IMG/VR virus record: IMGVR_UViG_3300044627_004253
Span: 2,513-66,512 of that record
Source: a virus
Length of the DNA stretch: 64,000 nt
Reading direction: 5' to 3' (one strand)
A model generated the notes under the pieces. That model ran no database searches. It saw nothing but the letters and a program-made list of their open reading frames with translations, and was not told where the DNA came from. This document shows, piece after piece, positions 1 to 64,000 of this stretch. How positions within the stretch are numbered: position 1 is the first letter of the stretch; the number at the start of each line of letters is the position of its first letter. The position numbers were made by a program, and so were the translations under genes.

Positions 1-156
1 GGCTTCGTCATTACCGCTGTTTCTGCCTCGATGCGGAGCTCCAGGAGTATATACAGTGTCTAGTTGCCTCAGACAAGCCAGGGCATGCCTTTTCAATTCC
101 TTTGCTTCTTGTTTTAGATTTATTAGAGATTCAGAAATCTCCGCGTTTAGTTTCAT
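1..156 (-). CDS. hypothetical protein, truncated by window edge
   Basis: ATG at 156 (MKLNAEISESL...) stays open to position 1; 3 nt downstream of the stop of 160..351. Confidence 0.55.
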   Translation of the reverse strand, partial: MKLNAEISESLINLKQEAKELKRHALACLRQLDTVYTPGAPHRGRNSGNDEA

Positions 157-159
157 ATT

Positions 160-351
160 TTAAACGTAGTATGTTTTTTGAAAATAATGACTGATGGTAA
201 CTGCCATAAAATTATCAAAGTAACTCCAAGTGCTACTGAGAACCGGAGTTTTAAAATTACCTTCAGTAGAAGTAATAACTGCGTCGTAAACAGCGCGATA
301 AATATCATCATACTCAGAAAAAATAACAGAATGCCTTAGTGTTTTTTTCAT
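160..351 (-). CDS. small hypothetical protein, probable paralog of 348..584
   Basis: 63 aa, begins MKKTLRHSV vs MKNTLFNSV; start overlaps the upstream stop. Confidence 0.55.
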   Translation of the reverse strand: MKKTLRHSVIFSEYDDIYRAVYDAVITSTEGNFKTPVLSSTWSYFDNFMAVTISHYFQKTYYV

Positions 352-584
352 AACTTTGATTTAACGTGGTCGCGAACAAAATCATCGATAGAGTCAAAAG
401 TATTTATGTAAATAGCACGAGGAGTTATATGTATACGGAGAGCGTCATAAATAGAATTATAAACACTATTCCAAATAGAAATATCAACACTATCCCAAAC
501 AGAATTATAAACAGAATCATCAACAGAATCATGAACAGAATCATGAACAGAATTATTAACAGAATTAAATAACGTATTTTTCAT
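348..584 (-). CDS. small protein with S-V-x-[DN] tetrapeptide repeats
   Basis: NSVNNSVHDSVHDSVDDSVYNSVWDSV; 12-bp DNA period; directly downstream of the promoter motif at 627-654. Confidence 0.7.
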   Translation of the reverse strand: MKNTLFNSVNNSVHDSVHDSVDDSVYNSVWDSVDISIWNSVYNSIYDALRIHITPRAIYINTFDSIDDFVRDHVKSKL

Positions 585-626
585 ATTTTATTAAAATAAA
601 TAACAGGGCGCACAGCTATACAAGCT

Positions 627-654
627 TATATAACACATACGCCCTGCTTATAGC
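627..654 (-). promoter_or_regulatory. phage promoter-like motif copy 1 (GCTATAA-N10-TGTGTTATATA)
   Basis: matches a motif found 7 times in intergenic positions. Confidence 0.55.
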
Positions 655-655
655 A

Positions 656-1225
656 TCACAAAGAAACAGCTTTTACAATAGCGACCTTCCCGGGAGATAG
701 GGCGAATTGAGCGACATACTTAGATACAGGTAGATGCTCCCGTATCATATGCTTATACTTGGCTATATTCCCTTTAGGTATTTTATCTTCAACATCTTTT
801 GAATGATTTGTTGAAGATAACACCTGCACATTTTTCAGTATTATTGTGCTTACAGCGCTAGCCTTAAATTCAGACTCGTAAAAATACATTCCATCTTCTT
901 TAATAAGAGGATTCTTAAAATTAAAACTCTTCTTTTCCTTTTCAGGATTTAAAGAATTACTAAAGCTAGATATTTGTTCCGCAGCCGCTTTAGCCCACTC
1001 TACGGCGTCAGCGTCTGAAGGGCGTATGTCTTTCAGAAACTTCTCCGCATTACTATTTAATATTTCTAGACTCTCGCGGACTAGATTTAAATAGCCATCA
1101 TCAGGCAAAAGACGAACGACATAATCTTTTAAATGTCCTTCGGAATTAATATACTTCTCTAATAACAATACTTTATCGCCTGCTAATGCTTTCTTTATTT
1201 CAGTTTTGGTTTGTTCGATTTCCAT
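656..1225 (-). CDS. hypothetical protein
   Basis: 189 aa ORF, no recognised motif. Confidence 0.7.
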   Translation of the reverse strand: MEIEQTKTEIKKALAGDKVLLLEKYINSEGHLKDYVVRLLPDDGYLNLVRESLEILNSNAEKFLKDIRPSDADAVEWAKAAAEQISSFSNSLNPEKEKKSFNFKNPLIKEDGMYFYESEFKASAVSTIILKNVQVLSSTNHSKDVEDKIPKGNIAKYKHMIREHLPVSKYVAQFALSPGKVAIVKAVSL

Positions 1226-1233
1226 GGTAGTGA

Positions 1234-1283
1234 ATAGGTAAATAAAATGAAAAGCCTACCACTTTCGTGGTAGGCTTTTCATT
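1234..1283 (-). terminator. intrinsic terminator followed by TACCTAT
   Basis: inverted repeat AATGAAAAGCCTACCAC/GTGGTAGGCTTTTCATT followed by T-rich tract. Confidence 0.7.
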
Positions 1284-1303
1284 AACTTATGTTTTCTCAG
1301 GGT

Positions 1304-1573
1304 TTAGGCCTGAGCGTCTTCTTCAATTTTGATAATCTGAGCAAGCACCTTAGTGCCTTCCGACTTATTGTGACGGAGGTCAAAGCCGTGCTTTTCGGCG
1401 TGGGCTTTGACTGTGTTCACTTCCAGGGCCTCGATCTCGAAGGCGTCACCGGATTCAAGCTTAGCGAAAAACTCATCCCAGAGGCTCTTGCGGGGCTTAG
1501 TGCGCACGCGCTTAACGTTAGGTTGGAGTGGTTCAAGTCCTTTGATAATTTCTGGCAGTTCTTTTCTTTTCAT
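1304..1573 (-). CDS. small hypothetical protein
   Basis: 89 aa, A/C-rich leader, followed by a terminator. Confidence 0.65.
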   Translation of the reverse strand: MKRKELPEIIKGLEPLQPNVKRVRTKPRKSLWDEFFAKLESGDAFEIEALEVNTVKAHAEKHGFDLRHNKSEGTKVLAQIIKIEEDAQA

Positions 1574-1691
1574 ATTATATACGGTTTGGTTTGTGTTTAT
1601 ACTGAGCTCTGGATTTGGCGTGTGCTCTATCCGAGATTATTTTGATAATGTAGAGATTTCTAAAGCGCGCAAGAAGAAAAAAAGATATTTT

Positions 1692-1901
1692 TTAACATGC
1701 TTCCACAAAAGAAATATCCGCAGGTTCAAAGTACTTATGCTTATTTTTGTCCATTGCGTAGAACTCATTACCTACAACGGTAACTTCATTCCGGGCGGAT
1801 CCATCTTTGAGATAAAAATTAACTTGTCTCCAAGCTTCCTTCACCTCTGGAAAGTTTTGAATAGTTTCCGAAATTTCTCTGGTTAAACAAAAATAAGTCA
1901 T
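1692..1901 (-). CDS. hypothetical protein
   Basis: 69 aa ORF packed against 1904..2224. Confidence 0.55.
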   Translation of the reverse strand: MTYFCLTREISETIQNFPEVKEAWRQVNFYLKDGSARNEVTVVGNEFYAMDKNKHKYFEPADISFVEAC

Positions 1902-1903
1902 GG

Positions 1904-2224
1904 CTATTTACTGATACCTTTAGACAAGGATGCAACAGGAAATTTGAAAGATACATTAGCTATGCCAGATTTGGCTTTAAGCTTTATGTCTGTGAATTCC
2001 AGTCCTTGCGTGATGGCTTCGTTAATGGTTTCTATAAGCCTGATTCCGATCTCCTGTTTTTTATCAGGATCTTTAAGATCAATTGCCAATTGAGCTAATG
2101 TAAAATCAACTGCGGTGAGTTGATTAAAAATAGATGTTATTTCAGGAACCTTGGTGGTGCTATCTTGCTGTGTGTCTTGGTCTGATTGCATATTATAACT
2201 ATTTGATACATAAAGAAATAGCAC
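1904..2224 (-). CDS. hypothetical protein (real start probably MQSDQ)
   Basis: ORF track; downstream of tRNA-Leu. Confidence 0.55.
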   Translation of the reverse strand: MLFLYVSNSYNMQSDQDTQQDSTTKVPEITSIFNQLTAVDFTLAQLAIDLKDPDKKQEIGIRLIETINEAITQGLEFTDIKLKAKSGIANVSFKFPVASLSKGISK

Positions 2225-2241
2225 GAGTGCTATTTCAGCGG

Positions 2242-2324
2242 TAGCCGGTGCCGGACTCGAACCGGCAAGGGATTTCTCCCAGCAGATTTTAAGTCTGCTG
2301 TGTTTACCATTTCACCAACCGGCC
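2242..2324 (-). tRNA. tRNA-Leu (UAA)
   Basis: GGCCGGT/ACCGGCT acceptor, GCAGA-CTTAAAA-TCTGC anticodon arm, long variable arm, GCCGG-TTCGAGT-CCGGC T arm; CCA not encoded (CCG). Confidence 0.95.
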
Positions 2325-2329
2325 ATTAC

Positions 2330-2596
2330 TCACTTACAAAACTGGCTAACCTTCACTGTGATAACAAAACTTCTCAGATCGGCAGGCAGCTGCTCTTCAT
2401 CGATAGCTTTTACATCATCGTAAATACTAACCAGAAACTTTTCTTTATCGACAACAGAAACATAGTCAACACTATATTTTCTGATTGAATCGATTTTTTT
2501 AATGTCCTTGTATTCAAGCGCGGCAAACGCGACCACGATCAAACACAAGGTAATGACATAAGGTGTAACTTTTGTTTGTTGTTTGTTGTTTATCAT
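2330..2596 (-). CDS. small membrane-anchored protein
   Basis: N-terminal hydrophobic helix VITLCLIVVAFAAL. Confidence 0.6.
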   Translation of the reverse strand: MINNKQQTKVTPYVITLCLIVVAFAALEYKDIKKIDSIRKYSVDYVSVVDKEKFLVSIYDDVKAIDEEQLPADLRSFVITVKVSQFCK

Positions 2597-2598
2597 AC

Positions 2599-2745
2599 TT
2601 ACGGAGTCGGTGGTGCTAGCTTGCCTTCAGTCAACTTATAAATAATAGCGTCCATAAGATCGGGATCTCCAGAAAAGATAATGATACAAATAATGATACC
2701 CGCTGCCAGTATGGTATCAGATAAGTCTATACTAAAAATTTTCAT
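2599..2745 (-). CDS. 48-aa membrane peptide (below ORF-track cutoff)
   Basis: MKIFSIDLSDTILAAGIIICIIIFSGDPDLMDAII...; fills the gap in the gene run. Confidence 0.6.
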   Translation of the reverse strand: MKIFSIDLSDTILAAGIIICIIIFSGDPDLMDAIIYKLTEGKLAPPTP

Positions 2746-2867
2746 TTGTGTGTCGTGTGGGTGTTATATTTAATATTGAACAGAGATTGTGCGGTCTGCT
2801 TTATCCTCTATCGAAGTCGATAATCACTTCATGGAATCGAGGGCTGACTCGCAATATCGAATTTTAA

Positions 2868-2980
2868 TGAGCGCGGCAGGATTTGAACCTGCAATGCCGG
2901 GGCGCATGTACTTATGGGTCATCGCTGCACCCTCGAGTATCCGTCCTGTGGCTGGTGTATTTGCATTTCACAACGCGCTC
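2868..2980 (-). ncRNA. oversized tRNA-like RNA 1 (113 nt)
   Basis: GAGCGCG/CGCGCTC-A acceptor, Leu-like D region, GCAGG-TTCAAAT-CCTGC T arm; no canonical anticodon arm. Confidence 0.65.
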
Positions 2981-2987
2981 AAATTAA

Positions 2988-3110
2988 TTGATCCATTCAG
3001 AGATTCCATGCGAACGGCAACGCACTCTGAACCTTGTGTCGCCCAGTTAAGGGTTAGAGCCGCTTTGGTGAGTAACCCGTCCGAAGACTTGCTCTACACT
3101 CATGGATCAA
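2988..3110 (-). ncRNA. candidate structured RNA (multi-way junction)
   Basis: closing helix TTGATCCAT/ATGGATCAA; internal helices TAGAGC/GCTCTA, CCTT/AAGG, TTCAGAG/CTCTGAA; cUUCGg loop on the minus strand. Confidence 0.5.
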
Positions 3111-3114
3111 ATTG

Positions 3115-3283
3115 TTCTTACCGCTGTCAGAGTCCGGCTCAAGCGCTGGGCGCTTTTACTTCGGTTTGCATACACTCTGACACTGTCTGCTATCATCGCT
3201 AAAACACTTCTTTCGCATACTAAGCCAAGTGTTAAGCAATACCATGGTAGACTCGCAGTCGGCTTGTACAAGCACGGTAAGAA
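3115..3283. ncRNA. candidate structured RNA
   Basis: closing helix TTCTTACCG/CGGTAAGAA; TGTCAGAGT/ACTCTGACA and AACACTT/AAGTGTT helices; strand uncertain. Confidence 0.4.
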
Positions 3284-3298
3284 AATTTATTGACCACA

Positions 3299-3688
3299 TT
3301 ACCTAACCTGAACTTCTATGTCCGGGATAATGGTTGTTGGTCTGAAAATTACACGATAGTGGAATGGGTCAGCTTTCACAGGTTCCAACTGTTCTACAAA
3401 ATATGATACATTATCAGATAACCCTAGATAATGTTTCTTGTAGTTCGAGGGGCCTGTCTTCACTGTAACTTCCAGCCTAGATTGCGAGCTACTTTCAGTT
3501 ACAGAAAGTAAGCCTTCAATGGTTAGCATGTACTCCCCGGTGATTCCATTAAAGAACACTACGCGGCGATTAACTTCAAAGTTATGCGCCGCTACGGAAA
3601 CATTTTGAGATGCGATATCTGCCTCTTGAAGGCAAGAAGCGATTACAAATATAAAAATAACAATGATCAAGTTTAGTGCGTATTTCAT
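3299..3688 (-). CDS. conserved phage lipoprotein-like protein
   Basis: signal peptide with lipobox-like IASC; RRVVFFNGITG and KKHYLGLSDNV motifs of a widespread phage family. Confidence 0.75.
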   Translation of the reverse strand: MKYALNLIIVIFIFVIASCLQEADIASQNVSVAAHNFEVNRRVVFFNGITGEYMLTIEGLLSVTESSSQSRLEVTVKTGPSNYKKHYLGLSDNVSYFVEQLEPVKADPFHYRVIFRPTTIIPDIEVQVR

Positions 3689-3727
3689 TTACGGTTTTGT
3701 GGTTATTAGTAGTCCCTTCATATTAGT

Positions 3728-4513
3728 TTATAACGCTACCGGAAAAGCTTCGGTAGCGTCACCAGTTTCACGCCAGCGAAGCTGGCGAACTTTCATTCCG
3801 TTGCGCGCGCTGTTCCATGCTTTTATACACAGCGCCATAACATAATGCTTTGTTAGTTTAGCTTTAGAAATGGAGTTCTTAAGCATACGCTCACGAAGCA
3901 TATGAAACGGATCTCCGGCTTCGAGTCCTATTCCCCGTACAACCTTGTTGACGAAGGACACAGCTAGTAGCTTATCTTTTTGGCTAAAGATATAATAGCA
4001 GGCATCCAGTACGGACGGGGGCATGATACCTTTACTAATGGCCGATACTTGCAGGGATTCGCGAATATCCGGATATTTTGCCAGCAACTCCTCGATTGCT
4101 GTGTTGGTATAGTCCACAGTTTTATCTGCGCGTCCTGTCATATATTTATCTACCAATGCAAGCGCTGAGGCCATTCTATAAGAATTCTTTTCTCCCAGCA
4201 CCCCTAGCGTGTCTCCAGGACTACGGCGCTTACCGACGTCTTTTGTATCAAAAACATCAGAGGGAAGACCTTCAATTACGAATGACTGCACGGCTATGTT
4301 CGAATGCACGATAGCCGCGAGTCTGTGCTGCCCGTCGATCAAACGGGCAGCATTAATACAGATGGTATCGCCATTTACTTTCCAGCGCCCAGATTTAATT
4401 TCGTTCGATAAAACAGCGACATGCTTAGGATTCATGGCGCGGTTTCCTACATTCTTATCATTAAGTACTTTACGTGCCCAATCGGGCGTGATTGTTCTTA
4501 GTTCAGCTTTCAT
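3728..4513 (-). CDS. ParB-N/DGQHR-type domain protein
   Basis: NRAMN...W.VNGDTI...LIDGQHRLAAI. Confidence 0.7.
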   Translation of the reverse strand: MKAELRTITPDWARKVLNDKNVGNRAMNPKHVAVLSNEIKSGRWKVNGDTICINAARLIDGQHRLAAIVHSNIAVQSFVIEGLPSDVFDTKDVGKRRSPGDTLGVLGEKNSYRMASALALVDKYMTGRADKTVDYTNTAIEELLAKYPDIRESLQVSAISKGIMPPSVLDACYYIFSQKDKLLAVSFVNKVVRGIGLEAGDPFHMLRERMLKNSISKAKLTKHYVMALCIKAWNSARNGMKVRQLRWRETGDATEAFPVAL

Positions 4514-4553
4514 GTTGTTATCTGCTTAATCTGCTTTTTGTTACGGGTAATGA

Positions 4554-4673
4554 TGAGCGCGGCAGGATTCGAACCTGCGGGCAGTGGGGTAACATCGAAA
4601 TGTATGGAGCACTAGCTCTCCGCACCCATCCACTCTTCCTAGTGTCAAACTTTAACCTCTCGTTCACACGCTC
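4554..4673 (-). ncRNA. oversized tRNA-like RNA 2 (120 nt)
   Basis: GAGCGTG/CGCGCTC-A acceptor, D arm AAC-GAGAGGTTAAA-GTT, GCAGG-TTCGAAT-CCTGC T arm, large branched central domain. Confidence 0.7.
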
Positions 4674-4718
4674 AAATTTGGGCGGAATGTTTTATCTCCT
4701 ATCGATATCGAAAATTAG

Positions 4719-4791
4719 TCGGCCCGGAGGGATTCGAACCCCCAACCAAGGAATTATGAGTTCCCTGCTCTAACCATTGAGCTACAGGCCG
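4719..4791 (-). tRNA. tRNA with CAU anticodon, probably Ile2 (lysidine type)
   Basis: GGGAA-CTCATAA-TTCCT anticodon arm; C4-G69 and C5-G68 pairs as in TilS substrates; paired 1-72 so not initiator. Confidence 0.85.
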
Positions 4792-4795
4792 AAAT

Positions 4796-4871
4796 TGGCG
4801 CACGCGGCAGGGATCGAACCTGCGACCTACGGATTAGAAATCCGCTGCTCTATCCACTGAGCTACGCATGC
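4796..4871 (-). tRNA. tRNA-Arg (UCU)
   Basis: GCGGA-TTTCTAA-TCCGT anticodon arm, canonical D/T arms, encoded CCA. Confidence 0.95.
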
Positions 4872-4972
4872 TTAAAAGTGTTATTTGATTTACAAACAAA
4901 TTCATACCACGCAAGTGGTTTGTTTGCGCAAAGTTGCTATGTGTGTGGATCTACATGTGCTAAGTTACTCGT

Positions 4973-5341
4973 ATGACTACCAAAGGCGCTCGAAAAAATA
5001 GAGTCAGACGTGTAGTAAGAAAACTAGAATTAATAATAGCATCTGGTGGTTCCTGTCGCCTGTGCGGATATAACAAAAACATATCTAGTTTAGTTTTTCA
5101 CCACGTACGAGAAAAATTCATGAGCCTATCAGGAAGACATATCAGTGCTACTAAAATGTCAGACGCAAGAAAAGAAGCCAAACGTTGTGTACTTCTATGT
5201 CATAACTGCCACAACGAATTACATAATCCACATCTCACACTAGACAACCTTTACAAGTTAAGGGCAGGTATAAAGAGTGGAGTATTTGAATTAGAAGAGG
5301 CTTTTGATTACCTATTCATATTTAAAAATAAGAAACCATAG
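4973..5341 (+). CDS. free-standing HNH endonuclease
   Basis: CRLCGY, LVFHH, LLCHNCHNELH; opposite orientation, next to the tRNA cluster. Confidence 0.8.
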   Translation: MTTKGARKNRVRRVVRKLELIIASGGSCRLCGYNKNISSLVFHHVREKFMSLSGRHISATKMSDARKEAKRCVLLCHNCHNELHNPHLTLDNLYKLRAGIKSGVFELEEAFDYLFIFKNKKP

Positions 5342-5373
5342 CCCCACGCTCGTGCTAGGAACGAACGTGGGGC
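5341..5373. terminator. hairpin between convergent transcripts
   Basis: GCCCCACG...CGTGGGGC inverted repeat. Confidence 0.5.
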
Positions 5374-5441
5374 ATTTGGTTATACAACCAGTAACAACAA
5401 CAAACAACAAAACCTAGCTCGTTGTTTGCTGACCATGGATG

Positions 5442-5582
5442 CTACAGTACCCCGGGAGGGATGTGTAGCAACTTTTTCCTTCGCAACCCGGAAGGCCGGG
5501 AGGGTTTGAGCTTGAGATTAAGCTTAGCCCGTGTCAGGTCCAGAAACTGAACCTTGTCCTTAGGTAGATATGTTTTACCCAT
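5442..5582 (-). CDS. 46-aa basic peptide, probably leaderless
   Basis: MGKTYLPKDKVQFLDLTRAKLNLKLKPSRPSGLRRKKLLHIPPGVL; ATG 7 nt after TATATA of the promoter motif. Confidence 0.45.
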   Translation of the reverse strand: MGKTYLPKDKVQFLDLTRAKLNLKLKPSRPSGLRRKKLLHIPPGVL

Positions 5583-5589
5583 ACAAATT

Positions 5590-5617
5590 TATATAACACA
5601 AAGGGTGTGCCTATTGC
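5590..5617 (-). promoter_or_regulatory. phage promoter-like motif copy 2 (GCAATAG-N10-TGTGTTATATA)
   Basis: perfect consensus match. Confidence 0.7.
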
Positions 5618-6084
5618 ACCTTATACAAGTCCACTAAAGCAGCTACATCCTTGGCTGATTTAACCTGATGAATAATGGCTCTGTATTTATACATGAACAT
5701 CTTATTCTTAATTTTAAATATATCAGTAACGTGTCCCTTGGAATCAATTACAAAAGCATCAGCAGGAATTACATTCTCTTCCAACGCGGATTCCCGGGTA
5801 ATTATGAAGTCGGCTGAATAATTAATTTCTCTTACAGCTTTATTATCCTTGGAACGAAACTTTTCCTGCAAAAGAAAATTAACCTGTCTGTGTACGTGTA
5901 CATCAGAAGGTAAAAGCATTTTAAGTAATTTATACGTTTGTGCCTCCCACTTAGAATCAAAGACTATATTCTCATATGTCCTATCTTCTTTAGCAGAGAC
6001 TTTATATCTCCCAAACTTAGCCTTACCCTTATTTAGTATATAGGCTAGATTATCGGCAGATACTTTGTTTTTTGGTGTGGTCAT
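5611..6084 (-). CDS. DUF1064-like PD-(D/E)XK endonuclease
   Basis: FDSKWEA, QVNFLLQ, YSADF, VIDSKG motifs. Confidence 0.75.
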   Translation of the reverse strand: MTTPKNKVSADNLAYILNKGKAKFGRYKVSAKEDRTYENIVFDSKWEAQTYKLLKMLLPSDVHVHRQVNFLLQEKFRSKDNKAVREINYSADFIITRESALEENVIPADAFVIDSKGHVTDIFKIKNKMFMYKYRAIIHQVKSAKDVAALVDLYKVQ

Positions 6085-7460
6085 TATTTAGACTCAGAGG
6101 CTACAGCTTTTGCAGCAGTAATAGGCTGCGACATTGCTTCGTCAATCAAATCATCTTCGTCGCCTAATTCGTTTATGACGTCAGGTGCTATTTTGTTAGA
6201 AGACAACGGCTTTCTATCGTTAACTTCTTTTTCTTCGCCTGAGTCAATACTGTCCTCTGTTATGATGTTTTCATTCTGCTCCATGTCTTCTTCGCCTTCA
6301 AGACCTTGCGCCCCTTCACCTGCTTTAAGCGCATTGATGGCTTCTAGCACATCTGCTATGGACATCGCTGCAGATTTTTCATTCTCACTGAAATCTATAT
6401 CAGTATTGATTAAAACATCTCTACGATTAACAGCGCCAAATAAACCTGCTATTTTAAATAGCGTATGCTGCGCTTCTTCATTTTGAAGTGAAGAAATCTT
6501 AGTAAATCTAGGAGCCATATCATTATACTCAGCCGCAGCTAGAAGCGCTACAACCGGAGACAGGGCTGCACTCTTTGTACAATAAGAAATAGCATACTGT
6601 TTACGCTCTGCGGTAATTGGTACTTCACCTGCGCCTTTTATAGTATCAAGGGCTGAGTCAAAACCGTACTCAAGTAAATGTTGAGTAAAGTCAGCGCCTC
6701 TTCCTTGCGCTACAGCATGCACGATATCTACGAGCTCCGACTGAGAAGCCGCCTTGCTTCCCATGCATATGTTAATAAGAAAATCTAAAGCGTCAGATTC
6801 TTGCTCTTCTTGCGCAATTTTATCGTACGCATTCTTTTCTTCTTCTAACTCTGGCTGTTGTTCCTGCTCTTCTGGTGTCTTACGAATAACTATCCTTTTA
6901 GGTGCTAAATCAGTTTTCTTCTTTAATCTAGGAAAGTACTTATTAAGCGACATGTTAGTTATGGATCCTGCAGCCAGCGCACTCAATAAAGCAAAGGCTA
7001 CCGGGAGAGAGACGCCGATTTCTCCTAAGCCCATCGCTGTTCCTGGCCCTGCTTGTGCTGCTCTTTTAGCTTCACCTTCAGCCTCTGCACTCTGAATAAA
7101 TTCTTGCTGCGCCTTATCGAGCTGCTCCTGCAGCTGTTTCTTTTTGATGTTCTGATAAAGTTTTCTAACTAACGCATATGTACCTAAAGTGGAAAGCAGC
7201 CCGCCTGTCATAGCCATACCACCTGCGGCAAAATCAGCGGCATGCGATTTATTTACATCTTCTGCTTTCTTGGCGTTAACATTCAAGAACAAAGTATTAT
7301 CATCTTCTTCGTCAGTATCCTTTTTAGTTTGTGACTTTAAAGTATTCAAATAATTAACTAAGGAGGTAAGCAGCGCGCCTGACCCACCCAGCGCGGCTCC
7401 GCCAACGAGGTAATTTTTGATCAGTTCTTTACTGCGAGGGGTTAAAGCTATTTTTTTCAT
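6084..7460 (-). CDS. putative virion/head-internal protein, K-x-A rich
   Basis: 458 aa, Gly/Ala-rich hydrophobic helices, many K-x-A motifs, acidic tail. Confidence 0.55.
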   Translation of the reverse strand: MKKIALTPRSKELIKNYLVGGAALGGSGALLTSLVNYLNTLKSQTKKDTDEEDDNTLFLNVNAKKAEDVNKSHAADFAAGGMAMTGGLLSTLGTYALVRKLYQNIKKKQLQEQLDKAQQEFIQSAEAEGEAKRAAQAGPGTAMGLGEIGVSLPVAFALLSALAAGSITNMSLNKYFPRLKKKTDLAPKRIVIRKTPEEQEQQPELEEEKNAYDKIAQEEQESDALDFLINICMGSKAASQSELVDIVHAVAQGRGADFTQHLLEYGFDSALDTIKGAGEVPITAERKQYAISYCTKSAALSPVVALLAAAEYNDMAPRFTKISSLQNEEAQHTLFKIAGLFGAVNRRDVLINTDIDFSENEKSAAMSIADVLEAINALKAGEGAQGLEGEEDMEQNENIITEDSIDSGEEKEVNDRKPLSSNKIAPDVINELGDEDDLIDEAMSQPITAAKAVASESK

Positions 7461-7461
7461 C

Positions 7462-7938
7462 TTATGTTGTCGAAACGAGTTGCTTGTATTCTACACGGAA
7501 ATATTCCAAAAGCATCAACCATTTTCCTTCGTAGAAGTTTTCTTTTCGGCTCGCCAGAATAACTGACGGGGCGGACTCAGGTTGTTGTTTAGCTAGTAAA
7601 TTATTTAAATCGTTTAGTTGTTCTGCTACAGCCACATCGAAGATACCAACAACGGGCCCCACTAAACGTGTTGTCTCTGGAAATCTTTTATACTGATCAT
7701 CGAAGGTCGGTACAGAACTCCACACGGATATACCCTTAACATCTTTATTTTCCTTATACTCTTTCTCTTCGTCGTTTTCTTCGTTCTGCTCTTTAGGTCT
7801 AGCCTCGGAAGGCTGAACCATAGAAGGCTGCGCTTTATCTGGGGTAGGCTGGATTTTATCTGTATCTACTAATACACCCGCACCGAGATTTAGCATTGAC
7901 TCCGCTAGCTTCTGATCTGCATGACTATTTTTTCTCAT
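7462..7938 (-). CDS. hypothetical protein
   Basis: 158 aa ORF tightly packed in the gene run. Confidence 0.65.
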   Translation of the reverse strand: MRKNSHADQKLAESMLNLGAGVLVDTDKIQPTPDKAQPSMVQPSEARPKEQNEENDEEKEYKENKDVKGISVWSSVPTFDDQYKRFPETTRLVGPVVGIFDVAVAEQLNDLNNLLAKQQPESAPSVILASRKENFYEGKWLMLLEYFRVEYKQLVSTT

Positions 7939-8586
7939 TTAAAATAAATTTTGATTTTCCATTATCTCTTGAACCTTACTCGCTATAGCTGCGGGAGGTA
8001 ACTTCGTCTTACCTAGTTGGTTTTTAATCTCATTAGATATTCTATTATAATAATCTATCTTCGCTTTTACTTGCTCCGCCTTATCCTCATCTTCTTCGGA
8101 ATGTCTGTTGAGCAACCAATAAAGACCGCCTGTGGCGCTGCCGCCTAACGCACCCGCCATAGCCATAGTTTTTACAATATCAGGCGTATGGCTCGCAGTT
8201 GACGAGATGAGCCCGGGCAGGAGGCCTGCGGATTTGCTGACAATATCGTTGTTTAAACTTTCATTTTTTTCTTTTTCGTATTCATACGCCAGCTTACCCA
8301 ACACATTGAATACAACGTCTGAGTACTGGTCGAGTTCTGGGTACCATGTAGCTGATTTAGAAAGACTATCAAGCACGTGATATTCAAATTCTTTTTTTCG
8401 CCCCGCCTCAGCGAAGGCCTCAGCTGCTATTTTACAGGCCATGCGTTGAATATAACCATAATTAGCTTCTTTGCTGTTGTCCACTGTAGCAACAAAACCA
8501 CACAGAGCTGTCATGTCTTTAGCTGATTTGTTATTCAAAGCAGCGGCCATTTTAACGCCTAAATTAAAAAAATTTGATTTGTTCAT
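7939..8586 (-). CDS. putative virion protein, K-x-A rich
   Basis: MNKSNFFNLGVKMA leader, two SKSA motifs, GxxxG helix. Confidence 0.55.
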   Translation of the reverse strand: MNKSNFFNLGVKMAAALNNKSAKDMTALCGFVATVDNSKEANYGYIQRMACKIAAEAFAEAGRKKEFEYHVLDSLSKSATWYPELDQYSDVVFNVLGKLAYEYEKEKNESLNNDIVSKSAGLLPGLISSTASHTPDIVKTMAMAGALGGSATGGLYWLLNRHSEEDEDKAEQVKAKIDYYNRISNEIKNQLGKTKLPPAAIASKVQEIMENQNLF

Positions 8587-8587
8587 T

Positions 8588-9598
8588 TTAAATAAATTGT
8601 CCTGTTATAGTTCTGCCTTGTAAAGAGGGCTGTCCTAAATCGTTTCTAGGTATCGATGACCCGAATATAGACTTCGCTATACTACCTCCAAAAATAGCGC
8701 CAAGCACCGTACCTAGCAAACCTTTATTAAGTAAAAATCTAGCTACTAAAGCACCAACGGCAGCGCCGCCGTAGCCAGATAAAGAAGACGCAAGTTGGCT
8801 TAAGTCAGGACTAGAAAGTTGAGCTACCCCTGCAATCAATTGACTCTTTTCATTAAAAGATAACCCAGGAGAAGCTTGAATAGCTTGCACGATTCTGGCT
8901 TGCGCTTCAGAGGCGGAGGGGAAAGCAGATTTAACAAAAGCACTTTTATATTTTTGTCGCGCTTTATCCTTATTCGCGCGCATTATGTCTAAAGCTTCTT
9001 CAGGACTAAGCATCTGCTGTTTCTCTGGCGCTGGAAAGTCTGGTTTATGTTTTCTAAGATAACCACTATATGCGCCAATCGATCCTGTGGCCAACGCGGC
9101 TAAAAGCGCGTTGCGCAGCATGTTATTTGAAAAATCATTACCGGTTAAAAGGTTCATGGCCCCTGTACCTAAAGCACCCAGCGCTAATCCCGGGGCGGCT
9201 GTGACGAGACCTCCCATTAATGGACCTTGATTTAATAGACTCCCCAATTGCGGGCCGAATTTATTTCTCAAGCTACTTAATCCTGCGCCAATGCTGTGTC
9301 CGAACGTTCTATCTGACTGATCAGGATGAAAGTATGCATTCATCGCTGCTTGATTAGGATTTTTTCTTTTAAACTCCTCGTCATAGGTAGACATCCATTG
9401 TAAAGGAGACATCTGTATGGTGTCTCCTTTATATGGAGACATAGGATCCTGTGTAGTTATGGTTTCAGAATCCGGCGTAACATAGTCATAAATAGTATTC
9501 TTTATTTTACCTTTAAATAAAGGGTTAGCCGCAGAATAAATATCTTGAAGAGATGATGCGTTAGCCATTTTAGCGATCTCCGTTTCTATAACGCCCAT
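8588..9598 (-). CDS. putative virion/ejection protein with glycine-zipper helices
   Basis: AKMA, YKSAFVKSA; several GxxxG hydrophobic helices. Confidence 0.55.
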   Translation of the reverse strand: MGVIETEIAKMANASSLQDIYSAANPLFKGKIKNTIYDYVTPDSETITTQDPMSPYKGDTIQMSPLQWMSTYDEEFKRKNPNQAAMNAYFHPDQSDRTFGHSIGAGLSSLRNKFGPQLGSLLNQGPLMGGLVTAAPGLALGALGTGAMNLLTGNDFSNNMLRNALLAALATGSIGAYSGYLRKHKPDFPAPEKQQMLSPEEALDIMRANKDKARQKYKSAFVKSAFPSASEAQARIVQAIQASPGLSFNEKSQLIAGVAQLSSPDLSQLASSLSGYGGAAVGALVARFLLNKGLLGTVLGAIFGGSIAKSIFGSSIPRNDLGQPSLQGRTITGQFI

Positions 9599-9839
9599 AT
9601 ATTAGCGCGCCACCGCCAGTACCTGTTACCAGTTGTTTATTATTAATTCCGATATCTATAGGCATGTCATTGGGATTAGGTCTTACAGGATCAGTATAAT
9701 TTTGATTGGCTGACCCACCCGGAATACCTTTTACACTGTCCCACTTCTTAACAGAAGCGGGTTGTCCGTTATCTATATGCGCCTCCTCAGCTCTCTTAAT
9801 AAGATATAAGCTTGCGGCTAATTTAACAGAAAAGTCCAT
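9570..9839 (-). CDS. small putative virion protein with conserved leader (start revised to MDFSVKL)
   Basis: MDFSVKLAASLYLIKRA leader; TATAAT 6 nt upstream of this ATG. Confidence 0.55.
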   Translation of the reverse strand: MDFSVKLAASLYLIKRAEEAHIDNGQPASVKKWDSVKGIPGGSANQNYTDPVRPNPNDMPIDIGINNKQLVTGTGGGALIYGRYRNGDR

Positions 9840-9845
9840 GGCAGT

Positions 9846-9874
9846 ATTATAACATACCATGGACTTTCGTACAA
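9846..9874 (-). promoter_or_regulatory. sigma70-like promoter TTGTAC-N17-TATAAT with extended -10
   Basis: TGtTATAAT followed 6 nt later by ATG 9839; -10 lies in the loop of an 11-bp inverted repeat. Confidence 0.5.
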
Positions 9875-9886
9875 ATGCAAAATATC

Positions 9887-10237
9887 TTAGAATTTTTTGC
9901 CGTGTAACCTTTCTCTCTTAGTGTTGTAAGCGATCTTAGCCGCCATCGCTTCAAACACGCGCCAATTACGTCCAGCTGCAAGATCGCAAACACGTATTAC
10001 AACATCTGCTAGCTCGGCTTCAACTCCAGTAAATTCAGGAACTTTATCGTCCGGAGGATTGCCGTGACGCAAGGCTTCTAAAGCTTCTGACAACTCAGAA
10101 TGGATTAAAGCAATAGCTTCACCGTCATTCCTTTCTGTGTCCCAAAAACCTTTGTTAACTGCATTCTGATAAATATCAGCAGACACAGCATTCATGTCGA
10201 CTACCCAGTCTGTTTCATTATATTTTTCTTTACTCAT
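9887..10237 (-). CDS. MazG-like nucleotide pyrophosphohydrolase
   Basis: IHSELSEALEA...ELADVVIR...KIAYN. Confidence 0.85.
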   Translation of the reverse strand: MSKEKYNETDWVVDMNAVSADIYQNAVNKGFWDTERNDGEAIALIHSELSEALEALRHGNPPDDKVPEFTGVEAELADVVIRVCDLAAGRNWRVFEAMAAKIAYNTKRERLHGKKF

Positions 10238-10241
10238 TTAT

Positions 10242-13013
10242 TTAGGTTGGTTGTGATAAGGAATCTCTACCCTGACTTTCGGCTTGCGATCTAAGTTCTT
10301 CCATCTTCTGCTTAGCCATGGCGTGAAGATTAGGATTAGAAGTTCTAACATTCGCCATTTGTTTCTGTCTTTCACCAACAGGCAATTGGAGCCACTGCTG
10401 CGCTAATTCAGTCGCTTTGTTTTGTATGTCAAGTGGATTCATTTCAGCGCCGCCGCCAACATAAGATCCTGCGGGGGAACTTCCCATACCGCCACCACCT
10501 TGCTGCTGCTCGGCAAGAATAGTATCCATAGAACCCATTTGCTGTTGTCTTTGGAAATCAGCTTCAAGTTTTGAGCGCTCTTTCTGAATTTCAATATCTT
10601 CCTGCGCGCGCTGTTTAGCCGCATCAATAGGATCTTTAATCCCAAAGGGACCATAAGCAACGGAGCGGGGAATCTCAGCCCCGGCGGCAAGCTGCATGTA
10701 TACGCGTTGACGTTCTAGGTCATCAGCAAGTCTAGGCAACTGCAAGGACACTTCCAGGCGTTGTTGCCCTATGTAATCGCTGATTCTTCTCGCTGCCCAT
10801 TTTACAATTCTATCAAAACCTTGGTGGATAAAATGAAATGAGTTTTCAAATAATCTTACAGCTGTGGGGACCTGCTGAATTTGTAATGATCCTTTGAATA
10901 GCTCTGCCGGGTACCCCATGGCGTCGAGAAGTACATTGTTGTGATACTCGACAAGCTCCTTTGGAGCTAAAGACTTTCCTTGCGCCCCGAACTCTTGGTA
11001 GGTCACGGGGAAAGGAAGCGCATGCATAGCAAAAGGATCTGTTCGCCTTCTTCTAATAACTTCCTTTATCTCTGAACCCCAGCGATTAAGAAGCATATAA
11101 TTCATAGGATCTCCCGCTTGCCCTGTACTTGTAGGGTGGAACATCCTGAATGGAAGCATGTAGTCCAAACCCACCGCCTCATCAATTTTACGTAACACCT
11201 GTAACTGATGAATATGCCTAAAGTTAGCAATTGTCTCCGGAAGACCCCAACCGTAATTAGACACACCGGAAATTGTAGGTGCTTTAAAATGGAAAACTTG
11301 TCCTTCGTTAAACAGGAAATCTTGCTCCAACGCCACAGCCTTGAGCATGCTCATGGGTGTTTCATTCACCTGATACATAATGCTCGTTTTGATCATGGTT
11401 ACCCACTCAGGCTCAAAGCGATAAATAACTTGCTGCTTCCCACTCATAAATGAGTGTTGCAACACAATCTGACGTGGGTCTATCTTCCTTAATCTAATTC
11501 TAGATTTATCCCGGGAAGGTCTGTCTATGAAGTCTAACTTTATTCTTTCTCTTTTTTCTTTAGGTTTATCGAATGTAGTTGGATCGGGCACATCGTACTT
11601 CATGGCCTTATAATCATATTTGACGTCAGCGCCAAACATAGGTAGCGCATATTCTTTGTATTTTCCGTCTCTATGATCAACGAGCACGCGGTCAAAAGGA
11701 AGGTGTAAACGAAGGAATGCATTACCGTAGCATTGATGAGACAGTATCGCATTATCAACAACGATAGTATGAGTCTCCATTTCTTCACAACAAAACACTT
11801 CTTCCACTCTATCTGTCATTTTGACAGATTTAATAGCAACGTATTTACCATATGTAGCGGAAGTACTCTTTTTATTATTAAACTTATCTATATGTGACTT
11901 AATAATGAAATCATCTTCATTCATGAAACGCTTAAGTAGCGTCATAAAATGAATGGTGCTGTCATAAACCTTATCATTACCAAGATGCAGGCCTGGCTGT
12001 GTATCACGTCGTTGCGCACGGATAGGTCCCGCGCACATACCAATCCTAGGTAGCTGCGCCTCAATAGCCTCCAGCGTGCTTTTCTTGATTTGAGTGAGCA
12101 TTGCGCAGCCATGCGTGTCTACGGTGCCATCGGCGGCTAGGAAACCGCTGACAAAGCCATACCAATAACTAGCTGATTTAGAAACGTCAGGCAGCTCCTT
12201 ATACGCAACAGGGAACCCACTAATACGTCCCACTTTGTCTCTGTCAGTACGCTGGTGATACTGATTACCATGCCCTTCAAAGAAAGGCAGTAACGCTGCG
12301 TCTTTATGCCCACAAAACATGGCCGTAGACCTATTACCGGCTCGCGTGCCATCTCCAAAAATAAATCCATGACGTACGCCTTCACGGTATTCCTCATTCT
12401 TTTCAGGCCTAGGCGCTACTGTTCGATGCAGCCTATGTCTACGTTTAAGTTGAGATGTTGTAACAACAGTAGAATTACCTGCACAATTAATAACGGGCCA
12501 CTTATGCTCAGGGGTGGCGTAAACTTTACGCCCATCACTGAATTCTATTTCCATCAATGGCTGTATACCATAAGATTTAAAGTCTGCCGGACGGTATACA
12601 CCATCTTTAGACAAGACATTAACACGTTTACCTGTAAGCGTTTTAATAGGCACAGATCCATTTTCAGTTACAACACGCGTGTCTCCTTGAAAGCATGCCC
12701 ACTCCTGCCCCACTTCAAGTAGAGCGCCGAACAAATCTAAATCATTTATTAGGAAGTTCTTAAATTCATCTCGTTCATCTTGATCTCCGTCTTTACCTAC
12801 AAAATCAATATCTGTAACGAAGTGACTGACTACACGCGTAGATGCCCTCCTGTACAGAGGATTTAGATAATAAAGAAATAAACAAAAATCCAAAGCTGAC
12901 TGAAGTTCAGTCGGTATGGCCGTGCTACTTGGCAGTAAGAAAGGGTCGGCGAATACTCTATTCTTTCCTGTCCATACAGCGAATGCATCATTATCTCCTG
13001 GGTAGTTAACCAT
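10242..13013 (-). CDS. probable portal protein containing an intein
   Basis: about 600 aa after intein removal; YGNAF, QVFHFK, GWGLP motifs and helical C-terminus typical of large-phage portals. Confidence 0.7.
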   Translation of the reverse strand: MVNYPGDNDAFAVWTGKNRVFADPFLLPSSTAIPTELQSALDFCLFLYYLNPLYRRASTRVVSHFVTDIDFVGKDGDQDERDEFKNFLINDLDLFGALLEVGQEWACFQGDTRVVTENGSVPIKTLTGKRVNVLSKDGVYRPADFKSYGIQPLMEIEFSDGRKVYATPEHKWPVINCAGNSTVVTTSQLKRRHRLHRTVAPRPEKNEEYREGVRHGFIFGDGTRAGNRSTAMFCGHKDAALLPFFEGHGNQYHQRTDRDKVGRISGFPVAYKELPDVSKSASYWYGFVSGFLAADGTVDTHGCAMLTQIKKSTLEAIEAQLPRIGMCAGPIRAQRRDTQPGLHLGNDKVYDSTIHFMTLLKRFMNEDDFIIKSHIDKFNNKKSTSATYGKYVAIKSVKMTDRVEEVFCCEEMETHTIVVDNAILSHQCYGNAFLRLHLPFDRVLVDHRDGKYKEYALPMFGADVKYDYKAMKYDVPDPTTFDKPKEKRERIKLDFIDRPSRDKSRIRLRKIDPRQIVLQHSFMSGKQQVIYRFEPEWVTMIKTSIMYQVNETPMSMLKAVALEQDFLFNEGQVFHFKAPTISGVSNYGWGLPETIANFRHIHQLQVLRKIDEAVGLDYMLPFRMFHPTSTGQAGDPMNYMLLNRWGSEIKEVIRRRRTDPFAMHALPFPVTYQEFGAQGKSLAPKELVEYHNNVLLDAMGYPAELFKGSLQIQQVPTAVRLFENSFHFIHQGFDRIVKWAARRISDYIGQQRLEVSLQLPRLADDLERQRVYMQLAAGAEIPRSVAYGPFGIKDPIDAAKQRAQEDIEIQKERSKLEADFQRQQQMGSMDTILAEQQQGGGGMGSSPAGSYVGGGAEMNPLDIQNKATELAQQWLQLPVGERQKQMANVRTSNPNLHAMAKQKMEELRSQAESQGRDSLSQPT
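11733..12695 (-). mobile_element. intein (321 aa) with in-frame LAGLIDADG endonuclease and C-terminal Gln
   Basis: EWA|CFQGDTRV, ATPEHKW, GFIFGDG, GFLAADG, ILSHQ|CYG. Confidence 0.9.
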
Positions 13014-13019
13014 GTTGTT

Positions 13020-13190
13020 TTAAATTTCAGTTTTGTCTGACTCGGAGGATAACATACTACTTAATTTTGTCATAGAAACAGATTTATTTTTCTGCTTCTC
13101 ACACTCGACGTTAGGGTTATCACAATCACAAACTAAGCCTGTAATAGGACACTTAGTTTCATTAGTTATTACTACACCTTGTTTGATCAT
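13020..13190 (-). CDS. 56-aa Cys-containing peptide
   Basis: MIKQGVVITNETKCPITGLVCDCDNP...; fills the gap before the portal gene. Confidence 0.5.
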   Translation of the reverse strand: MIKQGVVITNETKCPITGLVCDCDNPNVECEKQKNKSVSMTKLSSMLSSESDKTEI

Positions 13191-13201
13191 AATATATTTA
13201 T

Positions 13202-13768
13202 TTATTCTGCTCGTATGAAAGATACGAATGTAAAAGGTATTTTAGGAAAAGTAAAGAAACCACCAGCATAAACTACGGAATAATCTTGACCCCTATATTG
13301 AATAATTAGATCTGTATTTATATTAGGCTCAAATTGTATTGCATCTTTTTTAATTATAACAGCAACTCCAAAGTCAGTGACACTTACATTGATCGCCTTA
13401 AAGCCGATTTTACCAAACGGTCCTACAATTTTAATATCTTCTTTTGCTGCTGTCTGTTCTAGATATTCAACAAGAAGCTGCGCGGCGTCTTTCTTTATTA
13501 GTTCTTTTGTGTCGAACTGTTTCATGGGTCCTTGATCATCGGGATCTTGAAATTCATCCTCTGATACATCTGCCCCAATGTTTTCTTGCGTGTCCATATT
13601 TTCATCATCATCATAATTAATTACGCTCTTGGTTGTTTCTGCCGGGAGCACTATTCCAAATTGGGACGCGTTTACTTGGTGTCCTTGTAGAAGTTTGTTT
13701 TTGAAATTGCGCATAGCCGCTACAGCGGGAGGTGTTCTTTCTGAGGCAGAGTCTACAGCGTGCGACAT
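13202..13768 (-). CDS. hypothetical protein
   Basis: 188 aa, acidic linker then beta-rich C-terminal domain. Confidence 0.65.
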   Translation of the reverse strand: MSHAVDSASERTPPAVAAMRNFKNKLLQGHQVNASQFGIVLPAETTKSVINYDDDENMDTQENIGADVSEDEFQDPDDQGPMKQFDTKELIKKDAAQLLVEYLEQTAAKEDIKIVGPFGKIGFKAINVSVTDFGVAVIIKKDAIQFEPNINTDLIIQYRGQDYSVVYAGGFFTFPKIPFTFVSFIRAE

Positions 13769-13771
13769 AAA

Positions 13772-14476
13772 TTAGTGAGTAGAAAACTTTTTAGCATTGT
13801 CTTCGAATTTAGCAATGTATTTCTTTTGACTTACCTCTTTTCGTTTAAAAATATTTATTTGATTTTTAATGGCACTAACAGCGTGAATATCTAGATCGCC
13901 TTCCATTGTGGGAATTTCCATGCTTCCTACCTTTTTAAATATGTTAAACATCACGCACTGTTGCCCTCCGTATATGTTTATCACAAAGCACGTGATGTCA
14001 TCAGGGCTGCAATGTATCTTTGCATACTCGCACACATTTTGTCTGTTAACTAATTCCAAATGCAAAGTAATGTTCTTAGGTACTAAAGTTTCAAAAACAA
14101 ACAAAGCAGCCTTTCGCACAATTTGAGATGCCATGTATGCCTGCCCCTTCGAAACACATTCAGCATATACTTCTTTAAAATCAGTAAAAGAATTCCTGGC
14201 TTCTGAAAATTTACTTTTAAAATTAAATATACCGTTTATATAATGTACATCTAAATTAAGTTTTTGAGAAGAATCTCTGATTAATTGCAGCCGTGCTCTT
14301 TGGCACTTACCTCGCATCAGTCTATACCAACTAGATCTGTTGGAGTAACCTACAATATCACAAAGCTCAGCTTGCGATTTCCGGTGCGCTTTAGCCCAGT
14401 CATTTACACTTTTCGTCCACCTTTGCGTTTGGGCTGGCGTAGCTAACAATCCTTTTTTTGGTTTTCTTGTCTGCAT
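13772..14476 (-). CDS. putative DNA-binding protein with N-terminal XRE-like HTH
   Basis: SQAELCDIVGYSNRSSWYRLMRG. Confidence 0.55.
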   Translation of the reverse strand: MQTRKPKKGLLATPAQTQRWTKSVNDWAKAHRKSQAELCDIVGYSNRSSWYRLMRGKCQRARLQLIRDSSQKLNLDVHYINGIFNFKSKFSEARNSFTDFKEVYAECVSKGQAYMASQIVRKAALFVFETLVPKNITLHLELVNRQNVCEYAKIHCSPDDITCFVINIYGGQQCVMFNIFKKVGSMEIPTMEGDLDIHAVSAIKNQINIFKRKEVSQKKYIAKFEDNAKKFSTH

Positions 14477-14816
14477 AGGGTCTCACAACAATTTTTCTTT
14501 TTGTTATCTTAGGCGCTGTGTAATCAGGCGTCCCAGCGCCCTCATTATCTACATTCCTATAATCGTACTTCCACAGAACACCAGCCAAAAATTCACTTAC
14601 TTGCTGCACTTTTTCCTCTGTCCAGTCCCCGCATGTCTCATGTAGGCACTCATGAATAATGATCATAAGTTTTTGAAAGCCTTTTAGTCTTTCGTCTATA
14701 CTTATGATAGTTTTATTTTCATTTATTTTTTCCCAAAATCCAAGCGAATTATTTCGCCCCAACTTAGTTTCTATAATCTCTATTTTTTTAGATTTGTTTT
14801 TTGGAGATAAATGCAT
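14400..14816 (-). CDS. HExxH metallopeptidase-like protein (start revised to MHLSPK)
   Basis: ISIDERL...IIIHECLHE...EEKVQQ; hairpin occupies 14817-14849. Confidence 0.6.
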   Translation of the reverse strand: MHLSPKNKSKKIEIIETKLGRNNSLGFWEKINENKTIISIDERLKGFQKLMIIIHECLHETCGDWTEEKVQQVSEFLAGVLWKYDYRNVDNEGAGTPDYTAPKITKRKIVVRPYADKKTKKRIVSYASPNAKVDEKCK

Positions 14817-14849
14817 AAGACCCTTGCGGTAGTCTACCGCAAGGGTCTT
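14817..14849. terminator. intergenic hairpin
   Basis: AAGACCCTTGCGGTAG-T-CTACCGCAAGGGTCTT perfect inverted repeat. Confidence 0.55.
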
Positions 14850-14866
14850 AAATAGCATCCGTTAAA

Positions 14867-15055
14867 TTAGCTTTTCAGTCCCTGAAGAATGTTGGATCGA
14901 AGATCGATGAATTTCTGTTCGCGGATGCGATCCTGCTCTACATACTGCGCAAACTTTTGCGATGTATCTTTTTCATTGTGAGTGGCGCTGGTGTGACGGA
15001 TAAAACCTTCATACTTAGCTTGACGGATTAGTTCAGGTGTGATGTTGTCTTTCAT
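14867..15055 (-). CDS. small hypothetical protein
   Basis: 62 aa ORF. Confidence 0.55.
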   Translation of the reverse strand: MKDNITPELIRQAKYEGFIRHTSATHNEKDTSQKFAQYVEQDRIREQKFIDLRSNILQGLKS

Positions 15056-15134
15056 GGGCGATGATTTAATTTATTATATTTTATAACTTAAGCAAGTAGT
15101 TTATACGTGCAGTGTATTTTAAATGGCTACACTT

Positions 15135-15266
15135 TTACTGGTTCCATGCTCCGTAACCGCTGCTAGCCGCCTGACCCATCTGACCTAGTGAGTCAGGAGC
15201 TAAAGCACTAAGGTTAGCCAGCTTAACTAAATAATTAGAAGCAATTAATTTAAGGCTATTATTCAT
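15135..15266 (-). CDS. 43-aa peptide with the conserved leader
   Basis: MNNSLKLIASNYLVKLA... Confidence 0.5.
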   Translation of the reverse strand: MNNSLKLIASNYLVKLANLSALAPDSLGQMGQAASSGYGAWNQ

Positions 15267-15271
15267 ACAAC

Positions 15272-16375
15272 TTAAAACTTACCGTAACCATATGCTGGGT
15301 TGTATACATTAGCCGGATTAAGCTCTATTTTTCGTGGCTTTAGACTTTTGAGATAATCCATCTTAGCTCGATCTAGTCTTGAGCCAGGTACAAAATTACT
15401 GCCCATGTATTTATTAAATTCAACATTATAGTCTGTATTATCAACATCAGCAGGAGTTGCAGGCGCTGTAACTGAATTTGCCTGAGCGGGAGCTGGTTGC
15501 GCCGCATTAGCGGGAGCTGGAGGTATAGTTGAAGGCGCTATAGCCGCCATTGCGGGAGCGGTGGGCTTCATATAACCAGTGACGGCGTTCTGGGCGACTC
15601 CTGCCGTGGGTTCTGCGGGTGCTGCTTCTACCGCGCCGGTTTCTGGTGCTGCGATGTTGGTAGGGCTTTGTTGCCCTCCGCTGAGTAGCCCATGTCCTAA
15701 GGCCGCACCAGCCAAGCCTTGCACGAAGGGATTTTTGGCTGTTGCTAAACCGGCTCTGCCAGCTGAGAGTAAACCTTGCCCCGTGGCTCTACCAGCGGTG
15801 GCTAAGCCACTTACTGCCGCGCCTGCGCCTGTTCTAGCCGCCTGACCCAGCCCGCCAAGCACATCACCCATGCCAGCCCTGGCTCTGGATAAGCCTGACG
15901 GTACAGCTGAGGCTACGCCCGGTATATCGATAATAGGAGGAGCAGTGGCCGCACCTCCTGAAGGAATATTGCTAGGTGCCGCAGGAGCCGTTTTATTATA
16001 ACTACCAGAAGATCTCTGGATTAATTTAGCATTAGGCTCCGGCATAGTGCTTCTACCAGAAGTCAGGGCTAAGGGGCGTCCGCCGCCTCCACCTGCAGGA
16101 AGCGCTAAAGGAGCTCCGCCGCCTCCACCTGCAGCGCCAGTAGAAACTAATGGCTGACGTACAGATTCTCTAGCATACTGAGGACTCACGGCTTGTGGTT
16201 TACCTGCGCGTTGAAAACGCCCAGCCGTTCCTCTGACGAGATTTCTAGCTTTAGACGCGACTCCAGGTACGGCTTTACGTGCAGCGTGTCTGGCCATCTC
16301 AAACAGCAGCCTTCCTCCACCGGCTTGCTTTGTCAGTAAAAAATTAGAAAGCAATAATTTGTCTTGAGAATACAT
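15272..16375 (-). CDS. Gly/Ala/Pro-rich putative virion protein with conserved leader
   Basis: MYSQDKLLLSNFLLTKQA leader, low-complexity body, small C-terminal domain. Confidence 0.6.
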   Translation of the reverse strand: MYSQDKLLLSNFLLTKQAGGGRLLFEMARHAARKAVPGVASKARNLVRGTAGRFQRAGKPQAVSPQYARESVRQPLVSTGAAGGGGGAPLALPAGGGGGRPLALTSGRSTMPEPNAKLIQRSSGSYNKTAPAAPSNIPSGGAATAPPIIDIPGVASAVPSGLSRARAGMGDVLGGLGQAARTGAGAAVSGLATAGRATGQGLLSAGRAGLATAKNPFVQGLAGAALGHGLLSGGQQSPTNIAAPETGAVEAAPAEPTAGVAQNAVTGYMKPTAPAMAAIAPSTIPPAPANAAQPAPAQANSVTAPATPADVDNTDYNVEFNKYMGSNFVPGSRLDRAKMDYLKSLKPRKIELNPANVYNPAYGYGKF

Positions 16376-16381
16376 ATGGTA

Positions 16382-17053
16382 CTATTTATTAACCTGGTTC
16401 TGTAAGTACAGTTTACGCGATTGTTCTAAAGCATGCAAGAATTCTTTTTCTGAAATTCTTGCCGCATTGTTGCCAGTACCGGAGTAATAAGATTTACCCC
16501 CCACATTTGGTAACCCGGCCCATTCCTTTGCTAAGTTAGTACGCGCGCTGCTAATGGGTAACTTGCCGCTTAAATAAGAATCAAAGCCTCGTTGTTGTAA
16601 TAAATGCAAAGCCATCCTATCTTGGAGATCTTTATTATAAACATCCTTTTCTGGATTTAACTTCATCTTAGACACTAAACCTTTCATAGTCGGTGCTATG
16701 ATTTGATAAGCTCCGGCGGCACTACCAGGTTTATGAGATTTTTGATAATCCATAACTTGCTTAAGAGTCATGCCTGTTAAATTATGCCTCTTATTAGACC
16801 CTACCATAGTGTCATAGTCAGCCACTCTGGACTCGGCTTTTCTTATAGCTTCCAACACAGGATTATAATAAGATTGTACTATTTGTTTACTTGGAGCCTT
16901 GGGCTTACTTTGCGCTTTTAGTTTAGGTTGCTGTGGGGGTGAAACCCTGGCATTCAGTTTCTGTATTTCTTCGGCCGGGAGAATGACGGAGCCTTGCGCG
17001 CTGGCTCTTTTGATTATAATAGCGCTAGCCATTAACTTATTTAAATTATTCAT
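16382..17053 (-). CDS. lysozyme-fold muramidase/transglycosylase (lambda R/GH104-like) with conserved leader
   Basis: AIRKAES, YDTMVG, SAAGAYQII, QDRMA, RG, EWAGLP. Confidence 0.85.
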   Translation of the reverse strand: MNNLNKLMASAIIIKRASAQGSVILPAEEIQKLNARVSPPQQPKLKAQSKPKAPSKQIVQSYYNPVLEAIRKAESRVADYDTMVGSNKRHNLTGMTLKQVMDYQKSHKPGSAAGAYQIIAPTMKGLVSKMKLNPEKDVYNKDLQDRMALHLLQQRGFDSYLSGKLPISSARTNLAKEWAGLPNVGGKSYYSGTGNNAARISEKEFLHALEQSRKLYLQNQVNK

Positions 17054-17056
17054 ATG

Positions 17057-18862
17057 TTAGTCTGGAAGTTTTATAGTTAACCCATCCAGATCCTCTGGAC
17101 TCATCCAGCGATATTTACCTGATCTTCTATCGAAGAATTTCTGGTATGGTCTTCCATTAGATCCTATTTTAGACCCCCAAGCCATTCTTGTATCAATACC
17201 GATTTTTTCGCTGTTGCCGGACCAGAATGGTTGTGTCTCCATAGATCCGCGTATGAACAATTTACTGCCGGGGACAGTTGCGCAATAAACCAAATCATCA
17301 TATGGCTCTTTAGACCAGTGACTTCCGTACTCCTTGCCTGGATATTTTTTGTGTTTGTAACTTTTACCCCAAATAGATTTTTCTTTAACTTTAAACTGAC
17401 ACACCGCATAATTCATCGTTTTTACATGTGGGCGCTTATCAGGCTCTAGTCTAATACGACACGGGTGTCCCAGAGAGATCATTAGCTTCTCTACTCCTTC
17501 AGCCAGTAACGGGGATGTTGTACAGTAAGTTGTATGTGTTTTATTTAATCTACCATCTCCTTGCATTAAGGCGTGTAGTAGCGCTTCGCGCGCATGGACT
17601 GGAAATTCCAAAAGCTCTGCAGGAAATCCTTTTTCATGACACAACCTTCCGTCAGGTACATAAGAAAGCAGAAAATTATACAACTGCGGATTGTAAATTA
17701 AAAACCCATTTTTTACACCTGCCTTTTCTTCTCCAGCAGAGGGTCCATATTTTCTATATGTAAACTTAATACACATAGCGTTTAACAATTCTTCAATTTC
17801 CTGGAAACAATCAGGATTAGCCAGAGAAGACTGCGCGATACATACATGCGAATTAATCGATTCTTCAGCTGTGATATTACCTTCAGATAAGAACCAACCC
17901 ATGAAAGCCGCAAATGATTCTATCGGAACAACGCCCGCACCAGGCATATCAAAATGACTTTTGTCTTTCATAGCGCCTTCATACGGTAGGTGCCAGCAAG
18001 GTACACGAACAGTCTTACCGTATAGATTATCCGCGAAGGCAACTTTGTATTGTCGCCAATTATCAACCGGATGTGTAGAGTAGTAAACTCTGTGTTGTGG
18101 CGTAACACGCATAAGAATATTCTTATGCTCCGCTCTAATCAAGTCACCCTTAAAATGGTACTTTTGTATAGCTGAAGCTTTATGAAATTCTAGTTTACCA
18201 TCTATGTTACAAGCAAACTCAGTGTCATAATTTACATTCTCCCACAATTGCCAACCAGTATAGGTATAAACCATAGTACCTTTACCTGCGCATTCTGGTC
18301 CTTCAAGGGTGGACAAAAACCCAAACTGGTCAGTCCTGATTGCCTGCATTTCCTCGGTTATAGCATTATCAGTACCAATACCTCCAGGCCCCATTTGGGT
18401 AGCCCTGCGCGATTGCTCCAGTAAATGCAAAGGATTAATCTCTTCCAAGGGAGAAGATAAAGGATTACCAATCAAAAATTTCTCCATGTAAGAATCAAAA
18501 GCAAAAGGACCCACTGCTTTCAAGTTTCTATGCCTCGCTATTAACGGCAGCATAGACCCTTTAACTCTATCGCTATCTAATTTAATTCTTTCTGACAGTA
18601 GCTTATCTGTAGTTAATATACGTTTGAACATGAGACTGTCGCGTTCATCAGTTTTATCTAGTCCGCGATTAACAGCTAGTAATTTCTGCGAGGCTGACAC
18701 AAGTCCTTTAATACCTACAGGAACATACTCTTCCTCGTCATCAGGTATACCATTATCGTTGGTATCCACTTTACGATTTGGAAGTATGGATCTAACCTTA
18801 GCAACAGCTGAAGCTTGCTTTTTAATTTTTGAAAGGATTTCTTCTACTTGAGATTTATTCAT
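17057..18862 (-). CDS. rpoB: RNA polymerase beta subunit, middle fragment, with intein
   Basis: EEINPL...SRRATQMGPGGI...QFGFLSTLEGPE|SEKIGI resembles RpoB DQTNPL...KRRISALGPGGL...HYGRVCPIETPEGPNIGL. Confidence 0.85.
   Translation of the reverse strand: MNKSQVEEILSKIKKQASAVAKVRSILPNRKVDTNDNGIPDDEEEYVPVGIKGLVSASQKLLAVNRGLDKTDERDSLMFKRILTTDKLLSERIKLDSDRVKGSMLPLIARHRNLKAVGPFAFDSYMEKFLIGNPLSSPLEEINPLHLLEQSRRATQMGPGGIGTDNAITEEMQAIRTDQFGFLSTLEGPECAGKGTMVYTYTGWQLWENVNYDTEFACNIDGKLEFHKASAIQKYHFKGDLIRAEHKNILMRVTPQHRVYYSTHPVDNWRQYKVAFADNLYGKTVRVPCWHLPYEGAMKDKSHFDMPGAGVVPIESFAAFMGWFLSEGNITAEESINSHVCIAQSSLANPDCFQEIEELLNAMCIKFTYRKYGPSAGEEKAGVKNGFLIYNPQLYNFLLSYVPDGRLCHEKGFPAELLEFPVHAREALLHALMQGDGRLNKTHTTYCTTSPLLAEGVEKLMISLGHPCRIRLEPDKRPHVKTMNYAVCQFKVKEKSIWGKSYKHKKYPGKEYGSHWSKEPYDDLVYCATVPGSKLFIRGSMETQPFWSGNSEKIGIDTRMAWGSKIGSNGRPYQKFFDRRSGKYRWMSPEDLDGLTIKLPD
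17213..18292 (-). mobile_element. intein (360 aa) with in-frame LAGLIDADG endonuclease
   Basis: GPE|CAGKGTMV, VTPQHRV, GWFLSEG, ALMQGDG, VYCATVP, WSGN|SEK. Confidence 0.9.
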
Positions 18863-18864
18863 TA

Positions 18865-19278
18865 TTATCTCTCTTGTGTATTATTGTAGTTATCCCAAGC
18901 CTTCTGTTTATAAGTTTCCATAGCTTCAGCTAATTGTCTACGTTGATCTTCATCCTCAATCAACTTAAGAGGGTCTATAGCCCAGTTACGTAACATCAGG
19001 GCTCTCTTGGGTGTGGGATTTTTAATAAATTGAGGGGCATGTCTGGCCCTGAAGGCCTTCCATCTCTTGATTTGATACACATCGTCATCGGACCTTTTAC
19101 CGTTAGCATACTGGGTGTACCAGTCTAACCAGCCAAGTCCAGAAGACTCAGGAATCCATTCTTTTTTCCATTTTTTCATACCTGCCAACCTGGGACCAAT
19201 ACGCCCATAAAGAGAGTTATATTCCTCTCTTAAATTGTCAGGATTTTGAATTATTGATTCATCGAATGTATCTTGCAT
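18865..19278 (-). CDS. conserved hypothetical protein (GWxxWY...QIxRW family)
   Basis: GWLDWYTQYANGKRSDDDVYQIKRWKAF...LRNWAIDP. Confidence 0.65.
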   Translation of the reverse strand: MQDTFDESIIQNPDNLREEYNSLYGRIGPRLAGMKKWKKEWIPESSGLGWLDWYTQYANGKRSDDDVYQIKRWKAFRARHAPQFIKNPTPKRALMLRNWAIDPLKLIEDEDQRRQLAEAMETYKQKAWDNYNNTQER

Positions 19279-19376
19279 AGTTATTTTAATAGTATAAAAT
19301 GCCCATATATAGCATTGTAAGTATCCTGAATATCTTCAGGTTTATAGTCGGGAATGAATTCAGGATTGTTCATAAT

Positions 19377-19889
19377 TTAAATCTGTCCTTCGCTTTTTAA
19401 GCTAGGAAATTTATCTCCTATAAATTTTAAAAGTTTAAAACCTTGCTGCTGTTTATCCCCTTCAAGCTTATTTATATAATGAGGACTATTATAAGTCATT
19501 TTTTGCAAAGCTTGTAAAAAATTTTTATCTTTTCTTTCTCCTACTCTAGCTTCGAGTTCCAACGCAGCCATGCCTAACCTTTTACCTAAAAAAGGTAGTT
19601 TATTCAAATTACCAGCTAAAGTATTTTTTAGAACTGGTAATTGATCTTGATACGCATGTATAAGCTCATGTTTTTTAGATCTAGGTTGTCTTAAAAGTAT
19701 AGATTTAGTAAGGGGGTCATAAAACGATACATTTTCGACACCAGAAGGATCCCACCCAGTATGTTCTAAAAATTTTTTATCTTCAGAAAAAATGGGCAAC
19801 TTACGTCTTATTTTTAACATTGAGGCTAAACGCCCAGCCTGCTTAATTAGACCTAAAGATATATTTAATTTATCAATATTATTCATCAT
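19377..19889 (-). CDS. leader-bearing protein with HExxH motif
   Basis: MNNIDKLNISLGLIKQA leader; FYDP, HELIHAYQ, ELEA. Confidence 0.6.
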   Translation of the reverse strand: MMNNIDKLNISLGLIKQAGRLASMLKIRRKLPIFSEDKKFLEHTGWDPSGVENVSFYDPLTKSILLRQPRSKKHELIHAYQDQLPVLKNTLAGNLNKLPFLGKRLGMAALELEARVGERKDKNFLQALQKMTYNSPHYINKLEGDKQQQGFKLLKFIGDKFPSLKSEGQI

Positions 19890-21093
19890 CTTCTACCTCC
19901 TGGAATACGCGTTTAACATTTTTAGGAATTACTTCCCGGGGCACGTGGATTCTAAATCCTGTAGGCATATGCGTAATACCTGACATACGCCCGTCCTGAT
20001 CCACAATGAATTCATCCGGGTATCTGGCTAGAGCTGCAGCCATAATAGCCGTCTTCTTTTTGTACTCGTCTTTAGCCTGCGAACTATGTCTTCTTGCCTG
20101 CATCAATGCACGCATGTCTGCTGCGGATTTTTCATTTTCAATATCAGCAAGCACATCCTCATCAATAAAAGTTTCCGCTGCCTCCTTAGGAGTTAAATCA
20201 GGTTCAAAGGGAATACTATCAATGTTTTCTGACGCAAGCTTTTCCATGGCCTGTTTACCCTGCCATCTAGCTTCCCATTCCGAAGCTACCTTAGGATCAA
20301 ACATATTGGGAAGATTCTTCTGCGCAACTCGAGCATGAATCTGCGCAGCTTCAAAAGCACTCTTCAAAGAATTAATTTTATCTTCGCGTGTACTATCCAG
20401 TTTTTTCTGTCTGGCTGGAACAAGGCGTTCATACGCTTTATCAAACACACGCGCGTCATACCTTGCTTGGTTTGCTTTGAGAATATCAGGACCCCACGCC
20501 TTTTCTAATTCTTTATCATCAGTACCTGTATCTTTTAAAAGACTATAAAGATGTAAATTTGCTTGTGAAATCTTTACGCGATACTGCGTCGTCTCGGGTT
20601 CGAAACCAACACGGAAACCAATACCAGTTCCTGGTTTAACATTAAATTGTGTTTCTAATTCTCCATTTGCTTGCCTTCTAGTATACACGCCGGGTAAGAG
20701 ACGGGACTGCATGATCGACGCATACTCGTTGCCGCCATGAATGAAAGTTCCCCTGTTCGTGAGGTAAGGCACACGCATTAAGGATATGCGTTTCTCTTCT
20801 ATTAATTCATCGTTTGTGTTATCGAGTAATTTAATTGTTCCTCTCAACTTCTTGGTTATATATTTATTTTCTAGAAGTTGTTTCTTTTGATTAGAGATGG
20901 GCACATCGTCTAACTCATCGTAGTCCACGTCATGTAGCTCCATCCTGACGTTTCCGTATTTAACAGGAAATGCTTTAGACATAGCATTTTTGACGCCATC
21001 AAATATTTGATTTCTCAGGGTAGAAAAATCGTCAAAGTCTCTTAAGATAACTCCCTTTGGAATTTCTTCTTCAATTTCATTTTGATTTTGCAT
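19879..21093 (-). CDS. rpoB: RNA polymerase beta subunit, N-terminal fragment with extra C-terminal segments
   Basis: LMRVPYLTNRGTFIHGGNEYASIMQSRLLPGVY resembles RpoB [33 protein letters not shown]. Confidence 0.85.
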   Translation of the reverse strand: MQNQNEIEEEIPKGVILRDFDDFSTLRNQIFDGVKNAMSKAFPVKYGNVRMELHDVDYDELDDVPISNQKKQLLENKYITKKLRGTIKLLDNTNDELIEEKRISLMRVPYLTNRGTFIHGGNEYASIMQSRLLPGVYTRRQANGELETQFNVKPGTGIGFRVGFEPETTQYRVKISQANLHLYSLLKDTGTDDKELEKAWGPDILKANQARYDARVFDKAYERLVPARQKKLDSTREDKINSLKSAFEAAQIHARVAQKNLPNMFDPKVASEWEARWQGKQAMEKLASENIDSIPFEPDLTPKEAAETFIDEDVLADIENEKSAADMRALMQARRHSSQAKDEYKKKTAIMAAALARYPDEFIVDQDGRMSGITHMPTGFRIHVPREVIPKNVKRVFQEVEDDE

Positions 21094-21112
21094 AGGCGGT
21101 ACAGTTTACCTG

Positions 21113-21166
21113 ATAGATAAAAAAAAGCAAAAGCTCTAATAGATAAAAAAGAGACCCGAAGGTCTC
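21113..21166 (-). terminator. terminator with two T-tract/TATCTAT units
   Basis: GAGACC-TTCG-GGTCTC-TTTTTTATCTAT then TTTTTTTTATCTAT. Confidence 0.7.
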
Positions 21167-21177
21167 CTCGAAAGGCA

Positions 21178-21396
21178 TTACGCCGCCTTTTCCTTACGTG
21201 CTGCCGTGATGACAGAATACAGGATACCGCTGACAAACATTGTGCCTGCGATTCCCAGTATCCATAGCATCTGCAGCTTCCAAAACGCTACTACCTGCTC
21301 GTGGGTGATGCCGACAGTCAATGCGTTTCTGTACGTCAACGCGTACGCGCTGCCTATTAACCCCATAAATACCAGTAGTGTTGCTATTGCTTTCAT
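21178..21396 (-). CDS. small membrane protein
   Basis: two hydrophobic helices; sits between its own promoter motif and terminator. Confidence 0.65.
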   Translation of the reverse strand: MKAIATLLVFMGLIGSAYALTYRNALTVGITHEQVVAFWKLQMLWILGIAGTMFVSGILYSVITAARKEKAA

Positions 21397-21460
21397 TGTA
21401 TTGTTGCTGTTGTTGTTAGTCCCTAAAGTACATACTATGTAAATCTAGGTATTACAATTA

Positions 21461-21488
21461 TATATAACACAACAGGCCCACCTATTGC
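21461..21488 (-). promoter_or_regulatory. phage promoter-like motif copy 3
   Basis: GCAATAG-GTGGGCCTGT-TGTGTTATATA. Confidence 0.7.
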
Positions 21489-21499
21489 ATAAATACACG

Positions 21500-21540
21500 A
21501 TAGGTAAAAAAGAGGCGCGGTATTTATCCGCGAGCTCTTT
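21500..21540 (-). terminator. terminator followed by TACCTAT
   Basis: CGCGG...CCGCG stem then TTTTTTACCTAT. Confidence 0.6.
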
Positions 21541-21542
21541 TT

Positions 21543-22472
21543 CTATACTGGAATCAACTCCTCAATTATTGAGGGCCCCGCGAAGGGCACCAGTCTCTGG
21601 ACAATATCAGGATCTAAGGTTGGTATTCCTACATCCTGAGTGGTTATTGCGCCGCGCCACACTTGTTTAGGCGCGTTATCTCTGACTTCCATGGTTGGCG
21701 GCGCTGCCGCGAAGCTGTTATATGAAATACCAACTTCGGTTATACCGAAGATATCATAAAACCCAGCACGACCAAACACGGTTGTGAACCAGCCCTTTTT
21801 GCGATTGTGCAAAAGGACTGCCTCCTCATCAGATAGGACCATAGGAATCGGCAGGTCGAACGTAAATCCGACCTGTTGTCTTGAGACATCCCAGGTTTTA
21901 TTCTTTTGGTAGTAGTCAGGCATATCGTCTTCGATATTGTCTCGCCTGACGCTGAGCTGCACGGGACACCCTTCCTGAAGCTCCTGATCCTCGAACAGAC
22001 GATTAAAGTCACTAACCGTTATATTTTGATATGAGTAACAATCAGCATTATTACTCATTATCACGGGCGTAGAACCCATCACACTCTTACGCCTGCCTGC
22101 CCTCCCGAATAGGAAGGCGCTCTCGCCTCTGGCTGGGTGGCTCGCCACATCTGACGTTAATGGGTGTTCCTTTAGTCTTGTTGTGCCATTGTCAATAAGA
22201 TAACGTCCCCCTTTAACAAAGGCCGTCATCGTAATTATCTGACAAGGTACCGTCCTCTGCCATCCTGAACTACCCTTCACCCATAAGGGTAAATGTTGTC
22301 CAGGTTGAAGGATGTGTCTGTTTCCAGACGCATCCCACCACTGCACGGAATAAGAGGTCCATGCCTCCTGCCTGAGTTTACCATCAGAGTCCCGAAGGGA
22401 CTCGTGACGGCTTGTTGTCTCAACCTCGCTGCTGGGCGAAGTTGCCTTTTTTGTTGTTGTTGTTGTTTTCAT
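21543..22472 (-). CDS. hypothetical protein
   Basis: 309 aa ORF in a promoter/terminator-bounded cassette. Confidence 0.7.
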   Translation of the reverse strand: MKTTTTTKKATSPSSEVETTSRHESLRDSDGKLRQEAWTSYSVQWWDASGNRHILQPGQHLPLWVKGSSGWQRTVPCQIITMTAFVKGGRYLIDNGTTRLKEHPLTSDVASHPARGESAFLFGRAGRRKSVMGSTPVIMSNNADCYSYQNITVSDFNRLFEDQELQEGCPVQLSVRRDNIEDDMPDYYQKNKTWDVSRQQVGFTFDLPIPMVLSDEEAVLLHNRKKGWFTTVFGRAGFYDIFGITEVGISYNSFAAAPPTMEVRDNAPKQVWRGAITTQDVGIPTLDPDIVQRLVPFAGPSIIEELIPV

Positions 22473-22638
22473 AGCTCGCGCTACTGTTGCTCCTGCTCGC
22501 AGCGGACGCCGTGAGTAGAATTGGTATAATAGGCCATATCATTTTAAACAGGCCAAAGCCTGCTACAATAATAGGCGTAGCTACCGCGATGGTAACTACG
22601 CCTATAATCAGCCGTGCCGGAGAGTTATTATCGTCCAC
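22420..22638 (-). CDS. small membrane protein, possibly leaderless GTG start
   Basis: hydrophobic core; GTG 5 nt after promoter motif copy 4. Confidence 0.4.
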   Translation of the reverse strand: MDDNNSPARLIIGVVTIAVATPIIVAGFGLFKMIWPIIPILLTASAASRSNSSASYENNNNNKKGNFAQQRG

Positions 22639-22643
22639 AATAG

Positions 22644-22671
22644 TTTATAACACAACAGACGTCGCTGTTGC
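22644..22671 (-). promoter_or_regulatory. phage promoter-like motif copy 4
   Basis: GCAACAG-N10-TGTGTTATAAA. Confidence 0.6.
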
Positions 22672-22678
22672 TTATAAA

Positions 22679-23269
22679 CTAATTTCTGGAAGTAGAGATA
22701 ATAGACAACTGGTTACCGGAAACATTTATAACTTCAAAACCTCCAGGTAGGGTGTCGCCAGTTTGAATAGCTTCAACCTTATCGAGGACATCTAACAGCT
22801 TCTTAATAAAAGGTTTGCTTACGCCTGCAGGACACTGGAGTACTTCCATACCTCCTGTCTTAGCGTTTACCTTAACAATGATATCTTGTTTATTTTGCAG
22901 ATGGTCTGGAAGAACGGCCTTACTTGCATAATAAGTTTTAGGGATGATATCGATATCAATAACTTTATCGTTAGCATCATGAACGATAATAAAGTCATTA
23001 TGCAATCTCGCATCTAAGCCATCGCGCACTTGCCCGGGGATTTGTCGACCTTCGCAACGCTTCCATACGTCAAATGTACATTCTTTTGTTACTTCTCTAT
23101 AAGTACTAGATACATAAACACAAGCGTACTTGTGATTTTCTGTGCCGTCGTTACTGGCCTCTACAATCGGAGGTTTAATACTAAAGCTATCTGATTTTTT
23201 AACATTCTCTCTTTTGCGTTTAATGAGCGCTGAAGAGGTAGGTATGCTAGACGTTATACTATTACTCAT
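22679..23269 (-). CDS. hypothetical protein
   Basis: 196 aa, end of the replication gene run. Confidence 0.65.
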   Translation of the reverse strand: MSNSITSSIPTSSALIKRKRENVKKSDSFSIKPPIVEASNDGTENHKYACVYVSSTYREVTKECTFDVWKRCEGRQIPGQVRDGLDARLHNDFIIVHDANDKVIDIDIIPKTYYASKAVLPDHLQNKQDIIVKVNAKTGGMEVLQCPAGVSKPFIKKLLDVLDKVEAIQTGDTLPGGFEVINVSGNQLSIISTSRN

Positions 23270-23676
23270 AATTGATTTTTTTGTTTACGTTGAAGATAAA
23301 TAATTTTTTCTATCAAATCAGATTTTAATATACCAGGTTCACAATTAGGGCAAGTCTTAATATGGTATGAATGTGTTTTTTCAAAAACAAAACCATCTTT
23401 ATCCTTATGTGGGTCTACCCACCCTATTACAACCCTACATGTGCAACATACAATTTTTGAACAATCAGTAAATGAACTGACGCACTGATGACAAAGTTGT
23501 TCGGTTACATTTTTAATAACTCCAGAGTCATAGAATATAAAATCAGTCATGTGTTTCAATTTCCCGCAGCTAGCGCACAAGCCCATAGAGCTTGGCGTTA
23601 GTCCTGTTGTTGGCGGGGGTAACTGATTCAGCAATCTGAATATACCTTGCACTGATTTTGGAATTTCTTGATTCAT
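23266..23676 (-). CDS. Cys-rich putative zinc-binding protein
   Basis: CASC, CHQC, CCTC, CPNC. Confidence 0.65.
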   Translation of the reverse strand: MNQEIPKSVQGIFRLLNQLPPPTTGLTPSSMGLCASCGKLKHMTDFIFYDSGVIKNVTEQLCHQCVSSFTDCSKIVCCTCRVVIGWVDPHKDKDGFVFEKTHSYHIKTCPNCEPGILKSDLIEKIIYLQRKQKNQL

Positions 23677-25347
23677 TTAATTATTGACTTGGAAATAACT
23701 TTCCAGATAGGAATGTTTATCGGAATCTGGTGTCTTAATATAACCTACAACTTGTTCAAGCTTAGCGTGAGCTCCGGCTGCTTTTACTGCCAGCCTTTCA
23801 AAATCAATCTGTTCAATAGATCCTGTTATTTTTGTAGCAGAGCCTCGGTACGGAGGAATAAATCTTATCACAGACTGCTCATCCCATTTTTTGAAATGAT
23901 TAGCAATGGTTTGATACCCCAACCCGACATGATCTGAAAACCAATTTAGATCTATCAAGAAAAAGCCATCTTCTTCCATTCCGTACTCAGTAATAATATT
24001 CCACCAGTTTTCAAACCTAGAGTCATCCTCAGGGACGTTCTCGTCTAATCTGACTTTGGCTATCTTCTCTCCGTTACGCTCGCGCTCAACAATTTTATTA
24101 GCTTTTAAGACCTCCAAAATAGAAGGTACTTTACGACTAAATAAATTAGTTTTCTTGGCTATGTCGCTGATGGTTAACTGGGAAACACCATTGTTATCCG
24201 CTGCTAACTGCAGGACACGTAAAACAGAATTGATTTCAGATTTAGTAGGGTGACTACTCTCAATAAAAAACTTTTGAGTATTATAACTGTCAGGAGAATA
24301 GAACGTCATGCATGTAGAATCTTTTCCGTCACGCCCTGCACGTCCTACCTCCTGCGCCAAAGATTCCAATGACCCGGGTATGTCTCTGTGGACAACGCCA
24401 CGGATATTTCCCTTATCAATACCCATACCGAACGCATTAGTCGCTACCATGATACGAATTTTATCATTCATAAACATATCCTGATTAACGCGTTTATCTG
24501 TTGGGGATAACTCGCCGTGAAAAATAATTACATCTTCTCGTAGTGCAGACATCAATTGTTTTGCGGTCTGCTCGACTTTATTAATAGTAGCACAATACAC
24601 AATAGAAGGCCCGTCAACATCCAAAACAAAATCAGCTAGTTGTGTTTCGCTAATCATGTTTTCGCTCTTCAAATGCAGATTTGTCCTTCTAGGGTAATAA
24701 GACAATTTCTGTGCATTTTCTAGATGTAACACACGCCGAATATCCTGTTCAACTTCGTCCGGGCAGGTGGCTGTAAAAGCGGCGACTACTTTAGGATTCT
24801 TTTCATTAATAAAATCTCCAACTAAACAATAGCTGGATCTGAAATTGTCAGACCACTGAGATAGGCAGTGCGCCTCATCCATAACGACCATGTCTGGAGG
24901 TACACGGTTCATTGCGTCCTTAAACGCCTCGTTATGTAATCTTTCAGGTGCTACGTAAATAAATTGTAATTCACCTTCAGCCCATCTTTTCATAGCATTC
25001 TGATTTTCTGCTTCAGTTTGCATAGAAGATAGCGCCTGGGCTTTTATACCCTTGGCGTTTAAACTCTGCACCTGGTCACGCATGAGCGCGACCAGGGGAG
25101 AGAAAACTATGGATCGCCAACCCAGACACAACGTAGGTATAACAAAACAAGCCGTTTTACCGGTAGATGTCGGAAGTATGCATAACGTGTCTCTCTGCGC
25201 CATAATATTAACAAGCACCTGCTCTTGTCCCGCTCTGAGTTGGCTAAAACCCATAACAGACATAGCATTCGGCAGTTGCGCATACGCGCCTTTCAACATG
25301 TCTACATTGACTTTCGAAATTCTATTTTGCTTTATAACTTGTGACAT
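23677..25347 (-). CDS. recQ: RecQ-family DNA helicase
   Basis: PTSTGKT, SPLVALMRDQV, YVAPERL, DEAHCLSQW, TAT, VATNAFGMGIDK, QEVGRAGRDG. Confidence 0.92.
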   Translation of the reverse strand: MSQVIKQNRISKVNVDMLKGAYAQLPNAMSVMGFSQLRAGQEQVLVNIMAQRDTLCILPTSTGKTACFVIPTLCLGWRSIVFSPLVALMRDQVQSLNAKGIKAQALSSMQTEAENQNAMKRWAEGELQFIYVAPERLHNEAFKDAMNRVPPDMVVMDEAHCLSQWSDNFRSSYCLVGDFINEKNPKVVAAFTATCPDEVEQDIRRVLHLENAQKLSYYPRRTNLHLKSENMISETQLADFVLDVDGPSIVYCATINKVEQTAKQLMSALREDVIIFHGELSPTDKRVNQDMFMNDKIRIMVATNAFGMGIDKGNIRGVVHRDIPGSLESLAQEVGRAGRDGKDSTCMTFYSPDSYNTQKFFIESSHPTKSEINSVLRVLQLAADNNGVSQLTISDIAKKTNLFSRKVPSILEVLKANKIVERERNGEKIAKVRLDENVPEDDSRFENWWNIITEYGMEEDGFFLIDLNWFSDHVGLGYQTIANHFKKWDEQSVIRFIPPYRGSATKITGSIEQIDFERLAVKAAGAHAKLEQVVGYIKTPDSDKHSYLESYFQVNN

Positions 25348-25892
25348 AAATATTTAATTACATTAAGACATTTTTCTTTATTGCTGGTGGATACATTTTT
25401 ATCTGTGGACAACCAGAATGATATATTATCACAACTAAAAGATTGTCGTCGTTCTAGGGATAATATTGTGGGCTTGTAAAAAGCTTCACATAAATCAACC
25501 ACACGACGCGACAACTTTTGTATTGTTACATCGATATATGACGTGCTCATACCCTCCTTAATCAAGAACCATCTATACAGGGGTAGCAGAATAGAGTTAG
25601 GATGCACCGTGTATATTAATTTATCTTGCATGTCCTTAGCGTTTATAGCAGAGGCTACAATATTCATTATTTGTTCTGGACTTTTAATTTCTATGTGGGG
25701 TACGTAAACGCACTCCGCCTCCGCATCCATTCTAGCAATATCTGCGCAAGGCTCATTAATATAATTTATAAAATTAAATGAGTAACCATCATTCCATATT
25801 TCTTCAGGAGTAAAAGGAAAATCACTAGAGTTAGGAGATGGCGAAATACCATCTTTTAAAAATAAAATTATCGCATGTTTATTGTTCGTCAT
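25332..25892 (-). CDS. hypothetical protein
   Basis: 186 aa ORF overlapping both neighbours. Confidence 0.6.
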   Translation of the reverse strand: MTNNKHAIILFLKDGISPSPNSSDFPFTPEEIWNDGYSFNFINYINEPCADIARMDAEAECVYVPHIEIKSPEQIMNIVASAINAKDMQDKLIYTVHPNSILLPLYRWFLIKEGMSTSYIDVTIQKLSRRVVDLCEAFYKPTILSLERRQSFSCDNISFWLSTDKNVSTSNKEKCLNVIKYLCHKL

Positions 25893-26337
25893 CTTGTCTC
25901 ATTTTAGGTAAAAAAGCGCGAAACGGTTTCTTTCTCATAACCAAACAGTGAGGAAAGTCAGGATGGTACTGCGGGCTACCACCCTTATAAACTAAACGAT
26001 GTCTAGCCTCTTTTGGATAAACTAACAAAGTAGTGACTTTACGCCCGTGCTTTGGATCGTTCATACATAAGTTAATAGCATCGTATTTTTTAAATGACCT
26101 AGGTATATTAAACTCAGGGTCCACAGGTACAGCAAATTGCTGATACAATTCAAAAGCAGAATAATATTCACACAGAGGGACTGGACTTCCAACTACTTCG
26201 TAATGCTCCTCTTTAAAACCTTGAAGAGAATTATCAGTATTTAATATAGGATAAGCGCTATCTAGGTCATCCCACTTAAAATGCAAGATCTCAATCCAAC
26301 CGTTAATACATTCTGTGTTTGAAGGCATATGCGGCAT
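25879..26337 (-). CDS. hypothetical protein
   Basis: 152 aa ORF. Confidence 0.6.
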   Translation of the reverse strand: MPHMPSNTECINGWIEILHFKWDDLDSAYPILNTDNSLQGFKEEHYEVVGSPVPLCEYYSAFELYQQFAVPVDPEFNIPRSFKKYDAINLCMNDPKHGRKVTTLLVYPKEARHRLVYKGGSPQYHPDFPHCLVMRKKPFRAFLPKMRQDDEQ

Positions 26338-26762
26338 TATAGTGATACTACCGGGTAAATCAAGGCTGCTAATCCGTTGTGGTGATTAACACACAAAGAA
26401 GGCATCCTTAGCTTGTTTAATATATTACCGGCATCTGTATTTACAGAATTTATAGAACTCGGCTGACAAACAAATAAACTTTCTTTGCCTGTTACCATAC
26501 CATCAGTTAACAACATCGGTGCGTCTGTAGATTCAATAAGCTGCCATAGATAACTATTGCGCTTAGGGAACATAAACTCACCAAAAACAGGGAACGTCTC
26601 GTAGACGACCAAAACTTCTTGAAATCGCAATGGGAGATTAGCAACGACCAAATCCACTTCGTAAAACAACTCCTGCAATGTATTAGCAGGAGTTGTTTTG
26701 AAATGTTTAGCCAAGTGCCCTATCAACCTATGGTCATTCGTTTTGGGATACGAACTCTTCAT
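26337..26762 (-). CDS. hypothetical protein
   Basis: 141 aa ORF. Confidence 0.6.
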   Translation of the reverse strand: MKSSYPKTNDHRLIGHLAKHFKTTPANTLQELFYEVDLVVANLPLRFQEVLVVYETFPVFGEFMFPKRNSYLWQLIESTDAPMLLTDGMVTGKESLFVCQPSSINSVNTDAGNILNKLRMPSLCVNHHNGLAALIYPVVSL

Positions 26763-28383
26763 CGGACTTTTCTGGTTCTTTACTATCTATATCTTCAATA
26801 ACTGACATAATATGCTGTTCGTCTTCAGCACTAATATGGGACGTGGCAGTATCTTCAGGCGCATCAGTGTCAGGTACATTAAATGGAATATTCGCTTCCA
26901 TTTTATTTCTGAGCTGCTGTAGCGCTTCTTGATCTAGCTCTTCATTATCTTCTACTTCATGTTCAATGGATGCTTCGTAGTCAGCATGATAATTTTTATC
27001 TATCGTAATCTTGATGTTATCCACAACATCAATATATCCGTTGATGCCTAATTGTTTACCAAGATTAAATTTAATTTCTGGATTAGCTTCGAAGGCTGCA
27101 TAAAATTCATCAGCTGAAACTTCAGTTACACCCAAAACAGGACTAGAAAAACGAGACCCTTTTACAGATGTACTCAACCATTTCTGTTCTGCACATGTGT
27201 TAGCAAAACCTAGATTGTAATTTATAGCTGGGTCCCAGTGTGTGAGCGAGTCATTATAATAACCCGTTCTTAATTCGTAAAAGAATTTAACATTATCGTG
27301 ACCTAGTGAGTTCTTAGCCACACGACAACTGATAAGATTGCCAGTGATATCACCTGACCCATTCTTAGCTAAACCTCGTCTAGAAAGAATTAAAGTCAAA
27401 GCTGTGTTCTGGTGCAGAGCTTTACCGCCGATGCGTGTTTTATTATACAGGGCGCTGTTCTCTGGTGACATGTAAGACACGCCGCCACTACCGCTCATAT
27501 CGATCTTGTCATTTTGATGATGTACAATAATAAGTACAACATTAAATTGTTTTAGGAACGCAGGAAGAAGGCGGCACCATCTATGTGCCCACTTAGCATG
27601 ACCAAGATTAGAACCTTCGTTTACTTCCTTAAACTTCTTCTTTTTGGCGTCAGACATGTTATCGCCATAATTGTAGAAACCAGCTGCCTCATCAGGATTT
27701 AAAAGCTTAGACCAGGGGTCGACTGCAATAACGATAGGTACATGTATAGGAACACGTGGAGTATCTTTATTACCCCTTGTGCCTCTGGCAATGTACACAA
27801 AATCCTTCATCACTTGCCACATGTGATCAAGTGAATTAACAGGCTCAACGCGTAGTCTGTTTAACATTTTATAGGCGCGAAGAACATTAGGATGCAACGC
27901 CCGCATAGCTCGCGCCGGGGGAATCTGCTTAGACTCGCACTCTATGTATAATGCAGGGCACCCCACATCCATAGCATTGCCAAGCAAGTCCATAACAAAA
28001 GTTGTTTTGCCTATACCTTCAGCGCCAATAATATCTATAATTTTTTGAGGTGGTATACCAAACTGACCTACAGCATACTGCAAAAGAAAATGACGAAATG
28101 GGAAAGCAAAGCCTTCTTGCACTTCTGACATTTTTTTAAAGCCTACAGTCTGATTCTTTCTAGCTGAAACTGCAGAATCAAGAGCCTGTTTAAATTTATC
28201 ACCGTAATCTTCTTCATTATCTAAAAAATGAAATCCGTAATCAATCGACACCCCGGGAGTCTCTGGGGCTGGATTAAGTACGACGTCCTTATCAATATCA
28301 TATGCCGGTTCCGTGGAACTCGGTTGTGCTTTTTTAGCGGAGCCCGCTGGGCGTCCTCTTCGCTTTTTAATAACTTCTTGCAT
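26734..28383 (-). CDS. recA: RecA/UvsX-like recombinase
   Basis: GIPPQKIIDIIGAEGIGKTT, LYIECE, IAVD, HHQ, IGGKAL, VAKN; acidic tail. Confidence 0.8.
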   Translation of the reverse strand: MQEVIKKRRGRPAGSAKKAQPSSTEPAYDIDKDVVLNPAPETPGVSIDYGFHFLDNEEDYGDKFKQALDSAVSARKNQTVGFKKMSEVQEGFAFPFRHFLLQYAVGQFGIPPQKIIDIIGAEGIGKTTFVMDLLGNAMDVGCPALYIECESKQIPPARAMRALHPNVLRAYKMLNRLRVEPVNSLDHMWQVMKDFVYIARGTRGNKDTPRVPIHVPIVIAVDPWSKLLNPDEAAGFYNYGDNMSDAKKKKFKEVNEGSNLGHAKWAHRWCRLLPAFLKQFNVVLIIVHHQNDKIDMSGSGGVSYMSPENSALYNKTRIGGKALHQNTALTLILSRRGLAKNGSGDITGNLISCRVAKNSLGHDNVKFFYELRTGYYNDSLTHWDPAINYNLGFANTCAEQKWLSTSVKGSRFSSPVLGVTEVSADEFYAAFEANPEIKFNLGKQLGINGYIDVVDNIKITIDKNYHADYEASIEHEVEDNEELDQEALQQLRNKMEANIPFNVPDTDAPEDTATSHISAEDEQHIMSVIEDIDSKEPEKSDEEFVSQNE

Positions 28384-28403
28384 AATAAATTCTAATATAA
28401 TGA

Positions 28404-28434
28404 ATGCGCCTGTAATATATTATTACAGGCGCAT
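28404..28434. terminator. intergenic hairpin
   Basis: ATGCGCCTGTAATA/TATTACAGGCGCAT. Confidence 0.55.
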
Positions 28435-28446
28435 ATTAATCATTAA

Positions 28447-29985
28447 TTACTTAGCGCTGGCGACACGCTGAATGTACTGCATGTATTTTGAAATCTCTTG
28501 GGTGGTGGCCGTATTAGATTCAAATTTAATGCGAATAGCATTCATCTCCGCTTCCTCTTCAGCATTAACAACAACCTTGGTTTCTTCAGTTGCTTGCTTT
28601 TGCTGAATAACAGGAGCAGCCGTGGGCTGTATGCTAGGCAGCGTAAACGCTGGAGGAGTTGGAGTTGGGAGCGGTGGAGGCGGAGGAGGCATTGGTGGCG
28701 GTGCGCTTGGTTTAGGCGGAACACTAAATCCCGCTTCAATAGCATCCTGCCATGTGTTTGTACCCTCAAGACTAACCATGAAAACATTAGCTGGATTACT
28801 CATAATAATATTTTGCGCCTCATGGAAGGAGATCAAAGTATTACCAAAAATGCTACCATCCATTGTCATCCAATACTTTTTAGCAGGCGCGCCCACTGCT
28901 GCTTGCGGTGGAGGCGCTGCAATAACAGGCGGTGGAGCTGGAGCCTTGTTGCTCACAGGCATAGCAAAAGGAGGGATGTCATCATCTTCTAAGCCTTCGT
29001 CTTGCGTACCAGGGAACACCTTGGCTCTGCTAGGCGGAGCAGGAACATTACAGTAATGGCTGCAAACCTCTTGAATCAGATGATAAGGAATAGCCCCATC
29101 TTCTACCAAGAAATCAACGATTTCCTGTGGTTGCATAATTTTAAAAGCGGATTGATCTCCGTACAACTGATAGCGCCCAGTTAGAGCCTCCGGCGGTACA
29201 GGATACTGGCGCACACCCTTAGTGGATTTATGCGACCCAGATGTAAAAATAAAACCATTGAATGGTTGAGGATTAGAAGGGATAGAAACAGTGTCAACCA
29301 TGATACCATTATTGGGATCAGTAATGTCACCATACAAATAATTAGTCCAGTTATTATCTAACGGTGGTTCGTGCGCGGGACGCCACTCGGAGAGCTTACC
29401 TGCCAAATCCTCAAAGGCCTTTTGTGAGACATCAATGAGATAATTTCTTTGGGTGCGATCCGAACCTGCGGTACCATAGAAATTAAATACATAACGACGA
29501 TTCGCATAAGGAATTATTATTTTAGCCTCCTTCACGTTCGCCGGTCTTTCTGTTAAGGCGCGGATAGCTGGATCTTCGTGTTTGCGCGCGAAGTTACGGA
29601 TATCCTGCACTGGATCAATTAGCTCAGGTCCTCTAGAAATACTATGCGTAAACCGCAGAGTAGACGGACTCAAAAACGATACTTGTTTATTACCGAACCA
29701 AGAATAAGCCGACACAACTGCAAAGAAAGCGTTGAGCACCGGCTGGTTTGTTTCAGTGTCTACATTGTTAATATTACGATACGGAATCCAAGAGGAAGAA
29801 AATGTACTATCAGCTTGAGAAAGCTCATAGTTAAAAGCAGGCAGAATACGACCTGAATACATTTTTTTCTGTGTAGGAGTGCCACCATAGACACCTTGTT
29901 TGTAATAACCTCCCCAATAATGATTTTCTTTTTCGGCTTTAATTTGTTTTTGAATCTGTGAGTAGTCGGTAGGAATGAATGTCAT
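28447..29985 (-). CDS. putative ssDNA-binding protein with Pro-rich linkers and GYF_2-like domain
   Basis: GRILPA and RRYVFN resemble gp32-type SSBs; position between polA and recA; YWMTMDG...VSLEGTNTWQDA. Confidence 0.45.
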   Translation of the reverse strand: MTFIPTDYSQIQKQIKAEKENHYWGGYYKQGVYGGTPTQKKMYSGRILPAFNYELSQADSTFSSSWIPYRNINNVDTETNQPVLNAFFAVVSAYSWFGNKQVSFLSPSTLRFTHSISRGPELIDPVQDIRNFARKHEDPAIRALTERPANVKEAKIIIPYANRRYVFNFYGTAGSDRTQRNYLIDVSQKAFEDLAGKLSEWRPAHEPPLDNNWTNYLYGDITDPNNGIMVDTVSIPSNPQPFNGFIFTSGSHKSTKGVRQYPVPPEALTGRYQLYGDQSAFKIMQPQEIVDFLVEDGAIPYHLIQEVCSHYCNVPAPPSRAKVFPGTQDEGLEDDDIPPFAMPVSNKAPAPPPVIAAPPPQAAVGAPAKKYWMTMDGSIFGNTLISFHEAQNIIMSNPANVFMVSLEGTNTWQDAIEAGFSVPPKPSAPPPMPPPPPPLPTPTPPAFTLPSIQPTAAPVIQQKQATEETKVVVNAEEEAEMNAIRIKFESNTATTQEISKYMQYIQRVASAK

Positions 29986-29996
29986 TTTATTTAGTT

Positions 29997-30607
29997 TTAT
30001 AAGTTGGGTCTTCTAACAGTTTTTTTTGATTTAATTAAATTATCTTTAGCCCACAAAGGTTGTAGATTTTTGTAATTAAAACACTTCTTCAATTGATTTT
30101 CGTCAGTTAAATTAAAAGTACAGCAAGGTATGATATGATCAACATGACACGCGCCATAGTGCTCCCAAGTCATACCAGACTTAAATAGACTTTCAAGATA
30201 ACTTTTTAAAAAGGCGTAGTCGCAACCTAAAATATCTTGAGTTTTATACTCTATTGTATTTTTGAATTTTTTTAACGCAGAATAAACACGCTTACGGTAG
30301 TAAGCTGCAAGCTTAGCACTAGGGTTGTACCTATGCAGTTTTCGTTTATAGCCTGCTTTTAAAGTTCTCACATGTTTCAAATTATTATAATAATAATTTT
30401 TATAATTTAATCTAGCTCTTTCTGGGTTTTTTTCTCTATACTCTGCTGCCTTTTAGCCTTATAACCCGAAGCAGATTGCTTTTTATTCTGTATTATACAG
30501 TTTTTAAAAACTTTGTCAGGATTCAAAGAAGCCCATTTACGTTTATAATTACGTATACGCTCAGCTTTTTCATCCGCTGTTTCAGGTTTTCCAGTTTGTG
30601 TCTTCAA
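29997..30607 (-). pseudogene. HNH endonuclease split by a 1-nt frameshift near 30452
   Basis: ILGC...GMTWEHYG.CHVDHIIPC...NLQPLWAKDNLIKS; adding one A to GCTAAAAGG joins ORFs 30407..30607 and 29997..30380. Confidence 0.65.
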
Positions 30608-33600
30608 GTAATTCAGATTCAGCTTTAGAAGGTTTAGCAGACCAGCGATAACAAAAAAGTTGATCGATGGGGTAGTTCATAGTTTTACCATGATACTCCC
30701 AAGTGTTCAGCTCTGTCATATAGAGTTTATGCAGTTGCGCAACCTTAAATCGCTCCTCAAGAGGACAAAGTGTAACAACGGAATCATACAAAATAATCAA
30801 TGGTCTGGCTTGTAAATTTAATTTAATGTAGGCGTCTAGCAACCACTTACCGGCTCTGGCGGCGGTAGCGGCTACACTTTCCTGCATAGGAAAATTACGA
30901 GCTTCTCGACCCATAGACTTGAATAAGCCCAGAGTCAAATGCTCATCAATGTCATCTAAGTACTTTGGATCATGGGATTCAAAGTGACGGATACGCCCAG
31001 AAGCTGCGCGGTAATAACCGGGCTTAGCTGGTACGCGCTCCATCTTTAATAAGAAATCTTGAGCTACAGGTTGACGTTTTTCCAGAGCTTTCAACAGTCT
31101 TTCTCCTGTTCCTTCCTCTGGTTTTTTGCGTGTGTCTTGCTCGATCTTTCTTTCCAATGTAGACGGGGCCGCACCATACGCCGAGCTGTTAGAAACTAAG
31201 ACACCTTGACAAGTGAATCTGTTTCTAGGTCCCGCGTTAATTATGTCGTAGACTTTCGCCAGCCTGCTTTCTGGCTGCGCATATGCCTGTTCAATATTTC
31301 CTCCGTAGTTAATCCGCATCGAATTAAACCTAAAACAGTTCTTTCTGTGTAAGTTATATCTGGGTGCTGCGCCATAAATTTTCGCGCGTGCCCTATATGA
31401 ATTTCCGGCATGCAATCTCTGTTCAACAAATTCGTCGTGCGATCTACCACCCTCAAATTTGTTTTGGAATAATTGCCTGCATTGTCTATACGGTCGAAGT
31501 CTTTCTTTTCGAAAGACTCTTCCGGCCAAGTTCGAACTGCCCACAGACAAAATTCTCTGCGTGAAGAAAACTCGACTTTTATACCGCGCAGCTTGTACCT
31601 CGCTGAGGACACATGCGTGTCTTTGTAACAACGCTGCACCATAGCCTGGTAACGCGATCCTAGTGTTTGGCGTACTTTTTTTGATACGCCTGGTATTACA
31701 GAAGTTATACGTTGAGGGTTTTGACATTGGCACTTGCCTGAAAACCCCTTTTCTATATTTCTTAAATCTTTCCGCTTTTCCGCACCGCACAGTTTGCAGA
31801 GAGTCCATACGGAAAAATAGCCGCCGCCTCTCTTCTCGACTGTATCGGCTAATATCTGCAAGCCTGGTATGTTCAAAGCCGCAGCACGTTTTTTCAGATC
31901 GGATAAGCTCAAGCTGTTTCTGCTTCGCTTCTCCAAACTTAACTTTACCGTATTGTTTTGACCACACGTCGTGGAGCTCTGTGGCTCTAAGACCTTGGTA
32001 TTCGATAACTTCTTTTTCGCCTGAGTATACGACGCCTTCATGAGATACCCACTCTACACCATCCCATAACAAGTCGCAATCAGAAACATGCTGAATAGGT
32101 TTTAAGCCCTTATGGGTTAAAACTAGTTCGTCTTCAGCTATACAGAAATTACCCACTTTGGCTGCGCCTCGATCTTTCTTTTCGTCCAATACTTCTCTAG
32201 GTTTGATATGCACCATCTCAGCCAGAGACCAGTGCAAATCTTGTTTTGGATGTTTTAAACTTCCATCTTCATTTTTAGCTAAAATAGGGTCGTTAATATC
32301 AAACAGTAAATGCTTGTATGTTTCCTGCGCTGTAGCCGGAAAAACGTCAGGAGGAAATGAAAGCCTGACTTTCTTACCTTCTTTAGTAACAGCAAAATTC
32401 AAGTCTGGATTACAGACAATATCTATAAGATTACGGTCACCAGAAATAAAAGCCAAGCCTCTGATTTCAGCTGTCTGATAATCCGACTCTACAAAGCACC
32501 AACCGTCCGGAGCTTTTACGCAGCTACGCACAGAAGGTACTTCGACTTCATATTCGCCTTCAGCGTTCAGCGTAACGAACTTCTCAAATTCAGACGGAAG
32601 CTCATTCCTGGCTTTAAGCTTACCAAACAAATCAGCTATACCCTTGGAAATCATGTCATTTACGTAGCTAGGCCAATTCAAAGAATTCGGTTTCCAACTG
32701 CGCGGGCGTCCTGTTTCTGTGGTGCTCATCTGTCCGTGTACGCGGTTATCGCTACATAGATAAAAATGAAGACCATTCTCTTTTACTACGTTACCGTCAG
32801 CATCTATATCGGCTTCTTTTAAAAAAGCTTTACATATATTACCTACAGCATTTAGTTGTAGTAATCTTCTCAAAATTATATCATTATTCTTTTCAGATAA
32901 GATTTGAATAGTTTGTTTATCCGCTGCCGGATTATAATTCTTTTGCGCTTCGGGAGGCATACTTTTTACCTTCTCCCAGCTAGTGGAAGGTAAACCCTTT
33001 TCCTTATTGCCTGTGCTTTTGATGGGCTCGTAGCCTTTAACATTAAACAACCAACGCTTTAACTGCGCGGAGGATCTAATATTAAAATCTGCGCTTTCAA
33101 TATAATGATCGAATATACCTTTCAACTTAGGTACGTCATCCGGTTTGCGTGCTGTACTTTTAAACAGCACCCACGCTTTCTCGTGTTCCCCATTTACTAT
33201 AGACGAAGCAAACTCGGAATAAATTTCGGGCGCTACGTCTATAGGCATTCTATCAATAATGGCTTTGAGAACAATATGTTTAGCCTCCAAATGAATTTCT
33301 TCACGCAGAATAACTTCCATCTTGTCGCGTGCAAAAGTATATAGCACGCGAAGTTCATCCATCATTGATACATCCATAGGTAGCCCTATTAATGCAAAGC
33401 TGACAAAAACGTCAGTTACAAAAGGATGAAATATTTTTTCGTAATAATCAGTTAAGTCTTGATACTGCAAACTTTTATATATGGCAGGCCATGCGCGATA
33501 AACAGTATCTACGTCTTTACATGCATAAGGAATAAGTATCTCATCTGGGATGGCACCATAGCCCCCATCGGCCATTAACGCTTTGTTGTGTTTAACCCAT

Positions 33601-34721
33601 ATAACTAAATCTAGGTCGTACCGCCCTAGATCTGTGTATTTCAAAGCCAGACGCTCCAAGGATAAATCCTCGGCTTCATTAGCAGTCTGTAATGCAAACT
33701 CTGTATCAAAAATACATTTCTCGTACCAATCTAAACCCAGCACATGATGCAACCACGGCGCGTCTGCAGCAAAATGATGTCCTATATATTTAACATTGGG
33801 ATTATCTAACCACGTAGATAATATTTTACCTGCCGAAGCATAATCTATATCAAATACATAATTACCTTTATCATCCATCCAGCGAACGTAGCACGCCTGC
33901 CCTGGAGCCCAGCAGAACTGCGTGCTTCTTAATTTACCATCAATGTGATTATTTCCCGCCCACTCACAGTCCACACTTAAAACATTTAAATTATTATCTT
34001 TCCACGTTTTAACTATATTCTTTAAGTCGTTAGAGTTTGAAATCACAGTGTAATTTAACTCTACTTTATTAACATTTATATTATTCAAATCTTGATACAT
34101 CCTATGTATCTCGCGTGCCTCAACCCTGAACTTCTCTATGTACTCCGGGTTTGTGACGAGCTTGTAGGAATCATCGATCAAATACAATTTAACATTATAC
34201 TTACTACAAAAAAACCATCCGCTCTTAGCATCACTGAGAGACAGTTTTATATCTGATAACAAATCAAAAATAACCTTACCTACGCATACAATTATTTTAG
34301 GATTAACTTCTTTTATTTCCTGCTCTAGAGAAGGCAGAGCCCAATGGACAATATCCTTTGGAATTTTAATTCTTTCGTTTTTAGGTAATAACCATTTAAC
34401 AAGCGCGGTATAGTAGCACTTATAGAGATCTATACCTTCTTGCGCAAATATATCCGAAAATATTACACCTGAGTCAGAACGTAGATACCTGGGCTGTACG
34501 CGTACGCCCTCATCATCGTCTCTTCTTTTTATAAATTTACTAGCCTCCTGCGGAGATACGCAGGAGGCTATAAACATTATGTCCGCAGGTCTAATTCCTT
34601 CACCCGCAATAAAAGTGACACCTTTATGTTCTTTAAAGCTGCCGGTTTTTTCTATGTACGGAACAGGAGGTAAAGAATAATCAGGTACAGGAATTACTTT
34701 TTCTTTTTTCGGATAGTCCAT
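30582..34721 (-). CDS. polA: family A DNA polymerase with N-terminal UDG-like and 3'-5' exonuclease domains, containing an intein
   Basis: GEG...DIMFIA, TALVKW, EIKEVNPKIIVCVG; SVDCEW, YACKDV; TETGRPRS, SDYQTAEIRGLA, RGAAKVGNF|SSAYG, NFPMQE, LYDS. Confidence 0.92.
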   Translation of the reverse strand: MDYPKKEKVIPVPDYSLPPVPYIEKTGSFKEHKGVTFIAGEGIRPADIMFIASCVSPQEASKFIKRRDDDEGVRVQPRYLRSDSGVIFSDIFAQEGIDLYKCYYTALVKWLLPKNERIKIPKDIVHWALPSLEQEIKEVNPKIIVCVGKVIFDLLSDIKLSLSDAKSGWFFCSKYNVKLYLIDDSYKLVTNPEYIEKFRVEAREIHRMYQDLNNINVNKVELNYTVISNSNDLKNIVKTWKDNNLNVLSVDCEWAGNNHIDGKLRSTQFCWAPGQACYVRWMDDKGNYVFDIDYASAGKILSTWLDNPNVKYIGHHFAADAPWLHHVLGLDWYEKCIFDTEFALQTANEAEDLSLERLALKYTDLGRYDLDLVIWVKHNKALMADGGYGAIPDEILIPYACKDVDTVYRAWPAIYKSLQYQDLTDYYEKIFHPFVTDVFVSFALIGLPMDVSMMDELRVLYTFARDKMEVILREEIHLEAKHIVLKAIIDRMPIDVAPEIYSEFASSIVNGEHEKAWVLFKSTARKPDDVPKLKGIFDHYIESADFNIRSSAQLKRWLFNVKGYEPIKSTGNKEKGLPSTSWEKVKSMPPEAQKNYNPAADKQTIQILSEKNNDIILRRLLQLNAVGNICKAFLKEADIDADGNVVKENGLHFYLCSDNRVHGQMSTTETGRPRSWKPNSLNWPSYVNDMISKGIADLFGKLKARNELPSEFEKFVTLNAEGEYEVEVPSVRSCVKAPDGWCFVESDYQTAEIRGLAFISGDRNLIDIVCNPDLNFAVTKEGKKVRLSFPPDVFPATAQETYKHLLFDINDPILAKNEDGSLKHPKQDLHWSLAEMVHIKPREVLDEKKDRGAAKVGNFCIAEDELVLTHKGLKPIQHVSDCDLLWDGVEWVSHEGVVYSGEKEVIEYQGLRATELHDVWSKQYGKVKFGEAKQKQLELIRSEKTCCGFEHTRLADISRYSREERRRLFFRMDSLQTVRCGKAERFKKYRKGVFRQVPMSKPSTYNFCNTRRIKKSTPNTRIALPGYGAALLQRHACVLSEVQAARYKSRVFFTQRILSVGSSNLAGRVFRKERLRPYRQCRQLFQNKFEGGRSHDEFVEQRLHAGNSYRARAKIYGAAPRYNLHRKNCFRFNSMRINYGGNIEQAYAQPESRLAKVYDIINAGPRNRFTCQGVLVSNSSAYGAAPSTLERKIEQDTRKKPEEGTGERLLKALEKRQPVAQDFLLKMERVPAKPGYYRAASGRIRHFESHDPKYLDDIDEHLTLGLFKSMGREARNFPMQESVAATAARAGKWLLDAYIKLNLQARPLIILYDSVVTLCPLEERFKVAQLHKLYMTELNTWEYHGKTMNYPIDQLFCYRWSAKPSKAESELLEDTNWKT
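31188..32144 (-). mobile_element. intein (319 aa) in polymerase motif B; no in-frame endonuclease
   Basis: GNF|CIAEDELV, ATELHDVW, KVYDIINAG, FTCQGVLVSN|SSAYG. Confidence 0.9.
31241..32041 (-). CDS. HNH homing endonuclease overprinted in the +1 frame inside the PolA intein
   Basis: CKLCG, CQC, YQAMVQRCY, YKLRGIKV, DRIDNAGNYSKTNLRVVDRTTNLLN. Confidence 0.85.
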   Translation of the reverse strand: MKASYTQAKKKLSNTKVLEPQSSTTCGQNNTVKLSLEKRSRNSLSLSDLKKRAAALNIPGLQILADTVEKRGGGYFSVWTLCKLCGAEKRKDLRNIEKGFSGKCQCQNPQRITSVIPGVSKKVRQTLGSRYQAMVQRCYKDTHVSSARYKLRGIKVEFSSRREFCLWAVRTWPEESFEKKDFDRIDNAGNYSKTNLRVVDRTTNLLNRDCMPEIHIGHARKFMAQHPDITYTERTVLGLIRCGLTTEEILNRHMRSQKAGWRKSTT

Positions 34722-34866
34722 AAGTATTCAGTAATTCAGTTAAAAACTTAAGCTCGTCTCTCACGGCTTCACAGTACCCGGCATCTTCGTCATCCATTAT
34801 AGGACACTTAAGTTTTTTACGCAGTGCGTATTTTCTTTTTAGTATAAAAGACGGAGAGACATGCAT
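34681..34866 (-). CDS. small hypothetical protein
   Basis: 61 aa ORF filling the gap before polA. Confidence 0.4.
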   Translation of the reverse strand: MHVSPSFILKRKYALRKKLKCPIMDDEDAGYCEAVRDELKFLTELLNTYGLSEKRKSNSCT

Positions 34867-34871
34867 AATAA

Positions 34872-36002
34872 TTAATCTTTAAAAAGATGATTAACATATG
34901 ACTTCCACCGGGAAATCAAGAGGTGAATGGCGTTTGATGTATAGCGCGCTTGCAGCCGCACGCAAGGATGTTTGTTAGACAAGTACGCGGGATTTTCCAA
35001 GTCTAGCGCATTACCTTCGGCGTCAAGCGGGTTGGATTTCTTTTTGCAGAATATCTGACAAACAAGAGCATAATTTTCTCTGATGGCGCTAGCCTTTAAT
35101 ACGGGAGCGCGATGCGAAGAATTGCTCTTGTGAAAAACGTATCTTAATATAGCGTAAAACTTATTTTTATTAATTAATTTTTTAGTTTTAGGGTCTATCC
35201 ATTCGTGTGCGAATGTGCTATAAATTTGATCACTATTAAATAAGCCAACCTTAGTAAATCTGTCTGTATCCGTTACGCTCACAGATTTTGAAAGTAACTC
35301 AGAAAGACTATCAACTTTATCGGTATAAGGCTTTACTCCGCCGGTAAGATGAGCGCTAGGCGTCACGACTGGAGAGCTAGCACGAGGCTTTGAAGTTAAT
35401 GCTTCTATATCAGCTTTCAGCTTTTTAACTTCTTTTTGAAGAAGGTCATGCCTGATAGTTGTTTTCTTTAATTGATTTATAATCTGAGTAATATAATTAA
35501 CAGCTTTGTTAGTTTCTATTACATCGCACGAAGATACGGTAGGCTGATTTTCTGGGCTGGGTTGTTTTCTTTCGAATTCTTTTCTGTGTTCCCACAGCCA
35601 AGCTCGAATAGCGTCATCTACTTCCACTCCTTTAATTTTTAGAACGTCTAAAATACTATGCATCCCATCCAATGTCCACATAAGCTGTCTAGTCTTATGT
35701 ACGCCTTTTCCAGAAGTACCAGGAGGCACGAAACTAGTTGGGGCGTCGTCATGATAAACACCATGTTGCGTCATACCGCAATATAATTTAGACAACCGTT
35801 TAGTATCAATTTTAAGCAAAGACGCGAAACATTTATTTGGCATCAAAACATACCGCTCGACGTCATATACATTTTTAGATTCGTTAATAAGATACCAAGT
35901 AGCATCATCTATTTTAATTTGCGTCCACTGGTAGCCACCACAATTAACATAATTTTTAATATTCAAATTCATTTCAAGTTGTTCTTTAGATTGTGTAGTC
36001 AT
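34872..36002 (-). CDS. putative DNA-binding protein (antirepressor-like architecture)
   Basis: N-terminal domain, coiled coil, C-terminal INKNKFYAILR weakly like KilAC/ANT. Confidence 0.4.
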   Translation of the reverse strand: MTTQSKEQLEMNLNIKNYVNCGGYQWTQIKIDDATWYLINESKNVYDVERYVLMPNKCFASLLKIDTKRLSKLYCGMTQHGVYHDDAPTSFVPPGTSGKGVHKTRQLMWTLDGMHSILDVLKIKGVEVDDAIRAWLWEHRKEFERKQPSPENQPTVSSCDVIETNKAVNYITQIINQLKKTTIRHDLLQKEVKKLKADIEALTSKPRASSPVVTPSAHLTGGVKPYTDKVDSLSELLSKSVSVTDTDRFTKVGLFNSDQIYSTFAHEWIDPKTKKLINKNKFYAILRYVFHKSNSSHRAPVLKASAIRENYALVCQIFCKKKSNPLDAEGNALDLENPAYLSNKHPCVRLQARYTSNAIHLLISRWKSYVNHLFKD

Positions 36003-37264
36003 TTTAGATATTTAACAATAAGTCCCATAGCTTCTTCTGTCGGCATGTCGCCTATGTCTTTATATTGCTTCGGGGGAGCAATAAATTCAACGGCGGACAA
36101 TCTGTCTTGCATGACCTGCATGGCTCCAATTTTGAATTCTGTACCTGCTGTGTCATTATCGGATATAAATACTAACTTTTTAAATTTGTTACCAAGTATA
36201 TCCGCGTGTTTTTCGCTGAAGTATTTTCCGAGTAGTGCGACACCCCCGGGGCCTATCCTACCAGCGTCGAGTGGGCCTTCCGTAACAAAAACAACAGGGC
36301 GGGCTAAACCCATGTTTTTATTAAATTCAACTGCAGCGTCTATGCCCATAATTGTTTCATTACGAAGCATACCAAATGCAGTTTTATACTTGGAAGGCTT
36401 CCAAAGTATCTCATAGTTTTCTAGCTTAATTTCTATCCCAGGGATAGCTGTCCATTTACCTGTTTTTTCATTCTTCTGCTCTGCCAGTGTCCAAGTATTT
36501 TTGTATGGATGCCAATAGTATTTATTCGCACCTTCAACATTTTCAATAATTCTCGCTTGCCACCCTACCTGAACACCATTGATAAAAGAATAAAATATAA
36601 TCCTACCTTGAGGTGTGTCCCGAAAATCTAATGGCAACTTTTTATAAAAGATTCCCTTGGCGGGTAATTCAGGATGCTCCGCGTAGCAGTACGAGCATTT
36701 GAATTGCCTATATAAGGATTTTAAATTGTAACCTCTATTTACTAGATAGGCCACAGCGGGATGCGCTGGAGGTAAATCAGTGATAGGTGTTACCATCCCT
36801 GGATCTCTAGGAATCAAGTTACCCTTACCATCCTCTACTAAGCTGGCAGCTTTTAGAGTGGCAGCGTAAATAATATTTGAAGATATATTAGGGAGTCCTC
36901 TTTTTTCTAAAGGAGGATATTTTTTCTCATTTAACAAATCAGAAACTTTATATCGTGTAGATGTCTTGTGACATATAGCGCTAAAATCTCGCGCCATATC
37001 ATCGATCAAAGCACCATGCTTGATAAGCCAATCATCTGTTTGTTTATACCTAGAAGCATTGACGGTTAAATGTTTACTATATACTTCTTTCTTGCCGTCA
37101 GTTTTAATACATTCAGGAGAAGGTAAATAAATATGATAACCGTTGGCTTCATTCCGAATAACAGACGGACCATGGATCCGACTTAAGGCCTCTGCTAATA
37201 TTCTCACTTCCCGGGGAATTGTCGACATCGATAACCCCTGTGTGCTGCCTACTTCCATTTGCAT
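35999..37264 (-). CDS. dnaG: DNA primase (TOPRIM)
   Basis: YLVNRG, GRIIF, GWQAR, VTEGPLDA, ALLG, SDNDTAG, KDIGDM. Confidence 0.85.
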   Translation of the reverse strand: MQMEVGSTQGLSMSTIPREVRILAEALSRIHGPSVIRNEANGYHIYLPSPECIKTDGKKEVYSKHLTVNASRYKQTDDWLIKHGALIDDMARDFSAICHKTSTRYKVSDLLNEKKYPPLEKRGLPNISSNIIYAATLKAASLVEDGKGNLIPRDPGMVTPITDLPPAHPAVAYLVNRGYNLKSLYRQFKCSYCYAEHPELPAKGIFYKKLPLDFRDTPQGRIIFYSFINGVQVGWQARIIENVEGANKYYWHPYKNTWTLAEQKNEKTGKWTAIPGIEIKLENYEILWKPSKYKTAFGMLRNETIMGIDAAVEFNKNMGLARPVVFVTEGPLDAGRIGPGGVALLGKYFSEKHADILGNKFKKLVFISDNDTAGTEFKIGAMQVMQDRLSAVEFIAPPKQYKDIGDMPTEEAMGLIVKYLK

Positions 37265-38642
37265 ACAATCTATCTAAAAAGTTTAATTGGTTAAAGAACC
37301 TATCCAGTTTTCTGTTGCTCAGCTTATTAACAAATAACATACAGCGCAAAGCTCCAGCTGTCTTGAAGCGATGTTTATCAACTTCTTTCCAATTAATAAA
37401 TTTAAGATTGTTAAACTTTTTTATAAAGTCATATACAGTCAAATCAGTGGATAATTCTTTATAAAATCTTTCTTTAAATTTAGAGACAATAGAAGGTAGC
37501 AAGTCTTTATCAAAATTAGGCATTAGGCTTAAAATAATCAATGTAGCATATACAGGCAAAGAAGGATGTCCGTTTATTTCATTACATATGGAATCAAAAG
37601 ATAAATATTTATGCTTATTGGGGAGATTCAAAAATTTACCATAATGTTTATAAACTAAATGAATTGTGTTGTTCAAATATTTTTCAGTACTTCCTTCAGC
37701 CATTTCATTTATTTGATCCGCAATGCAGTCCAGTTCTTCTTTTCTTACTACGCTAGTGTGTTCATTTAGAATGTCTTCAAAGTTACGAATTATATCAATC
37801 AGGTTATAGGCGAGCTTTTTTTCAATAATAATTTTACAAATAGCATCGACGCTTTCAGGCGTAATGACCAAAGAGTCAATTCGCCGGGAAGCGCTTCTAG
37901 CTGCGGCAGGTATAAGCATACCGTCGCTAGAGACAGCGCTAAGCTTCTCGATCATTTCGTACTCCCGGGGATTAGAATCCTGATCCGTGAGACGATCATA
38001 GCAGCCCTTGGAGGTGTAGAACGTATGCTCTGTACCATCACCGGGAGCTCCGTCTTCGTGGTTTCTTAAAAATCTTTGGTGCCGGAGGGATATTCTGTCC
38101 TCCGGACCAAATTCATTTTTTATATCATCCCCGGAAGAATTAGAAATGGTTTGGTTCTCTTCTCTGGTTTCAACCAGAGAACCTTTAGGAGAGTTATTAA
38201 ACTCTCTAAATTGAGCGCGCAAATTACGTCTCATTGTAGCATGAGCGATCTGCATCTTACGTTTCATCTCTTTTGTATTGATACGGTAGAATGTGCCCAT
38301 CCTTCTACCGTGTCTAATAGCATTTAATTCGAGTATTACTCCGTCGCGTTTTAATGCGGTAAAATACATATCACCTTTGCGTTCTTTAAAGTTAAGCTTC
38401 TCGCATACCCAAGTTTTGGAAGCAAATTTACCCTGATCATTCATGCACTTAATCAGCGCCGTAACTTCCGCTTTGGTTCTTTCCTCTGTGTCCGTGAAAT
38501 TAAATTTTATAGTAATTTCAGGTACGTCGTCATTCATGGCCATTACCATGGTGTCAGGAATGCTAACGGTGTTATGAGCTACGTATGTGCGGCTCTTTCT
38601 AAACGTGATCGAGTCCAAGGCAGGGGATGCTTTCCAAATCAT
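37149..38642 (-). CDS. hypothetical replication-associated protein with possible winged HTH
   Basis: between primase and helicase; SKTWVCEKLNF...YFTALKRDGVI. Confidence 0.5.
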   Translation of the reverse strand: MIWKASPALDSITFRKSRTYVAHNTVSIPDTMVMAMNDDVPEITIKFNFTDTEERTKAEVTALIKCMNDQGKFASKTWVCEKLNFKERKGDMYFTALKRDGVILELNAIRHGRRMGTFYRINTKEMKRKMQIAHATMRRNLRAQFREFNNSPKGSLVETREENQTISNSSGDDIKNEFGPEDRISLRHQRFLRNHEDGAPGDGTEHTFYTSKGCYDRLTDQDSNPREYEMIEKLSAVSSDGMLIPAAARSASRRIDSLVITPESVDAICKIIIEKKLAYNLIDIIRNFEDILNEHTSVVRKEELDCIADQINEMAEGSTEKYLNNTIHLVYKHYGKFLNLPNKHKYLSFDSICNEINGHPSLPVYATLIILSLMPNFDKDLLPSIVSKFKERFYKELSTDLTVYDFIKKFNNLKFINWKEVDKHRFKTAGALRCMLFVNKLSNRKLDRFFNQLNFLDRLYANGSRQHTGVIDVDNSPGSENISRGLKSDPWSVCYSE

Positions 38643-38697
38643 AAGGGCGCGGATTTTAAACAGGATTGCCTACACGGCAAGAAGAAAAATGCAAAAT

Positions 38698-40212
38698 TTA
38701 CGTCCAGGGCATTATCCTTTGATACTCATATTCTCGCTTCACCGGAATAGCTTTGGCCTCTGCAAATCTGGACTTAGATATAAATAGGAATTGCTTGATC
38801 GCGTACGTAGCCGCGTCTTCCAAATCAATTCCTCCTCTATGATCTTTTCTTTTTTTACTTTTATCTTGATCTAGCTGTCTTGCGTACTCTTCAGAATAAA
38901 GACTGGAGATGCCTACGATAGCCGAATAATTTCGACCCATTGTTTTACACTCAGATAAATCCATTGAATCTATTTTGACTTTATTAACAGAAGACGGGAC
39001 AGCCTGGGCGAAGGCTATAGCTACAAAGTTTCTTTTGCGACATAGCTCTTCTAACGCATCCGCAGCGGCCTGATAAATATGGCGCGTTTTGTCCCCCGCT
39101 TCAGCCATGGAACCGAGAGCGCCACCGATCCAGTCTAGAATAACGTAATCTACCTTACGTCCTGCGTCGGCTTCATATGTATCTATCTCATCTTCTATTT
39201 TCCTTATAAAATTAATATCAGCTTGCTTCTGAAAGTTACCCCAGTTAATAAACTGAGCTGACCCGGAATTAAGCAGCATAACTTTTTGGCGAAACTCTAA
39301 ATATCTTATTTTCTCCCCTGCTGTTAACTTGTCTTTAAATATACCTTGGCTAATGCTGCGGTGAGGAATACTGCAGCGGCTAGATATTATTCTCCGATAA
39401 AGTTCATCGTGTTTTTGCTCTGTGGATATATAAAGGCCAAACGCATTATTACTATATGAAAATGCGCAAGCAAGCTGACAAGCAATAATAGTTTTACCGG
39501 ACCCTGTACCGCCTATGAAAAGATAAGCGTGCCCTTTGCGGAATGAAGATATTGCTTCATTCAACCTGGGGATATCGCAATCTAAGGCTTCAACAATTAT
39601 TTTGTTAGGGTCATCAAATTCATCTATTTCAGACAATTTAATTCTATCGGGTACATCCTTTAGAATTTTACTCCCGTTATCTAGGGAATTAATTAATTCA
39701 ACATCCTTGTCACAAAGAAGAGAAAGGTCATCGAGATTTACACCCAGCAGAGAAGCGCTGTTTATAATTTTCTTAGCTCGGACGGTCTTTAAATAATACG
39801 TAATACCTGTGTTGACAAGATATACTATATTAGAATCGCACTCTAAATTAGCTATACTATTTTCAAAATAACTGACAAGCTCCTCAACTTCAGACAGCAT
39901 TACAGACTCGCCTTTACTGGCTTTTTCTGTTAAGAATATTCGAAGTTGATTTACTGCTACAGGTTTAAAAACTTTTTCTCCGGCACCTTCAAATAAACTA
40001 TTGTATGATTTAATTACCTCATACAATATATTATTATAGGTGTTTTCAAAGTCATCTGTATGTTTGTCTTTAGTTCCTGATTTTAAACAGAGAACCAATT
40101 TAAACTTTTTAAAACTTTGCATGTCATTGCGACACACAGCTAGAATAGCTTTCTCGAACCACTCTTTATTTTTATCTATGTATACTTCTAATTCTTTTGG
40201 GCATGCAGCCAT
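38698..40212 (-). CDS. dnaB: DnaB-like replicative helicase
   Basis: GGTGSGKT, YISTEQ, YVILDW, AFAQ, ISKSRF. Confidence 0.85.
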   Translation of the reverse strand: MAACPKELEVYIDKNKEWFEKAILAVCRNDMQSFKKFKLVLCLKSGTKDKHTDDFENTYNNILYEVIKSYNSLFEGAGEKVFKPVAVNQLRIFLTEKASKGESVMLSEVEELVSYFENSIANLECDSNIVYLVNTGITYYLKTVRAKKIINSASLLGVNLDDLSLLCDKDVELINSLDNGSKILKDVPDRIKLSEIDEFDDPNKIIVEALDCDIPRLNEAISSFRKGHAYLFIGGTGSGKTIIACQLACAFSYSNNAFGLYISTEQKHDELYRRIISSRCSIPHRSISQGIFKDKLTAGEKIRYLEFRQKVMLLNSGSAQFINWGNFQKQADINFIRKIEDEIDTYEADAGRKVDYVILDWIGGALGSMAEAGDKTRHIYQAAADALEELCRKRNFVAIAFAQAVPSSVNKVKIDSMDLSECKTMGRNYSAIVGISSLYSEEYARQLDQDKSKKRKDHRGGIDLEDAATYAIKQFLFISKSRFAEAKAIPVKREYEYQRIMPWT

Positions 40213-40835
40213 ATCAAAATATTTTTTATTGGATACCCTAGTAGCTCCGCTGCGCGGTACATATGCGGGCGACTGTTGTAAAAGTTCAAGGCTTCTTCAC
40301 CAAAAAATAGTTTAACTTTTTCGTTACCGAAACCTAGAAGCACACGGATGTGTGCCGGGTAGCTGGTGGTTAAGCTGTTAATATATTCAATAGTTGTAGC
40401 ATTGATTTCAGACTCTCCAGTTAAACGTATCAAAGATCTAGTCGTTAATTCAATATCGTATTTTAAATTATAAACATGTTCATTAGCTGCTTCATCGCCA
40501 AACATAACATCTTTACCTTGAGCCTCTGCGTCACGCACCGTCTGCTTAAACTTAACCCTTGAGGCTGTGTAATCTGTGTACCATTTTCTACATGCCTGTC
40601 CGTACATGGCATTAGGAAAAGGACCCAAGTTATTTTTACAGTTAGCAAAGGCCGCATCAACAAAAACCTCCGGCGTAGCATTTAGCTCTAAACAAAGTAG
40701 AGCTGCTTTCTGCCAGTGTACAAACTCAGCGTTGTTACCTCTAAGTTTAAACTTACTGGAAAACGCAGAATTTTTTCTTTCTAAATAATATTTTCTTATT
40801 TCTCGAGCTACAGCGTCAATGTGGTCTGCGTTCAT
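40188..40835 (-). CDS. hypothetical protein
   Basis: 215 aa, overlaps the dnaB start. Confidence 0.65.
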   Translation of the reverse strand: MNADHIDAVAREIRKYYLERKNSAFSSKFKLRGNNAEFVHWQKAALLCLELNATPEVFVDAAFANCKNNLGPFPNAMYGQACRKWYTDYTASRVKFKQTVRDAEAQGKDVMFGDEAANEHVYNLKYDIELTTRSLIRLTGESEINATTIEYINSLTTSYPAHIRVLLGFGNEKVKLFFGEEALNFYNSRPHMYRAAELLGYPIKNILIWLHAQKN

Positions 40836-41077
40836 TATTTTCTTAACACAGCTATATAATTTCTATCTATGTCCAGTTTACGTCTATATATACGTAATGG
40901 GTAGCGGAATTCTAAGTCAGCTAGGTTGTCTGGGTTACTCACCCAAACAGCCATTGCTGTCTTAGTCTTAAACTTATTAAGTATGATCCAGCCTTGCTCG
41001 GCATCTAAATCTTCAACTGTTTTGAAGATTTTTTCTGCTCTAGCTTTATCCTGATAATATTTAGTTCTCGCTCCCAT
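40835..41077 (-). CDS. small hypothetical protein
   Basis: 80 aa ORF, stop overlaps next start. Confidence 0.55.
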   Translation of the reverse strand: MGARTKYYQDKARAEKIFKTVEDLDAEQGWIILNKFKTKTAMAVWVSNPDNLADLEFRYPLRIYRRKLDIDRNYIAVLRK

Positions 41078-41337
41078 TTTGGTATTTCATCTGGTTTCAA
41101 AGGTTCACCTATTTCCCACGGATGTCTGCCTCCGTCAAGATAATCATTGGCCAACCAAATGGCCACGCACCCACTATAATTTATTTCTTTATTATTTTTA
41201 TTTCTAACTTTACCGTCTGCCCATTCTATGCCTTTTATTTCGGCTATGGTTAGCGTAAGATCGTCTACAACCATATCGCCTACTTTCCATGGTATAGGTA
41301 AAGTGTAATTAACAAATCGTTTAAAAAAGTTTTTCAT
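41005..41337 (-). CDS. hypothetical protein
   Basis: 110 aa ORF. Confidence 0.55.
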   Translation of the reverse strand: MKNFFKRFVNYTLPIPWKVGDMVVDDLTLTIAEIKGIEWADGKVRNKNNKEINYSGCVAIWLANDYLDGGRHPWEIGEPLKPDEIPKWERELNIIRIKLEQKKSSKQLKI

Positions 41338-41339
41338 AT

Positions 41340-41510
41340 TTACTTCGTTTTTAAAATTCTAGATATCCTTCGTGCAAGCAACGCTGCGCCCTTACGTTCT
41401 GAGCGCTGCCACACTGTAAAATTTTCAAAACCTACTTTTTTATAATTTCTATTGTCACGTAAAGCTTTAGCGCACTGCGCACGGATAAGGTCAATAATTT
41501 TTTTATTCAT
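41340..41510 (-). CDS. 56-aa basic peptide
   Basis: MNKKIIDLIRAQCAKALR...; ATGA overlap with the helicase stop. Confidence 0.5.
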   Translation of the reverse strand: MNKKIIDLIRAQCAKALRDNRNYKKVGFENFTVWQRSERKGAALLARRISRILKTK

Positions 41511-43981
41511 AAAGCCTTTTCTTTAAAAGATTGTTCAAGTTCATTATAGCTATCTACAATTATAATTTCATAACCTTTTTCCATATAAGTTTTTACACGA
41601 GCCATGGACTCGCGATTTAAAGCCATAGCCCCAGCTCCCCTGGCCTGTCCCATACTAAACATGAAATCGAATACGACGCCACATTTTTTATCAGGTCTGA
41701 CCTCAGCAAGTCTCCCGGGTTTCTGGATAGTAGATGTGTTTGCTCCTCCTCCACTTAGATTTATTAGAGCTCTAACATGATTGAAGGTCACGCCCTGCGC
41801 ATAAATTTCGCTAGCTAAACAACGTTTAATCTCGTCGCCTCGCATACGCTCCATCAATGCTTCTCGTTCCTTCTTTGTCATACGCTTGGCCATTGCAATT
41901 GTTCCGTCTTGGCCTATCCAGTCTAGATAATACTCTGCTTGGTCTTCATTTTTAATGAATAGCAAAGTTTGCCATTCTTGCGGTAGCAGTTCATGACAAA
42001 TCCATTTAACGGCTTTTGCTACACGCTCCCCTTGAAACAACTGACTTTTATACGCGCGGTCTCTGTCATCTAATTGTCCGTTCAATGGTACTACAATCAT
42101 GTAAACTATTAAAGGGCAAACCGCTCCCTCGGCTACCGCTTCTTTAAAAGTTCTTTCTGCCAGCACGGGCCCTATCAAAGCTTCAATCAGAATATCGCGT
42201 TGATCAAACCTGCCTTTTAAAGTAGCACCATAACCAAATCTACGCGCCTTATCGAATTTAGCTAATTCAGGTAAGCGGCTATTTGTAACGCAAGCATGTG
42301 GTTCATCTATTAATAATAATTTACAAGCGCTAGCATCGCATTTATGCAAACTATCCATACTAGCAACATTAATATCATCACCGGGCGCTTGAGTGGATCC
42401 TGCGCCTATAAGTTTCACTTCTCTATGAGGTAAAGATTCTTTTAGATCTTCGTATAATTGCTTTACCAAATCTGCACCTGGGGCCGTGACCACAGTATTG
42501 ACGTTTGGAAATGCACGTAGCGTATTTTTAATGAGCGTTGTATTATGCGTGATTGTGCAGTCACCTAGAAGGAACAATTTATCAGGCCCTTCTAACTCAA
42601 ACCCGTAATAATTATCGTATCCTATAAATTCAACTTTAAAACCTACGTTTAAACAATTAAATTTATTTTTACGTATTCTCTTTTTACGATGTACCCTAAA
42701 TGGTATTTCATTAGTAGCGCCTCTAATCATAACACGCCAGTAAATACCTTCAGTTCCATTCTGAGAATGTTTAGTGACTTCTTTACATGTAGCGCCAAAT
42801 CCTAAGCTGTTACATAAGAACGCAACATCCTCTGCTAGCTTTTTATGTTTAGATATAAAACCGCAATTACTTATACCGTTGCTTTCACCGTCAGTATCCA
42901 GTAATCCTGCCAACAACTCCAACCGCTGTTTTCTATCTGCTAGTAAGTATTCTTTTCTTATGCCTTCGTGTTTACTCCTATAAACAAAACATTGGCTTAT
43001 AAAGTTTGTATCTCTGCACGTATTTCCCGTGCCTTTATTCAGCACATAGCGCTTAGTAGTTGCCAAACCTGCTTGTGTGATATTATCAGATAATAGCAAA
43101 GAACTCTGCGAGGCCCACCGATCTATTTCTTCCCAGACTTCAGGCTCAGCGTTGGTAAAAGTAATTCCATCGCTGTGCCCAGCGCCTAGCCAAGCACCGT
43201 AAATATAAGCAGGGATGAAGTGTTCTTGCGTACTAAATACCAATTCAGCACGTCGCATTTTTCGAACATGCTTAAACCATTTAGTATTTTTGATCCACTC
43301 TTTAACCGATATATTTTCAGTTTCACCTGCCCGATTCCATTTATTATTCTTAGACTCATTTGTACGCTGCACATGTAGAATATGATCTTCATTGCATGTC
43401 CATGTCATTCCTTTATAATTTGGAATAACTTTATACATTTTACCGTAGCCCACGATACAGCCTGTTACTTTACGTGGTTTAGAATCAGGCCCCATTACAA
43501 AATCACCATCTTTTATGTCTTGAACAAATTTAATTGTCCCATCAAACATTAAAACTGGCGTATTTAAACCCAAACATTTTCCGTACCTTGTTGGTGCGCC
43601 CAGTAAACCGCTGCAATTAGTATTAAGAAAAGCAGTAAGAAGTTCCTGCTGCCTAAATCTAAACCCACACATAAGATCCAATCTAGGTTTTGGAAAAGGT
43701 ACGCGTAAATCATAAAAATTAATTTTAAAACCTTCTTGTTCTAGAAAGGTTTTAACTTTAGACCACATACCCTGCATAGTCTGAATAACATTATAACCGT
43801 CAGTATTTTTTATTACTGTATACAATTTATTAACAGATACCTTGGTTATTTTTTTCCAAGGATTGTTAGGATCTTGAATTAAAGATTTTTCTTTATAGGT
43901 TAGAAATTTTTCTAACTTCGCGTTTGAGGGGGCCAACGTTAATACGGAGTCATCCCACATTAAATGAATTTCTTTGCTCAT
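41507..43981 (-). CDS. superfamily 2 (UvsW/SSL2-like) helicase containing an intein
   Basis: APTRYGK|TT, LIDEPH, GYGAT, QGVT, QKPGR. Confidence 0.85.
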   Translation of the reverse strand: MSKEIHLMWDDSVLTLAPSNAKLEKFLTYKEKSLIQDPNNPWKKITKVSVNKLYTVIKNTDGYNVIQTMQGMWSKVKTFLEQEGFKINFYDLRVPFPKPRLDLMCGFRFRQQELLTAFLNTNCSGLLGAPTRYGKCLGLNTPVLMFDGTIKFVQDIKDGDFVMGPDSKPRKVTGCIVGYGKMYKVIPNYKGMTWTCNEDHILHVQRTNESKNNKWNRAGETENISVKEWIKNTKWFKHVRKMRRAELVFSTQEHFIPAYIYGAWLGAGHSDGITFTNAEPEVWEEIDRWASQSSLLLSDNITQAGLATTKRYVLNKGTGNTCRDTNFISQCFVYRSKHEGIRKEYLLADRKQRLELLAGLLDTDGESNGISNCGFISKHKKLAEDVAFLCNSLGFGATCKEVTKHSQNGTEGIYWRVMIRGATNEIPFRVHRKKRIRKNKFNCLNVGFKVEFIGYDNYYGFELEGPDKLFLLGDCTITHNTTLIKNTLRAFPNVNTVVTAPGADLVKQLYEDLKESLPHREVKLIGAGSTQAPGDDINVASMDSLHKCDASACKLLLIDEPHACVTNSRLPELAKFDKARRFGYGATLKGRFDQRDILIEALIGPVLAERTFKEAVAEGAVCPLIVYMIVVPLNGQLDDRDRAYKSQLFQGERVAKAVKWICHELLPQEWQTLLFIKNEDQAEYYLDWIGQDGTIAMAKRMTKKEREALMERMRGDEIKRCLASEIYAQGVTFNHVRALINLSGGGANTSTIQKPGRLAEVRPDKKCGVVFDFMFSMGQARGAGAMALNRESMARVKTYMEKGYEIIIVDSYNELEQSFKEKAL
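42542..43576 (-). mobile_element. intein (345 aa) in Walker A with in-frame LAGLIDADG domain
   Basis: GK|CLGLNTPV, CNEDHIL, GAWLGAG, LLAGLLDTDG, YYGFEL, ITHN|TT. Confidence 0.92.
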
Positions 43982-44008
43982 AACAATAGTACCTACTGCA
44001 GTATAAAA

Positions 44009-44491
44009 TTAAAGAGGAATCAGTTCCTCTACATCAAATCTACCATAGCCGTACTGCCCGCCCCAAGGGCTAAGACCTAAAAACATACCAGTGAACCTGA
44101 ATATGTCTGAAAGCCTAGCCACATCTGGAGCGAACAATGTTTCTTTATCTGTTCTCGTAACTAATATTTTAATATTCAATACCGTATTTTCGCGAATAGC
44201 TTCAAACATCTCAAACTGCTGTTTGCCTTTGTTTGTGTAATTGCGTCGGTATAAAACTAATTTAGGCGGATCTATATTCATCTGAGGACGAATAGTATCC
44301 GTGTCAATATCATCCATATGTAAAGCTTCCGCTGCTTGCTTAAAAGTCCACCCCCACTGAGCTAGATCCACAGCTAGTTTGCTGTCACTGTCCCGGCGGA
44401 ATCTTCGTACATTTTCACGTGTTCGTTGATTGCCTAGCCAGGAGGCTGTTAGTTTAATTTTAAGATTGTACAGCGTAGCTAAATCACTCAT
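44009..44491 (-). CDS. RAMP/Cas7-like (RRM-fold) protein
   Basis: YNLKIKLTASWLG, FRRDSD...FKQAAEAL, FEAIRENT, C-terminal G-loop FTGMFLGLSPWGGQYGYGRFDV. Confidence 0.55.
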   Translation of the reverse strand: MSDLATLYNLKIKLTASWLGNQRTRENVRRFRRDSDSKLAVDLAQWGWTFKQAAEALHMDDIDTDTIRPQMNIDPPKLVLYRRNYTNKGKQQFEMFEAIRENTVLNIKILVTRTDKETLFAPDVARLSDIFRFTGMFLGLSPWGGQYGYGRFDVEELIPL

Positions 44492-47028
44492 AGTTGTATT
44501 AGATTAACAAGTGCAGGTTCCAGTTCTTTCGCATGATCGCAAACCAGAATCTGCGTATCACTAGCTTCTAACTGCTGACCAAGATTTATCAACAATTCTT
44601 TTAGATTTTCTCTGGCTTCTTCATCTAAATGAGTTGACGGCTCATCCAACACAAGGAAACCCAAATCAGGTATGACCAATTGTTGCACAGCTAAAAGAAA
44701 GGCAATTGACAATCTTACCTTTTGTCCGCCGGATAACTTATCATGGTCAAACAGCACTTGTCCAGGTTCATCTATACGATAAAACATTAAGCTAACAGGC
44801 TTTTCAGAATTTGGAATAATGGCGAAGTTAGCATCCATAATTTCTAAATTTTCTTGAGTCATAGCGACAAGGCTGTCAAACTTATGTTGTACATAAGCCA
44901 TTGGAATACCTTGCCTTGAGAACGCAGAAACTATTTTCTGTAATTCGGTTATTACAGTCCTTTTGTCCTCATCAAGTTTAATCTTATTTTCAATTTCAAG
45001 AAGCCGCTTCTTAACACCGTCCGCCTGCGCTTTCAGTTGTTTAGTCTTAGCTTGTAATTCTGTGAATGCTTTATTCTTTTCTCTTAAGAATTCAATAGTA
45101 TTTACATTCGTGTCTTCTACGACTGTTTTTAAATGCAGAGGAAACTGAGTATATAACTCATCTGCTTTACTCCGGCTGTCTGATATTATTTTTGTCAGAA
45201 AAGCTATAGAAGTTTGATCTGCCGCTATAGCAGCTAAAAATCTATTGCATTTTACATTAGTGTCATTTGCAATATTGAAAGCATTTAAAAGAATACTTAA
45301 ATTCGCTTCTATGAATTTTATATCATCATTAAGTTTATTTGTGTCATAAAGTAAGAATTCTTTCTTTTCAGCCTCAGAAAACTTATTTACAATAGAGTTA
45401 ACATAATCATAGTCTGCTGCTATCTTAATTATTCTACCATTAAGTTCGTTTCTTTTTGCTTGTTGCGCAGTCAAAGAGGACAACTGACTTTGCAGCTGCG
45501 TTACATCTTCGTCTACGCCTGCCTTAAGCAACGCTATATTGGTTTTATATTGTTTAATGTAAAAATCTAACAGCGTCTGTCTTTGTGTAAGCTCATGCTG
45601 TGTAATACGGGCGGAGTTAGATAAAGCTGTATGTCTATCCTGCAACTCTTTTAACTGCTGTGTAGCTGCTGCTAATTTTTTATCATATACGGCAAATCTC
45701 TCTTTTAATTTTTCATGAGAAACATTTTCTCCGCATACAGGGCAATCGGCCGAGCACTGATTAGCTAGAGCAATCTTACAAGTGTCTGTAATAGTTTTAA
45801 ATAAAGAAGCTTCGTTTGAAACCCCATGCATGTAAATTTCAATCTCTTCTAAGCTCTTTGTTAAGCTGTTAACTTGAGCAACAAGCTTGTCTGCCAGTTC
45901 ACGATTTTTCTTACCTTCTTCAGTGGCCTGATTCAGATCCTGTTTGTATTTTAATCTATCTTGCTGGGATTTAATCCTAGCATTGAGATCGCTTATAACT
46001 TCCGCAGAAACTTCATCTGGGCACTCAACACGGGCTTTTTGCAATTCCAGCTTATTATTATATAGTCTCTCAATCAAGCTAGTATACTCTGTATGCCGGG
46101 AGACCATGGTATGTTTCTCGGATAAAGCCAATCTTGCTTTACTGATATTAGCGTTAACATCGGAAATGTATGCTTCTAAAGAAGAAACAGAATCAAATTT
46201 ATGTTTCAGCTCGCCAGAAATATTATTTAACGTATCGGTTAATCCTGCGTCATGCCCTCGCACGGAATTCGTATTCCCGTGCATTATAGATGCGCTTGAA
46301 TTAATAGTATCAATGAGTTTAGTCCACTCGTTAAATAAATTAATTTCAGACTCGTAGTTTCTGGTACGCATCAACGTATTCTCTGAAGCGGCTAACTCAG
46401 ATTCAGCTATATTTCTACTACTCTGTAACTCATCGTGTAGCGTGGAGAAATCTTGAATCTCAGCCGATAACATCTTTATCTTACCAGCAGCTACATCTGC
46501 AACTTTTTGCATATGGCCTAACAATAATAATTTAACCAGCAACTCCTCTCTTTCTGCCTGGGAACCAAAAAGGATTTTATCGAGTTGTCCTTGCTCTGGG
46601 AACACTGCGTTGTCCATGGCATATTTATCCACACCAAGAACATCGTTTAATGTCGCCTGAATTTCATCCGCACGCGTGAACGTCTCGCTTTTTATTTCAT
46701 TTCCATTCTCGTCCAGTTTACATAGCTTTCTAGAAGACGGTGACCCTACTTTTCTAGACAAGCGGTATACGCTACCTTGCGCATAGAATTCAATCTCAGC
46801 AAACCCCTGGGTAGGAAGTTGCTCAATTGTAGGATCTACTTTTCTAATAAAAGATTCTTGTGTTTCCTTAGCAGGAGTCCACCCGGTGAATAAGAAATGA
46901 ATAATTTTTAGAATAGTAGACTTGCCTGCGCCGTTTGGGCCCATCAATCCGATCACAGCGCCATCTAGAGTTTCTTCCAGATGTCTGTGCCTACCCAAAT
47001 TTTTTATTAACAGTTTTTTGATTCTCAT
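44488..47028 (-). CDS. sbcC: SbcC/Rad50-like ATPase
   Basis: GPNGAGKS, Q-loop PEQGQ, coiled coils with CPVC hook, LSGGQ, LVLDEP, CDH. Confidence 0.92.
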   Translation of the reverse strand: MRIKKLLIKNLGRHRHLEETLDGAVIGLMGPNGAGKSTILKIIHFLFTGWTPAKETQESFIRKVDPTIEQLPTQGFAEIEFYAQGSVYRLSRKVGSPSSRKLCKLDENGNEIKSETFTRADEIQATLNDVLGVDKYAMDNAVFPEQGQLDKILFGSQAEREELLVKLLLLGHMQKVADVAAGKIKMLSAEIQDFSTLHDELQSSRNIAESELAASENTLMRTRNYESEINLFNEWTKLIDTINSSASIMHGNTNSVRGHDAGLTDTLNNISGELKHKFDSVSSLEAYISDVNANISKARLALSEKHTMVSRHTEYTSLIERLYNNKLELQKARVECPDEVSAEVISDLNARIKSQQDRLKYKQDLNQATEEGKKNRELADKLVAQVNSLTKSLEEIEIYMHGVSNEASLFKTITDTCKIALANQCSADCPVCGENVSHEKLKERFAVYDKKLAAATQQLKELQDRHTALSNSARITQHELTQRQTLLDFYIKQYKTNIALLKAGVDEDVTQLQSQLSSLTAQQAKRNELNGRIIKIAADYDYVNSIVNKFSEAEKKEFLLYDTNKLNDDIKFIEANLSILLNAFNIANDTNVKCNRFLAAIAADQTSIAFLTKIISDSRSKADELYTQFPLHLKTVVEDTNVNTIEFLREKNKAFTELQAKTKQLKAQADGVKKRLLEIENKIKLDEDKRTVITELQKIVSAFSRQGIPMAYVQHKFDSLVAMTQENLEIMDANFAIIPNSEKPVSLMFYRIDEPGQVLFDHDKLSGGQKVRLSIAFLLAVQQLVIPDLGFLVLDEPSTHLDEEARENLKELLINLGQQLEASDTQILVCDHAKELEPALVNLIQL

Positions 47029-48133
47029 AAAGTCGTTTGTCGATGAAGGTTTCTATTAAGCTGGCAACTGAGGCGGATGGGTCACATAAAGAGTGAGCTA
47101 AAGCAAAAGAGTCAGATTCGTTTGGGAAGTAATCCCCAATAAAGTCTTCTGGCTTTTTATCAAAGGGATTACTAACTTTTCTTTTTGCTAAATTCAATAA
47201 TTTGAATCCGGCTTGCTGTAAGTTAGATATACGAATAATGCATTTATTAGTATCTAGAATGCGAGCAACCCGCATATATAAATCTGTGAACTTTGGATCC
47301 TTCCTCACTAATACCGTGGGATTTTGATTTTTCAAAGCATCGATCTTTAATAGTAGATTATTAGCTTCTTCATTAGTACGAATATCTTCTGCTATGATCG
47401 GCTTATTCAACTGCAGCGGAATAGAGTCAAACATGACTCGCCCCGTGTCCTCGATTGTTATTAATGAAACAAACTTTTCTACACTCTCATTCCGGGAGCA
47501 TAGCTCTGTAGAGCCAGGGTATCCGATCAGACAGTTATCCTTTCGTATATACTTATGTGTGTGGATGTCACCAAGCAGAATACAACTATATTTATCGTAG
47601 GGTAGATCAGATATTTGAAGAACTTTATCTCCAGCATCAAAGGAAGCAAAGTCTTTAACCAATGTGTGGAACATCATTATATCTGCGTGAGGAAAAGTGT
47701 CTTTCCTGGCCCTAAAATCGTCTGGAGCCATATCAGGGACCCCGTAGACTGTGTACTCTTTTCCGTTATTCCCTTTCATTGTCACTAACTGAAAGTCAAT
47801 ATCATAAATAGCACATTGTCCATTTTCTTGCATCTCTTCTTGCAGGACCTTAATCCAGGAAGGATGGCACTTATCGTGATTTCCGGTAATGATAAATAAC
47901 TTAATACCGTTGTTAAGAAGCTTTTGATTTAAATGTAAAAGATCCGCAATGTTTTTACTGCTAGGTCTCTTAGAATTTAAAACATCACCAGCGCAGAGGA
48001 TGTACTCAGCCCCATTTTGTTTTGCTAAATCTACAATTCTAAACACTGAATCTGTAAAGTCCTGCGCGCGAGAAGCCTTACCGAATTGCATATCTCTAAG
48101 GTGCCAGTCTGCTGTATGTATAATTTTAATCAT
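46991..48133 (-). CDS. sbcD: SbcD/Mre11-like nuclease
   Basis: HTADWH, AGD, GNHD, LGDIH, YPGS. Confidence 0.92.
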   Translation of the reverse strand: MIKIIHTADWHLRDMQFGKASRAQDFTDSVFRIVDLAKQNGAEYILCAGDVLNSKRPSSKNIADLLHLNQKLLNNGIKLFIITGNHDKCHPSWIKVLQEEMQENGQCAIYDIDFQLVTMKGNNGKEYTVYGVPDMAPDDFRARKDTFPHADIMMFHTLVKDFASFDAGDKVLQISDLPYDKYSCILLGDIHTHKYIRKDNCLIGYPGSTELCSRNESVEKFVSLITIEDTGRVMFDSIPLQLNKPIIAEDIRTNEEANNLLLKIDALKNQNPTVLVRKDPKFTDLYMRVARILDTNKCIIRISNLQQAGFKLLNLAKRKVSNPFDKKPEDFIGDYFPNESDSFALAHSLCDPSASVASLIETFIDKRLYENQKTVNKKFG

Positions 48134-48327
48134 ATATGTCTGCTAGATTTTCTACATTTATCTTTGTCTATTTTATTTTTTAACAACCTACCATATTCTT
48201 TGGACACTTCGTTATATGGTAAGGCGTCCCACACGCTAAGTTTTTTTCTGTCTCTAACATTACATTCAGCCTGTATAGCCATACCCGCCTGTTCTCTACG
48301 GCAGTGTGCTTTATCGTATGAACTCAT
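48130..48327 (-). CDS. small hypothetical protein
   Basis: 65 aa, ATGA overlaps at both ends. Confidence 0.5.
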   Translation of the reverse strand: MSSYDKAHCRREQAGMAIQAECNVRDRKKLSVWDALPYNEVSKEYGRLLKNKIDKDKCRKSSRHI

Positions 48328-48548
48328 GATCTTAAATATGCTACGTCTTTCTGCCGTCTCAGCCTTAGGGCTTGATCCCTTGTTAGTCCAACAAATTCTC
48401 CCGGGTGGAAGGAGGTCTCGTCTGGATAATATTCAAAGAGCATTTCTTCTTCTTCTTCTGCATCTTCATATGTTACCCACACCTGAGGCATAGGGTCAAA
48501 TAAACTTTTTGGTTGTTCTGTGATTCGTGCTTTTGTTACTCTTATCAT
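48324..48548 (-). CDS. small hypothetical protein
   Basis: 74 aa, A/C-rich leader. Confidence 0.65.
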   Translation of the reverse strand: MIRVTKARITEQPKSLFDPMPQVWVTYEDAEEEEEMLFEYYPDETSFHPGEFVGLTRDQALRLRRQKDVAYLRS

Positions 48549-48565
48549 ATGCTTGTTGTTGTTTA

Positions 48566-48604
48566 ATAGATAAAAGAAAAGCGCGTGTAAACACGCGCTT
48601 TTCT
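48566..48604 (-). terminator. terminator followed by TATCTAT
   Basis: AGAAAAGCGCGTG/CACGCGCTTTTCT then TTTATCTAT. Confidence 0.7.
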
Positions 48605-48626
48605 ACAACTCATCCGCGTTTATACG

Positions 48627-49028
48627 CTATTCGCCATCAGACCCTAGAGCAGCAAGCTGCGCTTCGATTTCCTCTGGTGTCAGTTTTTCCAGAGAAGCGA
48701 TACGCTGCCGCTGCAGAAGGTCCTGAAGGAACGCTTTCTGCGAGGCCTTAGCTGCGCGAGCCTTGGATGTTTCAATTTCAAGCATCTTTGTTTCAATGAC
48801 ATAGGACACAAGCTCAAATAAGCCCTGTTCCTCTGCCGTACTTTCCGTGCGTTTAGCGATGAAGGACTTACGTCCTCCTTTTTGAATTTTCTCATCAAGA
48901 GCCACAGCGATCTTATCGAGATCTTCAAGCTTAAGGTGCCAGAGATCCTCAAAGGTCAGGTGTCCCTTAGTGGATGCGAAGCGCCACTGCTTACGAGCGG
49001 CGGTTACTAATAGTGTTTCGAGTGACAT
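48627..49028 (-). CDS. conserved phage helical protein
   Basis: RFASTKGHLTFEDLWHL...SFI motif, coiled-coil C-terminus. Confidence 0.7.
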   Translation of the reverse strand: MSLETLLVTAARKQWRFASTKGHLTFEDLWHLKLEDLDKIAVALDEKIQKGGRKSFIAKRTESTAEEQGLFELVSYVIETKMLEIETSKARAAKASQKAFLQDLLQRQRIASLEKLTPEEIEAQLAALGSDGE

Positions 49029-49059
49029 TGTGTTTTACGTTTTGGTTTGGTTTGGTTTG

Positions 49060-49257
49060 TTAATCTATTTTATTCTCTGGGGTTATCCAAAGTTTAATTC
49101 CTAATATTGAAGCCATGATAGCATACACCCACAAACCTGTAAGGATAAGCGGCTGCGTCTTATATGCTACCCATTCCCTGCCGCTATCAATACACGTAAT
49201 GTATACCATAGCGCCCGGATAAAGGATCCAAATAAGAATGACTATAAATTTTTTCAT
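49060..49257 (-). CDS. small membrane protein
   Basis: two hydrophobic segments. Confidence 0.55.
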   Translation of the reverse strand: MKKFIVILIWILYPGAMVYITCIDSGREWVAYKTQPLILTGLWVYAIMASILGIKLWITPENKID

Positions 49258-49258
49258 A

Positions 49259-51265
49259 TTAGAACTTAACTTTTAGGACACGCTTAAACGTGCCCTCTGC
49301 TTCTACAAAAAGATGATTTCGCATGGTATCAGAAAATCCAATACCAGACAGCTCATCTTCAGCTTTGTCCACGTTTACCTTACTGCCCAGAATCTCAAAG
49401 ACCTTGCGATCAGCGTTAAGCTCAGGCTTTAGGAATTCATTAAAGAACGGACGAGTTTTCTCATCCGACTTACAACCTTCCAGGAAAAAGAAGAAATGTT
49501 TATTACCGACAGCATCATTCCAGTAGTTAGGCGAGGCGGTGACCGCGCGGACAGGAACAAACTGCCCAGTTTTAACACCCCACTTCTCCCGGCTATTATA
49601 CTTGGACACATTTGAAGTTCCGGTGGAACCTTTAAATTTAATACCATCTTTCTTGGTATAATCAAATTCCACAATATTGAAATTTTTACCGGTAGCCGCG
49701 TTTGTGGCCGAAGTAAAAATTTCTGTCTCGCCGTTGTATTCAATTTCCAATTCAAACCCGCCATCCCCGTTATCCCGGCGACAGTAGTTATTAACAACTA
49801 CTCTATATGTGCCTTCAATTTTTGGTTCTTTCCCCCAAAAGATATTTTCAACTGGCTCTCTGCTAGCTCCGCCGCCAGCATTCATATCTACATCTAGCAT
49901 ACCGCCAGAAGGGGAGATAGAACGTTTATTAGCGAAATAAATGCGATACCCCGCGCCAGCTGGAGGCTCGAAAACATGAAGGTCCAAATCATCGTAATTG
50001 TGCCACGCTAAGCTGATGCGCAGAACACCTGTAACGTTACCACCCACAGCTTTTACACGCTCTTTAATAGAATCAGTAACATCGCCAGTATAAGCCCAAG
50101 AGAAGTTATTTCCCCACTTAAACATAGTCGGGTCGTTCGGATTCTTACCGCCTACAAGACTTACGAAATTAGGCATGTGGCTATTCTCCAATAAAACTTT
50201 AACAGACTTGCAGGTAGGGAGTACCTTGTCTACAAAGTCTTGAATACTAATTTCTTCAACCTTATTGAGGCTCTTAGGATTAATGATCGAGTCCTTCTTC
50301 AGTTCAGAGAAGACATCAGAAGGAGTTGCCGCAGATGCTCTGTGAACAAATAATGTATTATCCACTGTCAGATCCCTTCCATCAAGAAGCCGACGCTCCA
50401 GAGAACCCAGCATACCAAGTTCAGTAAGGCGTTGCTGGGCTTGCTCCACCATTCTAGGCGTTACCAATGAAGTTGGGCGTTTGTAGTTAGCCGGAGCTAC
50501 TACGCGCTCAAATGCAGTAACGGCGCTGTCCAAATCTCTGCCTTCTGAAAGGTCATTAAGCAGAGTACCAATAGACGTATTACGAATACGACAGACAGAC
50601 GCTGAAGTGGTTGTGGCTTTAGTCCAGCAGAAGTTATCGCGCAGCGCTACTGGCACTTTCTTAAACTCTTTTTGGATTACACTAAAAGCATCAACACTAG
50701 CTTTGTGCTCTGCTCCGCGATACAGCGAATTTTGAGATATCAATTCTAAAACAGTAGCTACTGCCTCATCCGTGATTTCTTCCAAGGATCTTTTAAGAAC
50801 GCTCTTATCGTCCCGGAAAGCGCCCTGAGCAGGCCCAATTTGCGGCTCGCTCTTAACAGCAGAAGAAGGAAGTGTGACAAAATAATGTTCCCAGACAATA
50901 GACCTTTTCACATCTGGCGTCTTGTCCGTACCTAATTTTGGAAATGAATTTAAAAATTTATTTTCAATAGGTAAAGAAACAATATAATTCCTTAGTGCTT
51001 TAACAGAGGCACTGTATTCCGGGTCATCGCATTCAAAATCCCACAGAGTAAGAATTTTGTTGTCTTTGATTCCCACGATACACGCGAACTGTCTTATGAA
51101 TGACTTACAACAGTTACAGGTGTTTTCCTGTTTGTGCTGCGCAGGGAAGGCATTCAGGTAGATGTCCCATATTTTTTCTTTATCAACACCCACATAAAAA
51201 AGAGGGCCGTTTTCTTGAAGCTCATTGAAGCGCTTCTGTACTTTGTTTTTGATGTCTTTGAACAT
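49259..51265 (-). CDS. large conserved phage protein with YfaP/DUF2135-like domain (start revised to MFKDIK)
   Basis: CNCCKSF, VAPANYKRP, LRISLAW...DDLDLH, LDVDMN, PVENIFW; the track start at 51322 lies inside the promoter motif. Confidence 0.7.
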   Translation of the reverse strand: MFKDIKNKVQKRFNELQENGPLFYVGVDKEKIWDIYLNAFPAQHKQENTCNCCKSFIRQFACIVGIKDNKILTLWDFECDDPEYSASVKALRNYIVSLPIENKFLNSFPKLGTDKTPDVKRSIVWEHYFVTLPSSAVKSEPQIGPAQGAFRDDKSVLKRSLEEITDEAVATVLELISQNSLYRGAEHKASVDAFSVIQKEFKKVPVALRDNFCWTKATTTSASVCRIRNTSIGTLLNDLSEGRDLDSAVTAFERVVAPANYKRPTSLVTPRMVEQAQQRLTELGMLGSLERRLLDGRDLTVDNTLFVHRASAATPSDVFSELKKDSIINPKSLNKVEEISIQDFVDKVLPTCKSVKVLLENSHMPNFVSLVGGKNPNDPTMFKWGNNFSWAYTGDVTDSIKERVKAVGGNVTGVLRISLAWHNYDDLDLHVFEPPAGAGYRIYFANKRSISPSGGMLDVDMNAGGGASREPVENIFWGKEPKIEGTYRVVVNNYCRRDNGDGGFELEIEYNGETEIFTSATNAATGKNFNIVEFDYTKKDGIKFKGSTGTSNVSKYNSREKWGVKTGQFVPVRAVTASPNYWNDAVGNKHFFFFLEGCKSDEKTRPFFNEFLKPELNADRKVFEILGSKVNVDKAEDELSGIGFSDTMRNHLFVEAEGTFKRVLKVKF

Positions 51266-51310
51266 ATGCTGTCTTAAGTACGTCCTAGATAATTCCGGTG
51301 CGTACAAATT

Positions 51311-51338
51311 TATATAACACAAACAGGATATCTATTAC
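51311..51338 (-). promoter_or_regulatory. phage promoter-like motif copy 5
   Basis: GTAATAG-N10-TGTGTTATATA. Confidence 0.7.
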
Positions 51339-51345
51339 GTATACG

Positions 51346-51380
51346 ATAAATAAAAAGAAGAGACCCGAGAGTCTCTTCTT
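51346..51380 (-). terminator. terminator followed by TATTTAT
   Basis: AAGAAGAGAC/GTCTCTTCTT then TTTATTTATC. Confidence 0.65.
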
Positions 51381-51386
51381 TATAGT

Positions 51387-51689
51387 TTAACCATCAATGA
51401 TGCGGAACTTAGAACTTCCGTTCACTAACAGTTTAAGGCGACCCCAAAACTCTTTACCCGTTTTAATCGGGGTATACTTTGCCGCGTGAGCGCAAAGCAT
51501 AGCCCTTTGTTTTGGCGAGCAGCGGCGAACCCATTGCGGGCACATCGCTTCCAAGTTCTTGCACACGGCGAGCTTTATGAACATGCTCACCTCCTTTTTT
51601 GTGGTGACTGGTTTCACCAGTTCCAGCGCTAACTCTGGACGGCATCCGCGTATCTCTGATGCCAGAATTGTTTGCCTAGCTAGTTTCAT
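51387..51689 (-). CDS. small basic hypothetical protein
   Basis: 100 aa, between promoter copy 6 and a terminator. Confidence 0.6.
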   Translation of the reverse strand: MKLARQTILASEIRGCRPELALELVKPVTTKKEVSMFIKLAVCKNLEAMCPQWVRRCSPKQRAMLCAHAAKYTPIKTGKEFWGRLKLLVNGSSKFRIIDG

Positions 51690-51744
51690 TTGATGTTGTT
51701 GTTATTGAATTTGACATAAGAGTTTGCTGACTCCACATCAAATT

Positions 51745-51772
51745 TATATAACACAAATTATATAGCTATATC
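51745..51772 (-). promoter_or_regulatory. phage promoter-like motif copy 6
   Basis: GATATAG-N10-TGTGTTATATA. Confidence 0.6.
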
Positions 51773-51774
51773 GG

Positions 51775-51800
51775 ATAAATAAAAAAAGGACTCGCGGTCC
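51775..51800 (-). terminator. terminator followed by TATTTAT
   Basis: GGAC-CGCGA-GTCC then TTTTTTTATTTATC. Confidence 0.55.
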
Positions 51801-51837
51801 TATCTCACAACTTCAAGGCATGTGACGCCTGCGGGGA

Positions 51838-52011
51838 TTACTCCTCCATTATCACAATGCCATGCACTGCGCTGATGGAGAAGTCCTCTTCCAAACTACG
51901 AAGGGCTTCCTCTGGCTTTGTGCCCGAGCGGTGGGAGCACCAGCAACCGTCCTGGGCTGATTGCATTGCGTAAAGACTGTGCCCAGTGAACCGTATTTCA
52001 AACATGTACAT
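51838..52011 (-). CDS. 57-aa hypothetical peptide
   Basis: MYMFEIRFTGHSLYAMQ...; between promoter copy 7 and a terminator. Confidence 0.5.
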   Translation of the reverse strand: MYMFEIRFTGHSLYAMQSAQDGCWCSHRSGTKPEEALRSLEEDFSISAVHGIVIMEE

Positions 52012-52076
52012 ATTTTTTAAATTTTAAATTAACATTTGAGTATTCCGCACACAATTATTGCGTAGGCATACAATTA

Positions 52077-52104
52077 TATATAGCACAAAGGGGTACTCTA
52101 TTGC
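52077..52104 (-). promoter_or_regulatory. phage promoter-like motif copy 7, overlapping the hairpin after thyA
   Basis: GCAATAG-N10-TGTGCTATATA; GCAATA forms the loop of a 13-bp inverted repeat. Confidence 0.65.
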
Positions 52105-52135
52105 GAGTACCCCTTTGGTAAATATGTTAGGTTAA

Positions 52136-53329
52136 TTAAATAGAAATCTCCGCTTTAATAGCTGGATAAAACTCATACCCTTTAAGAATGAAATCTTCAA
52201 ACTTAAAGTCATCAATATTTTTTATAGCAGCATTGATATCCATGATTGGACTTTCAAGAGGTTCTCTAGAGAGTTGGAGTTTAGCCTGCTCAATATGATT
52301 TGCGTACAGATGGGCATCACCGATTGTGTGAATAAATTCGTACGGCTTATATCCGGTAACTTGCGCTACCATCATGAGTAGTAAGGCATAACTGGAAATA
52401 TTGACTGGAACTCCTATAAATAAATCTGCGCTGCGCTGATACATATGCAGACTTAATCTTTTTTCGTCATCCGTATAAAACTGTATTATGTTGCCATGGC
52501 AAGGAGGAAGATTCATTTTGTCCACCTCATGCGGGTTATACAAGCTTATCAGGAGCCTACGACTTTGAGGGTTGTGTTTTATTTCTGCAATAACTTCTTT
52601 GAGTTGGTCGATTACGCGTGTACGACAAACTTTACCAGCTTCATGCACGTATTCAAAAGCAGACCATCCGTGATGCGTATGTAACTCTCCGTTTAAACAG
52701 CGGTGTACGGCAGAAATATTTAAATCAAATTTTCTTTTAGCTTCGCCTATAGACCGTAAGAAAACTTCTTCTCCTTCGGTATTAATACATTTAAAAGGTC
52801 TATTAGTGGAAGTGTTGTACCCTTGCTCGAGTTTAGAAGACCACATGCACGTTTCCTTGCTATAGTAGTTAGCTGCGAAGCGGACATCTTTATCTAACTC
52901 ATATTCGGCCCCATACTCAACACGACAAGCCCAGTTCGTGAGCGTACGGGCATCCTTGTTGAAATTAGAGAAGCAAAGCCACGAGGGGTGTACATGCACT
53001 CCCTTAGCGCCATAGCTTGCGTAAGAATCACTTGCTACATTGTAGCAGCGGCGAAGCATTTCTCGCCATACAGTTTTAAGAAGAGTAGTGTGCTCGTCCT
53101 CTTCAAACTCACCGTAATAGCCTACTCCGTAGACTGATTGGCAATAAGGGTCTTTTATAGAGTCGTGTTGTACGGTCGCGTAATCTACTCTTTTAGTGTA
53201 CCCAGTATTATGGAATTTTACATCAAATTGGTTTCTACCAGCAGGATCAATAATTTCTTTTACTACAGTACATAAACCGCATTCTTTTGTTTCTATAATT
53301 TTACCTAGATAAACAGACTCACCACACAA
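52136..53329 (-). CDS. thyA: HNH-type endonuclease domain fused to the C-terminal part of thymidylate synthase
   Basis: WREMLRRCY...YGAKGV...ELDKD...YSKETC and HTH, then IDQL, SRRL, LPPCH, YQRSADLFIGVPVN, GDAHLY. Confidence 0.85.
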   Translation of the reverse strand: MCGESVYLGKIIETKECGLCTVVKEIIDPAGRNQFDVKFHNTGYTKRVDYATVQHDSIKDPYCQSVYGVGYYGEFEEDEHTTLLKTVWREMLRRCYNVASDSYASYGAKGVHVHPSWLCFSNFNKDARTLTNWACRVEYGAEYELDKDVRFAANYYSKETCMWSSKLEQGYNTSTNRPFKCINTEGEEVFLRSIGEAKRKFDLNISAVHRCLNGELHTHHGWSAFEYVHEAGKVCRTRVIDQLKEVIAEIKHNPQSRRLLISLYNPHEVDKMNLPPCHGNIIQFYTDDEKRLSLHMYQRSADLFIGVPVNISSYALLLMMVAQVTGYKPYEFIHTIGDAHLYANHIEQAKLQLSREPLESPIMDINAAIKNIDDFKFEDFILKGYEFYPAIKAEISI

Positions 53330-53409
53330 ATGGTCTTATCAAAAGTATTTTTTAGTATTAATTCTGAAGCGTCTTGTACCCTTGTTTTAGGCTCAACCCA
53401 ATAAGAGTG
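52613..53409 (-). mobile_element. endonuclease insertion in thyA without intein or intron hallmarks (boundaries approximate)
   Basis: about 800 nt between GKQLRNIE and IDQL. Confidence 0.65.
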
Positions 53410-53721
53410 TTCAATATTTCTGAGTTGTTTACCGTAAATTGGCCCTAATTCGCCAGTGTCTGGATCCGCCCAATCTCGCCAGAAACTGACCTTATACTTT
53501 TCCTCCAGATAATGAGCGTTTGTATTACCTTCTATAAACCATAGAAGTTCACCAATTACTCCCCGGGTGAAGAGTTTCTTAGTAGTAACAATTGGAAACC
53601 CTTCAGTCAGGTTGTATCTACTCTGCGTACCAAACACAGAGATAGTTCCAGTACCCGTCCTGTCCATTCGGTAGATACCGTTTTCCAGAACATTTCTCAG
53701 TAGCTTATGATATTCTAACAT
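53305..53721 (-). CDS. thyA: thymidylate synthase N-terminal part
   Basis: DRTGTGT, FPIVTTKK, ELLWF, LGPIYGKQLR. Confidence 0.9.
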   Translation of the reverse strand: MLEYHKLLRNVLENGIYRMDRTGTGTISVFGTQSRYNLTEGFPIVTTKKLFTRGVIGELLWFIEGNTNAHYLEEKYKVSFWRDWADPDTGELGPIYGKQLRNIEHSYWVEPKTRVQDASELILKNTFDKTICVVSLFI

Positions 53722-53725
53722 AACT

Positions 53726-54181
53726 TTAATCAGAGATAAACTCTTGTGTGTCGATTTGTGTATTAGGCTGTAACGTTAACTGAGCAGGAGAAGGGAAAGA
53801 AGCCTTTTTATAATCTTCAATCTTGTCTCGTGTATACTTCATAAAAGCGTTTAATACGGGGCGAATGATACTGGAATTAAACGCCTGTTCAAAATTATTA
53901 GGCGCTTCAGGTAGCATAGACTCATCAAACAAACGAGGAAGGTTATTCACACCTTCTATATTAAATATCTCTCCTTCTTTAGTATGTGCTATTATTTTAT
54001 AACTGAGTAAAACGTCTGCAGGTTTAAGCGCTTTAGCTAGATATGTTACAGCGTCAAATTCCTTTTCTTTATCTGGTAGCTTTTTAGATATGTCTATAAG
54101 CGAAGATAAAATTTTATCAAACGAGACCGCAAGCTTATCATTATCCGTTGTATCTGTTTCTGATTTTTTCGAGCTTTGCAT
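53726..54181 (-). CDS. hypothetical protein
   Basis: 151 aa ORF. Confidence 0.65.
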   Translation of the reverse strand: MQSSKKSETDTTDNDKLAVSFDKILSSLIDISKKLPDKEKEFDAVTYLAKALKPADVLLSYKIIAHTKEGEIFNIEGVNNLPRLFDESMLPEAPNNFEQAFNSSIIRPVLNAFMKYTRDKIEDYKKASFPSPAQLTLQPNTQIDTQEFISD

Positions 54182-54377
54182 CTGTGTTATTTAATACCTT
54201 ATTTAATTCTTGACTTTGAGCTTCGTAGTTCTGCGGAATGAACTTATTATCATTGACAGGCGCGCTGTCAACAATAATAGTGTCATCTCTGTTCCATCTA
54301 ATATTTCTAAACCTAGCTTTTAGAAATCTGTTCGGTCTTATGTGCCGTAAAGAGTTTGCAGTGTAAGAATAAGCCAT
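54141..54377 (-). CDS. small hypothetical protein, back-to-back with terL
   Basis: 78 aa; start shares CATATG with terL. Confidence 0.45.
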   Translation of the reverse strand: MAYSYTANSLRHIRPNRFLKARFRNIRWNRDDTIIVDSAPVNDNKFIPQNYEAQSQELNKVLNNTDAKLEKIRNRYNG

Positions 54378-57041
54378 ATGTATATAGATTTAAATTGGGA
54401 AGTCAAAACCAATGCAGAGTTCGCACACAAACTGCGCGTGTTGAATAAAGATATCGCAAGATTAGAAAAAGAAAACCAAGGAGATCCCCATGTAAACGAT
54501 AAAATCGCAGAAAGAATAATAGATATTTATAGACTTTGCAAATACAATGCGGGTTTATTAGTTCCTTACTTTTTTCCTAATTATCCTTACGATAAGCCGC
54601 TGTCATGCTCGGCGAGACCATATTCTTTTTCTATGTTCCATATGCAGTTAGGGGGGTTCCTAGCTATAAGAGCGGGGCGTCAAATAGGAAAAAGCACAAG
54701 CCTAGCGGCTAGACAATTGATGTACGCGCACATCATGAAAAAGAGGCGGAGTATGTACATTGTTCCTCATCAATCATTCTTGGATACATACGCCAACCGT
54801 GTCAGAGAAATGGAACGCTCCTTTAGATTCTACCAGCAACATAAAGACTACAGACAAAATTTAAAATATAAAGAGTATCCGAATGAGTCTATTATCATGA
54901 TGGTGAAATGCCTGACTGACACACAAGAAGCCCGGTCCAAAACTACAGACGAGGCCCTTTTTGACGAATCTGTTCACCCGAACACTAAAGTAGCGGTATA
55001 TGAAGGTAATGCAATCAAATTGAAAAAAATTTCTGACATTCTTGTCGGCGAAAAAGTACTTACCTATAATGCAGAAGGAAGTATAAAAGCAGCCTATGTG
55101 CGCTACAATAAGAACAAAGGAATAAAACATACTTGGAAACTTAAATTCTCAAATGGAGCTGAACTTATCTGCACCGGAAACACTCGTTTCTGGACAAGCA
55201 GAGGTTGGATGTTCCTTAGCGAGTTCTTGTCTTGGGAAGAGGCAGCTAGAGGAGATAACCTTGTCAAAGCTAAAACCCTGCTCACCATCAGAGAAGCAGC
55301 TACTCCTGGGGACTCTTCTTGGAGACGGCAGCATGCAATGGGGATCGAAATTACACGGACGAATTCGATTCACTCACGGAAAGGTACAGGAAACCTATTG
55401 TCGGTACAAAGCACAAGCGCTGAAAAGTTATGTAAAAACGCAACCGCAAATTGTGGAGAACAGAGGCTAGGGCAAGGAGAATTGCGTATTCTCGACTGTG
55501 CTGCCCCCAGCGTTCAGTTTTATGTATGCCCTGGCCTACCGCCCGGATTCTACCAATACTCAGAAACTGGTCAAGACGGTTACGCAGGACCCTACCAAAA
55601 GAGCAAGGAAATTAGAACTGCAGAGAATTCGCCGCACGGCGACCTTTACCCAGTCACGTTAGATAGTATTGAATACGCAGGAAAAGAAGAAGTATGGGAT
55701 ATTGATGTAGAGGAGCATCATACATTCTTTGCTAATGGTATTGCTATACATAACTGCCAGCTACTAGACCCAGACTTCCTACCGGATATTGAACAGTGTC
55801 AAAAAGCTTCGCGTATGGCGAGCACTATATACGCCGGGACATCCACGACTACAGATTCATTATTAGAAACAAAGTTTTTGGAATCCAGTCAAGCGGCCTG
55901 GGTTCTTCGCGCTCCCGGCTACCATTCAAATAGCGTAGGCGCGGGGTGGTTGAATTGTTCTGATAAAGAAGATATTTTAAAAGCTATTCAACCGCAGGGT
56001 ATTACAAACCCAGCCACAGGAAAAATTATTGATGCTACTGATGGTCACTTTGTTCACCAGATTCAATCTAATTTCGAGCAGGGTTATTTAGGATTTCATA
56101 TTCCGCAGATAATCATTCCTGACTACGCTAACGCACCGCACAAATGGATGGAAATATGGAATGCGTTCCAGAGTTACGACATTAAAAAGTTTTTACAGGA
56201 AATTCTAGGTATCCCCACGGAAGAGGGGATGAGAGAAATCACACTGCAAGATCTCAAAAATATATGCATAATACCTGACTCGCCTGAAACTTTAAAACAA
56301 CAAGTAAGTAAATATAAGTACACTGTATCAGGTTGTGACTGGGGTGGTTCCGACTATAACCCAGCTACCAGGACAAAGGTATCATTTACGGTGCATGTCA
56401 TTCTTGGTATATGCTGGGATGGATCTATTGAAATTATTCATATTCGTCAGTACTCCGGTATGGACTATCGTAGTATTTCAAATCAAATCTGCGATGACCA
56501 TAAAGCATACAACTGTATCGGTATAGCTTCTGACTTTGGCGTTGGCGCTGCTTATAACATGTTGCTGCGCGAGAACCCTATTATTCGTCCAGAGAGGCAT
56601 TTTATCTTTGGCTACGTAGGTCCTCAATCTGCGCTTATTAAAGCACCTAGTAGTGGTCCGGGGTGGTTTAATCAGTATTCGCTGAATAGAACCGAGTCTA
56701 TTACCAGTCTGTATCAAGCTATTAAAAGTAGAAGATTTAGATGTTACTCCTGGGATCTGGCGCAGGAAAGACTCAGTGAATTACTGAACCTATACCGCGT
56801 ACCTACAGAAACAATGGGAGGTAACTCAAGCTTCCGTTATCAACGCCATGGATCTAAAGCGGATGACACGCTGCACGCCATTAATTTCGCGTTCTGCCTC
56901 GCGCGTATCGTTCTGAATGAGCCCATCCTGGAAGACCCAGCACTAAGTCATCTATTTAGAGAAACATTTAACTCGGCGCAGCCAGCTCAATTCTTTAACC
57001 CTCATGGAGGATTTGATTTAGGCGGCGCTATCTCTGGTTAA
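54378..57041 (+). CDS. terL: terminase large subunit containing an intein
   Basis: RAGRQIGKST Walker A, LFDE|CQ Walker B, YAGT coupling motif, GCDWGG, SDFG, DDTLHA nuclease acidic motifs. Confidence 0.88.
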   Translation: MYIDLNWEVKTNAEFAHKLRVLNKDIARLEKENQGDPHVNDKIAERIIDIYRLCKYNAGLLVPYFFPNYPYDKPLSCSARPYSFSMFHMQLGGFLAIRAGRQIGKSTSLAARQLMYAHIMKKRRSMYIVPHQSFLDTYANRVREMERSFRFYQQHKDYRQNLKYKEYPNESIIMMVKCLTDTQEARSKTTDEALFDESVHPNTKVAVYEGNAIKLKKISDILVGEKVLTYNAEGSIKAAYVRYNKNKGIKHTWKLKFSNGAELICTGNTRFWTSRGWMFLSEFLSWEEAARGDNLVKAKTLLTIREAATPGDSSWRRQHAMGIEITRTNSIHSRKGTGNLLSVQSTSAEKLCKNATANCGEQRLGQGELRILDCAAPSVQFYVCPGLPPGFYQYSETGQDGYAGPYQKSKEIRTAENSPHGDLYPVTLDSIEYAGKEEVWDIDVEEHHTFFANGIAIHNCQLLDPDFLPDIEQCQKASRMASTIYAGTSTTTDSLLETKFLESSQAAWVLRAPGYHSNSVGAGWLNCSDKEDILKAIQPQGITNPATGKIIDATDGHFVHQIQSNFEQGYLGFHIPQIIIPDYANAPHKWMEIWNAFQSYDIKKFLQEILGIPTEEGMREITLQDLKNICIIPDSPETLKQQVSKYKYTVSGCDWGGSDYNPATRTKVSFTVHVILGICWDGSIEIIHIRQYSGMDYRSISNQICDDHKAYNCIGIASDFGVGAAYNMLLRENPIIRPERHFIFGYVGPQSALIKAPSSGPGWFNQYSLNRTESITSLYQAIKSRRFRCYSWDLAQERLSELLNLYRVPTETMGGNSSFRYQRHGSKADDTLHAINFAFCLARIVLNEPILEDPALSHLFRETFNSAQPAQFFNPHGGFDLGGAISG
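54969..55754 (+). mobile_element. intein (262 aa, Ser1) at terminase Walker B; no in-frame endonuclease
   Basis: FDE|SVHPNTKV, CTGNTRF, EVWDIDV, FFANGIAIHN|CQ. Confidence 0.9.
55153..55662 (+). pseudogene. decayed LAGLIDADG endonuclease in the +1 frame inside the TerL intein
   Basis: QLLLGTLLGDGSM, RIRFTHG..QETYCRYK, ENRG*G, FST, MYALAY, KTVTQ; internal TAG at 55468-55470; second LAGLIDADG half absent. Confidence 0.8.
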
Positions 57042-57964
57042 GGTAAATATGGGTTAGGATTAAAAAGCTCTGGATATTTATATTTACGCGGTATGTCTAC
57101 TAAGTAATTTTTATGAAGCTGAGTTAAAGTAGCTCCCATTCTGCCGCTAGGATCAGTTTTTAAAGATTCAGAAACAAGGCTATTTATAGTTGCATTTTCG
57201 CTTAAATTAGCGGGATTGTATGCAAGATTTTGCTGTATAAATCGCCTAGCCCCGGCAGAAGGTCCTCTGCTAGCTATTGTATGCGCAAAAGCTTCGCTAG
57301 ATAATGAGCGTTCTAACAATTTATTTCCAATAGCATGTGGGTAGGTTCTCATTAACCTCGCAACTTGTTTTACTGCGTCACGTCTAAATACTTCAGGTGC
57401 CAAGGCATGAAAAGCGTGACCAATTTCATGCCTTGGTATAAAAGGTGCAATTTCTTTCACGCCTCTATTTAAATATATACCACGAACTTCAGGTAAAAAA
57501 TATGAATCTATACCTGTAGCGCTATCTCCGCCATAAGCACCCCATATTTTATGCGTTTTACTTTTTGGGTTTTCTAAAAAATCAGGCATCCAAGGATGTT
57601 GTTTAAAAAGACGTCTGTTTTGTTCGCCACTCCTAGTAATGCTGTCAGACATTTCTTTATAATTATCAGAATATAATCCATTGACTTTATTTTTTAAATC
57701 AGGAGTTTTTAAAAATTTATAATTAGGATCTAATTTAGAAACGTTACTTTTTAAACCTTCTCTTATACCTCCTAACCGCCCTGGTAAATCAGCAGGTAAC
57801 GCTGCGCGCATTTCAGTATTAGCGCCATACCACAACGGACCTCTATTCGCATGCTGATTAATTCTATTAAGGTTCTGTATGCTAAGTTTACCCTGCCTCA
57901 ATAATTGCAACCACTTAGATGCAATCTTTAACATTCCTGTATTTGAAAGTTTATTGTTGTTCAT
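57038..57964 (-). CDS. leader-bearing protein with HExxH metallopeptidase-like motif
   Basis: MNNNKLSNTGMLKIA leader; GIYLN, RHEIGHAFH, SEAFA. Confidence 0.6.
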   Translation of the reverse strand: MNNNKLSNTGMLKIASKWLQLLRQGKLSIQNLNRINQHANRGPLWYGANTEMRAALPADLPGRLGGIREGLKSNVSKLDPNYKFLKTPDLKNKVNGLYSDNYKEMSDSITRSGEQNRRLFKQHPWMPDFLENPKSKTHKIWGAYGGDSATGIDSYFLPEVRGIYLNRGVKEIAPFIPRHEIGHAFHALAPEVFRRDAVKQVARLMRTYPHAIGNKLLERSLSSEAFAHTIASRGPSAGARRFIQQNLAYNPANLSENATINSLVSESLKTDPSGRMGATLTQLHKNYLVDIPRKYKYPELFNPNPYLP

Positions 57965-58583
57965 TTTGGGCAGGAGTGAGATCTTCCTTTAGAATCTTTT
58001 TAATGACCATCTCATCCACACCAATCATACGCATCTGAATGAGCATATCATCACGCATTTCAGCTACGAACCTCTCATAGTAAGGTACCACCTCTTCCTC
58101 TTCTAATTCCTCACTATCCTCTGCTTCATTATTAATGATCTCGTCAATAAGGCGATCTATAGACGGAGCAAAACCTTCTGAGTCGCCACGGTTAAGTTCC
58201 ACTTCGTAAATACCCCAGAGCATTTCAGGCACAGTCAAATCTTCTAAAGCGCCATCCACTAAATCTCCCAAATCCCCGGAATACAAAGCATTGGCTATGC
58301 TTACAAAGGCTAAAGGGTCTTCATAAAAAGCGTCGGTGGATAAAGCCAACATCAACGCGTTGATTTTGTTCTCGTTTGATTCAGGTACAGTAACCGAAAA
58401 ATCTTCTTTAATTCGAAGCCAGAATTCCACCGGGTCCATTGCCTCAATACCTTTTTCAGGATCACCGTAGGCCTCATCCCCGTACGCAGCTAGGATTATT
58501 ATATGCAATACCGTTGCAGTCGTTTCGGTATCCGCAAGGAAATCGGCAGCTGTGCGCTTATCAAATGGGAATGTGTCTAGCAT
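57951..58583 (-). CDS. acidic hypothetical protein
   Basis: 210 aa ORF. Confidence 0.7.
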   Translation of the reverse strand: MLDTFPFDKRTAADFLADTETTATVLHIIILAAYGDEAYGDPEKGIEAMDPVEFWLRIKEDFSVTVPESNENKINALMLALSTDAFYEDPLAFVSIANALYSGDLGDLVDGALEDLTVPEMLWGIYEVELNRGDSEGFAPSIDRLIDEIINNEAEDSEELEEEEVVPYYERFVAEMRDDMLIQMRMIGVDEMVIKKILKEDLTPAQNEQQ

Positions 58584-58589
58584 ACCGCA

Positions 58590-59663
58590 TTATGCTACTT
58601 TTAGTAAAAGGTTCAACAGTTCTTTCTGCTGCGTCTTTTCTAAAGTAGAAATGCCGTTAGTTACTTCTGCTGCAGATTTTGTATTTCCACCAGTCAGAGT
58701 AGAAACAAGACTAATAATTTTATCAGCGGTTTCTTTTCTGAACGCGCGTTTAATATGCTTACTATCATTTTCCAGAAGTTTAGTGACATCCTTGGCAGGC
58801 ACCATAATATCAGAAATAAACACGTTGTTTTCTGATAAGGCTTCCACATGTGCGAGTTTTACGCCGGAATAGAAACATTCGTGCGGCGAAGAAGTACGTA
58901 TGTGGCTGACGTTATTCACAGCGTCGAGACCCATCCAAATGTCTGTAGCTTCCTCCACAGTAATTTTTCCTTCCGAGGCTTGCTTTAATGCGACAGTGTA
59001 ATCCTGAGTGTCTATGCCCAGTCTGGCTCTTTCGTTAACGCCAACCTCAGCGGTATCGAAATCCACCAGCCTTTCCTCCCCTAAATTCCAGACACGCTCA
59101 GGAATCTCATTTCTGTGTAGTTTTAACTCGTTAGCCTTTTTAACGATATTCTTTGCCGCGTGGTAAAACCAATCTGTTGGAATATGACCATCAAGCCAGT
59201 CTCTAACAACGTCTGTTGCTGACTTGGTAACTTCAACGGAATTACCAATAGGATACGACTTCCAAGAATCGTCTTCTTCTATATTGAAAGTTAAAGCGTA
59301 TTGATTTTCTACATTATTATAATCAAATGCAGATTTTTCTGTTTGAGGCAGTAAATCTAAAGCAGCGTCAATATCCTTTTCAATTTCAAAAAGGGCGGCA
59401 GCAGATTTAACGACTTCAAATTCTTTGCTATCGCGCATACCATTACCGGCCAAATAAACGGCGCTCATGTAAGTGGCTGCTTTTGTGTGAATGGGGTGCA
59501 GGCGCTTTACCGGATCGGCGAAAGCGCAATCGTTTAAAGATACCACATCTTCTTCTTGAAGAAGAGTTGCTTCCTTGACATAGTGGGGCAAGCTTTCGCC
59601 TGCTTTGATGCCGACTTCGTAGAGAGCTGTGGGGTTATTATCTTTAGTAAAGTCCATAGTCAT
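58590..59663 (-). CDS. putative virion protein, K-x-A rich
   Basis: AFAD...PIHTKAATYMS; more than ten K-x-A motifs in 357 aa. Confidence 0.6.
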   Translation of the reverse strand: MTMDFTKDNNPTALYEVGIKAGESLPHYVKEATLLQEEDVVSLNDCAFADPVKRLHPIHTKAATYMSAVYLAGNGMRDSKEFEVVKSAAALFEIEKDIDAALDLLPQTEKSAFDYNNVENQYALTFNIEEDDSWKSYPIGNSVEVTKSATDVVRDWLDGHIPTDWFYHAAKNIVKKANELKLHRNEIPERVWNLGEERLVDFDTAEVGVNERARLGIDTQDYTVALKQASEGKITVEEATDIWMGLDAVNNVSHIRTSSPHECFYSGVKLAHVEALSENNVFISDIMVPAKDVTKLLENDSKHIKRAFRKETADKIISLVSTLTGGNTKSAAEVTNGISTLEKTQQKELLNLLLKVA

Positions 59664-59668
59664 AAGTA

Positions 59669-59696
59669 ATTATCGTCGTAATTCTAAATGGGTCAA
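59669..59696 (-). promoter_or_regulatory. sigma70-like promoter TTGACC-N16-GATAAT
   Basis: 5 nt upstream of ATG 59663; a divergent TGcTATACT lies upstream of 59755. Confidence 0.4.
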
Positions 59697-59754
59697 GTAA
59701 ATCTAAATTCTTTGTCGCTTAAACAAGTATCGATGCTATACTAAAAATTACGTT

Positions 59755-62223
59755 ATGGAACTCGGGCTGCATGCTATAGAGCAAATTGTAAATCCTATTG
59801 AGCTGGTACACTTACTGTCTGACGATCTACAGTTAAGTGGCGCTGGCCAATATACTACAAAATGTCCTAAATGCGAAAGCAAATTGTACATATTAGATAA
59901 AGAATTTGTTTGTGAGAATAGTCTCTGTTTCTTCAGAGCGGGCAGCGTGGTGGATTATCTAGTAGTTCGGGGTATATGCACCTGGGACGAGTCTATAGAA
60001 ACACTGAATCGTATCCTAGATAATAGAATTAAAAATTCTTATTTATATAAAAATCAAAAGAGCATAACGGCGCAATTAAAAAATAAGAGAAAAATATTTG
60101 ATTTGTTTCTGAAAAAAATACTATCTACGTCGCAAGATAATATAAAAATAATTCAATACAGAAGTGCTTTACGCTCGCAAGGGTTGGATCCAGAGATTTT
60201 AAAACATTCTGTTTTCGTTTTGAATGAAGCAGAGACAGAGCAATTAAAAAGTACTATTGAATCTTTGAATCCTGATAAGACTATAAATATAAGTGGTATA
60301 AATATTGTGTTACCTTACTTTTCAAGTTATCATAATATAGCGCATTTGATTGTTCTGAAATCTCCAGATGCTAAACCGGATAAAGTACCTGTGAACACAT
60401 CCAGGACCTCTTTCTTTGGTTTACTACAAAGACACCCGGGATGTAAGGACACGCATTTAGGTTTTACCTACGCAGTGGCTAGCAAATTAAATACTCAATA
60501 CGGGCTAGTCAATCCTGAGACTGTGTGTCTGCATATGATGCATGATCCTACGTCCGAGGGGCAGGCTATAGTGTTACCTCAAGCGAAGTATATCGCCACG
60601 GGAGTTAATAACGCTGACTTACGGAGTGTAAGCACTATTCAAAGATATATACCCAAGTTGGAAGTTATAACGAGTAAAATATTTTTACACAAAGAGCAAG
60701 AGACAGTACCATCTGATGAATTTGTTCTACAATGTGTAATTAAAGAACTTCAGAATAAAATATCTATTAATAATATATTGTCTTTAGTGGATCTAACGCC
60801 TAAAAGCAGGCAAGGCTTGCTGGAGCGACTTCACGCTAATAGATATTTTAATGAAGCGGAAGAGGTTAGAAACTTCTTTAAAACTCTACCTATATACAAA
60901 GATGATAAAGTCACGTTGTTTAGTAATCCTCACGGATATACGCTGCGTAAACATAACAGCGAAAACTTTAATAATCATGTCAGTAACTTTACTATAGAGC
61001 TAGAAAAGAATATTGTTTTTTCCGAATCCACGGACATTTTTCATGCGGGTCAACTTCATTTTAATAATGAAAGCTTTAACATAGTATTCAAACAAGAAGA
61101 ACTAGATAAAGTAACAGAGCTAGAGAAAGTAACAAGAAGAGCTACCTTGGGGAGTGTCAGTAGTGAAATAAATATTCCAACAATTAAAGACAGGTCTGCA
61201 GGCAAATATCTGACTACTTATTTCAGAGAGCAAATTGCCCAGTTACCCCGGGTAGAGGGTGTGCCTATGCTGGGGTGGTCTCCTAGACGCACTTCTTTCT
61301 ATTCACCGTACTTCATCGCAGATAAAAAAAGTGTGCGGGCAGGTAAAAAATATCTACACCCGTCTCTAGTTACGCTTACTAATTATACTAATGATGTAGA
61401 GGACACAGCACGACTTTACTATGACTTACCTGACTGTATTGTTAATATACTAAATCAATCAGCGTCTTTTATCGCGCGGAGTTTTTTAAGTATGCAGGTG
61501 CGTCCTCTGCCTTTTTACAATAATTCTGAAGCGCGTAGACTTCTGACAGACATTTTTTTATCTTTGGGACAGACATGCTTACTGCAGTTAAACAACAACA
61601 TGAGAGGAGAAGAAGTACCAGGCCTTCGCGGTTTTCCTTTTTGTGGGGTCGGTTATACATCAGCGCAAGTAGTTAAAAGTAACGTTCCAGGTTTCATACT
61701 ATGTGATGCCGGGACAATTATCAATGAAATATTCCCTCCAGATGTTATAAATAAAGCACAGCATACTTTAAGATTTATAATAAAGAATGTTGTGAAATGG
61801 GCAATCGATACAAAAGCAGAAAATTTTCAACAAGTTAACAGTGTATCAAGGTCTAACGCCTATTCTAAAGAAGGAGCAAATATCATCATAGATTCTTGCA
61901 ACTTGACTTCATGGCCATCGAGTAAGACACCGTTTGAAAATCTAGATAGTTTACTTGGCACTATCGGCTTTGATGAAGTTAAAAATTATTTTGTGAGTAA
62001 TATCAACACGCACAAACTACAGATTAAGAATGAAATTCTAAACAAAGTAGCAAACCGCCAGGGGTTAGAAAACGAGCTCAGATCTATATCTAAGCATGTA
62101 GATTTTACAGAAGACACCGTGGACGTAGACTCAGAAAGTATGCTTGAGGCATTAAATTCATATTACCATATGAACCCCGTATTAACAGAATATTTCGATT
62201 CTGAAAAACTATTTAAGTATTAA
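59755..62223 (+). CDS. large hypothetical protein with N-terminal primase-like zinc finger
   Basis: CPKC...FVCENSLC...GSVVDYL; 822 aa; no catalytic motif recognised. Confidence 0.6.
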   Translation: MELGLHAIEQIVNPIELVHLLSDDLQLSGAGQYTTKCPKCESKLYILDKEFVCENSLCFFRAGSVVDYLVVRGICTWDESIETLNRILDNRIKNSYLYKNQKSITAQLKNKRKIFDLFLKKILSTSQDNIKIIQYRSALRSQGLDPEILKHSVFVLNEAETEQLKSTIESLNPDKTINISGINIVLPYFSSYHNIAHLIVLKSPDAKPDKVPVNTSRTSFFGLLQRHPGCKDTHLGFTYAVASKLNTQYGLVNPETVCLHMMHDPTSEGQAIVLPQAKYIATGVNNADLRSVSTIQRYIPKLEVITSKIFLHKEQETVPSDEFVLQCVIKELQNKISINNILSLVDLTPKSRQGLLERLHANRYFNEAEEVRNFFKTLPIYKDDKVTLFSNPHGYTLRKHNSENFNNHVSNFTIELEKNIVFSESTDIFHAGQLHFNNESFNIVFKQEELDKVTELEKVTRRATLGSVSSEINIPTIKDRSAGKYLTTYFREQIAQLPRVEGVPMLGWSPRRTSFYSPYFIADKKSVRAGKKYLHPSLVTLTNYTNDVEDTARLYYDLPDCIVNILNQSASFIARSFLSMQVRPLPFYNNSEARRLLTDIFLSLGQTCLLQLNNNMRGEEVPGLRGFPFCGVGYTSAQVVKSNVPGFILCDAGTIINEIFPPDVINKAQHTLRFIIKNVVKWAIDTKAENFQQVNSVSRSNAYSKEGANIIIDSCNLTSWPSSKTPFENLDSLLGTIGFDEVKNYFVSNINTHKLQIKNEILNKVANRQGLENELRSISKHVDFTEDTVDVDSESMLEALNSYYHMNPVLTEYFDSEKLFKY

Positions 62224-62642
62224 TTTCTCTGGGCGTAGCAATACATTCCATAGGCAGCCATTATCTCTAAAAATCTCTGAACAGTTACAGCGCGCTGCTG
62301 CTTAGTGTGGTCCCAGATAGCTATCTGACTATCATTAGTTATTCTTCCTTGTTGTAAATTTAAATTGATAAGTACTACGAGTTTACTAAATTCGGTTTCA
62401 TCTTCTTTGCTGGCTGCTAATTTAATATTCTCCGGTTGTACATCAAACGGCGGAACTTCAGTTGATGCAGTTGCAAAATAAGATATCGCAACATCAATAG
62501 AGTCAGCGTATATCCAGCCGTCCACCGGGTAAGTGAGGCTATCTTTGTCTTCGATAGTCAGCATATACCCCGGCCCTTCAACAATGTTGGGCGCGTAAAG
62601 AATTTGTGTGTTATCTTTTTTGTAAAAACCAGTGTTGTTCAT
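62220..62642 (-). CDS. hypothetical protein, possibly tail-fibre associated
   Basis: GFYK...YAPN...TYPVDGW; follows the repeat protein. Confidence 0.55.
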   Translation of the reverse strand: MNNTGFYKKDNTQILYAPNIVEGPGYMLTIEDKDSLTYPVDGWIYADSIDVAISYFATASTEVPPFDVQPENIKLAASKEDETEFSKLVVLINLNLQQGRITNDSQIAIWDHTKQQRAVTVQRFLEIMAAYGMYCYAQRN

Positions 62643-62646
62643 AAAA

Positions 62647-64000
62647 TTATCCTGTTACAGCGAATCCTTTGAGAATTGCTTTGTATGTTCCCAGCAAACG
62701 AAAGGCAAGTGTTTGTGAAGCACTTCCTACCATGGGTCTAGTCATTGTGACACTAGTGTTCGGCACGATACTTACAATCGTTGAATTATATTTGAGTGTG
62801 CCTGAACCATTGGTTGTTAGTGGCAACGCGGAGCCTCCTAGTGTAGAAGCAACTTGAAAGGTGGTCGGAGTAGAGCCAACAACAAAATAAATTCTATTGA
62901 TTACAATCCCTGTTGTTGTCGTAATCACAGAAAAAGAAACTTCATCTCCATCACTCAATCCATGTGAGGCTAAATTTACAGTATCGCCTGCATCAGTAAA
63001 CGTAACAGCTATACCTGTTGTTAATGGGGTGTTTGTTCCTGTAACTTGCATACCAGTAGCTAATCCAGTGGTGCTAGCCATTGTGATGGTAGTTGAACCC
63101 GCTGTTGTTGTACCCGTTAATGACACTGGTGTTGGCGCTCCCCAATTATTTGTCAATGTCAATGTTCTAGTTGCCCCAACAGTAGCAGTACCCAAGTTTG
63201 CGAAAAATGTTTGAAGTTCGGTTTGGCTAAGTTTGCAATTCGTTAAGGAAAAATCGTATTTAATGTTGGTTATTGCTATGGACGCCAAAGAAGTACATGT
63301 AGCCACTGTGCTAATAAAGGCTGTAACATTGCTAGCATTTAATGCAGGCACTCTATTAAGTATATAGCAATTGCTAAACATATTAGTCATAGTTGTAACA
63401 ACGTCAGTATTAAAAGCTGGAACATATAATAAGTTCCAGCAACTAGTAAACATCGAAGACATGTCCGTAACTTTGACAGTGTTAAACAACGGAACAGTAG
63501 TCAAACTGTAACACGTAGTGAACATTGCTGACATATTAGTAACGTTCGCAGTGTTAAATAGTGGCACCTGTCTTAAGCTGTAACAGCTAGCAAACATATT
63601 GTTCATATTAGTAACGTTCGCCGTATCGAACAAATCAACACTTGCTAAACTATAGCAAGAGCTAAACATACTATTCGTTGCAGTCACAGCAGCCGTATTG
63701 AACATAGGTACGGTTATTAACTGATAGCAACTAGCAAACATCGAAGACATGTTTGTAACTTTGACGGTGTTAAACAACGGAACAGCAGTCAAACGGTAAC
63801 ACGTAGAGAACATTGCTGACATATTAGTAACGTTCGCAGTGTTAAATAGTGGCACCTGTCTTAAGCTGTAACAGCTAGCAAACATATTGTTCATATTAGT
63901 AACGTTCGCCGTATTGAACAGCGGTGGTGCCACCAAACTATAGCAAGAGCTAAACATACTATTCGTTGCAGTCACAGCAGCCGTATTGAACATAGGTACG
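62647..64000 (-). CDS. BspA/DUF285-like repeat protein (probable tail fibre/adhesin), N-terminus outside window
   Basis: 24-aa repeats PLFNTANVTNMxxMFxxCYSL, then Thr/Gly-rich beta domains. Confidence 0.75.
   Translation of the reverse strand, partial: VPMFNTAAVTATNSMFSSCYSLVAPPLFNTANVTNMNNMFASCYSLRQVPLFNTANVTNMSAMFSTCYRLTAVPLFNTVKVTNMSSMFASCYQLITVPMFNTAAVTATNSMFSSCYSLASVDLFDTANVTNMNNMFASCYSLRQVPLFNTANVTNMSAMFTTCYSLTTVPLFNTVKVTDMSSMFTSCWNLLYVPAFNTDVVTTMTNMFSNCYILNRVPALNASNVTAFISTVATCTSLASIAITNIKYDFSLTNCKLSQTELQTFFANLGTATVGATRTLTLTNNWGAPTPVSLTGTTTAGSTTITMASTTGLATGMQVTGTNTPLTTGIAVTFTDAGDTVNLASHGLSDGDEVSFSVITTTTGIVINRIYFVVGSTPTTFQVASTLGGSALPLTTNGSGTLKYNSTIVSIVPNTSVTMTRPMVGSASQTLAFRLLGTYKAILKGFAVTG
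63370..64000. repeat. 72-bp coding tandem repeat with a 288-bp higher-order period
   Basis: GCTAAACATACTATTCGTTGCAGTCACAGCAGCCGTATTGAACATAGGTACG at 63661 and 63949. Confidence 0.85.

What the first reader, a model, noticed from the sequence alone, without database searches (positions are those of the whole stretch)
31188..32144. Dual-coding intein: a complete HNH endonuclease overprinted in the +1 frame of the PolA intein
Seen: the intein has normal splicing blocks at both ends, but its central 200+ residues are Arg-rich and motif-free, with no stop. The +1 frame over the same DNA is a 266-codon ORF with its own ATG (32041) and TAA (31241, inside block F) encoding Cys pairs and a clear HNH-type nuclease (MVQRCY...RGIKV...DRIDNAGNY...N.R...N..N). 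Two long open frames in AT-rich DNA imply selection on both, and compensating assembly frameshifts would not keep both open. Known: intein endonucleases are normally in-frame domains of the spliced-out protein. Inference: a mobile element whose nuclease is translated separately (internal start or +1 frameshift), uncoupling homing from splicing and invisible to standard annotation. I recall alternate-frame HNHs being noted in some actinobacteriophage elements, so novelty needs a literature check.
Basis: partly seen in the sequence, partly recalled or inferred. Interest (0 to 1): 0.9.

Follow-up and report, generated by a model that had tools for sequence, protein, structure and literature searches.

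The report
Polymerase intein with out-of-frame nuclease gene
A self-splicing protein insert (intein) in this lake phage's DNA polymerase gene carries its likely mobility nuclease as a separate gene, one base out of step on the same DNA. The layout is real and under selection, but this kind of intein was already described in 2025-2026.

Summary
The 1379-aa PolA ORF (30582-34721, minus strand) holds a 319-aa intein (31188-32144). A 266-codon +1 ORF (31241-32041) matches phage HNH families.

- **Not an assembly error.** Contigs of four other lake-metagenome runs show no indel.
- **Selection switches frame.** Against the relative L004, the intein ends are conserved in the PolA frame (56% and 63%). 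The centre is conserved only in the +1 frame (48% against 20%).
- **Open by selection.** The PolA frame is stop-free where 23 stops are expected, in 0 of 20000 resamplings.
- **The design recurs.** 24 of 81 IMG/VR loci with this nuclease have it nested out of frame in PolA, helicase or unnamed genes, and 0 of 81 have it in frame. Cultured phages show it too, including APSE-1, a Jerseyvirus and Javan prophages.
- **Mobility is recent.** Close PolA relatives have an empty site or a different intein one codon away.
- **Not new as a kind.** Out-of-frame intein endonucleases are in print (bioRxiv 10.1101/2025.01.02.630785 and others). This scan has also noted the kind before on other DNA.

Translation and cutting are inferred, and the usual catalytic His is an invariant Arg.

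The parts
30582..34721 (-). PolA gene (UDG-like domain, 3'-5' exonuclease, family A polymerase) interrupted by the intein
   Evidence: ORF list; Pfam PF03167, PF01612, PF00476
31188..32144 (-). Intein, 319 aa in the PolA frame: Cys1 ... Asn319, followed by Ser+1. It is inserted in polymerase motif B between AKVGNF and SSAYG
   Evidence: Relatives L091 and L097 carry the uninterrupted AKVGNFSSAYG
31905..32144 (-). HINT N-lobe (intein aa 1-80; Cys1, block B T55-x-x-H58), conserved in the PolA frame
   Evidence: 56% identity to L004 in the PolA frame against 39% in +1. Invariant C1, T10, G13, W27, D28, G29, T55, H58 in 24 inteins
31278..31889 (-). PolA-frame linker (intein aa 86-289): open but otherwise unconstrained, Arg-rich read-through of the nuclease gene
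   Evidence: 20% identity to L004, no better than the 23% of the stop-filled third frame. 32 Arg of 204 aa here; the L004 counterpart is instead Gly/Ser/Ala- and acid-rich
31188..31277 (-). HINT C-lobe (intein aa 290-319: AKVYDIINAGPRNRF...VLVSN), blocks F and G
   Evidence: 63% identity to L004 in the PolA frame against 28% in +1. Invariant D300, N303, G305, N319
31241..32041 (-). +1-frame ORF, 266 codons plus TAA: the nested HNH-like endonuclease gene
   Evidence: ORF list; phrog_374 5e-16 and phrog_3377 6.1e-15; 48% identity over the full length to the equal-length ORF of L004
32039..32041 (-). Candidate start ATG of the nested gene. It is formed by the His-Glu codons (CAT GAA) of the intein motif SHEG, four codons after a +1-frame TAG at 32054-32056
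   Evidence: Same ATG and same upstream stop in L004; no Shine-Dalgarno motif upstream. That this ATG is the start is inferred
31724..31798 (-). Cys4 zinc-ribbon of the nested protein (C82, C85, C104, C106)
   Evidence: Invariant in A1. C82 and C85 are at least 90% conserved in 82 sequences
31421..31654 (-). HNH-like core (aa 130-207: R137, C138, Y149, R152-G-I, D183-R184-I-D, N195, R197, N204, N207)
   Evidence: Invariant or near-invariant columns. Profile match to I-HmuI 1u3e, E 0.055. PacI 3m7k, Z 6.3 over aa 115-210
31250..31417 (-). C-terminal three-helix domain of the nested protein (aa 209-264), a possible DNA-binding module
   Evidence: Helices 212-225, 233-241 and 246-264 at high pLDDT. 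The function is inferred

Best explanation
This is a mobile intein of a widespread phage family in which two genes share one stretch of DNA.

**PolA frame.** Translated in the PolA frame, the 957-nt insert gives a HINT splicing domain. Its N-lobe (about 80 aa) and C-lobe (about 30 aa) are joined by a 204-aa linker whose only requirement is to contain no stop. The intein then splices out and restores motif B (AKVGNF-SSAYG).

**+1 frame.** Ribosomes that start independently in the +1 frame, most likely at ATG 32041, make a 266-aa free-standing-type protein. It has a roughly 45-aa unstructured head encoded over the HINT N-lobe, a Cys4 zinc ribbon, an HNH-like beta-beta-alpha core and a helical tail.

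**Inferred function.** This protein is taken to nick or cut intein-less polA alleles in co-infecting phages, so that repair copies the intein and the nuclease gene together.

**Shown:** both frames are open, selection is frame-specific, there is no sequencing error, the design recurs, and alleles differ in presence or absence of the intein.
**Inferred:** splicing, the start site, translation of the +1 product, and nuclease activity and target.
For: **Anatomy.** ORFs and junctions are as described.

**Identity of the +1 product.**
- It matches PHROG HNH families at 5e-16 and 6.1e-15.
- It aligns with 81 relatives that share Cys4 and the motif RC..YGGRGI..DRIDNxGNY..N.R..N.
- AlphaFold2 with that alignment gives mean pLDDT 83.3. 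Residues 1-40 are low and 41-260 high.
- So the folded part begins where the HINT N-lobe coding ends.

**Selection switches frame (window against L004).**

| Segment | PolA frame | +1 frame | +2 frame |
|---|---|---|---|
| N-lobe | 56% | 39% | 32% |
| Centre | 20% | 48% | 23% |
| C-lobe | 63% | 28% | 10% |

L001 against L002 shows the same pattern, 35% against 63% in the centre.

**Stop avoidance.**
- 0 stops are observed against 23.2 expected, and 0 of 20000 resamplings were stop-free.
- Nested loci have 0.1 stops per 100 codons in the host-equivalent frame; 57 free-standing relatives have 10.2.

**Recurrence.**
- 24 of 81 IMG/VR loci carry this HNH nested out of frame in a 659-1449-aa ORF: 23 at +1 and 1 at +2. 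None of the 81 has it in frame.
- Of 19 hosts tested with Pfam, 13 are PolA, 3 are SF2 helicases and 3 have no hit.
- Among cultured phages, the nuclease is at +1 in Gardnerella vB_Gva_AB1, Streptococcus Javan113, APSE-1 and Caulobacter GB2A. It is at +2 in Salmonella horsemountain, EBPR siphovirus 2 and Pseudomonas MR14.

**Own start signal in relatives.** The first ATG of the nested ORF has a Shine-Dalgarno core 5-17 nt upstream in 16 of 28 loci. The background is 91 of 888 out-of-frame ATGs. The motif AAGGAGGT is written in the HINT codons (K/E)-E-V.

**Mobility.**
- PolA relatives L091 and L097 (85-86% identical) and L094, L096 and L099 (55-57%) have the empty site.
- L092, L093, L095 and L098 have a different 405-460-aa intein one codon downstream, with its own 353-409-aa +1 ORF.

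**No assembly error.** Contigs of runs X6-X9 show 0 gaps.

**HINT identity.** A profile of 24 inteins hits only inteins in the PDB, 12 of 12, with best E 0.018.
Against: - **No expression data.** No RNA run holds the stretch.
- **Weak start context.** ATG 32041 has no Shine-Dalgarno motif and a G/T-rich leader rather than an A-rich one. However, this phage's genes rarely use such motifs: 4 of the 45 longest ORFs do.
- **Catalytic residue missing.** The position of the catalytic His of I-HmuI is an invariant Arg (R184), so nuclease chemistry is unproven.
- **Family models are silent.** Neither Pfam nor NCBIfam names the +1 protein or the intein.
- **Structural support is weak.** Foldseek found no PDB match at E <= 0.001. 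The PacI match, Z 6.3, is below the level the tool calls reliable.
- **Penultimate residue.** The intein's penultimate residue is Ser, not His.
- **The one polymorphism points the wrong way.** The single variant seen (31779 T>A in X7) is silent in the intein frame but E88V in the HNH frame. This is one site only.
- **The Shine-Dalgarno enrichment is confounded.** It partly reflects conserved HINT residues, and L023 and L025 are near-duplicates.
Confidence: 0.8

Rival explanations
1. Programmed +1 ribosomal frameshifting. Ribosomes translating PolA slip into the +1 frame inside the HINT N-lobe and make an N-extein/HINT-N/HNH fusion, rather than starting afresh.
For: The +1 frame is open for about 45 codons over the N-lobe before the folded nuclease begins. 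The window's ATG has no recognisable ribosome-binding signal.
Against: - No slippery or stimulatory element was identified, and I made no dedicated search for one.
- In 16 of 28 relatives a Shine-Dalgarno core precedes the first ATG, which lies 1-18 codons after a +1 stop. That is the signature of independent initiation.
- A fusion of about 1100 aa carrying half an intein has no obvious use.
Confidence: 0.08
2. The +1 protein is no longer a nuclease, or never was one. It would be a DNA-binding or otherwise domesticated factor, with the HNH-like domain inactivated by His-to-Arg.
For: - R184 is invariant where I-HmuI has its catalytic His.
- There are no Pfam HNH hits.
- No member of the family is biochemically characterised in anything I read.
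Against: - The Arg is invariant in all 82 sequences, including 57 free-standing phage genes. It is therefore a family trait, not decay.
- The Asn residues and the zinc ribbon are kept.
- The intein shows presence/absence and site-shifted alleles among 82-86% identical polymerases, and it occupies at least three kinds of host gene. That requires an active mobility function.
Confidence: 0.1
3. Assembly or sequencing artefact. Two compensating indels would have shifted an in-frame HNH domain out of frame.
For: None found. This was the obvious first concern for a metagenomic contig.
Against: - Contigs of four runs not flagged as possible sources show 0 gaps over 30900-32400.
- L004 has the same 957-nt intein and an equal 266-codon ORF.
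- The Javan phages share the same 334-nt offset between intein start and HNH match.
- 0 of 81 loci have the HNH in frame.
- A shifted frame would not be stop-free by chance (0 of 20000).
Confidence: 0.01
4. Decaying relic. The +1 ORF is an unexpressed remnant of a recent nuclease insertion that has not yet collected stops.
For: The one polymorphism seen is non-synonymous in the HNH frame. A relative exists as a 140-aa mini-intein without the nuclease (L088).
Against: - ORF length and ends are identical in L004 at only 48% amino-acid identity.
- The centre's conservation lies entirely in the +1 frame.
- All 24 nested IMG/VR loci keep an open HNH frame of 187-309 aa.
Confidence: 0.03

Closest known systems
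Non-canonical actinobacteriophage inteins with the homing endonuclease in a separate reading frame (Gosselin, Arsenault, Gogarten; bioRxiv 10.1101/2025.01.02.630785; I read the abstract and sections 8 and 15)
   Same: A full HINT intein in an essential phage gene, with the endonuclease ORF lying between the splicing blocks on the same DNA but not in the intein frame. The authors propose origin by invasion of a mini-intein by a free-standing endonuclease, and note that annotation pipelines miss it.
   Different: - Their same-strand case is an endonuclease VII-like gene in 'frame 3', and HNH is reported only in frame. Here the gene is a DRID-type HNH-like protein at +1, and at +2 in a sister group.
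- Here the hosts are a lake phage and many non-actinobacterial phages.
- Many relatives here carry a Shine-Dalgarno-plus-ATG written inside HINT codons.
- Their supplements, which I could not open, may list cases in DNA polymerase.
Cyanobacterial dnaX intein with an out-of-frame LAGLIDADG endonuclease (Phillips, DeSimone, Gogarten; bioRxiv 10.64898/2026.09.14.751524; abstract and section 17 read)
   Same: An overlapping frame under purifying selection while the intein frame is relaxed in the overlap. Intein-free, mini-intein and full alleles coexist.
   Different: The endonuclease family differs (LAGLIDADG, in a +2 ORF), the gene is cellular rather than viral, and the host protein is different.
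ShiLan insertion: hidden out-of-frame HNH in a mycobacteriophage DNA methylase (Arsenault, Gosselin, Gogarten, Genes 2025, PMC11855218; abstract and section 4.3 read)
   Same: A same-strand out-of-frame HNH gene inside a host gene whose own frame stays open across it. It shows a homing-like distribution, and how it is translated is unresolved.
   Different: That element has no detectable splicing domain, and the insert is thought to stay in the methylase as a loop. Here clear HINT lobes flank the nuclease gene.
Fractured genes: split inteins flanking a free-standing endonuclease gene (Dassa et al. 2009, NAR; known to me only from citations in the papers read, otherwise recalled)
   Same: The endonuclease is a separate gene sitting at the endonuclease slot of an intein.
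   Different: There the host gene is broken into two ORFs and splicing is in trans. Here the PolA frame runs uninterrupted through the nuclease gene.
I-HmuI-type HNH homing endonucleases of phage introns (PDB 1u3e)
   Same: The core motif aligns (DxxD...N..RW.T....N) at E 0.055. A modular build of nuclease plus helical DNA-binding tail is predicted.
   Different: The catalytic His is Arg in this family, there is an added N-terminal Cys4 zinc ribbon, and the gene is carried by an intein rather than an intron.

Membership tests
Class 1 intein (HINT splicing domain) | Cys/Ser/Thr as first residue, and C-terminal Asn followed by a Cys/Ser/Thr +1 nucleophile | tested here: met
   Cys1, Asn319 and Ser+1. 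C1 and N319 are invariant in 24 aligned inteins.
Class 1 intein (HINT splicing domain) | Block B T-x-x-H | tested here: met
   T55-E-L-H58. T55 and H58 are invariant, and this stretch aligns to the same block of the PI-MtuI RecA mini-intein.
Class 1 intein (HINT splicing domain) | Penultimate His (block G) | tested here: not met
   The window has Ser318 (VLVSN). Ser is shared by 8 of the 24 inteins listed; the others have His or Ala. That this position is variable in working inteins is recalled knowledge, not tested here.
Class 1 intein (HINT splicing domain) | Recognised by curated HINT/intein models or similar to solved inteins | tested here: inconclusive
   No Pfam or NCBIfam hit for the window's intein. 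The relative L021 hits Hint_2 and Intein_splicing below their cut-offs. The family profile hits only inteins in the PDB (12 of 12), but at E 0.018-0.71.
Class 1 intein (HINT splicing domain) | Removal restores a functional host motif, and intein-free alleles exist | tested here: met
   Five relatives (L091, L094, L096, L097, L099) read ...KVGNFS[ST]AYG... without an insert.
Class 1 intein (HINT splicing domain) | Protein splicing activity | not testable with these tools
   Needs expression of the precursor.
HNH / beta-beta-alpha-Me nuclease | Sequence match to HNH family models | tested here: inconclusive
   PHROG HNH families match at 5e-16 and 6.1e-15, but there is no Pfam or NCBIfam hit. 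The profile against I-HmuI gives E 0.055.
HNH / beta-beta-alpha-Me nuclease | Catalytic His of the first HNH position | tested here: not met
   Arg184 aligns with the His of I-HmuI's DHKD. Arg is invariant in 82 sequences.
HNH / beta-beta-alpha-Me nuclease | Conserved Asn residues of the motif | tested here: met
   N195 is invariant, N207 is at least 90% conserved, and N204 is invariant in A1.
HNH / beta-beta-alpha-Me nuclease | Beta-beta-alpha fold similar to solved HNH enzymes | tested here: inconclusive
   VIA-align finds PacI 3m7k at Z 6.3, rmsd 2.8, 82 residues aligned (aa 115-210). Foldseek found nothing at E <= 0.001.
Non-canonical intein with out-of-frame homing endonuclease (2025 preprint) | Endonuclease ORF between the splicing blocks, on the same DNA, not in the intein frame, with both frames open | tested here: met
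Non-canonical intein with out-of-frame homing endonuclease (2025 preprint) | Purifying selection on the endonuclease frame and a relaxed intein frame in the overlap | tested here: met
   In the centre, 48% identity in +1 against 20% in the PolA frame for window against L004, and 63% against 35% for L001 against L002. A formal dN/dS test was not run.
Fractured gene / split intein | Host gene divided into two ORFs with intein halves | tested here: not met
   There is a single 1379-aa ORF.

The most novel reading that the evidence does not exclude
The overlap may be a regulatory design rather than just a tolerated accident. In this large intein family the nuclease gene's start signal is written inside conserved HINT codons of the host mRNA. 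In relatives that is AAGGAGGT in the (K/E)-E-V codons with the ATG in the Tyr-Asp/Glu codons. Here the ATG lies in the His-Glu codons.

Ribosome traffic on polA would then occlude or unmask that start. This would dose a His-less, Arg-dependent HNH-like nickase according to how heavily the polymerase gene is being translated.

The same layout would also be the stable intermediate from which both in-frame HNH inteins and fractured genes with split inteins arise.
Probability: 0.15. Interest if true: 0.7.

Novelty: new member of a known kind. Interest (0 to 1): 0.45.

Why it matters
Inteins are usually taught as one polypeptide in which the homing endonuclease is an in-frame domain. Here the two functions are separate genes sharing one stretch of DNA, and the polymerase frame is kept only as an open linker.

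- **Annotation.** Inteins of this family look like 'motif-free' or decaying inteins, and their nuclease goes uncalled. Only 1 of the 7 GenBank records I examined that carry the nested gene annotates an ORF there.
- **Breadth.** The design extends beyond the published actinophage and cyanobacterial cases. It covers a DRID-type HNH-like family in PolA, helicase and other genes of many phages, including cultured ones of Salmonella, Caulobacter, Streptococcus and the aphid symbiont phage APSE-1. Expression, splicing and homing can be tested in those.
- **A natural comparison set.** The lake-phage group holds an empty site, this intein, and a second intein one codon away, all in polymerases 82-86% identical. 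That suits the study of intein invasion and competition.

Tried and rejected
- **Pfam and NCBIfam** on the +1 ORF and on the intein gave no hit.
- **phmmer of the intein** against PDB sequences gave none at E <= 1.
- **Profile A1** (5 sequences) against the PDB gave none at E <= 1.
- **Megablast of the polA gene** against GenBank phages gave no match.
- **Single-sequence AlphaFold2** of the +1 ORF was poor (pLDDT 46.7). It was replaced by the alignment-based model.
- **Foldseek against the PDB** gave no match at E <= 0.001.
- **VIA-align.** Apart from PacI, its top row was an axonemal protein at Z 6.4, which I treat as chance.
- **Expression.** No RNA holder is listed for the stretch, so nothing can be said about expression.
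- **HINT against HNH co-evolution.** Pairwise identities correlate (Spearman 0.41 over 190 non-independent pairs of 20 loci). This is only a hint of co-inheritance. L006 was dropped because my DRID pattern did not find its motif, and L002, L003, L015, L016, L024, L026 and L052 because my pattern for intein ends missed them.
- **Not attempted.** I did not search for frameshift signals, build a tree or run dN/dS.
- **Literature searches that found nothing on point.**
  - 'intein' + 'HNH' + 'alternative reading frame': 0 papers.
  - 'intein' + 'homing endonuclease' + 'overlapping' + 'different reading frame': 1 paper, irrelevant.
  - 'APSE' + 'intein' + 'DNA polymerase': 6 papers. I searched passages in two of them. 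The APSE genomics preprint mentions only differential intein loss, and the Mimivirus paper holds 'APSE' only in its reference list and no 'HNH'. Neither passage search found a mention of the nested gene.
- **Limits of the 'not in print' statement.** I found no paper describing this PolA motif-B, DRID-type out-of-frame family as such. That rests only.
Full report
**What is there.** The window comes from a 66.5-kb IMG/VR virus record, and the same stretch occurs in many lake-water metagenomes. On the minus strand, ORF 30582..34721 encodes a 1379-aa protein with a UDG-like domain, a 3'-5' exonuclease and a family A polymerase. Residues 860-1178 (window 32144..31188) interrupt polymerase motif B between AKVGNF and SSAYG. 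The insert starts with Cys, has T55-x-x-H58, and ends VYDIINAGPRNRF...VLVSN followed by Ser. Those are the marks of a class 1 intein.

Its central 204 residues contain 32 Arg, match no known family and have no stop. One base out of step, an ORF of 266 codons runs from ATG 32041 to TAA 31241-31243. That ORF matches PHROG HNH endonuclease families: phrog_374 at 5e-16 and phrog_3377 at 6.1e-15.

**Not an artefact.** Logan contigs from four lake-metagenome runs that are not flagged as possible sources (X6-X9) cover 30900-32400. They show no inserted or deleted letter and a single substitution. One contig of X9 spans 31213-32272 without any difference. A relative from another metagenome (L004) has an intein of exactly 957 nt and a +1 ORF of exactly 266 codons, with the same start and stop positions. 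Its +1 ORF is only 48% identical at the amino-acid level.

**Which frame is selected where.** I compared the window with L004 in three segments and three frames.

| Segment | PolA frame | +1 frame | +2 frame |
|---|---|---|---|
| First 85 intein residues | 56% | 39% | 32% |
| Centre (204 codons) | 20% | 48% | 23% (18 and 14 stops) |
| Last 30 residues | 63% | 28% | 10% |

In the centre the PolA frame is no better conserved than the nonsense frame. The pair L001/L002 behaves the same way, 35% against 63% in the centre. The composition of the PolA-frame centre simply follows the genome. It is Arg/Lys-rich here (44 of 204) and Gly/Ser/Ala- and acid-rich in the more GC-rich L004. So the PolA-frame centre is constrained only to stay open.

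That constraint is strong. Keeping the HNH protein and redrawing its codons from the window's codon usage gives 23.2 expected stops in the PolA frame, and 0 of 20000 draws were stop-free. The reverse test gave 42 of 20000. As a natural control, 57 free-standing relatives carry 10.2 stops per 100 codons in the equivalent frame, against 0.1 in 24 nested ones.

**The nested protein.** I aligned 82 sequences: the window plus 81 IMG/VR loci.

- C138, Y149, R184, Y191 and N195 are invariant.
- C82, C85, R137, R152-G-I, D183, I185, N187, G189, R197 and N207 are at least 90% conserved.
- The consensus is a Cys4 ribbon followed by W..MK.RC.NP....Y..YGGRGI.VC and IDRIDNDGNY.P.NCRW.T...Q..N.

AlphaFold2 with this alignment gives mean pLDDT 83.3. 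Residues 1-40 are low and 41-260 high. The folded protein therefore starts where the HINT N-lobe coding stops, and its last helix ends about ten codons into the C-lobe coding. True double constraint is confined to the edges. Everywhere else one frame carries a structured protein and the other a spacer.

The profile reaches I-HmuI (1u3e) at E 0.055, aligning DRID with DHKD. The general-base His of that enzyme is thus an invariant Arg in this family. VIA-align finds the HNH restriction enzyme PacI at Z 6.3 over residues 115-210, which is below the level the tool regards as safe. Foldseek finds nothing. I therefore call the protein HNH-like. Its nuclease activity is inferred from family annotation and from the element's mobility.

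**A family, not a one-off.** A profile scan of IMG/VR for this nuclease kept 80 loci. Together with L004:

- 24 of 81 have the nuclease nested in a 659-1449-aa ORF in another frame of the same strand, 23 at +1 and one at +2.
- 57 are free-standing.
- None is in frame with a long ORF; the longest HNH-frame ORF is 369 aa.

All 28 nested cases I inspected show the same HINT N-lobe (CIAEG.LVLT..GLVPIE...WDG.EWV.H.GV...G..EVI.Y.GL.ATPDH) and C-lobe (VYDI.NAGP.HRFTV.G.LV[HSA]N). Of 19 host ORFs put through Pfam, 13 are family A polymerases, 3 are SF2 helicases and 3 have no hit. The intein and its out-of-frame nuclease therefore travel as a unit between genes.

Cultured phages carry it too.

- At +1: Gardnerella phage vB_Gva_AB1, Streptococcus phage Javan113, APSE-1 and Caulobacter phage GB2A.
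- At +2: Salmonella phage horsemountain (Jerseyvirus), EBPR siphovirus 2 and Pseudomonas phage MR14.
- Ruminococcus phage NatCom_29429 has a 140-aa mini-intein of the same family at the same site, with no nuclease.

Only APSE-1's 1999 record annotates anything there, a partial nested ORF called P46.

**Recent mobility around this very gene.** The nearest polymerases fall into several allelic states.

- L091 and L097 (85-86% identical in the N-extein) have an uninterrupted AKVGNFSSAYG.
- L094, L096 and L099 (55-57% identical) also lack an intein at the same site (KVGNFS[ST]AYG).
- L092, L093 and L098 carry a different 405-aa intein, and L095 a 460-aa one. It is inserted one codon downstream (NFS|SAYG) and has its own 353-409-aa +1 ORF, again with zero stops in the PolA frame.

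**How the nuclease is probably made.** In relatives from hosts that use Shine-Dalgarno sequences, the nested ORF opens one to a few codons after a +1 stop, and its ATG is preceded by AAGGAGGT-like motifs. The motif is spelled by the HINT codons for (K/E)-E-V, and the ATG by Tyr-Asp/Glu codons. The first ATG has an SD core in 16 of 28 nested loci, against 91 of 888 other out-of-frame ATGs in the same host genes. That enrichment is partly confounded by HINT conservation.

This favours independent internal initiation. In the window and L004 the only shared start upstream of the conserved part is the ATG formed by the His-Glu codons of SHEG (32041), four codons after a TAG. It has no SD, but the phage's own genes almost never have one either: 4 of the 45 longest ORFs do. 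I rate internal initiation at 32041 at about 0.6, a frameshift fusion at about 0.1, and other starts as the remainder.

**What is known.** The general kind is in print.

- Gosselin, Arsenault and Gogarten (bioRxiv 10.1101/2025.01.02.630785; abstract and sections 8 and 15 read) describe actinophage inteins with antisense endonucleases or an endonuclease VII-like gene in another frame. They list HNH only as in frame.
- Arsenault et al. (PMC11855218; abstract and section 4.3 read) describe an out-of-frame HNH in a phage methylase insertion that has no splicing domain.
- Phillips et al. (bioRxiv 10.64898/2026.09.14.751524; abstract and section 17 read) describe the cyanobacterial dnaX intein with an out-of-frame LAGLIDADG gene.
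- This scan's own notebook holds 60 earlier notes of the same kind on other DNA, several of them on PolA motif-B inteins.

I found no paper describing this DRID-type PolA/helicase family as such.

**Verdict.** This is a real, selected, dual-use stretch of DNA. A working-type intein has a middle that is only an open spacer, and that spacer is overprinted by a free-standing-type HNH-like gene that most likely drives homing. It is a further member of a recently described kind. It adds three things: breadth (another nuclease family, other host genes, many cultured phages), a plausible start signal embedded in HINT codons, and a natural set of empty, occupied and differently occupied alleles. Translation, splicing and cleavage remain untested.

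Noticed in passing
L092 3404-4618, L093 3401-4615, L098 3676-4890, L095 3059-4438: PolA genes 68-85% identical to the window's carry a different, longer intein (405-460 aa). It is inserted one codon downstream (NFS|SAYG) and has a 353-409-aa +1 ORF with an HNH-like core and a long repeated helical tail. Three of the four lack the zinc ribbon.
   Followed up: partly
L088 2501-2920 (Ruminococcus phage NatCom_29429): A 140-aa mini-intein of the same HINT family sits at the same PolA site as in the Gardnerella and Javan phages, with no nuclease gene. It is either the state before capture or the state after loss.
   Followed up: partly
L086 2931-3353 (APSE-1, AF157835): The 1999 record annotates a nested same-strand ORF, P46, inside the polymerase gene P45 in the +1 frame. 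It is the 3' part of the HNH-like ORF and carries no function label.
   Followed up: partly
L012, L013, L018 (host ORFs 2135-4408, 2126-4459, 2069-4453): Three nested intein/HNH units sit in a host protein with no Pfam hit. The junctions read ...DV[VT]|C...HN|C[IV]DY.D and continue to ...VTATQ. The host gene is unidentified.
   Followed up: no
L055, L070, L040: Some 'free-standing' HNH loci have long antisense open frames across them (610, 382 and 291 aa). These could be antisense nesting or a chance effect of high GC content.
   Followed up: no
window 29997-30380 (-): A 127-aa ORF just downstream of polA has an HNH-looking motif by eye (HVDHIIP...NLQPLWAKDN) but no Pfam hit at E <= 0.01. It may be a second, free-standing endonuclease beside the polymerase.
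   Followed up: partly
window, 45 longest ORFs: Only 4 of 45 have a Shine-Dalgarno-like motif upstream of the first ATG, and the leaders are A/T-rich. This suggests a host that initiates without such motifs.
   Followed up: partly
window 28447-29985 (-): A 512-aa protein with a Pro/Ala-rich tract (PPPMPPPPPPLPTPTPP) and no Pfam hit lies next to a RecA-like ATPase gene (26734-28383). A Toprim protein lies upstream (35999-37264).
   Followed up: no
window 31779: Run X7 carries T>A here. The change is silent in the intein frame (Gly122) but E88V in the nested protein.
   Followed up: yes

Follow-up and report, generated by a model that had tools for sequence, protein, structure and literature searches.

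RAMPs were long known only from CRISPR-Cas systems, and to our knowledge all studied RAMPs of the architecture considered here (Cas7, Vipr) work on a guide RNA. Phage solo RAMPs that use a non-CRISPR guide were shown for VIPR, as set out in the accessible text of the first VIPR preprint (10.64898/2026.04.26.720920). The system described there consists of a phage RAMP of about 20 kDa, Vipr, and vrRNAs, each with 9-16 YNNGG pentamers followed by a 3′ tail, which lie in long intergenic regions beside vipr. There is usually one accessory gene, seven types are distinguished, and NNNGG, YNNNG and NNNNG repeats occur as variants. In the same accessible text, the accessory genes of types III-V are called nucleases or helicases, some systems have one or atypical vrRNAs, a language model was needed to find some vrRNAs, and 81% of the loci are proviral or cellular; the authors' data hold 2,664 proteins and 667 typed loci (10.64898/2026.04.26.720920). 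The accessible part of another preprint (10.64898/2026.04.26.720927) reports that the Vipr of phage SUSP1 reads GGY through H17, R138, D177, W178 and R179, where D177 and R179 read G1 and Y3 and W178 stacks on G2, and that an alpha-helical bundle holds the skipped target base. A further VIPR-related preprint dates from 2026 (10.64898/2026.10.15.759431). The words Rad50, Mre11, recombination, replication, XPB and SbcC are absent from the text of the first VIPR preprint (10.64898/2026.04.26.720920), and no description of a phage RAMP tied to SbcC, Rad50, Mre11 or XPB was found in the literature.

The DNA analyzed here, the window, is a stretch of 64 kb that covers bases 2513-66512 of a 66.5-kb virus record estimated to be 36% complete. 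A sequence-only reading of the window had proposed a solo RAMP/Cas7-like gene inside a recombination block. The features of this block and of the RAMP gene are the following.

44009..44491, minus strand: gene of the RAMP-fold protein (160 aa, minimal), an ATG-started open reading frame and the founding member of an undescribed phage family.
44488..44491, minus strand: ATGA shared by the end of sbcC and the start of the RAMP gene, read from the sequence (translational coupling).
44488..47028, minus strand: SbcC/Rad50-like ATPase, 846 aa (Pfam AAA_23, SMC_N and SbcC_Walker_B; phrog_77, E 8e-40).
46991..48133, minus strand: SbcD/Mre11-like phosphoesterase, 380 aa (Pfam Metallophos; phrog_100).
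41507..43981, minus strand: SF2 helicase, 824 aa, interrupted by an intein (Hint and LAGLIDADG, about residues 127-480; Pfam Hom_end_hint, LAGLIDADG_3, ResIII and Helicase_C).
44036..44089, minus strand: G-loop of the RAMP, codons 135-152, from helix 2 to the last strand, G-MFL-G-LSPW-GGQY-G-Y-G-R-F (conservation and hhalign).
44195..44260, minus strand: long beta-hairpin of the RAMP, codons 78-99 (strands 78-87 and 90-99; tip NKGK), a candidate thumb (DSSP of the model).

The plus strand reads tcat at 44488-44491, i.e., ATGA on the minus strand, and the RAMP start therefore overlaps the sbcC stop, as had been read from the letters. The placement of the gene upstream of the SF2 helicase was also correct, since the helicase starts 27 nt beyond the RAMP stop. 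All RAMP motifs that had been named are present in the 160-aa frame: LG at 19-20, RRFRRD at 29-34, E97-x-I99-x3-T103, and a C-terminal Gly-rich loop spanning G135-V154 (G135-x3-G139-L-S-P-W-G-G-Q-Y-G-Y-G-R-F-D-V154).

The AlphaFold2 model of the RAMP, built from a 22-row alignment, has a mean pLDDT of 92.6 and a pTM of 0.86. It contains the RRM/ferredoxin-like core beta1-alpha1-beta2-beta3-alpha2-beta4, with the Gly-rich loop between helix 2 and the last strand. Foldseek found 106 PDB matches to the model at E <= 0.001, the top ones being type VII Cas7, Csm3, Cmr4 and Cas7-11 (E 4.8e-7 and up, TMq 0.6-0.71), and the model was also compared by VIA-align with 48,161 representative chains. These matches and the predicted structure bear out the proposed RAMP/Cas7-like fold. 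As modeled, the protein is a minimal RAMP composed of the RRM core, the G-loop and the long beta-hairpin, and nothing else. In BFVD, one of four matches at E <= 0.001 is named RAMP superfamily. In the ESM Atlas the nearest clusters hold viral proteins without names, and a RAMP cluster comes up only at 0.79 and is no more than a lead.

A word-index search recovered 22 homologues of 158-169 aa and 46-100% identity. Since 40 columns are invariant over these homologues, the motifs are not a product of chance. A profile search against 1.84 billion representatives enlarged the family to at least 279 clusters (50% identity) at E <= 1e-3, 205 of them at E <= 1e-10 and 41 at E <= 1e-30; the 150 clusters listed have protein sizes of 66-256 aa. 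The G-loop is the best-conserved part among 127 diverse members: G135 and G150 are found in 100% of them, G139 and G144 in 98%, S141 in 97%, and R151 and F152 in 94%, while position 143 is aromatic in 99% and the set of G135, G139, G144, G148 and G150 is conserved at 86-100%. The hairpin residues Y81, R83, F96 and E97 (the last in 96%) are conserved as well. The conserved polar residues are R29/30, R83, E97, S141 and R151, and a conserved basic patch is formed by R29, R30, R33, R83 and R151. In a subset of the family (P0033, P0042 and P0045; L072:4318-4977) the protein carries a conserved C-terminal extension of about 55 aa, ..LP.(E/K)F....(R/N)....D.I.........L..LS..E(L/I)LA..AF.., which may be a partner-binding module.

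Several RAMPs are ribonucleases, and the gene is located among replication genes. A metal-independent ribonuclease of the Cas6/Csm3 kind, cutting RNA in R-loops, primers or phage transcripts within a replication module, was therefore considered. Nevertheless, the 127 members include no conserved His, Asp or Lys able to form a Cas6- or Csm3-type active site, nor a Tyr that could do so, and what is conserved is only Arg, Glu and Ser. We regard this activity as improbable.

No Pfam match was obtained for the 127 diverse members, save one to NUMOD1 at 0.0045, and none of them matched the Pfam RAMPs model PF03787 at E <= 0.01. This negative result weighs little, because sequence models are known to miss RAMPs. 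One of the 127 matches a PHROG of unknown function, and NCBIfam has no match for the window protein. A search of PDB sequences with the shallow alignment gave 0 matches; with the family profile, the sole RAMP matched was 36pp_D, "SUSP1 Vipr protein", at E 0.29. Judging by these comparisons, the family is large, undescribed and under strong constraint, and it has no counterpart among the families of Pfam, PHROGs or NCBIfam. A cultured relative did not turn up either, as tblastn of the RAMP (E 1e-3), SbcD (1e-10) and helicase (1e-10) proteins against 50,697 GenBank phage records gave no match. A 687-aa neighbor (phrog_1735) matches 478 phage records, all at <60% identity, and is not diagnostic. 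DNA nearly identical to window positions 41507-48133 (half or more of sampled words) was observed in contigs of 14 non-source runs from 14 studies, all labelled as lake water or freshwater metagenome.

The window also encodes a DNA polymerase, a primase, a DnaB-like helicase, RecQ, a UvsX/RecA-like recombinase, a thymidylate synthase and a large terminase. NCBIfam Rad50 models score well under their cut-offs on the SbcC-like protein, and the Mre11/SbcD models are under cut-off on the SbcD-like protein. Intein-free relatives of the SF2 helicase have 479-520 aa, and its nearest solved relatives are archaeal XPB proteins (XPBII, 6p4f_A, E 2e-16, profile against PDB). Insertions are possible too in the 1379-aa DNA polymerase, the 887-aa terminase and the thymidylate synthase, which has an HNH part.

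The order SbcD ... SbcC, RAMP, SF2 helicase, 215-aa protein, DnaB-like helicase is kept in 18/18 distinct viral contigs seeded with the RAMP, down to 28% RAMP identity. A second set of 36 contigs, 18 of them new, was collected by helicase alignment; SbcC-RAMP-helicase is present in 35/36, and the remaining contig ends 8 nt upstream of the helicase. As the helicase set was itself seeded from RAMP-bearing loci, these counts establish tight linkage within this helicase clade and not across all phages. The distance from the SbcC stop to the RAMP start is -4 in 8/35 loci and between -4 and 23 nt in 19/35. Insertions reach 1.4 kb between SbcC and the RAMP and 3.3 kb before the helicase, and the order stays constant; the variable RAMP-helicase spacers of five relatives consist of small ORFs with no repeats. 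In several higher-GC relatives (contig GC 55-62%) the RAMP frame extends 131-377 nt into the helicase gene. The RAMP is single-copy in each of five genomes or contigs examined. These results showed that the RAMP, placed by the sequence-only reading inside the recombination block, belongs to the fixed core of a clade of large, uncultured phages, whose contigs reach 204 kb. It is present there once, in the order Mre11/SbcD - Rad50/SbcC - RAMP - XPB-like SF2 helicase, and translational coupling to one or both neighbors is frequent. A complex prediction of the RAMP with the intein-free helicase scored 0.00 against a mark of 0.32, which is evidence neither for nor against a complex.

This fixed position bears on an anti-CRISPR role, which had been suggested before. 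In one form of such a role the protein would be a Cas7 decoy, poisoning the class 1 effector complexes of the host. The fold is Cas7-like, and viral Cas homologues can be anti-CRISPRs: AcrIB3, a viral Cas5 homologue, is one, with 38% identity to the host Cas5 in the accessible part of its description (10.1101/2023.06.24.545427). In contrast to AcrIB3, the RAMP has no clear identity to any Cas protein (Pfam 0/127 members; among PDB sequences only Vipr was matched), and its gene, fixed in 35/36 loci, coupled to sbcC and kept across hosts (contig GC 55-62%), does not have the variable position of an accessory gene. Because the gene belongs to a fixed core and lacks sequence likeness to Cas proteins, an anti-CRISPR role is unlikely, and the decoy in particular is very hard to credit. 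Both the ribonuclease and the anti-CRISPR roles fit the conservation pattern and the context poorly.

The description of the gene as solo, with no CRISPR array or other cas genes, held up. No CRISPR repeat-spacer array was found in the 64 kb, where TRF and a direct-repeat search detected only coding repeats (12-nt and 72-nt periods), and no Cas family was detected among the window ORFs scanned (Pfam 9, PHROGs 6 and 22, NCBIfam 7). One set of coding repeats comprises nine copies of a 46-nt unit at 63376-63997, with 72-nt spacing and 60-87% identity to the reference copy, inside the ORF 62647-63993 (minus strand). These were rejected as a CRISPR array, as they are 24-aa protein repeats (phrog_22899).

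Repeats of the vrRNA kind were searched with four scans: the GG phase count at period 5, a six-unit YNNGG pattern with <=2 mismatches, a slip-tolerant dynamic-programming chain of Y...G pentamers, and such a chain for NNNNG and NNNGG. In the SUSP1 control the scans recovered the four vrRNAs beside vipr as published, with phases of 7-10 of 10, 32 overlapping pattern hits and chains of 12-15. The RAMP's own 66.5-kb contig scored as its shuffles did, with a phase of 5 of 10 and no YNNNG chain reaching 8. The levels of YNNGG, YNNNG, NNNGG and NNNNG arrays were those of shuffles in the complete genomes G001 (196.5 kb) and G002 (185.7 kb, terminal repeats) and in the relative G004 (121 kb, 67% complete, RAMP 81% identical), and 0/36 loci reached a chain score of 8 within +-5 kb of the RAMP gene. 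The search for short-period repeat RNAs that had been advised, run here for pentamers, gave nothing above shuffle level in these four sequences, and the proposal of a non-CRISPR guide for this RAMP was left with no candidate among the published vrRNA types. The scans are built on pentamer periodicity, so guides that are non-periodic or come from another element would escape them, and the own contig represents 36% of its genome. The type II Vipr HMM had no match in five genomes carrying this RAMP.

The RNAs at 2.8-4.7 kb, put forward earlier as candidate guides, did not hold up either. This stretch consists of tRNAs and coding ORFs. Beyond the tRNAs, Rfam matched nothing in it at E <= 0.1, and blastn of the part outside ORFs against G004 was negative; Rfam identified only 3 tRNAs in the window. 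Next to tRNA-Leu, at about 2950-3290, the DNA is poor in ORFs and richer in GC and carries a motif like a tRNA T-arm/acceptor (GCAGGATTTGAACCTGC); neither ARAGORN nor Rfam (E <= 0.1) found anything there, and it lacks a blastn match in G004. Two more repeats were tried as guides and rejected. The 12-nt tandem repeat at 447-567 belongs to a small ORF on the minus strand that encodes tetrapeptide repeats and has paralogues at the contig start, and no such array exists in G001 or G002. TTTGG x3.8 at 49041-49059 lies within the 31 nt that separate two ORFs of the minus strand (ends 49028 and 49060), with 3 full units, which is chance level. Several small minus-strand ORFs that start MKN.. and contain 12-nt repeats (tetrapeptide x-S-V-x) are found at window 430-572 and in contig G000 at 1-640 and 2790-3095, and in the close relative G004 this 12-nt motif forms an array of 1.9 kb with 159 copies.

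The sequence relationship to Vipr was examined by hhalign. The RAMP family (127 rows) against 46 SUSP1-type Viprs gave 91.6% and E 8.1e-7 over only 44 columns, which cover helix 2, the G-loop and the last strand; against the single SUSP1 Vipr sequence the value was 68.9%. In this register W178 corresponds to W143 (aromatic in 99%), D177 to P142 (P 75%, Q 16%) and R179 to G144 (G 98%), while H17 and R138 fall outside the aligned stretch. The Vipr control model has helices at 27-36 and 43-57 between strand 1 and helix 1. At that place the RAMP model has short strands only, with no helix of four or more residues, and the target-base bundle therefore appears to be missing. We conclude that the RAMP is distantly related to phage Vipr and to CRISPR Cas7.

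These data bear on the possibility that the protein is a guided Vipr-like effector whose guide has no recognizable pentamer array or is supplied in trans, and that SbcCD and the XPB-like helicase serve as Cas3-like effectors against host or competitor DNA. The RAMP fold with its G-loop and hairpin, the G-loop homology to Vipr with the base-stacking aromatic kept, the use of a guide by every studied RAMP of this shape, and the incompleteness of the virus's own genome are in its favor. So are the nuclease or helicase accessory genes of VIPR types III-V and the systems with one or atypical vrRNAs, as given in the accessible VIPR text (10.64898/2026.04.26.720920). Against these stand the lack of an array in two complete genomes and in the 36 loci, the replacement of the readers of G1 and Y3 by P142 and G144, the apparent loss of the alpha-bundle region, and the location of the gene in a deeply conserved core replication block instead of a variable accessory locus. 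A separate Vipr-like gene with its own array in one genome, described below, also argues against it. We consider this explanation unlikely, although with an appreciable chance of being right.

The genome in question, G003 (204 kb, complete), has its SbcC-linked RAMP at about 192.7 kb and contains the following features elsewhere.

75019-75687 (L027:15019-15687), plus strand: 222-aa ORF with a G-loop-like motif (hhalign weak, 11-51%).
75796-76986 (L027:15796-16986), plus strand: 1.19-kb YNNNG/YNNGG pentamer array with periodic one-base slips (chain score 174.5, versus 12-15 for the SUSP1 vrRNAs).
1-112, 2813-3026, 39623-39733, 47332-47652, 51560-51646, 79001-79429 and 204006-204257: arrays of an 18-nt repeat.

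The 222-aa ORF and the pentamer array, >100 kb from the SbcC-linked RAMP, resemble a VIPR locus, of a different type and with an array of unusual length. Since G003 carries both, the two kinds of RAMP coexist as separate genes. The 18-nt repeat (ATCGGCAATGACGTGACG) occurs in seven arrays including both ends of the genome and would give a hexapeptide repeat if translated.

The explanation that we favor, tentatively and at somewhat less than even confidence, is that the RAMP is a non-catalytic binder of single-stranded nucleic acid in a phage module of Mre11/Rad50 and an XPB-like helicase; its function is inferred. The protein would bind a single strand, extended, along helix 1 and the G-loop. 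Candidates for this strand are resected ssDNA and either strand, RNA or DNA, of an R-loop or D-loop; base stacking would fall to the aromatic residue 143, in the manner of its Vipr counterpart W178. The RAMP, possibly oligomeric, would act with neither sequence programming nor catalysis. Its part would be that of an accessory subunit, holding the strand or passing it between the end-processing nuclease and the helicase. The setting would be end processing, or R-loop/D-loop handling, in recombination-dependent replication or repair of phage DNA. The proposed lack of catalysis is suggested by the residues conserved in the family, among which there is no His, Asp or Lys. That the protein is not guide-programmed in the way of VIPR rests on array scans at shuffle level, 0/36 loci, and the lost GGY-reading residues. 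A guide-free role would be unprecedented, since the studied RAMPs of this architecture are all guide-dependent. By analogy, the combination of a RAMP, a helicase and a nuclease may also count against a guide-free reading, as it is the layout of RNA-guided modules as well (Cascade-Cas3, type IV Csf2-DinG, VIPR types III-V).

As the locus has neither a CRISPR array nor guide-RNA repeats, this CRISPR-backbone fold seems to be put to a third use that has not been described. The wider proposition is a third RAMP lineage, neither CRISPR nor VIPR, that acts inside a viral Mre11/Rad50-XPB recombination machine with no dedicated guide or with a guide of an undescribed kind; we hold it to be rather doubtful. 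Should such a lineage branch off at the level of Vipr or deeper, the first RAMPs may have been subunits that bound strands in phage DNA-repair and replication complexes, with RNA guides acquired later. The family keeps the RAMP core and the G-loop and lacks the guide-reading residues and the arrays, which would widen the uses of the fold. It provides a concrete test of RAMP action without programmed guides and bears on the proposed viral origin of CRISPR effectors. The gene is in addition an unannotated core gene of a widespread clade of uncultured large phages.

Comparison with known systems places this locus as follows. Relative to the Cas7-family backbone proteins (Csm3, Cmr4, type VII Cas7 and the Cas7-11 domains), the RAMP shares 9-16% sequence identity, has no conserved Asp in the loop that follows strand 1, falls below all of them in size at 160 aa, and is encoded in a locus with no array or other cas genes. 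It is not part of a CRISPR-Cas system. Type IV Csf2-DinG, Cascade-Cas3 and VIPR types III-V resemble this locus in that a RAMP adjoins a helicase and a nuclease. The difference is that the window pairs an XPB-like helicase with a Mre11/Rad50-like nuclease, both of them ordinary phage recombination genes, and that no guide was found. Another comparison is offered by archaeal XPB-Bax1, as the nearest solved relatives of the window helicase are the XPB chains of the XPB-Bax1 entries 6p4f and 6p66. The XPB partner Bax1 is encoded by the adjacent gene and carries a Cas2-like ferredoxin-fold domain. Bax1 is absent among the 50 structural matches listed for the RAMP model, and the likeness is a lead only.

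The Vipr of Escherichia phage SUSP1 is likewise a small, phage-encoded solo RAMP outside CRISPR loci. Both models have the C-terminal order of three strands, helix 2, G-loop and last strand and share the same PDB match list, and the base-stacking aromatic (W178, position 143) is kept in the family. A phage solo RAMP is thus a kind already known through VIPR, and the VIPR authors may have collected the present family by PSI-BLAST without discussing it. The RAMP differs from Vipr in being 35 aa shorter, without the helices of the alpha-bundle region, in the replacement of two of the three base-reading residues of the G-loop (D177 by P, R179 by G), and in having no YNNGG, YNNNG, NNNGG or NNNNG arrays. 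In contrast to the proviral or cellular location of most VIPR loci in the accessible text, it had 0 matches in 185,579 prokaryote genomes, one per species, by a peptide-pattern scan that could miss divergent members. Three tested features of VIPR, namely the vrRNA array, the GGY-reading residues and the alpha-bundle, are lacking, and the context is different. VIPR is a two-gene accessory locus flanked by long intergenic regions, whereas this RAMP, which is not part of a canonical VIPR system, has a fixed place in the core, with SbcC on one side and a helicase on the other.
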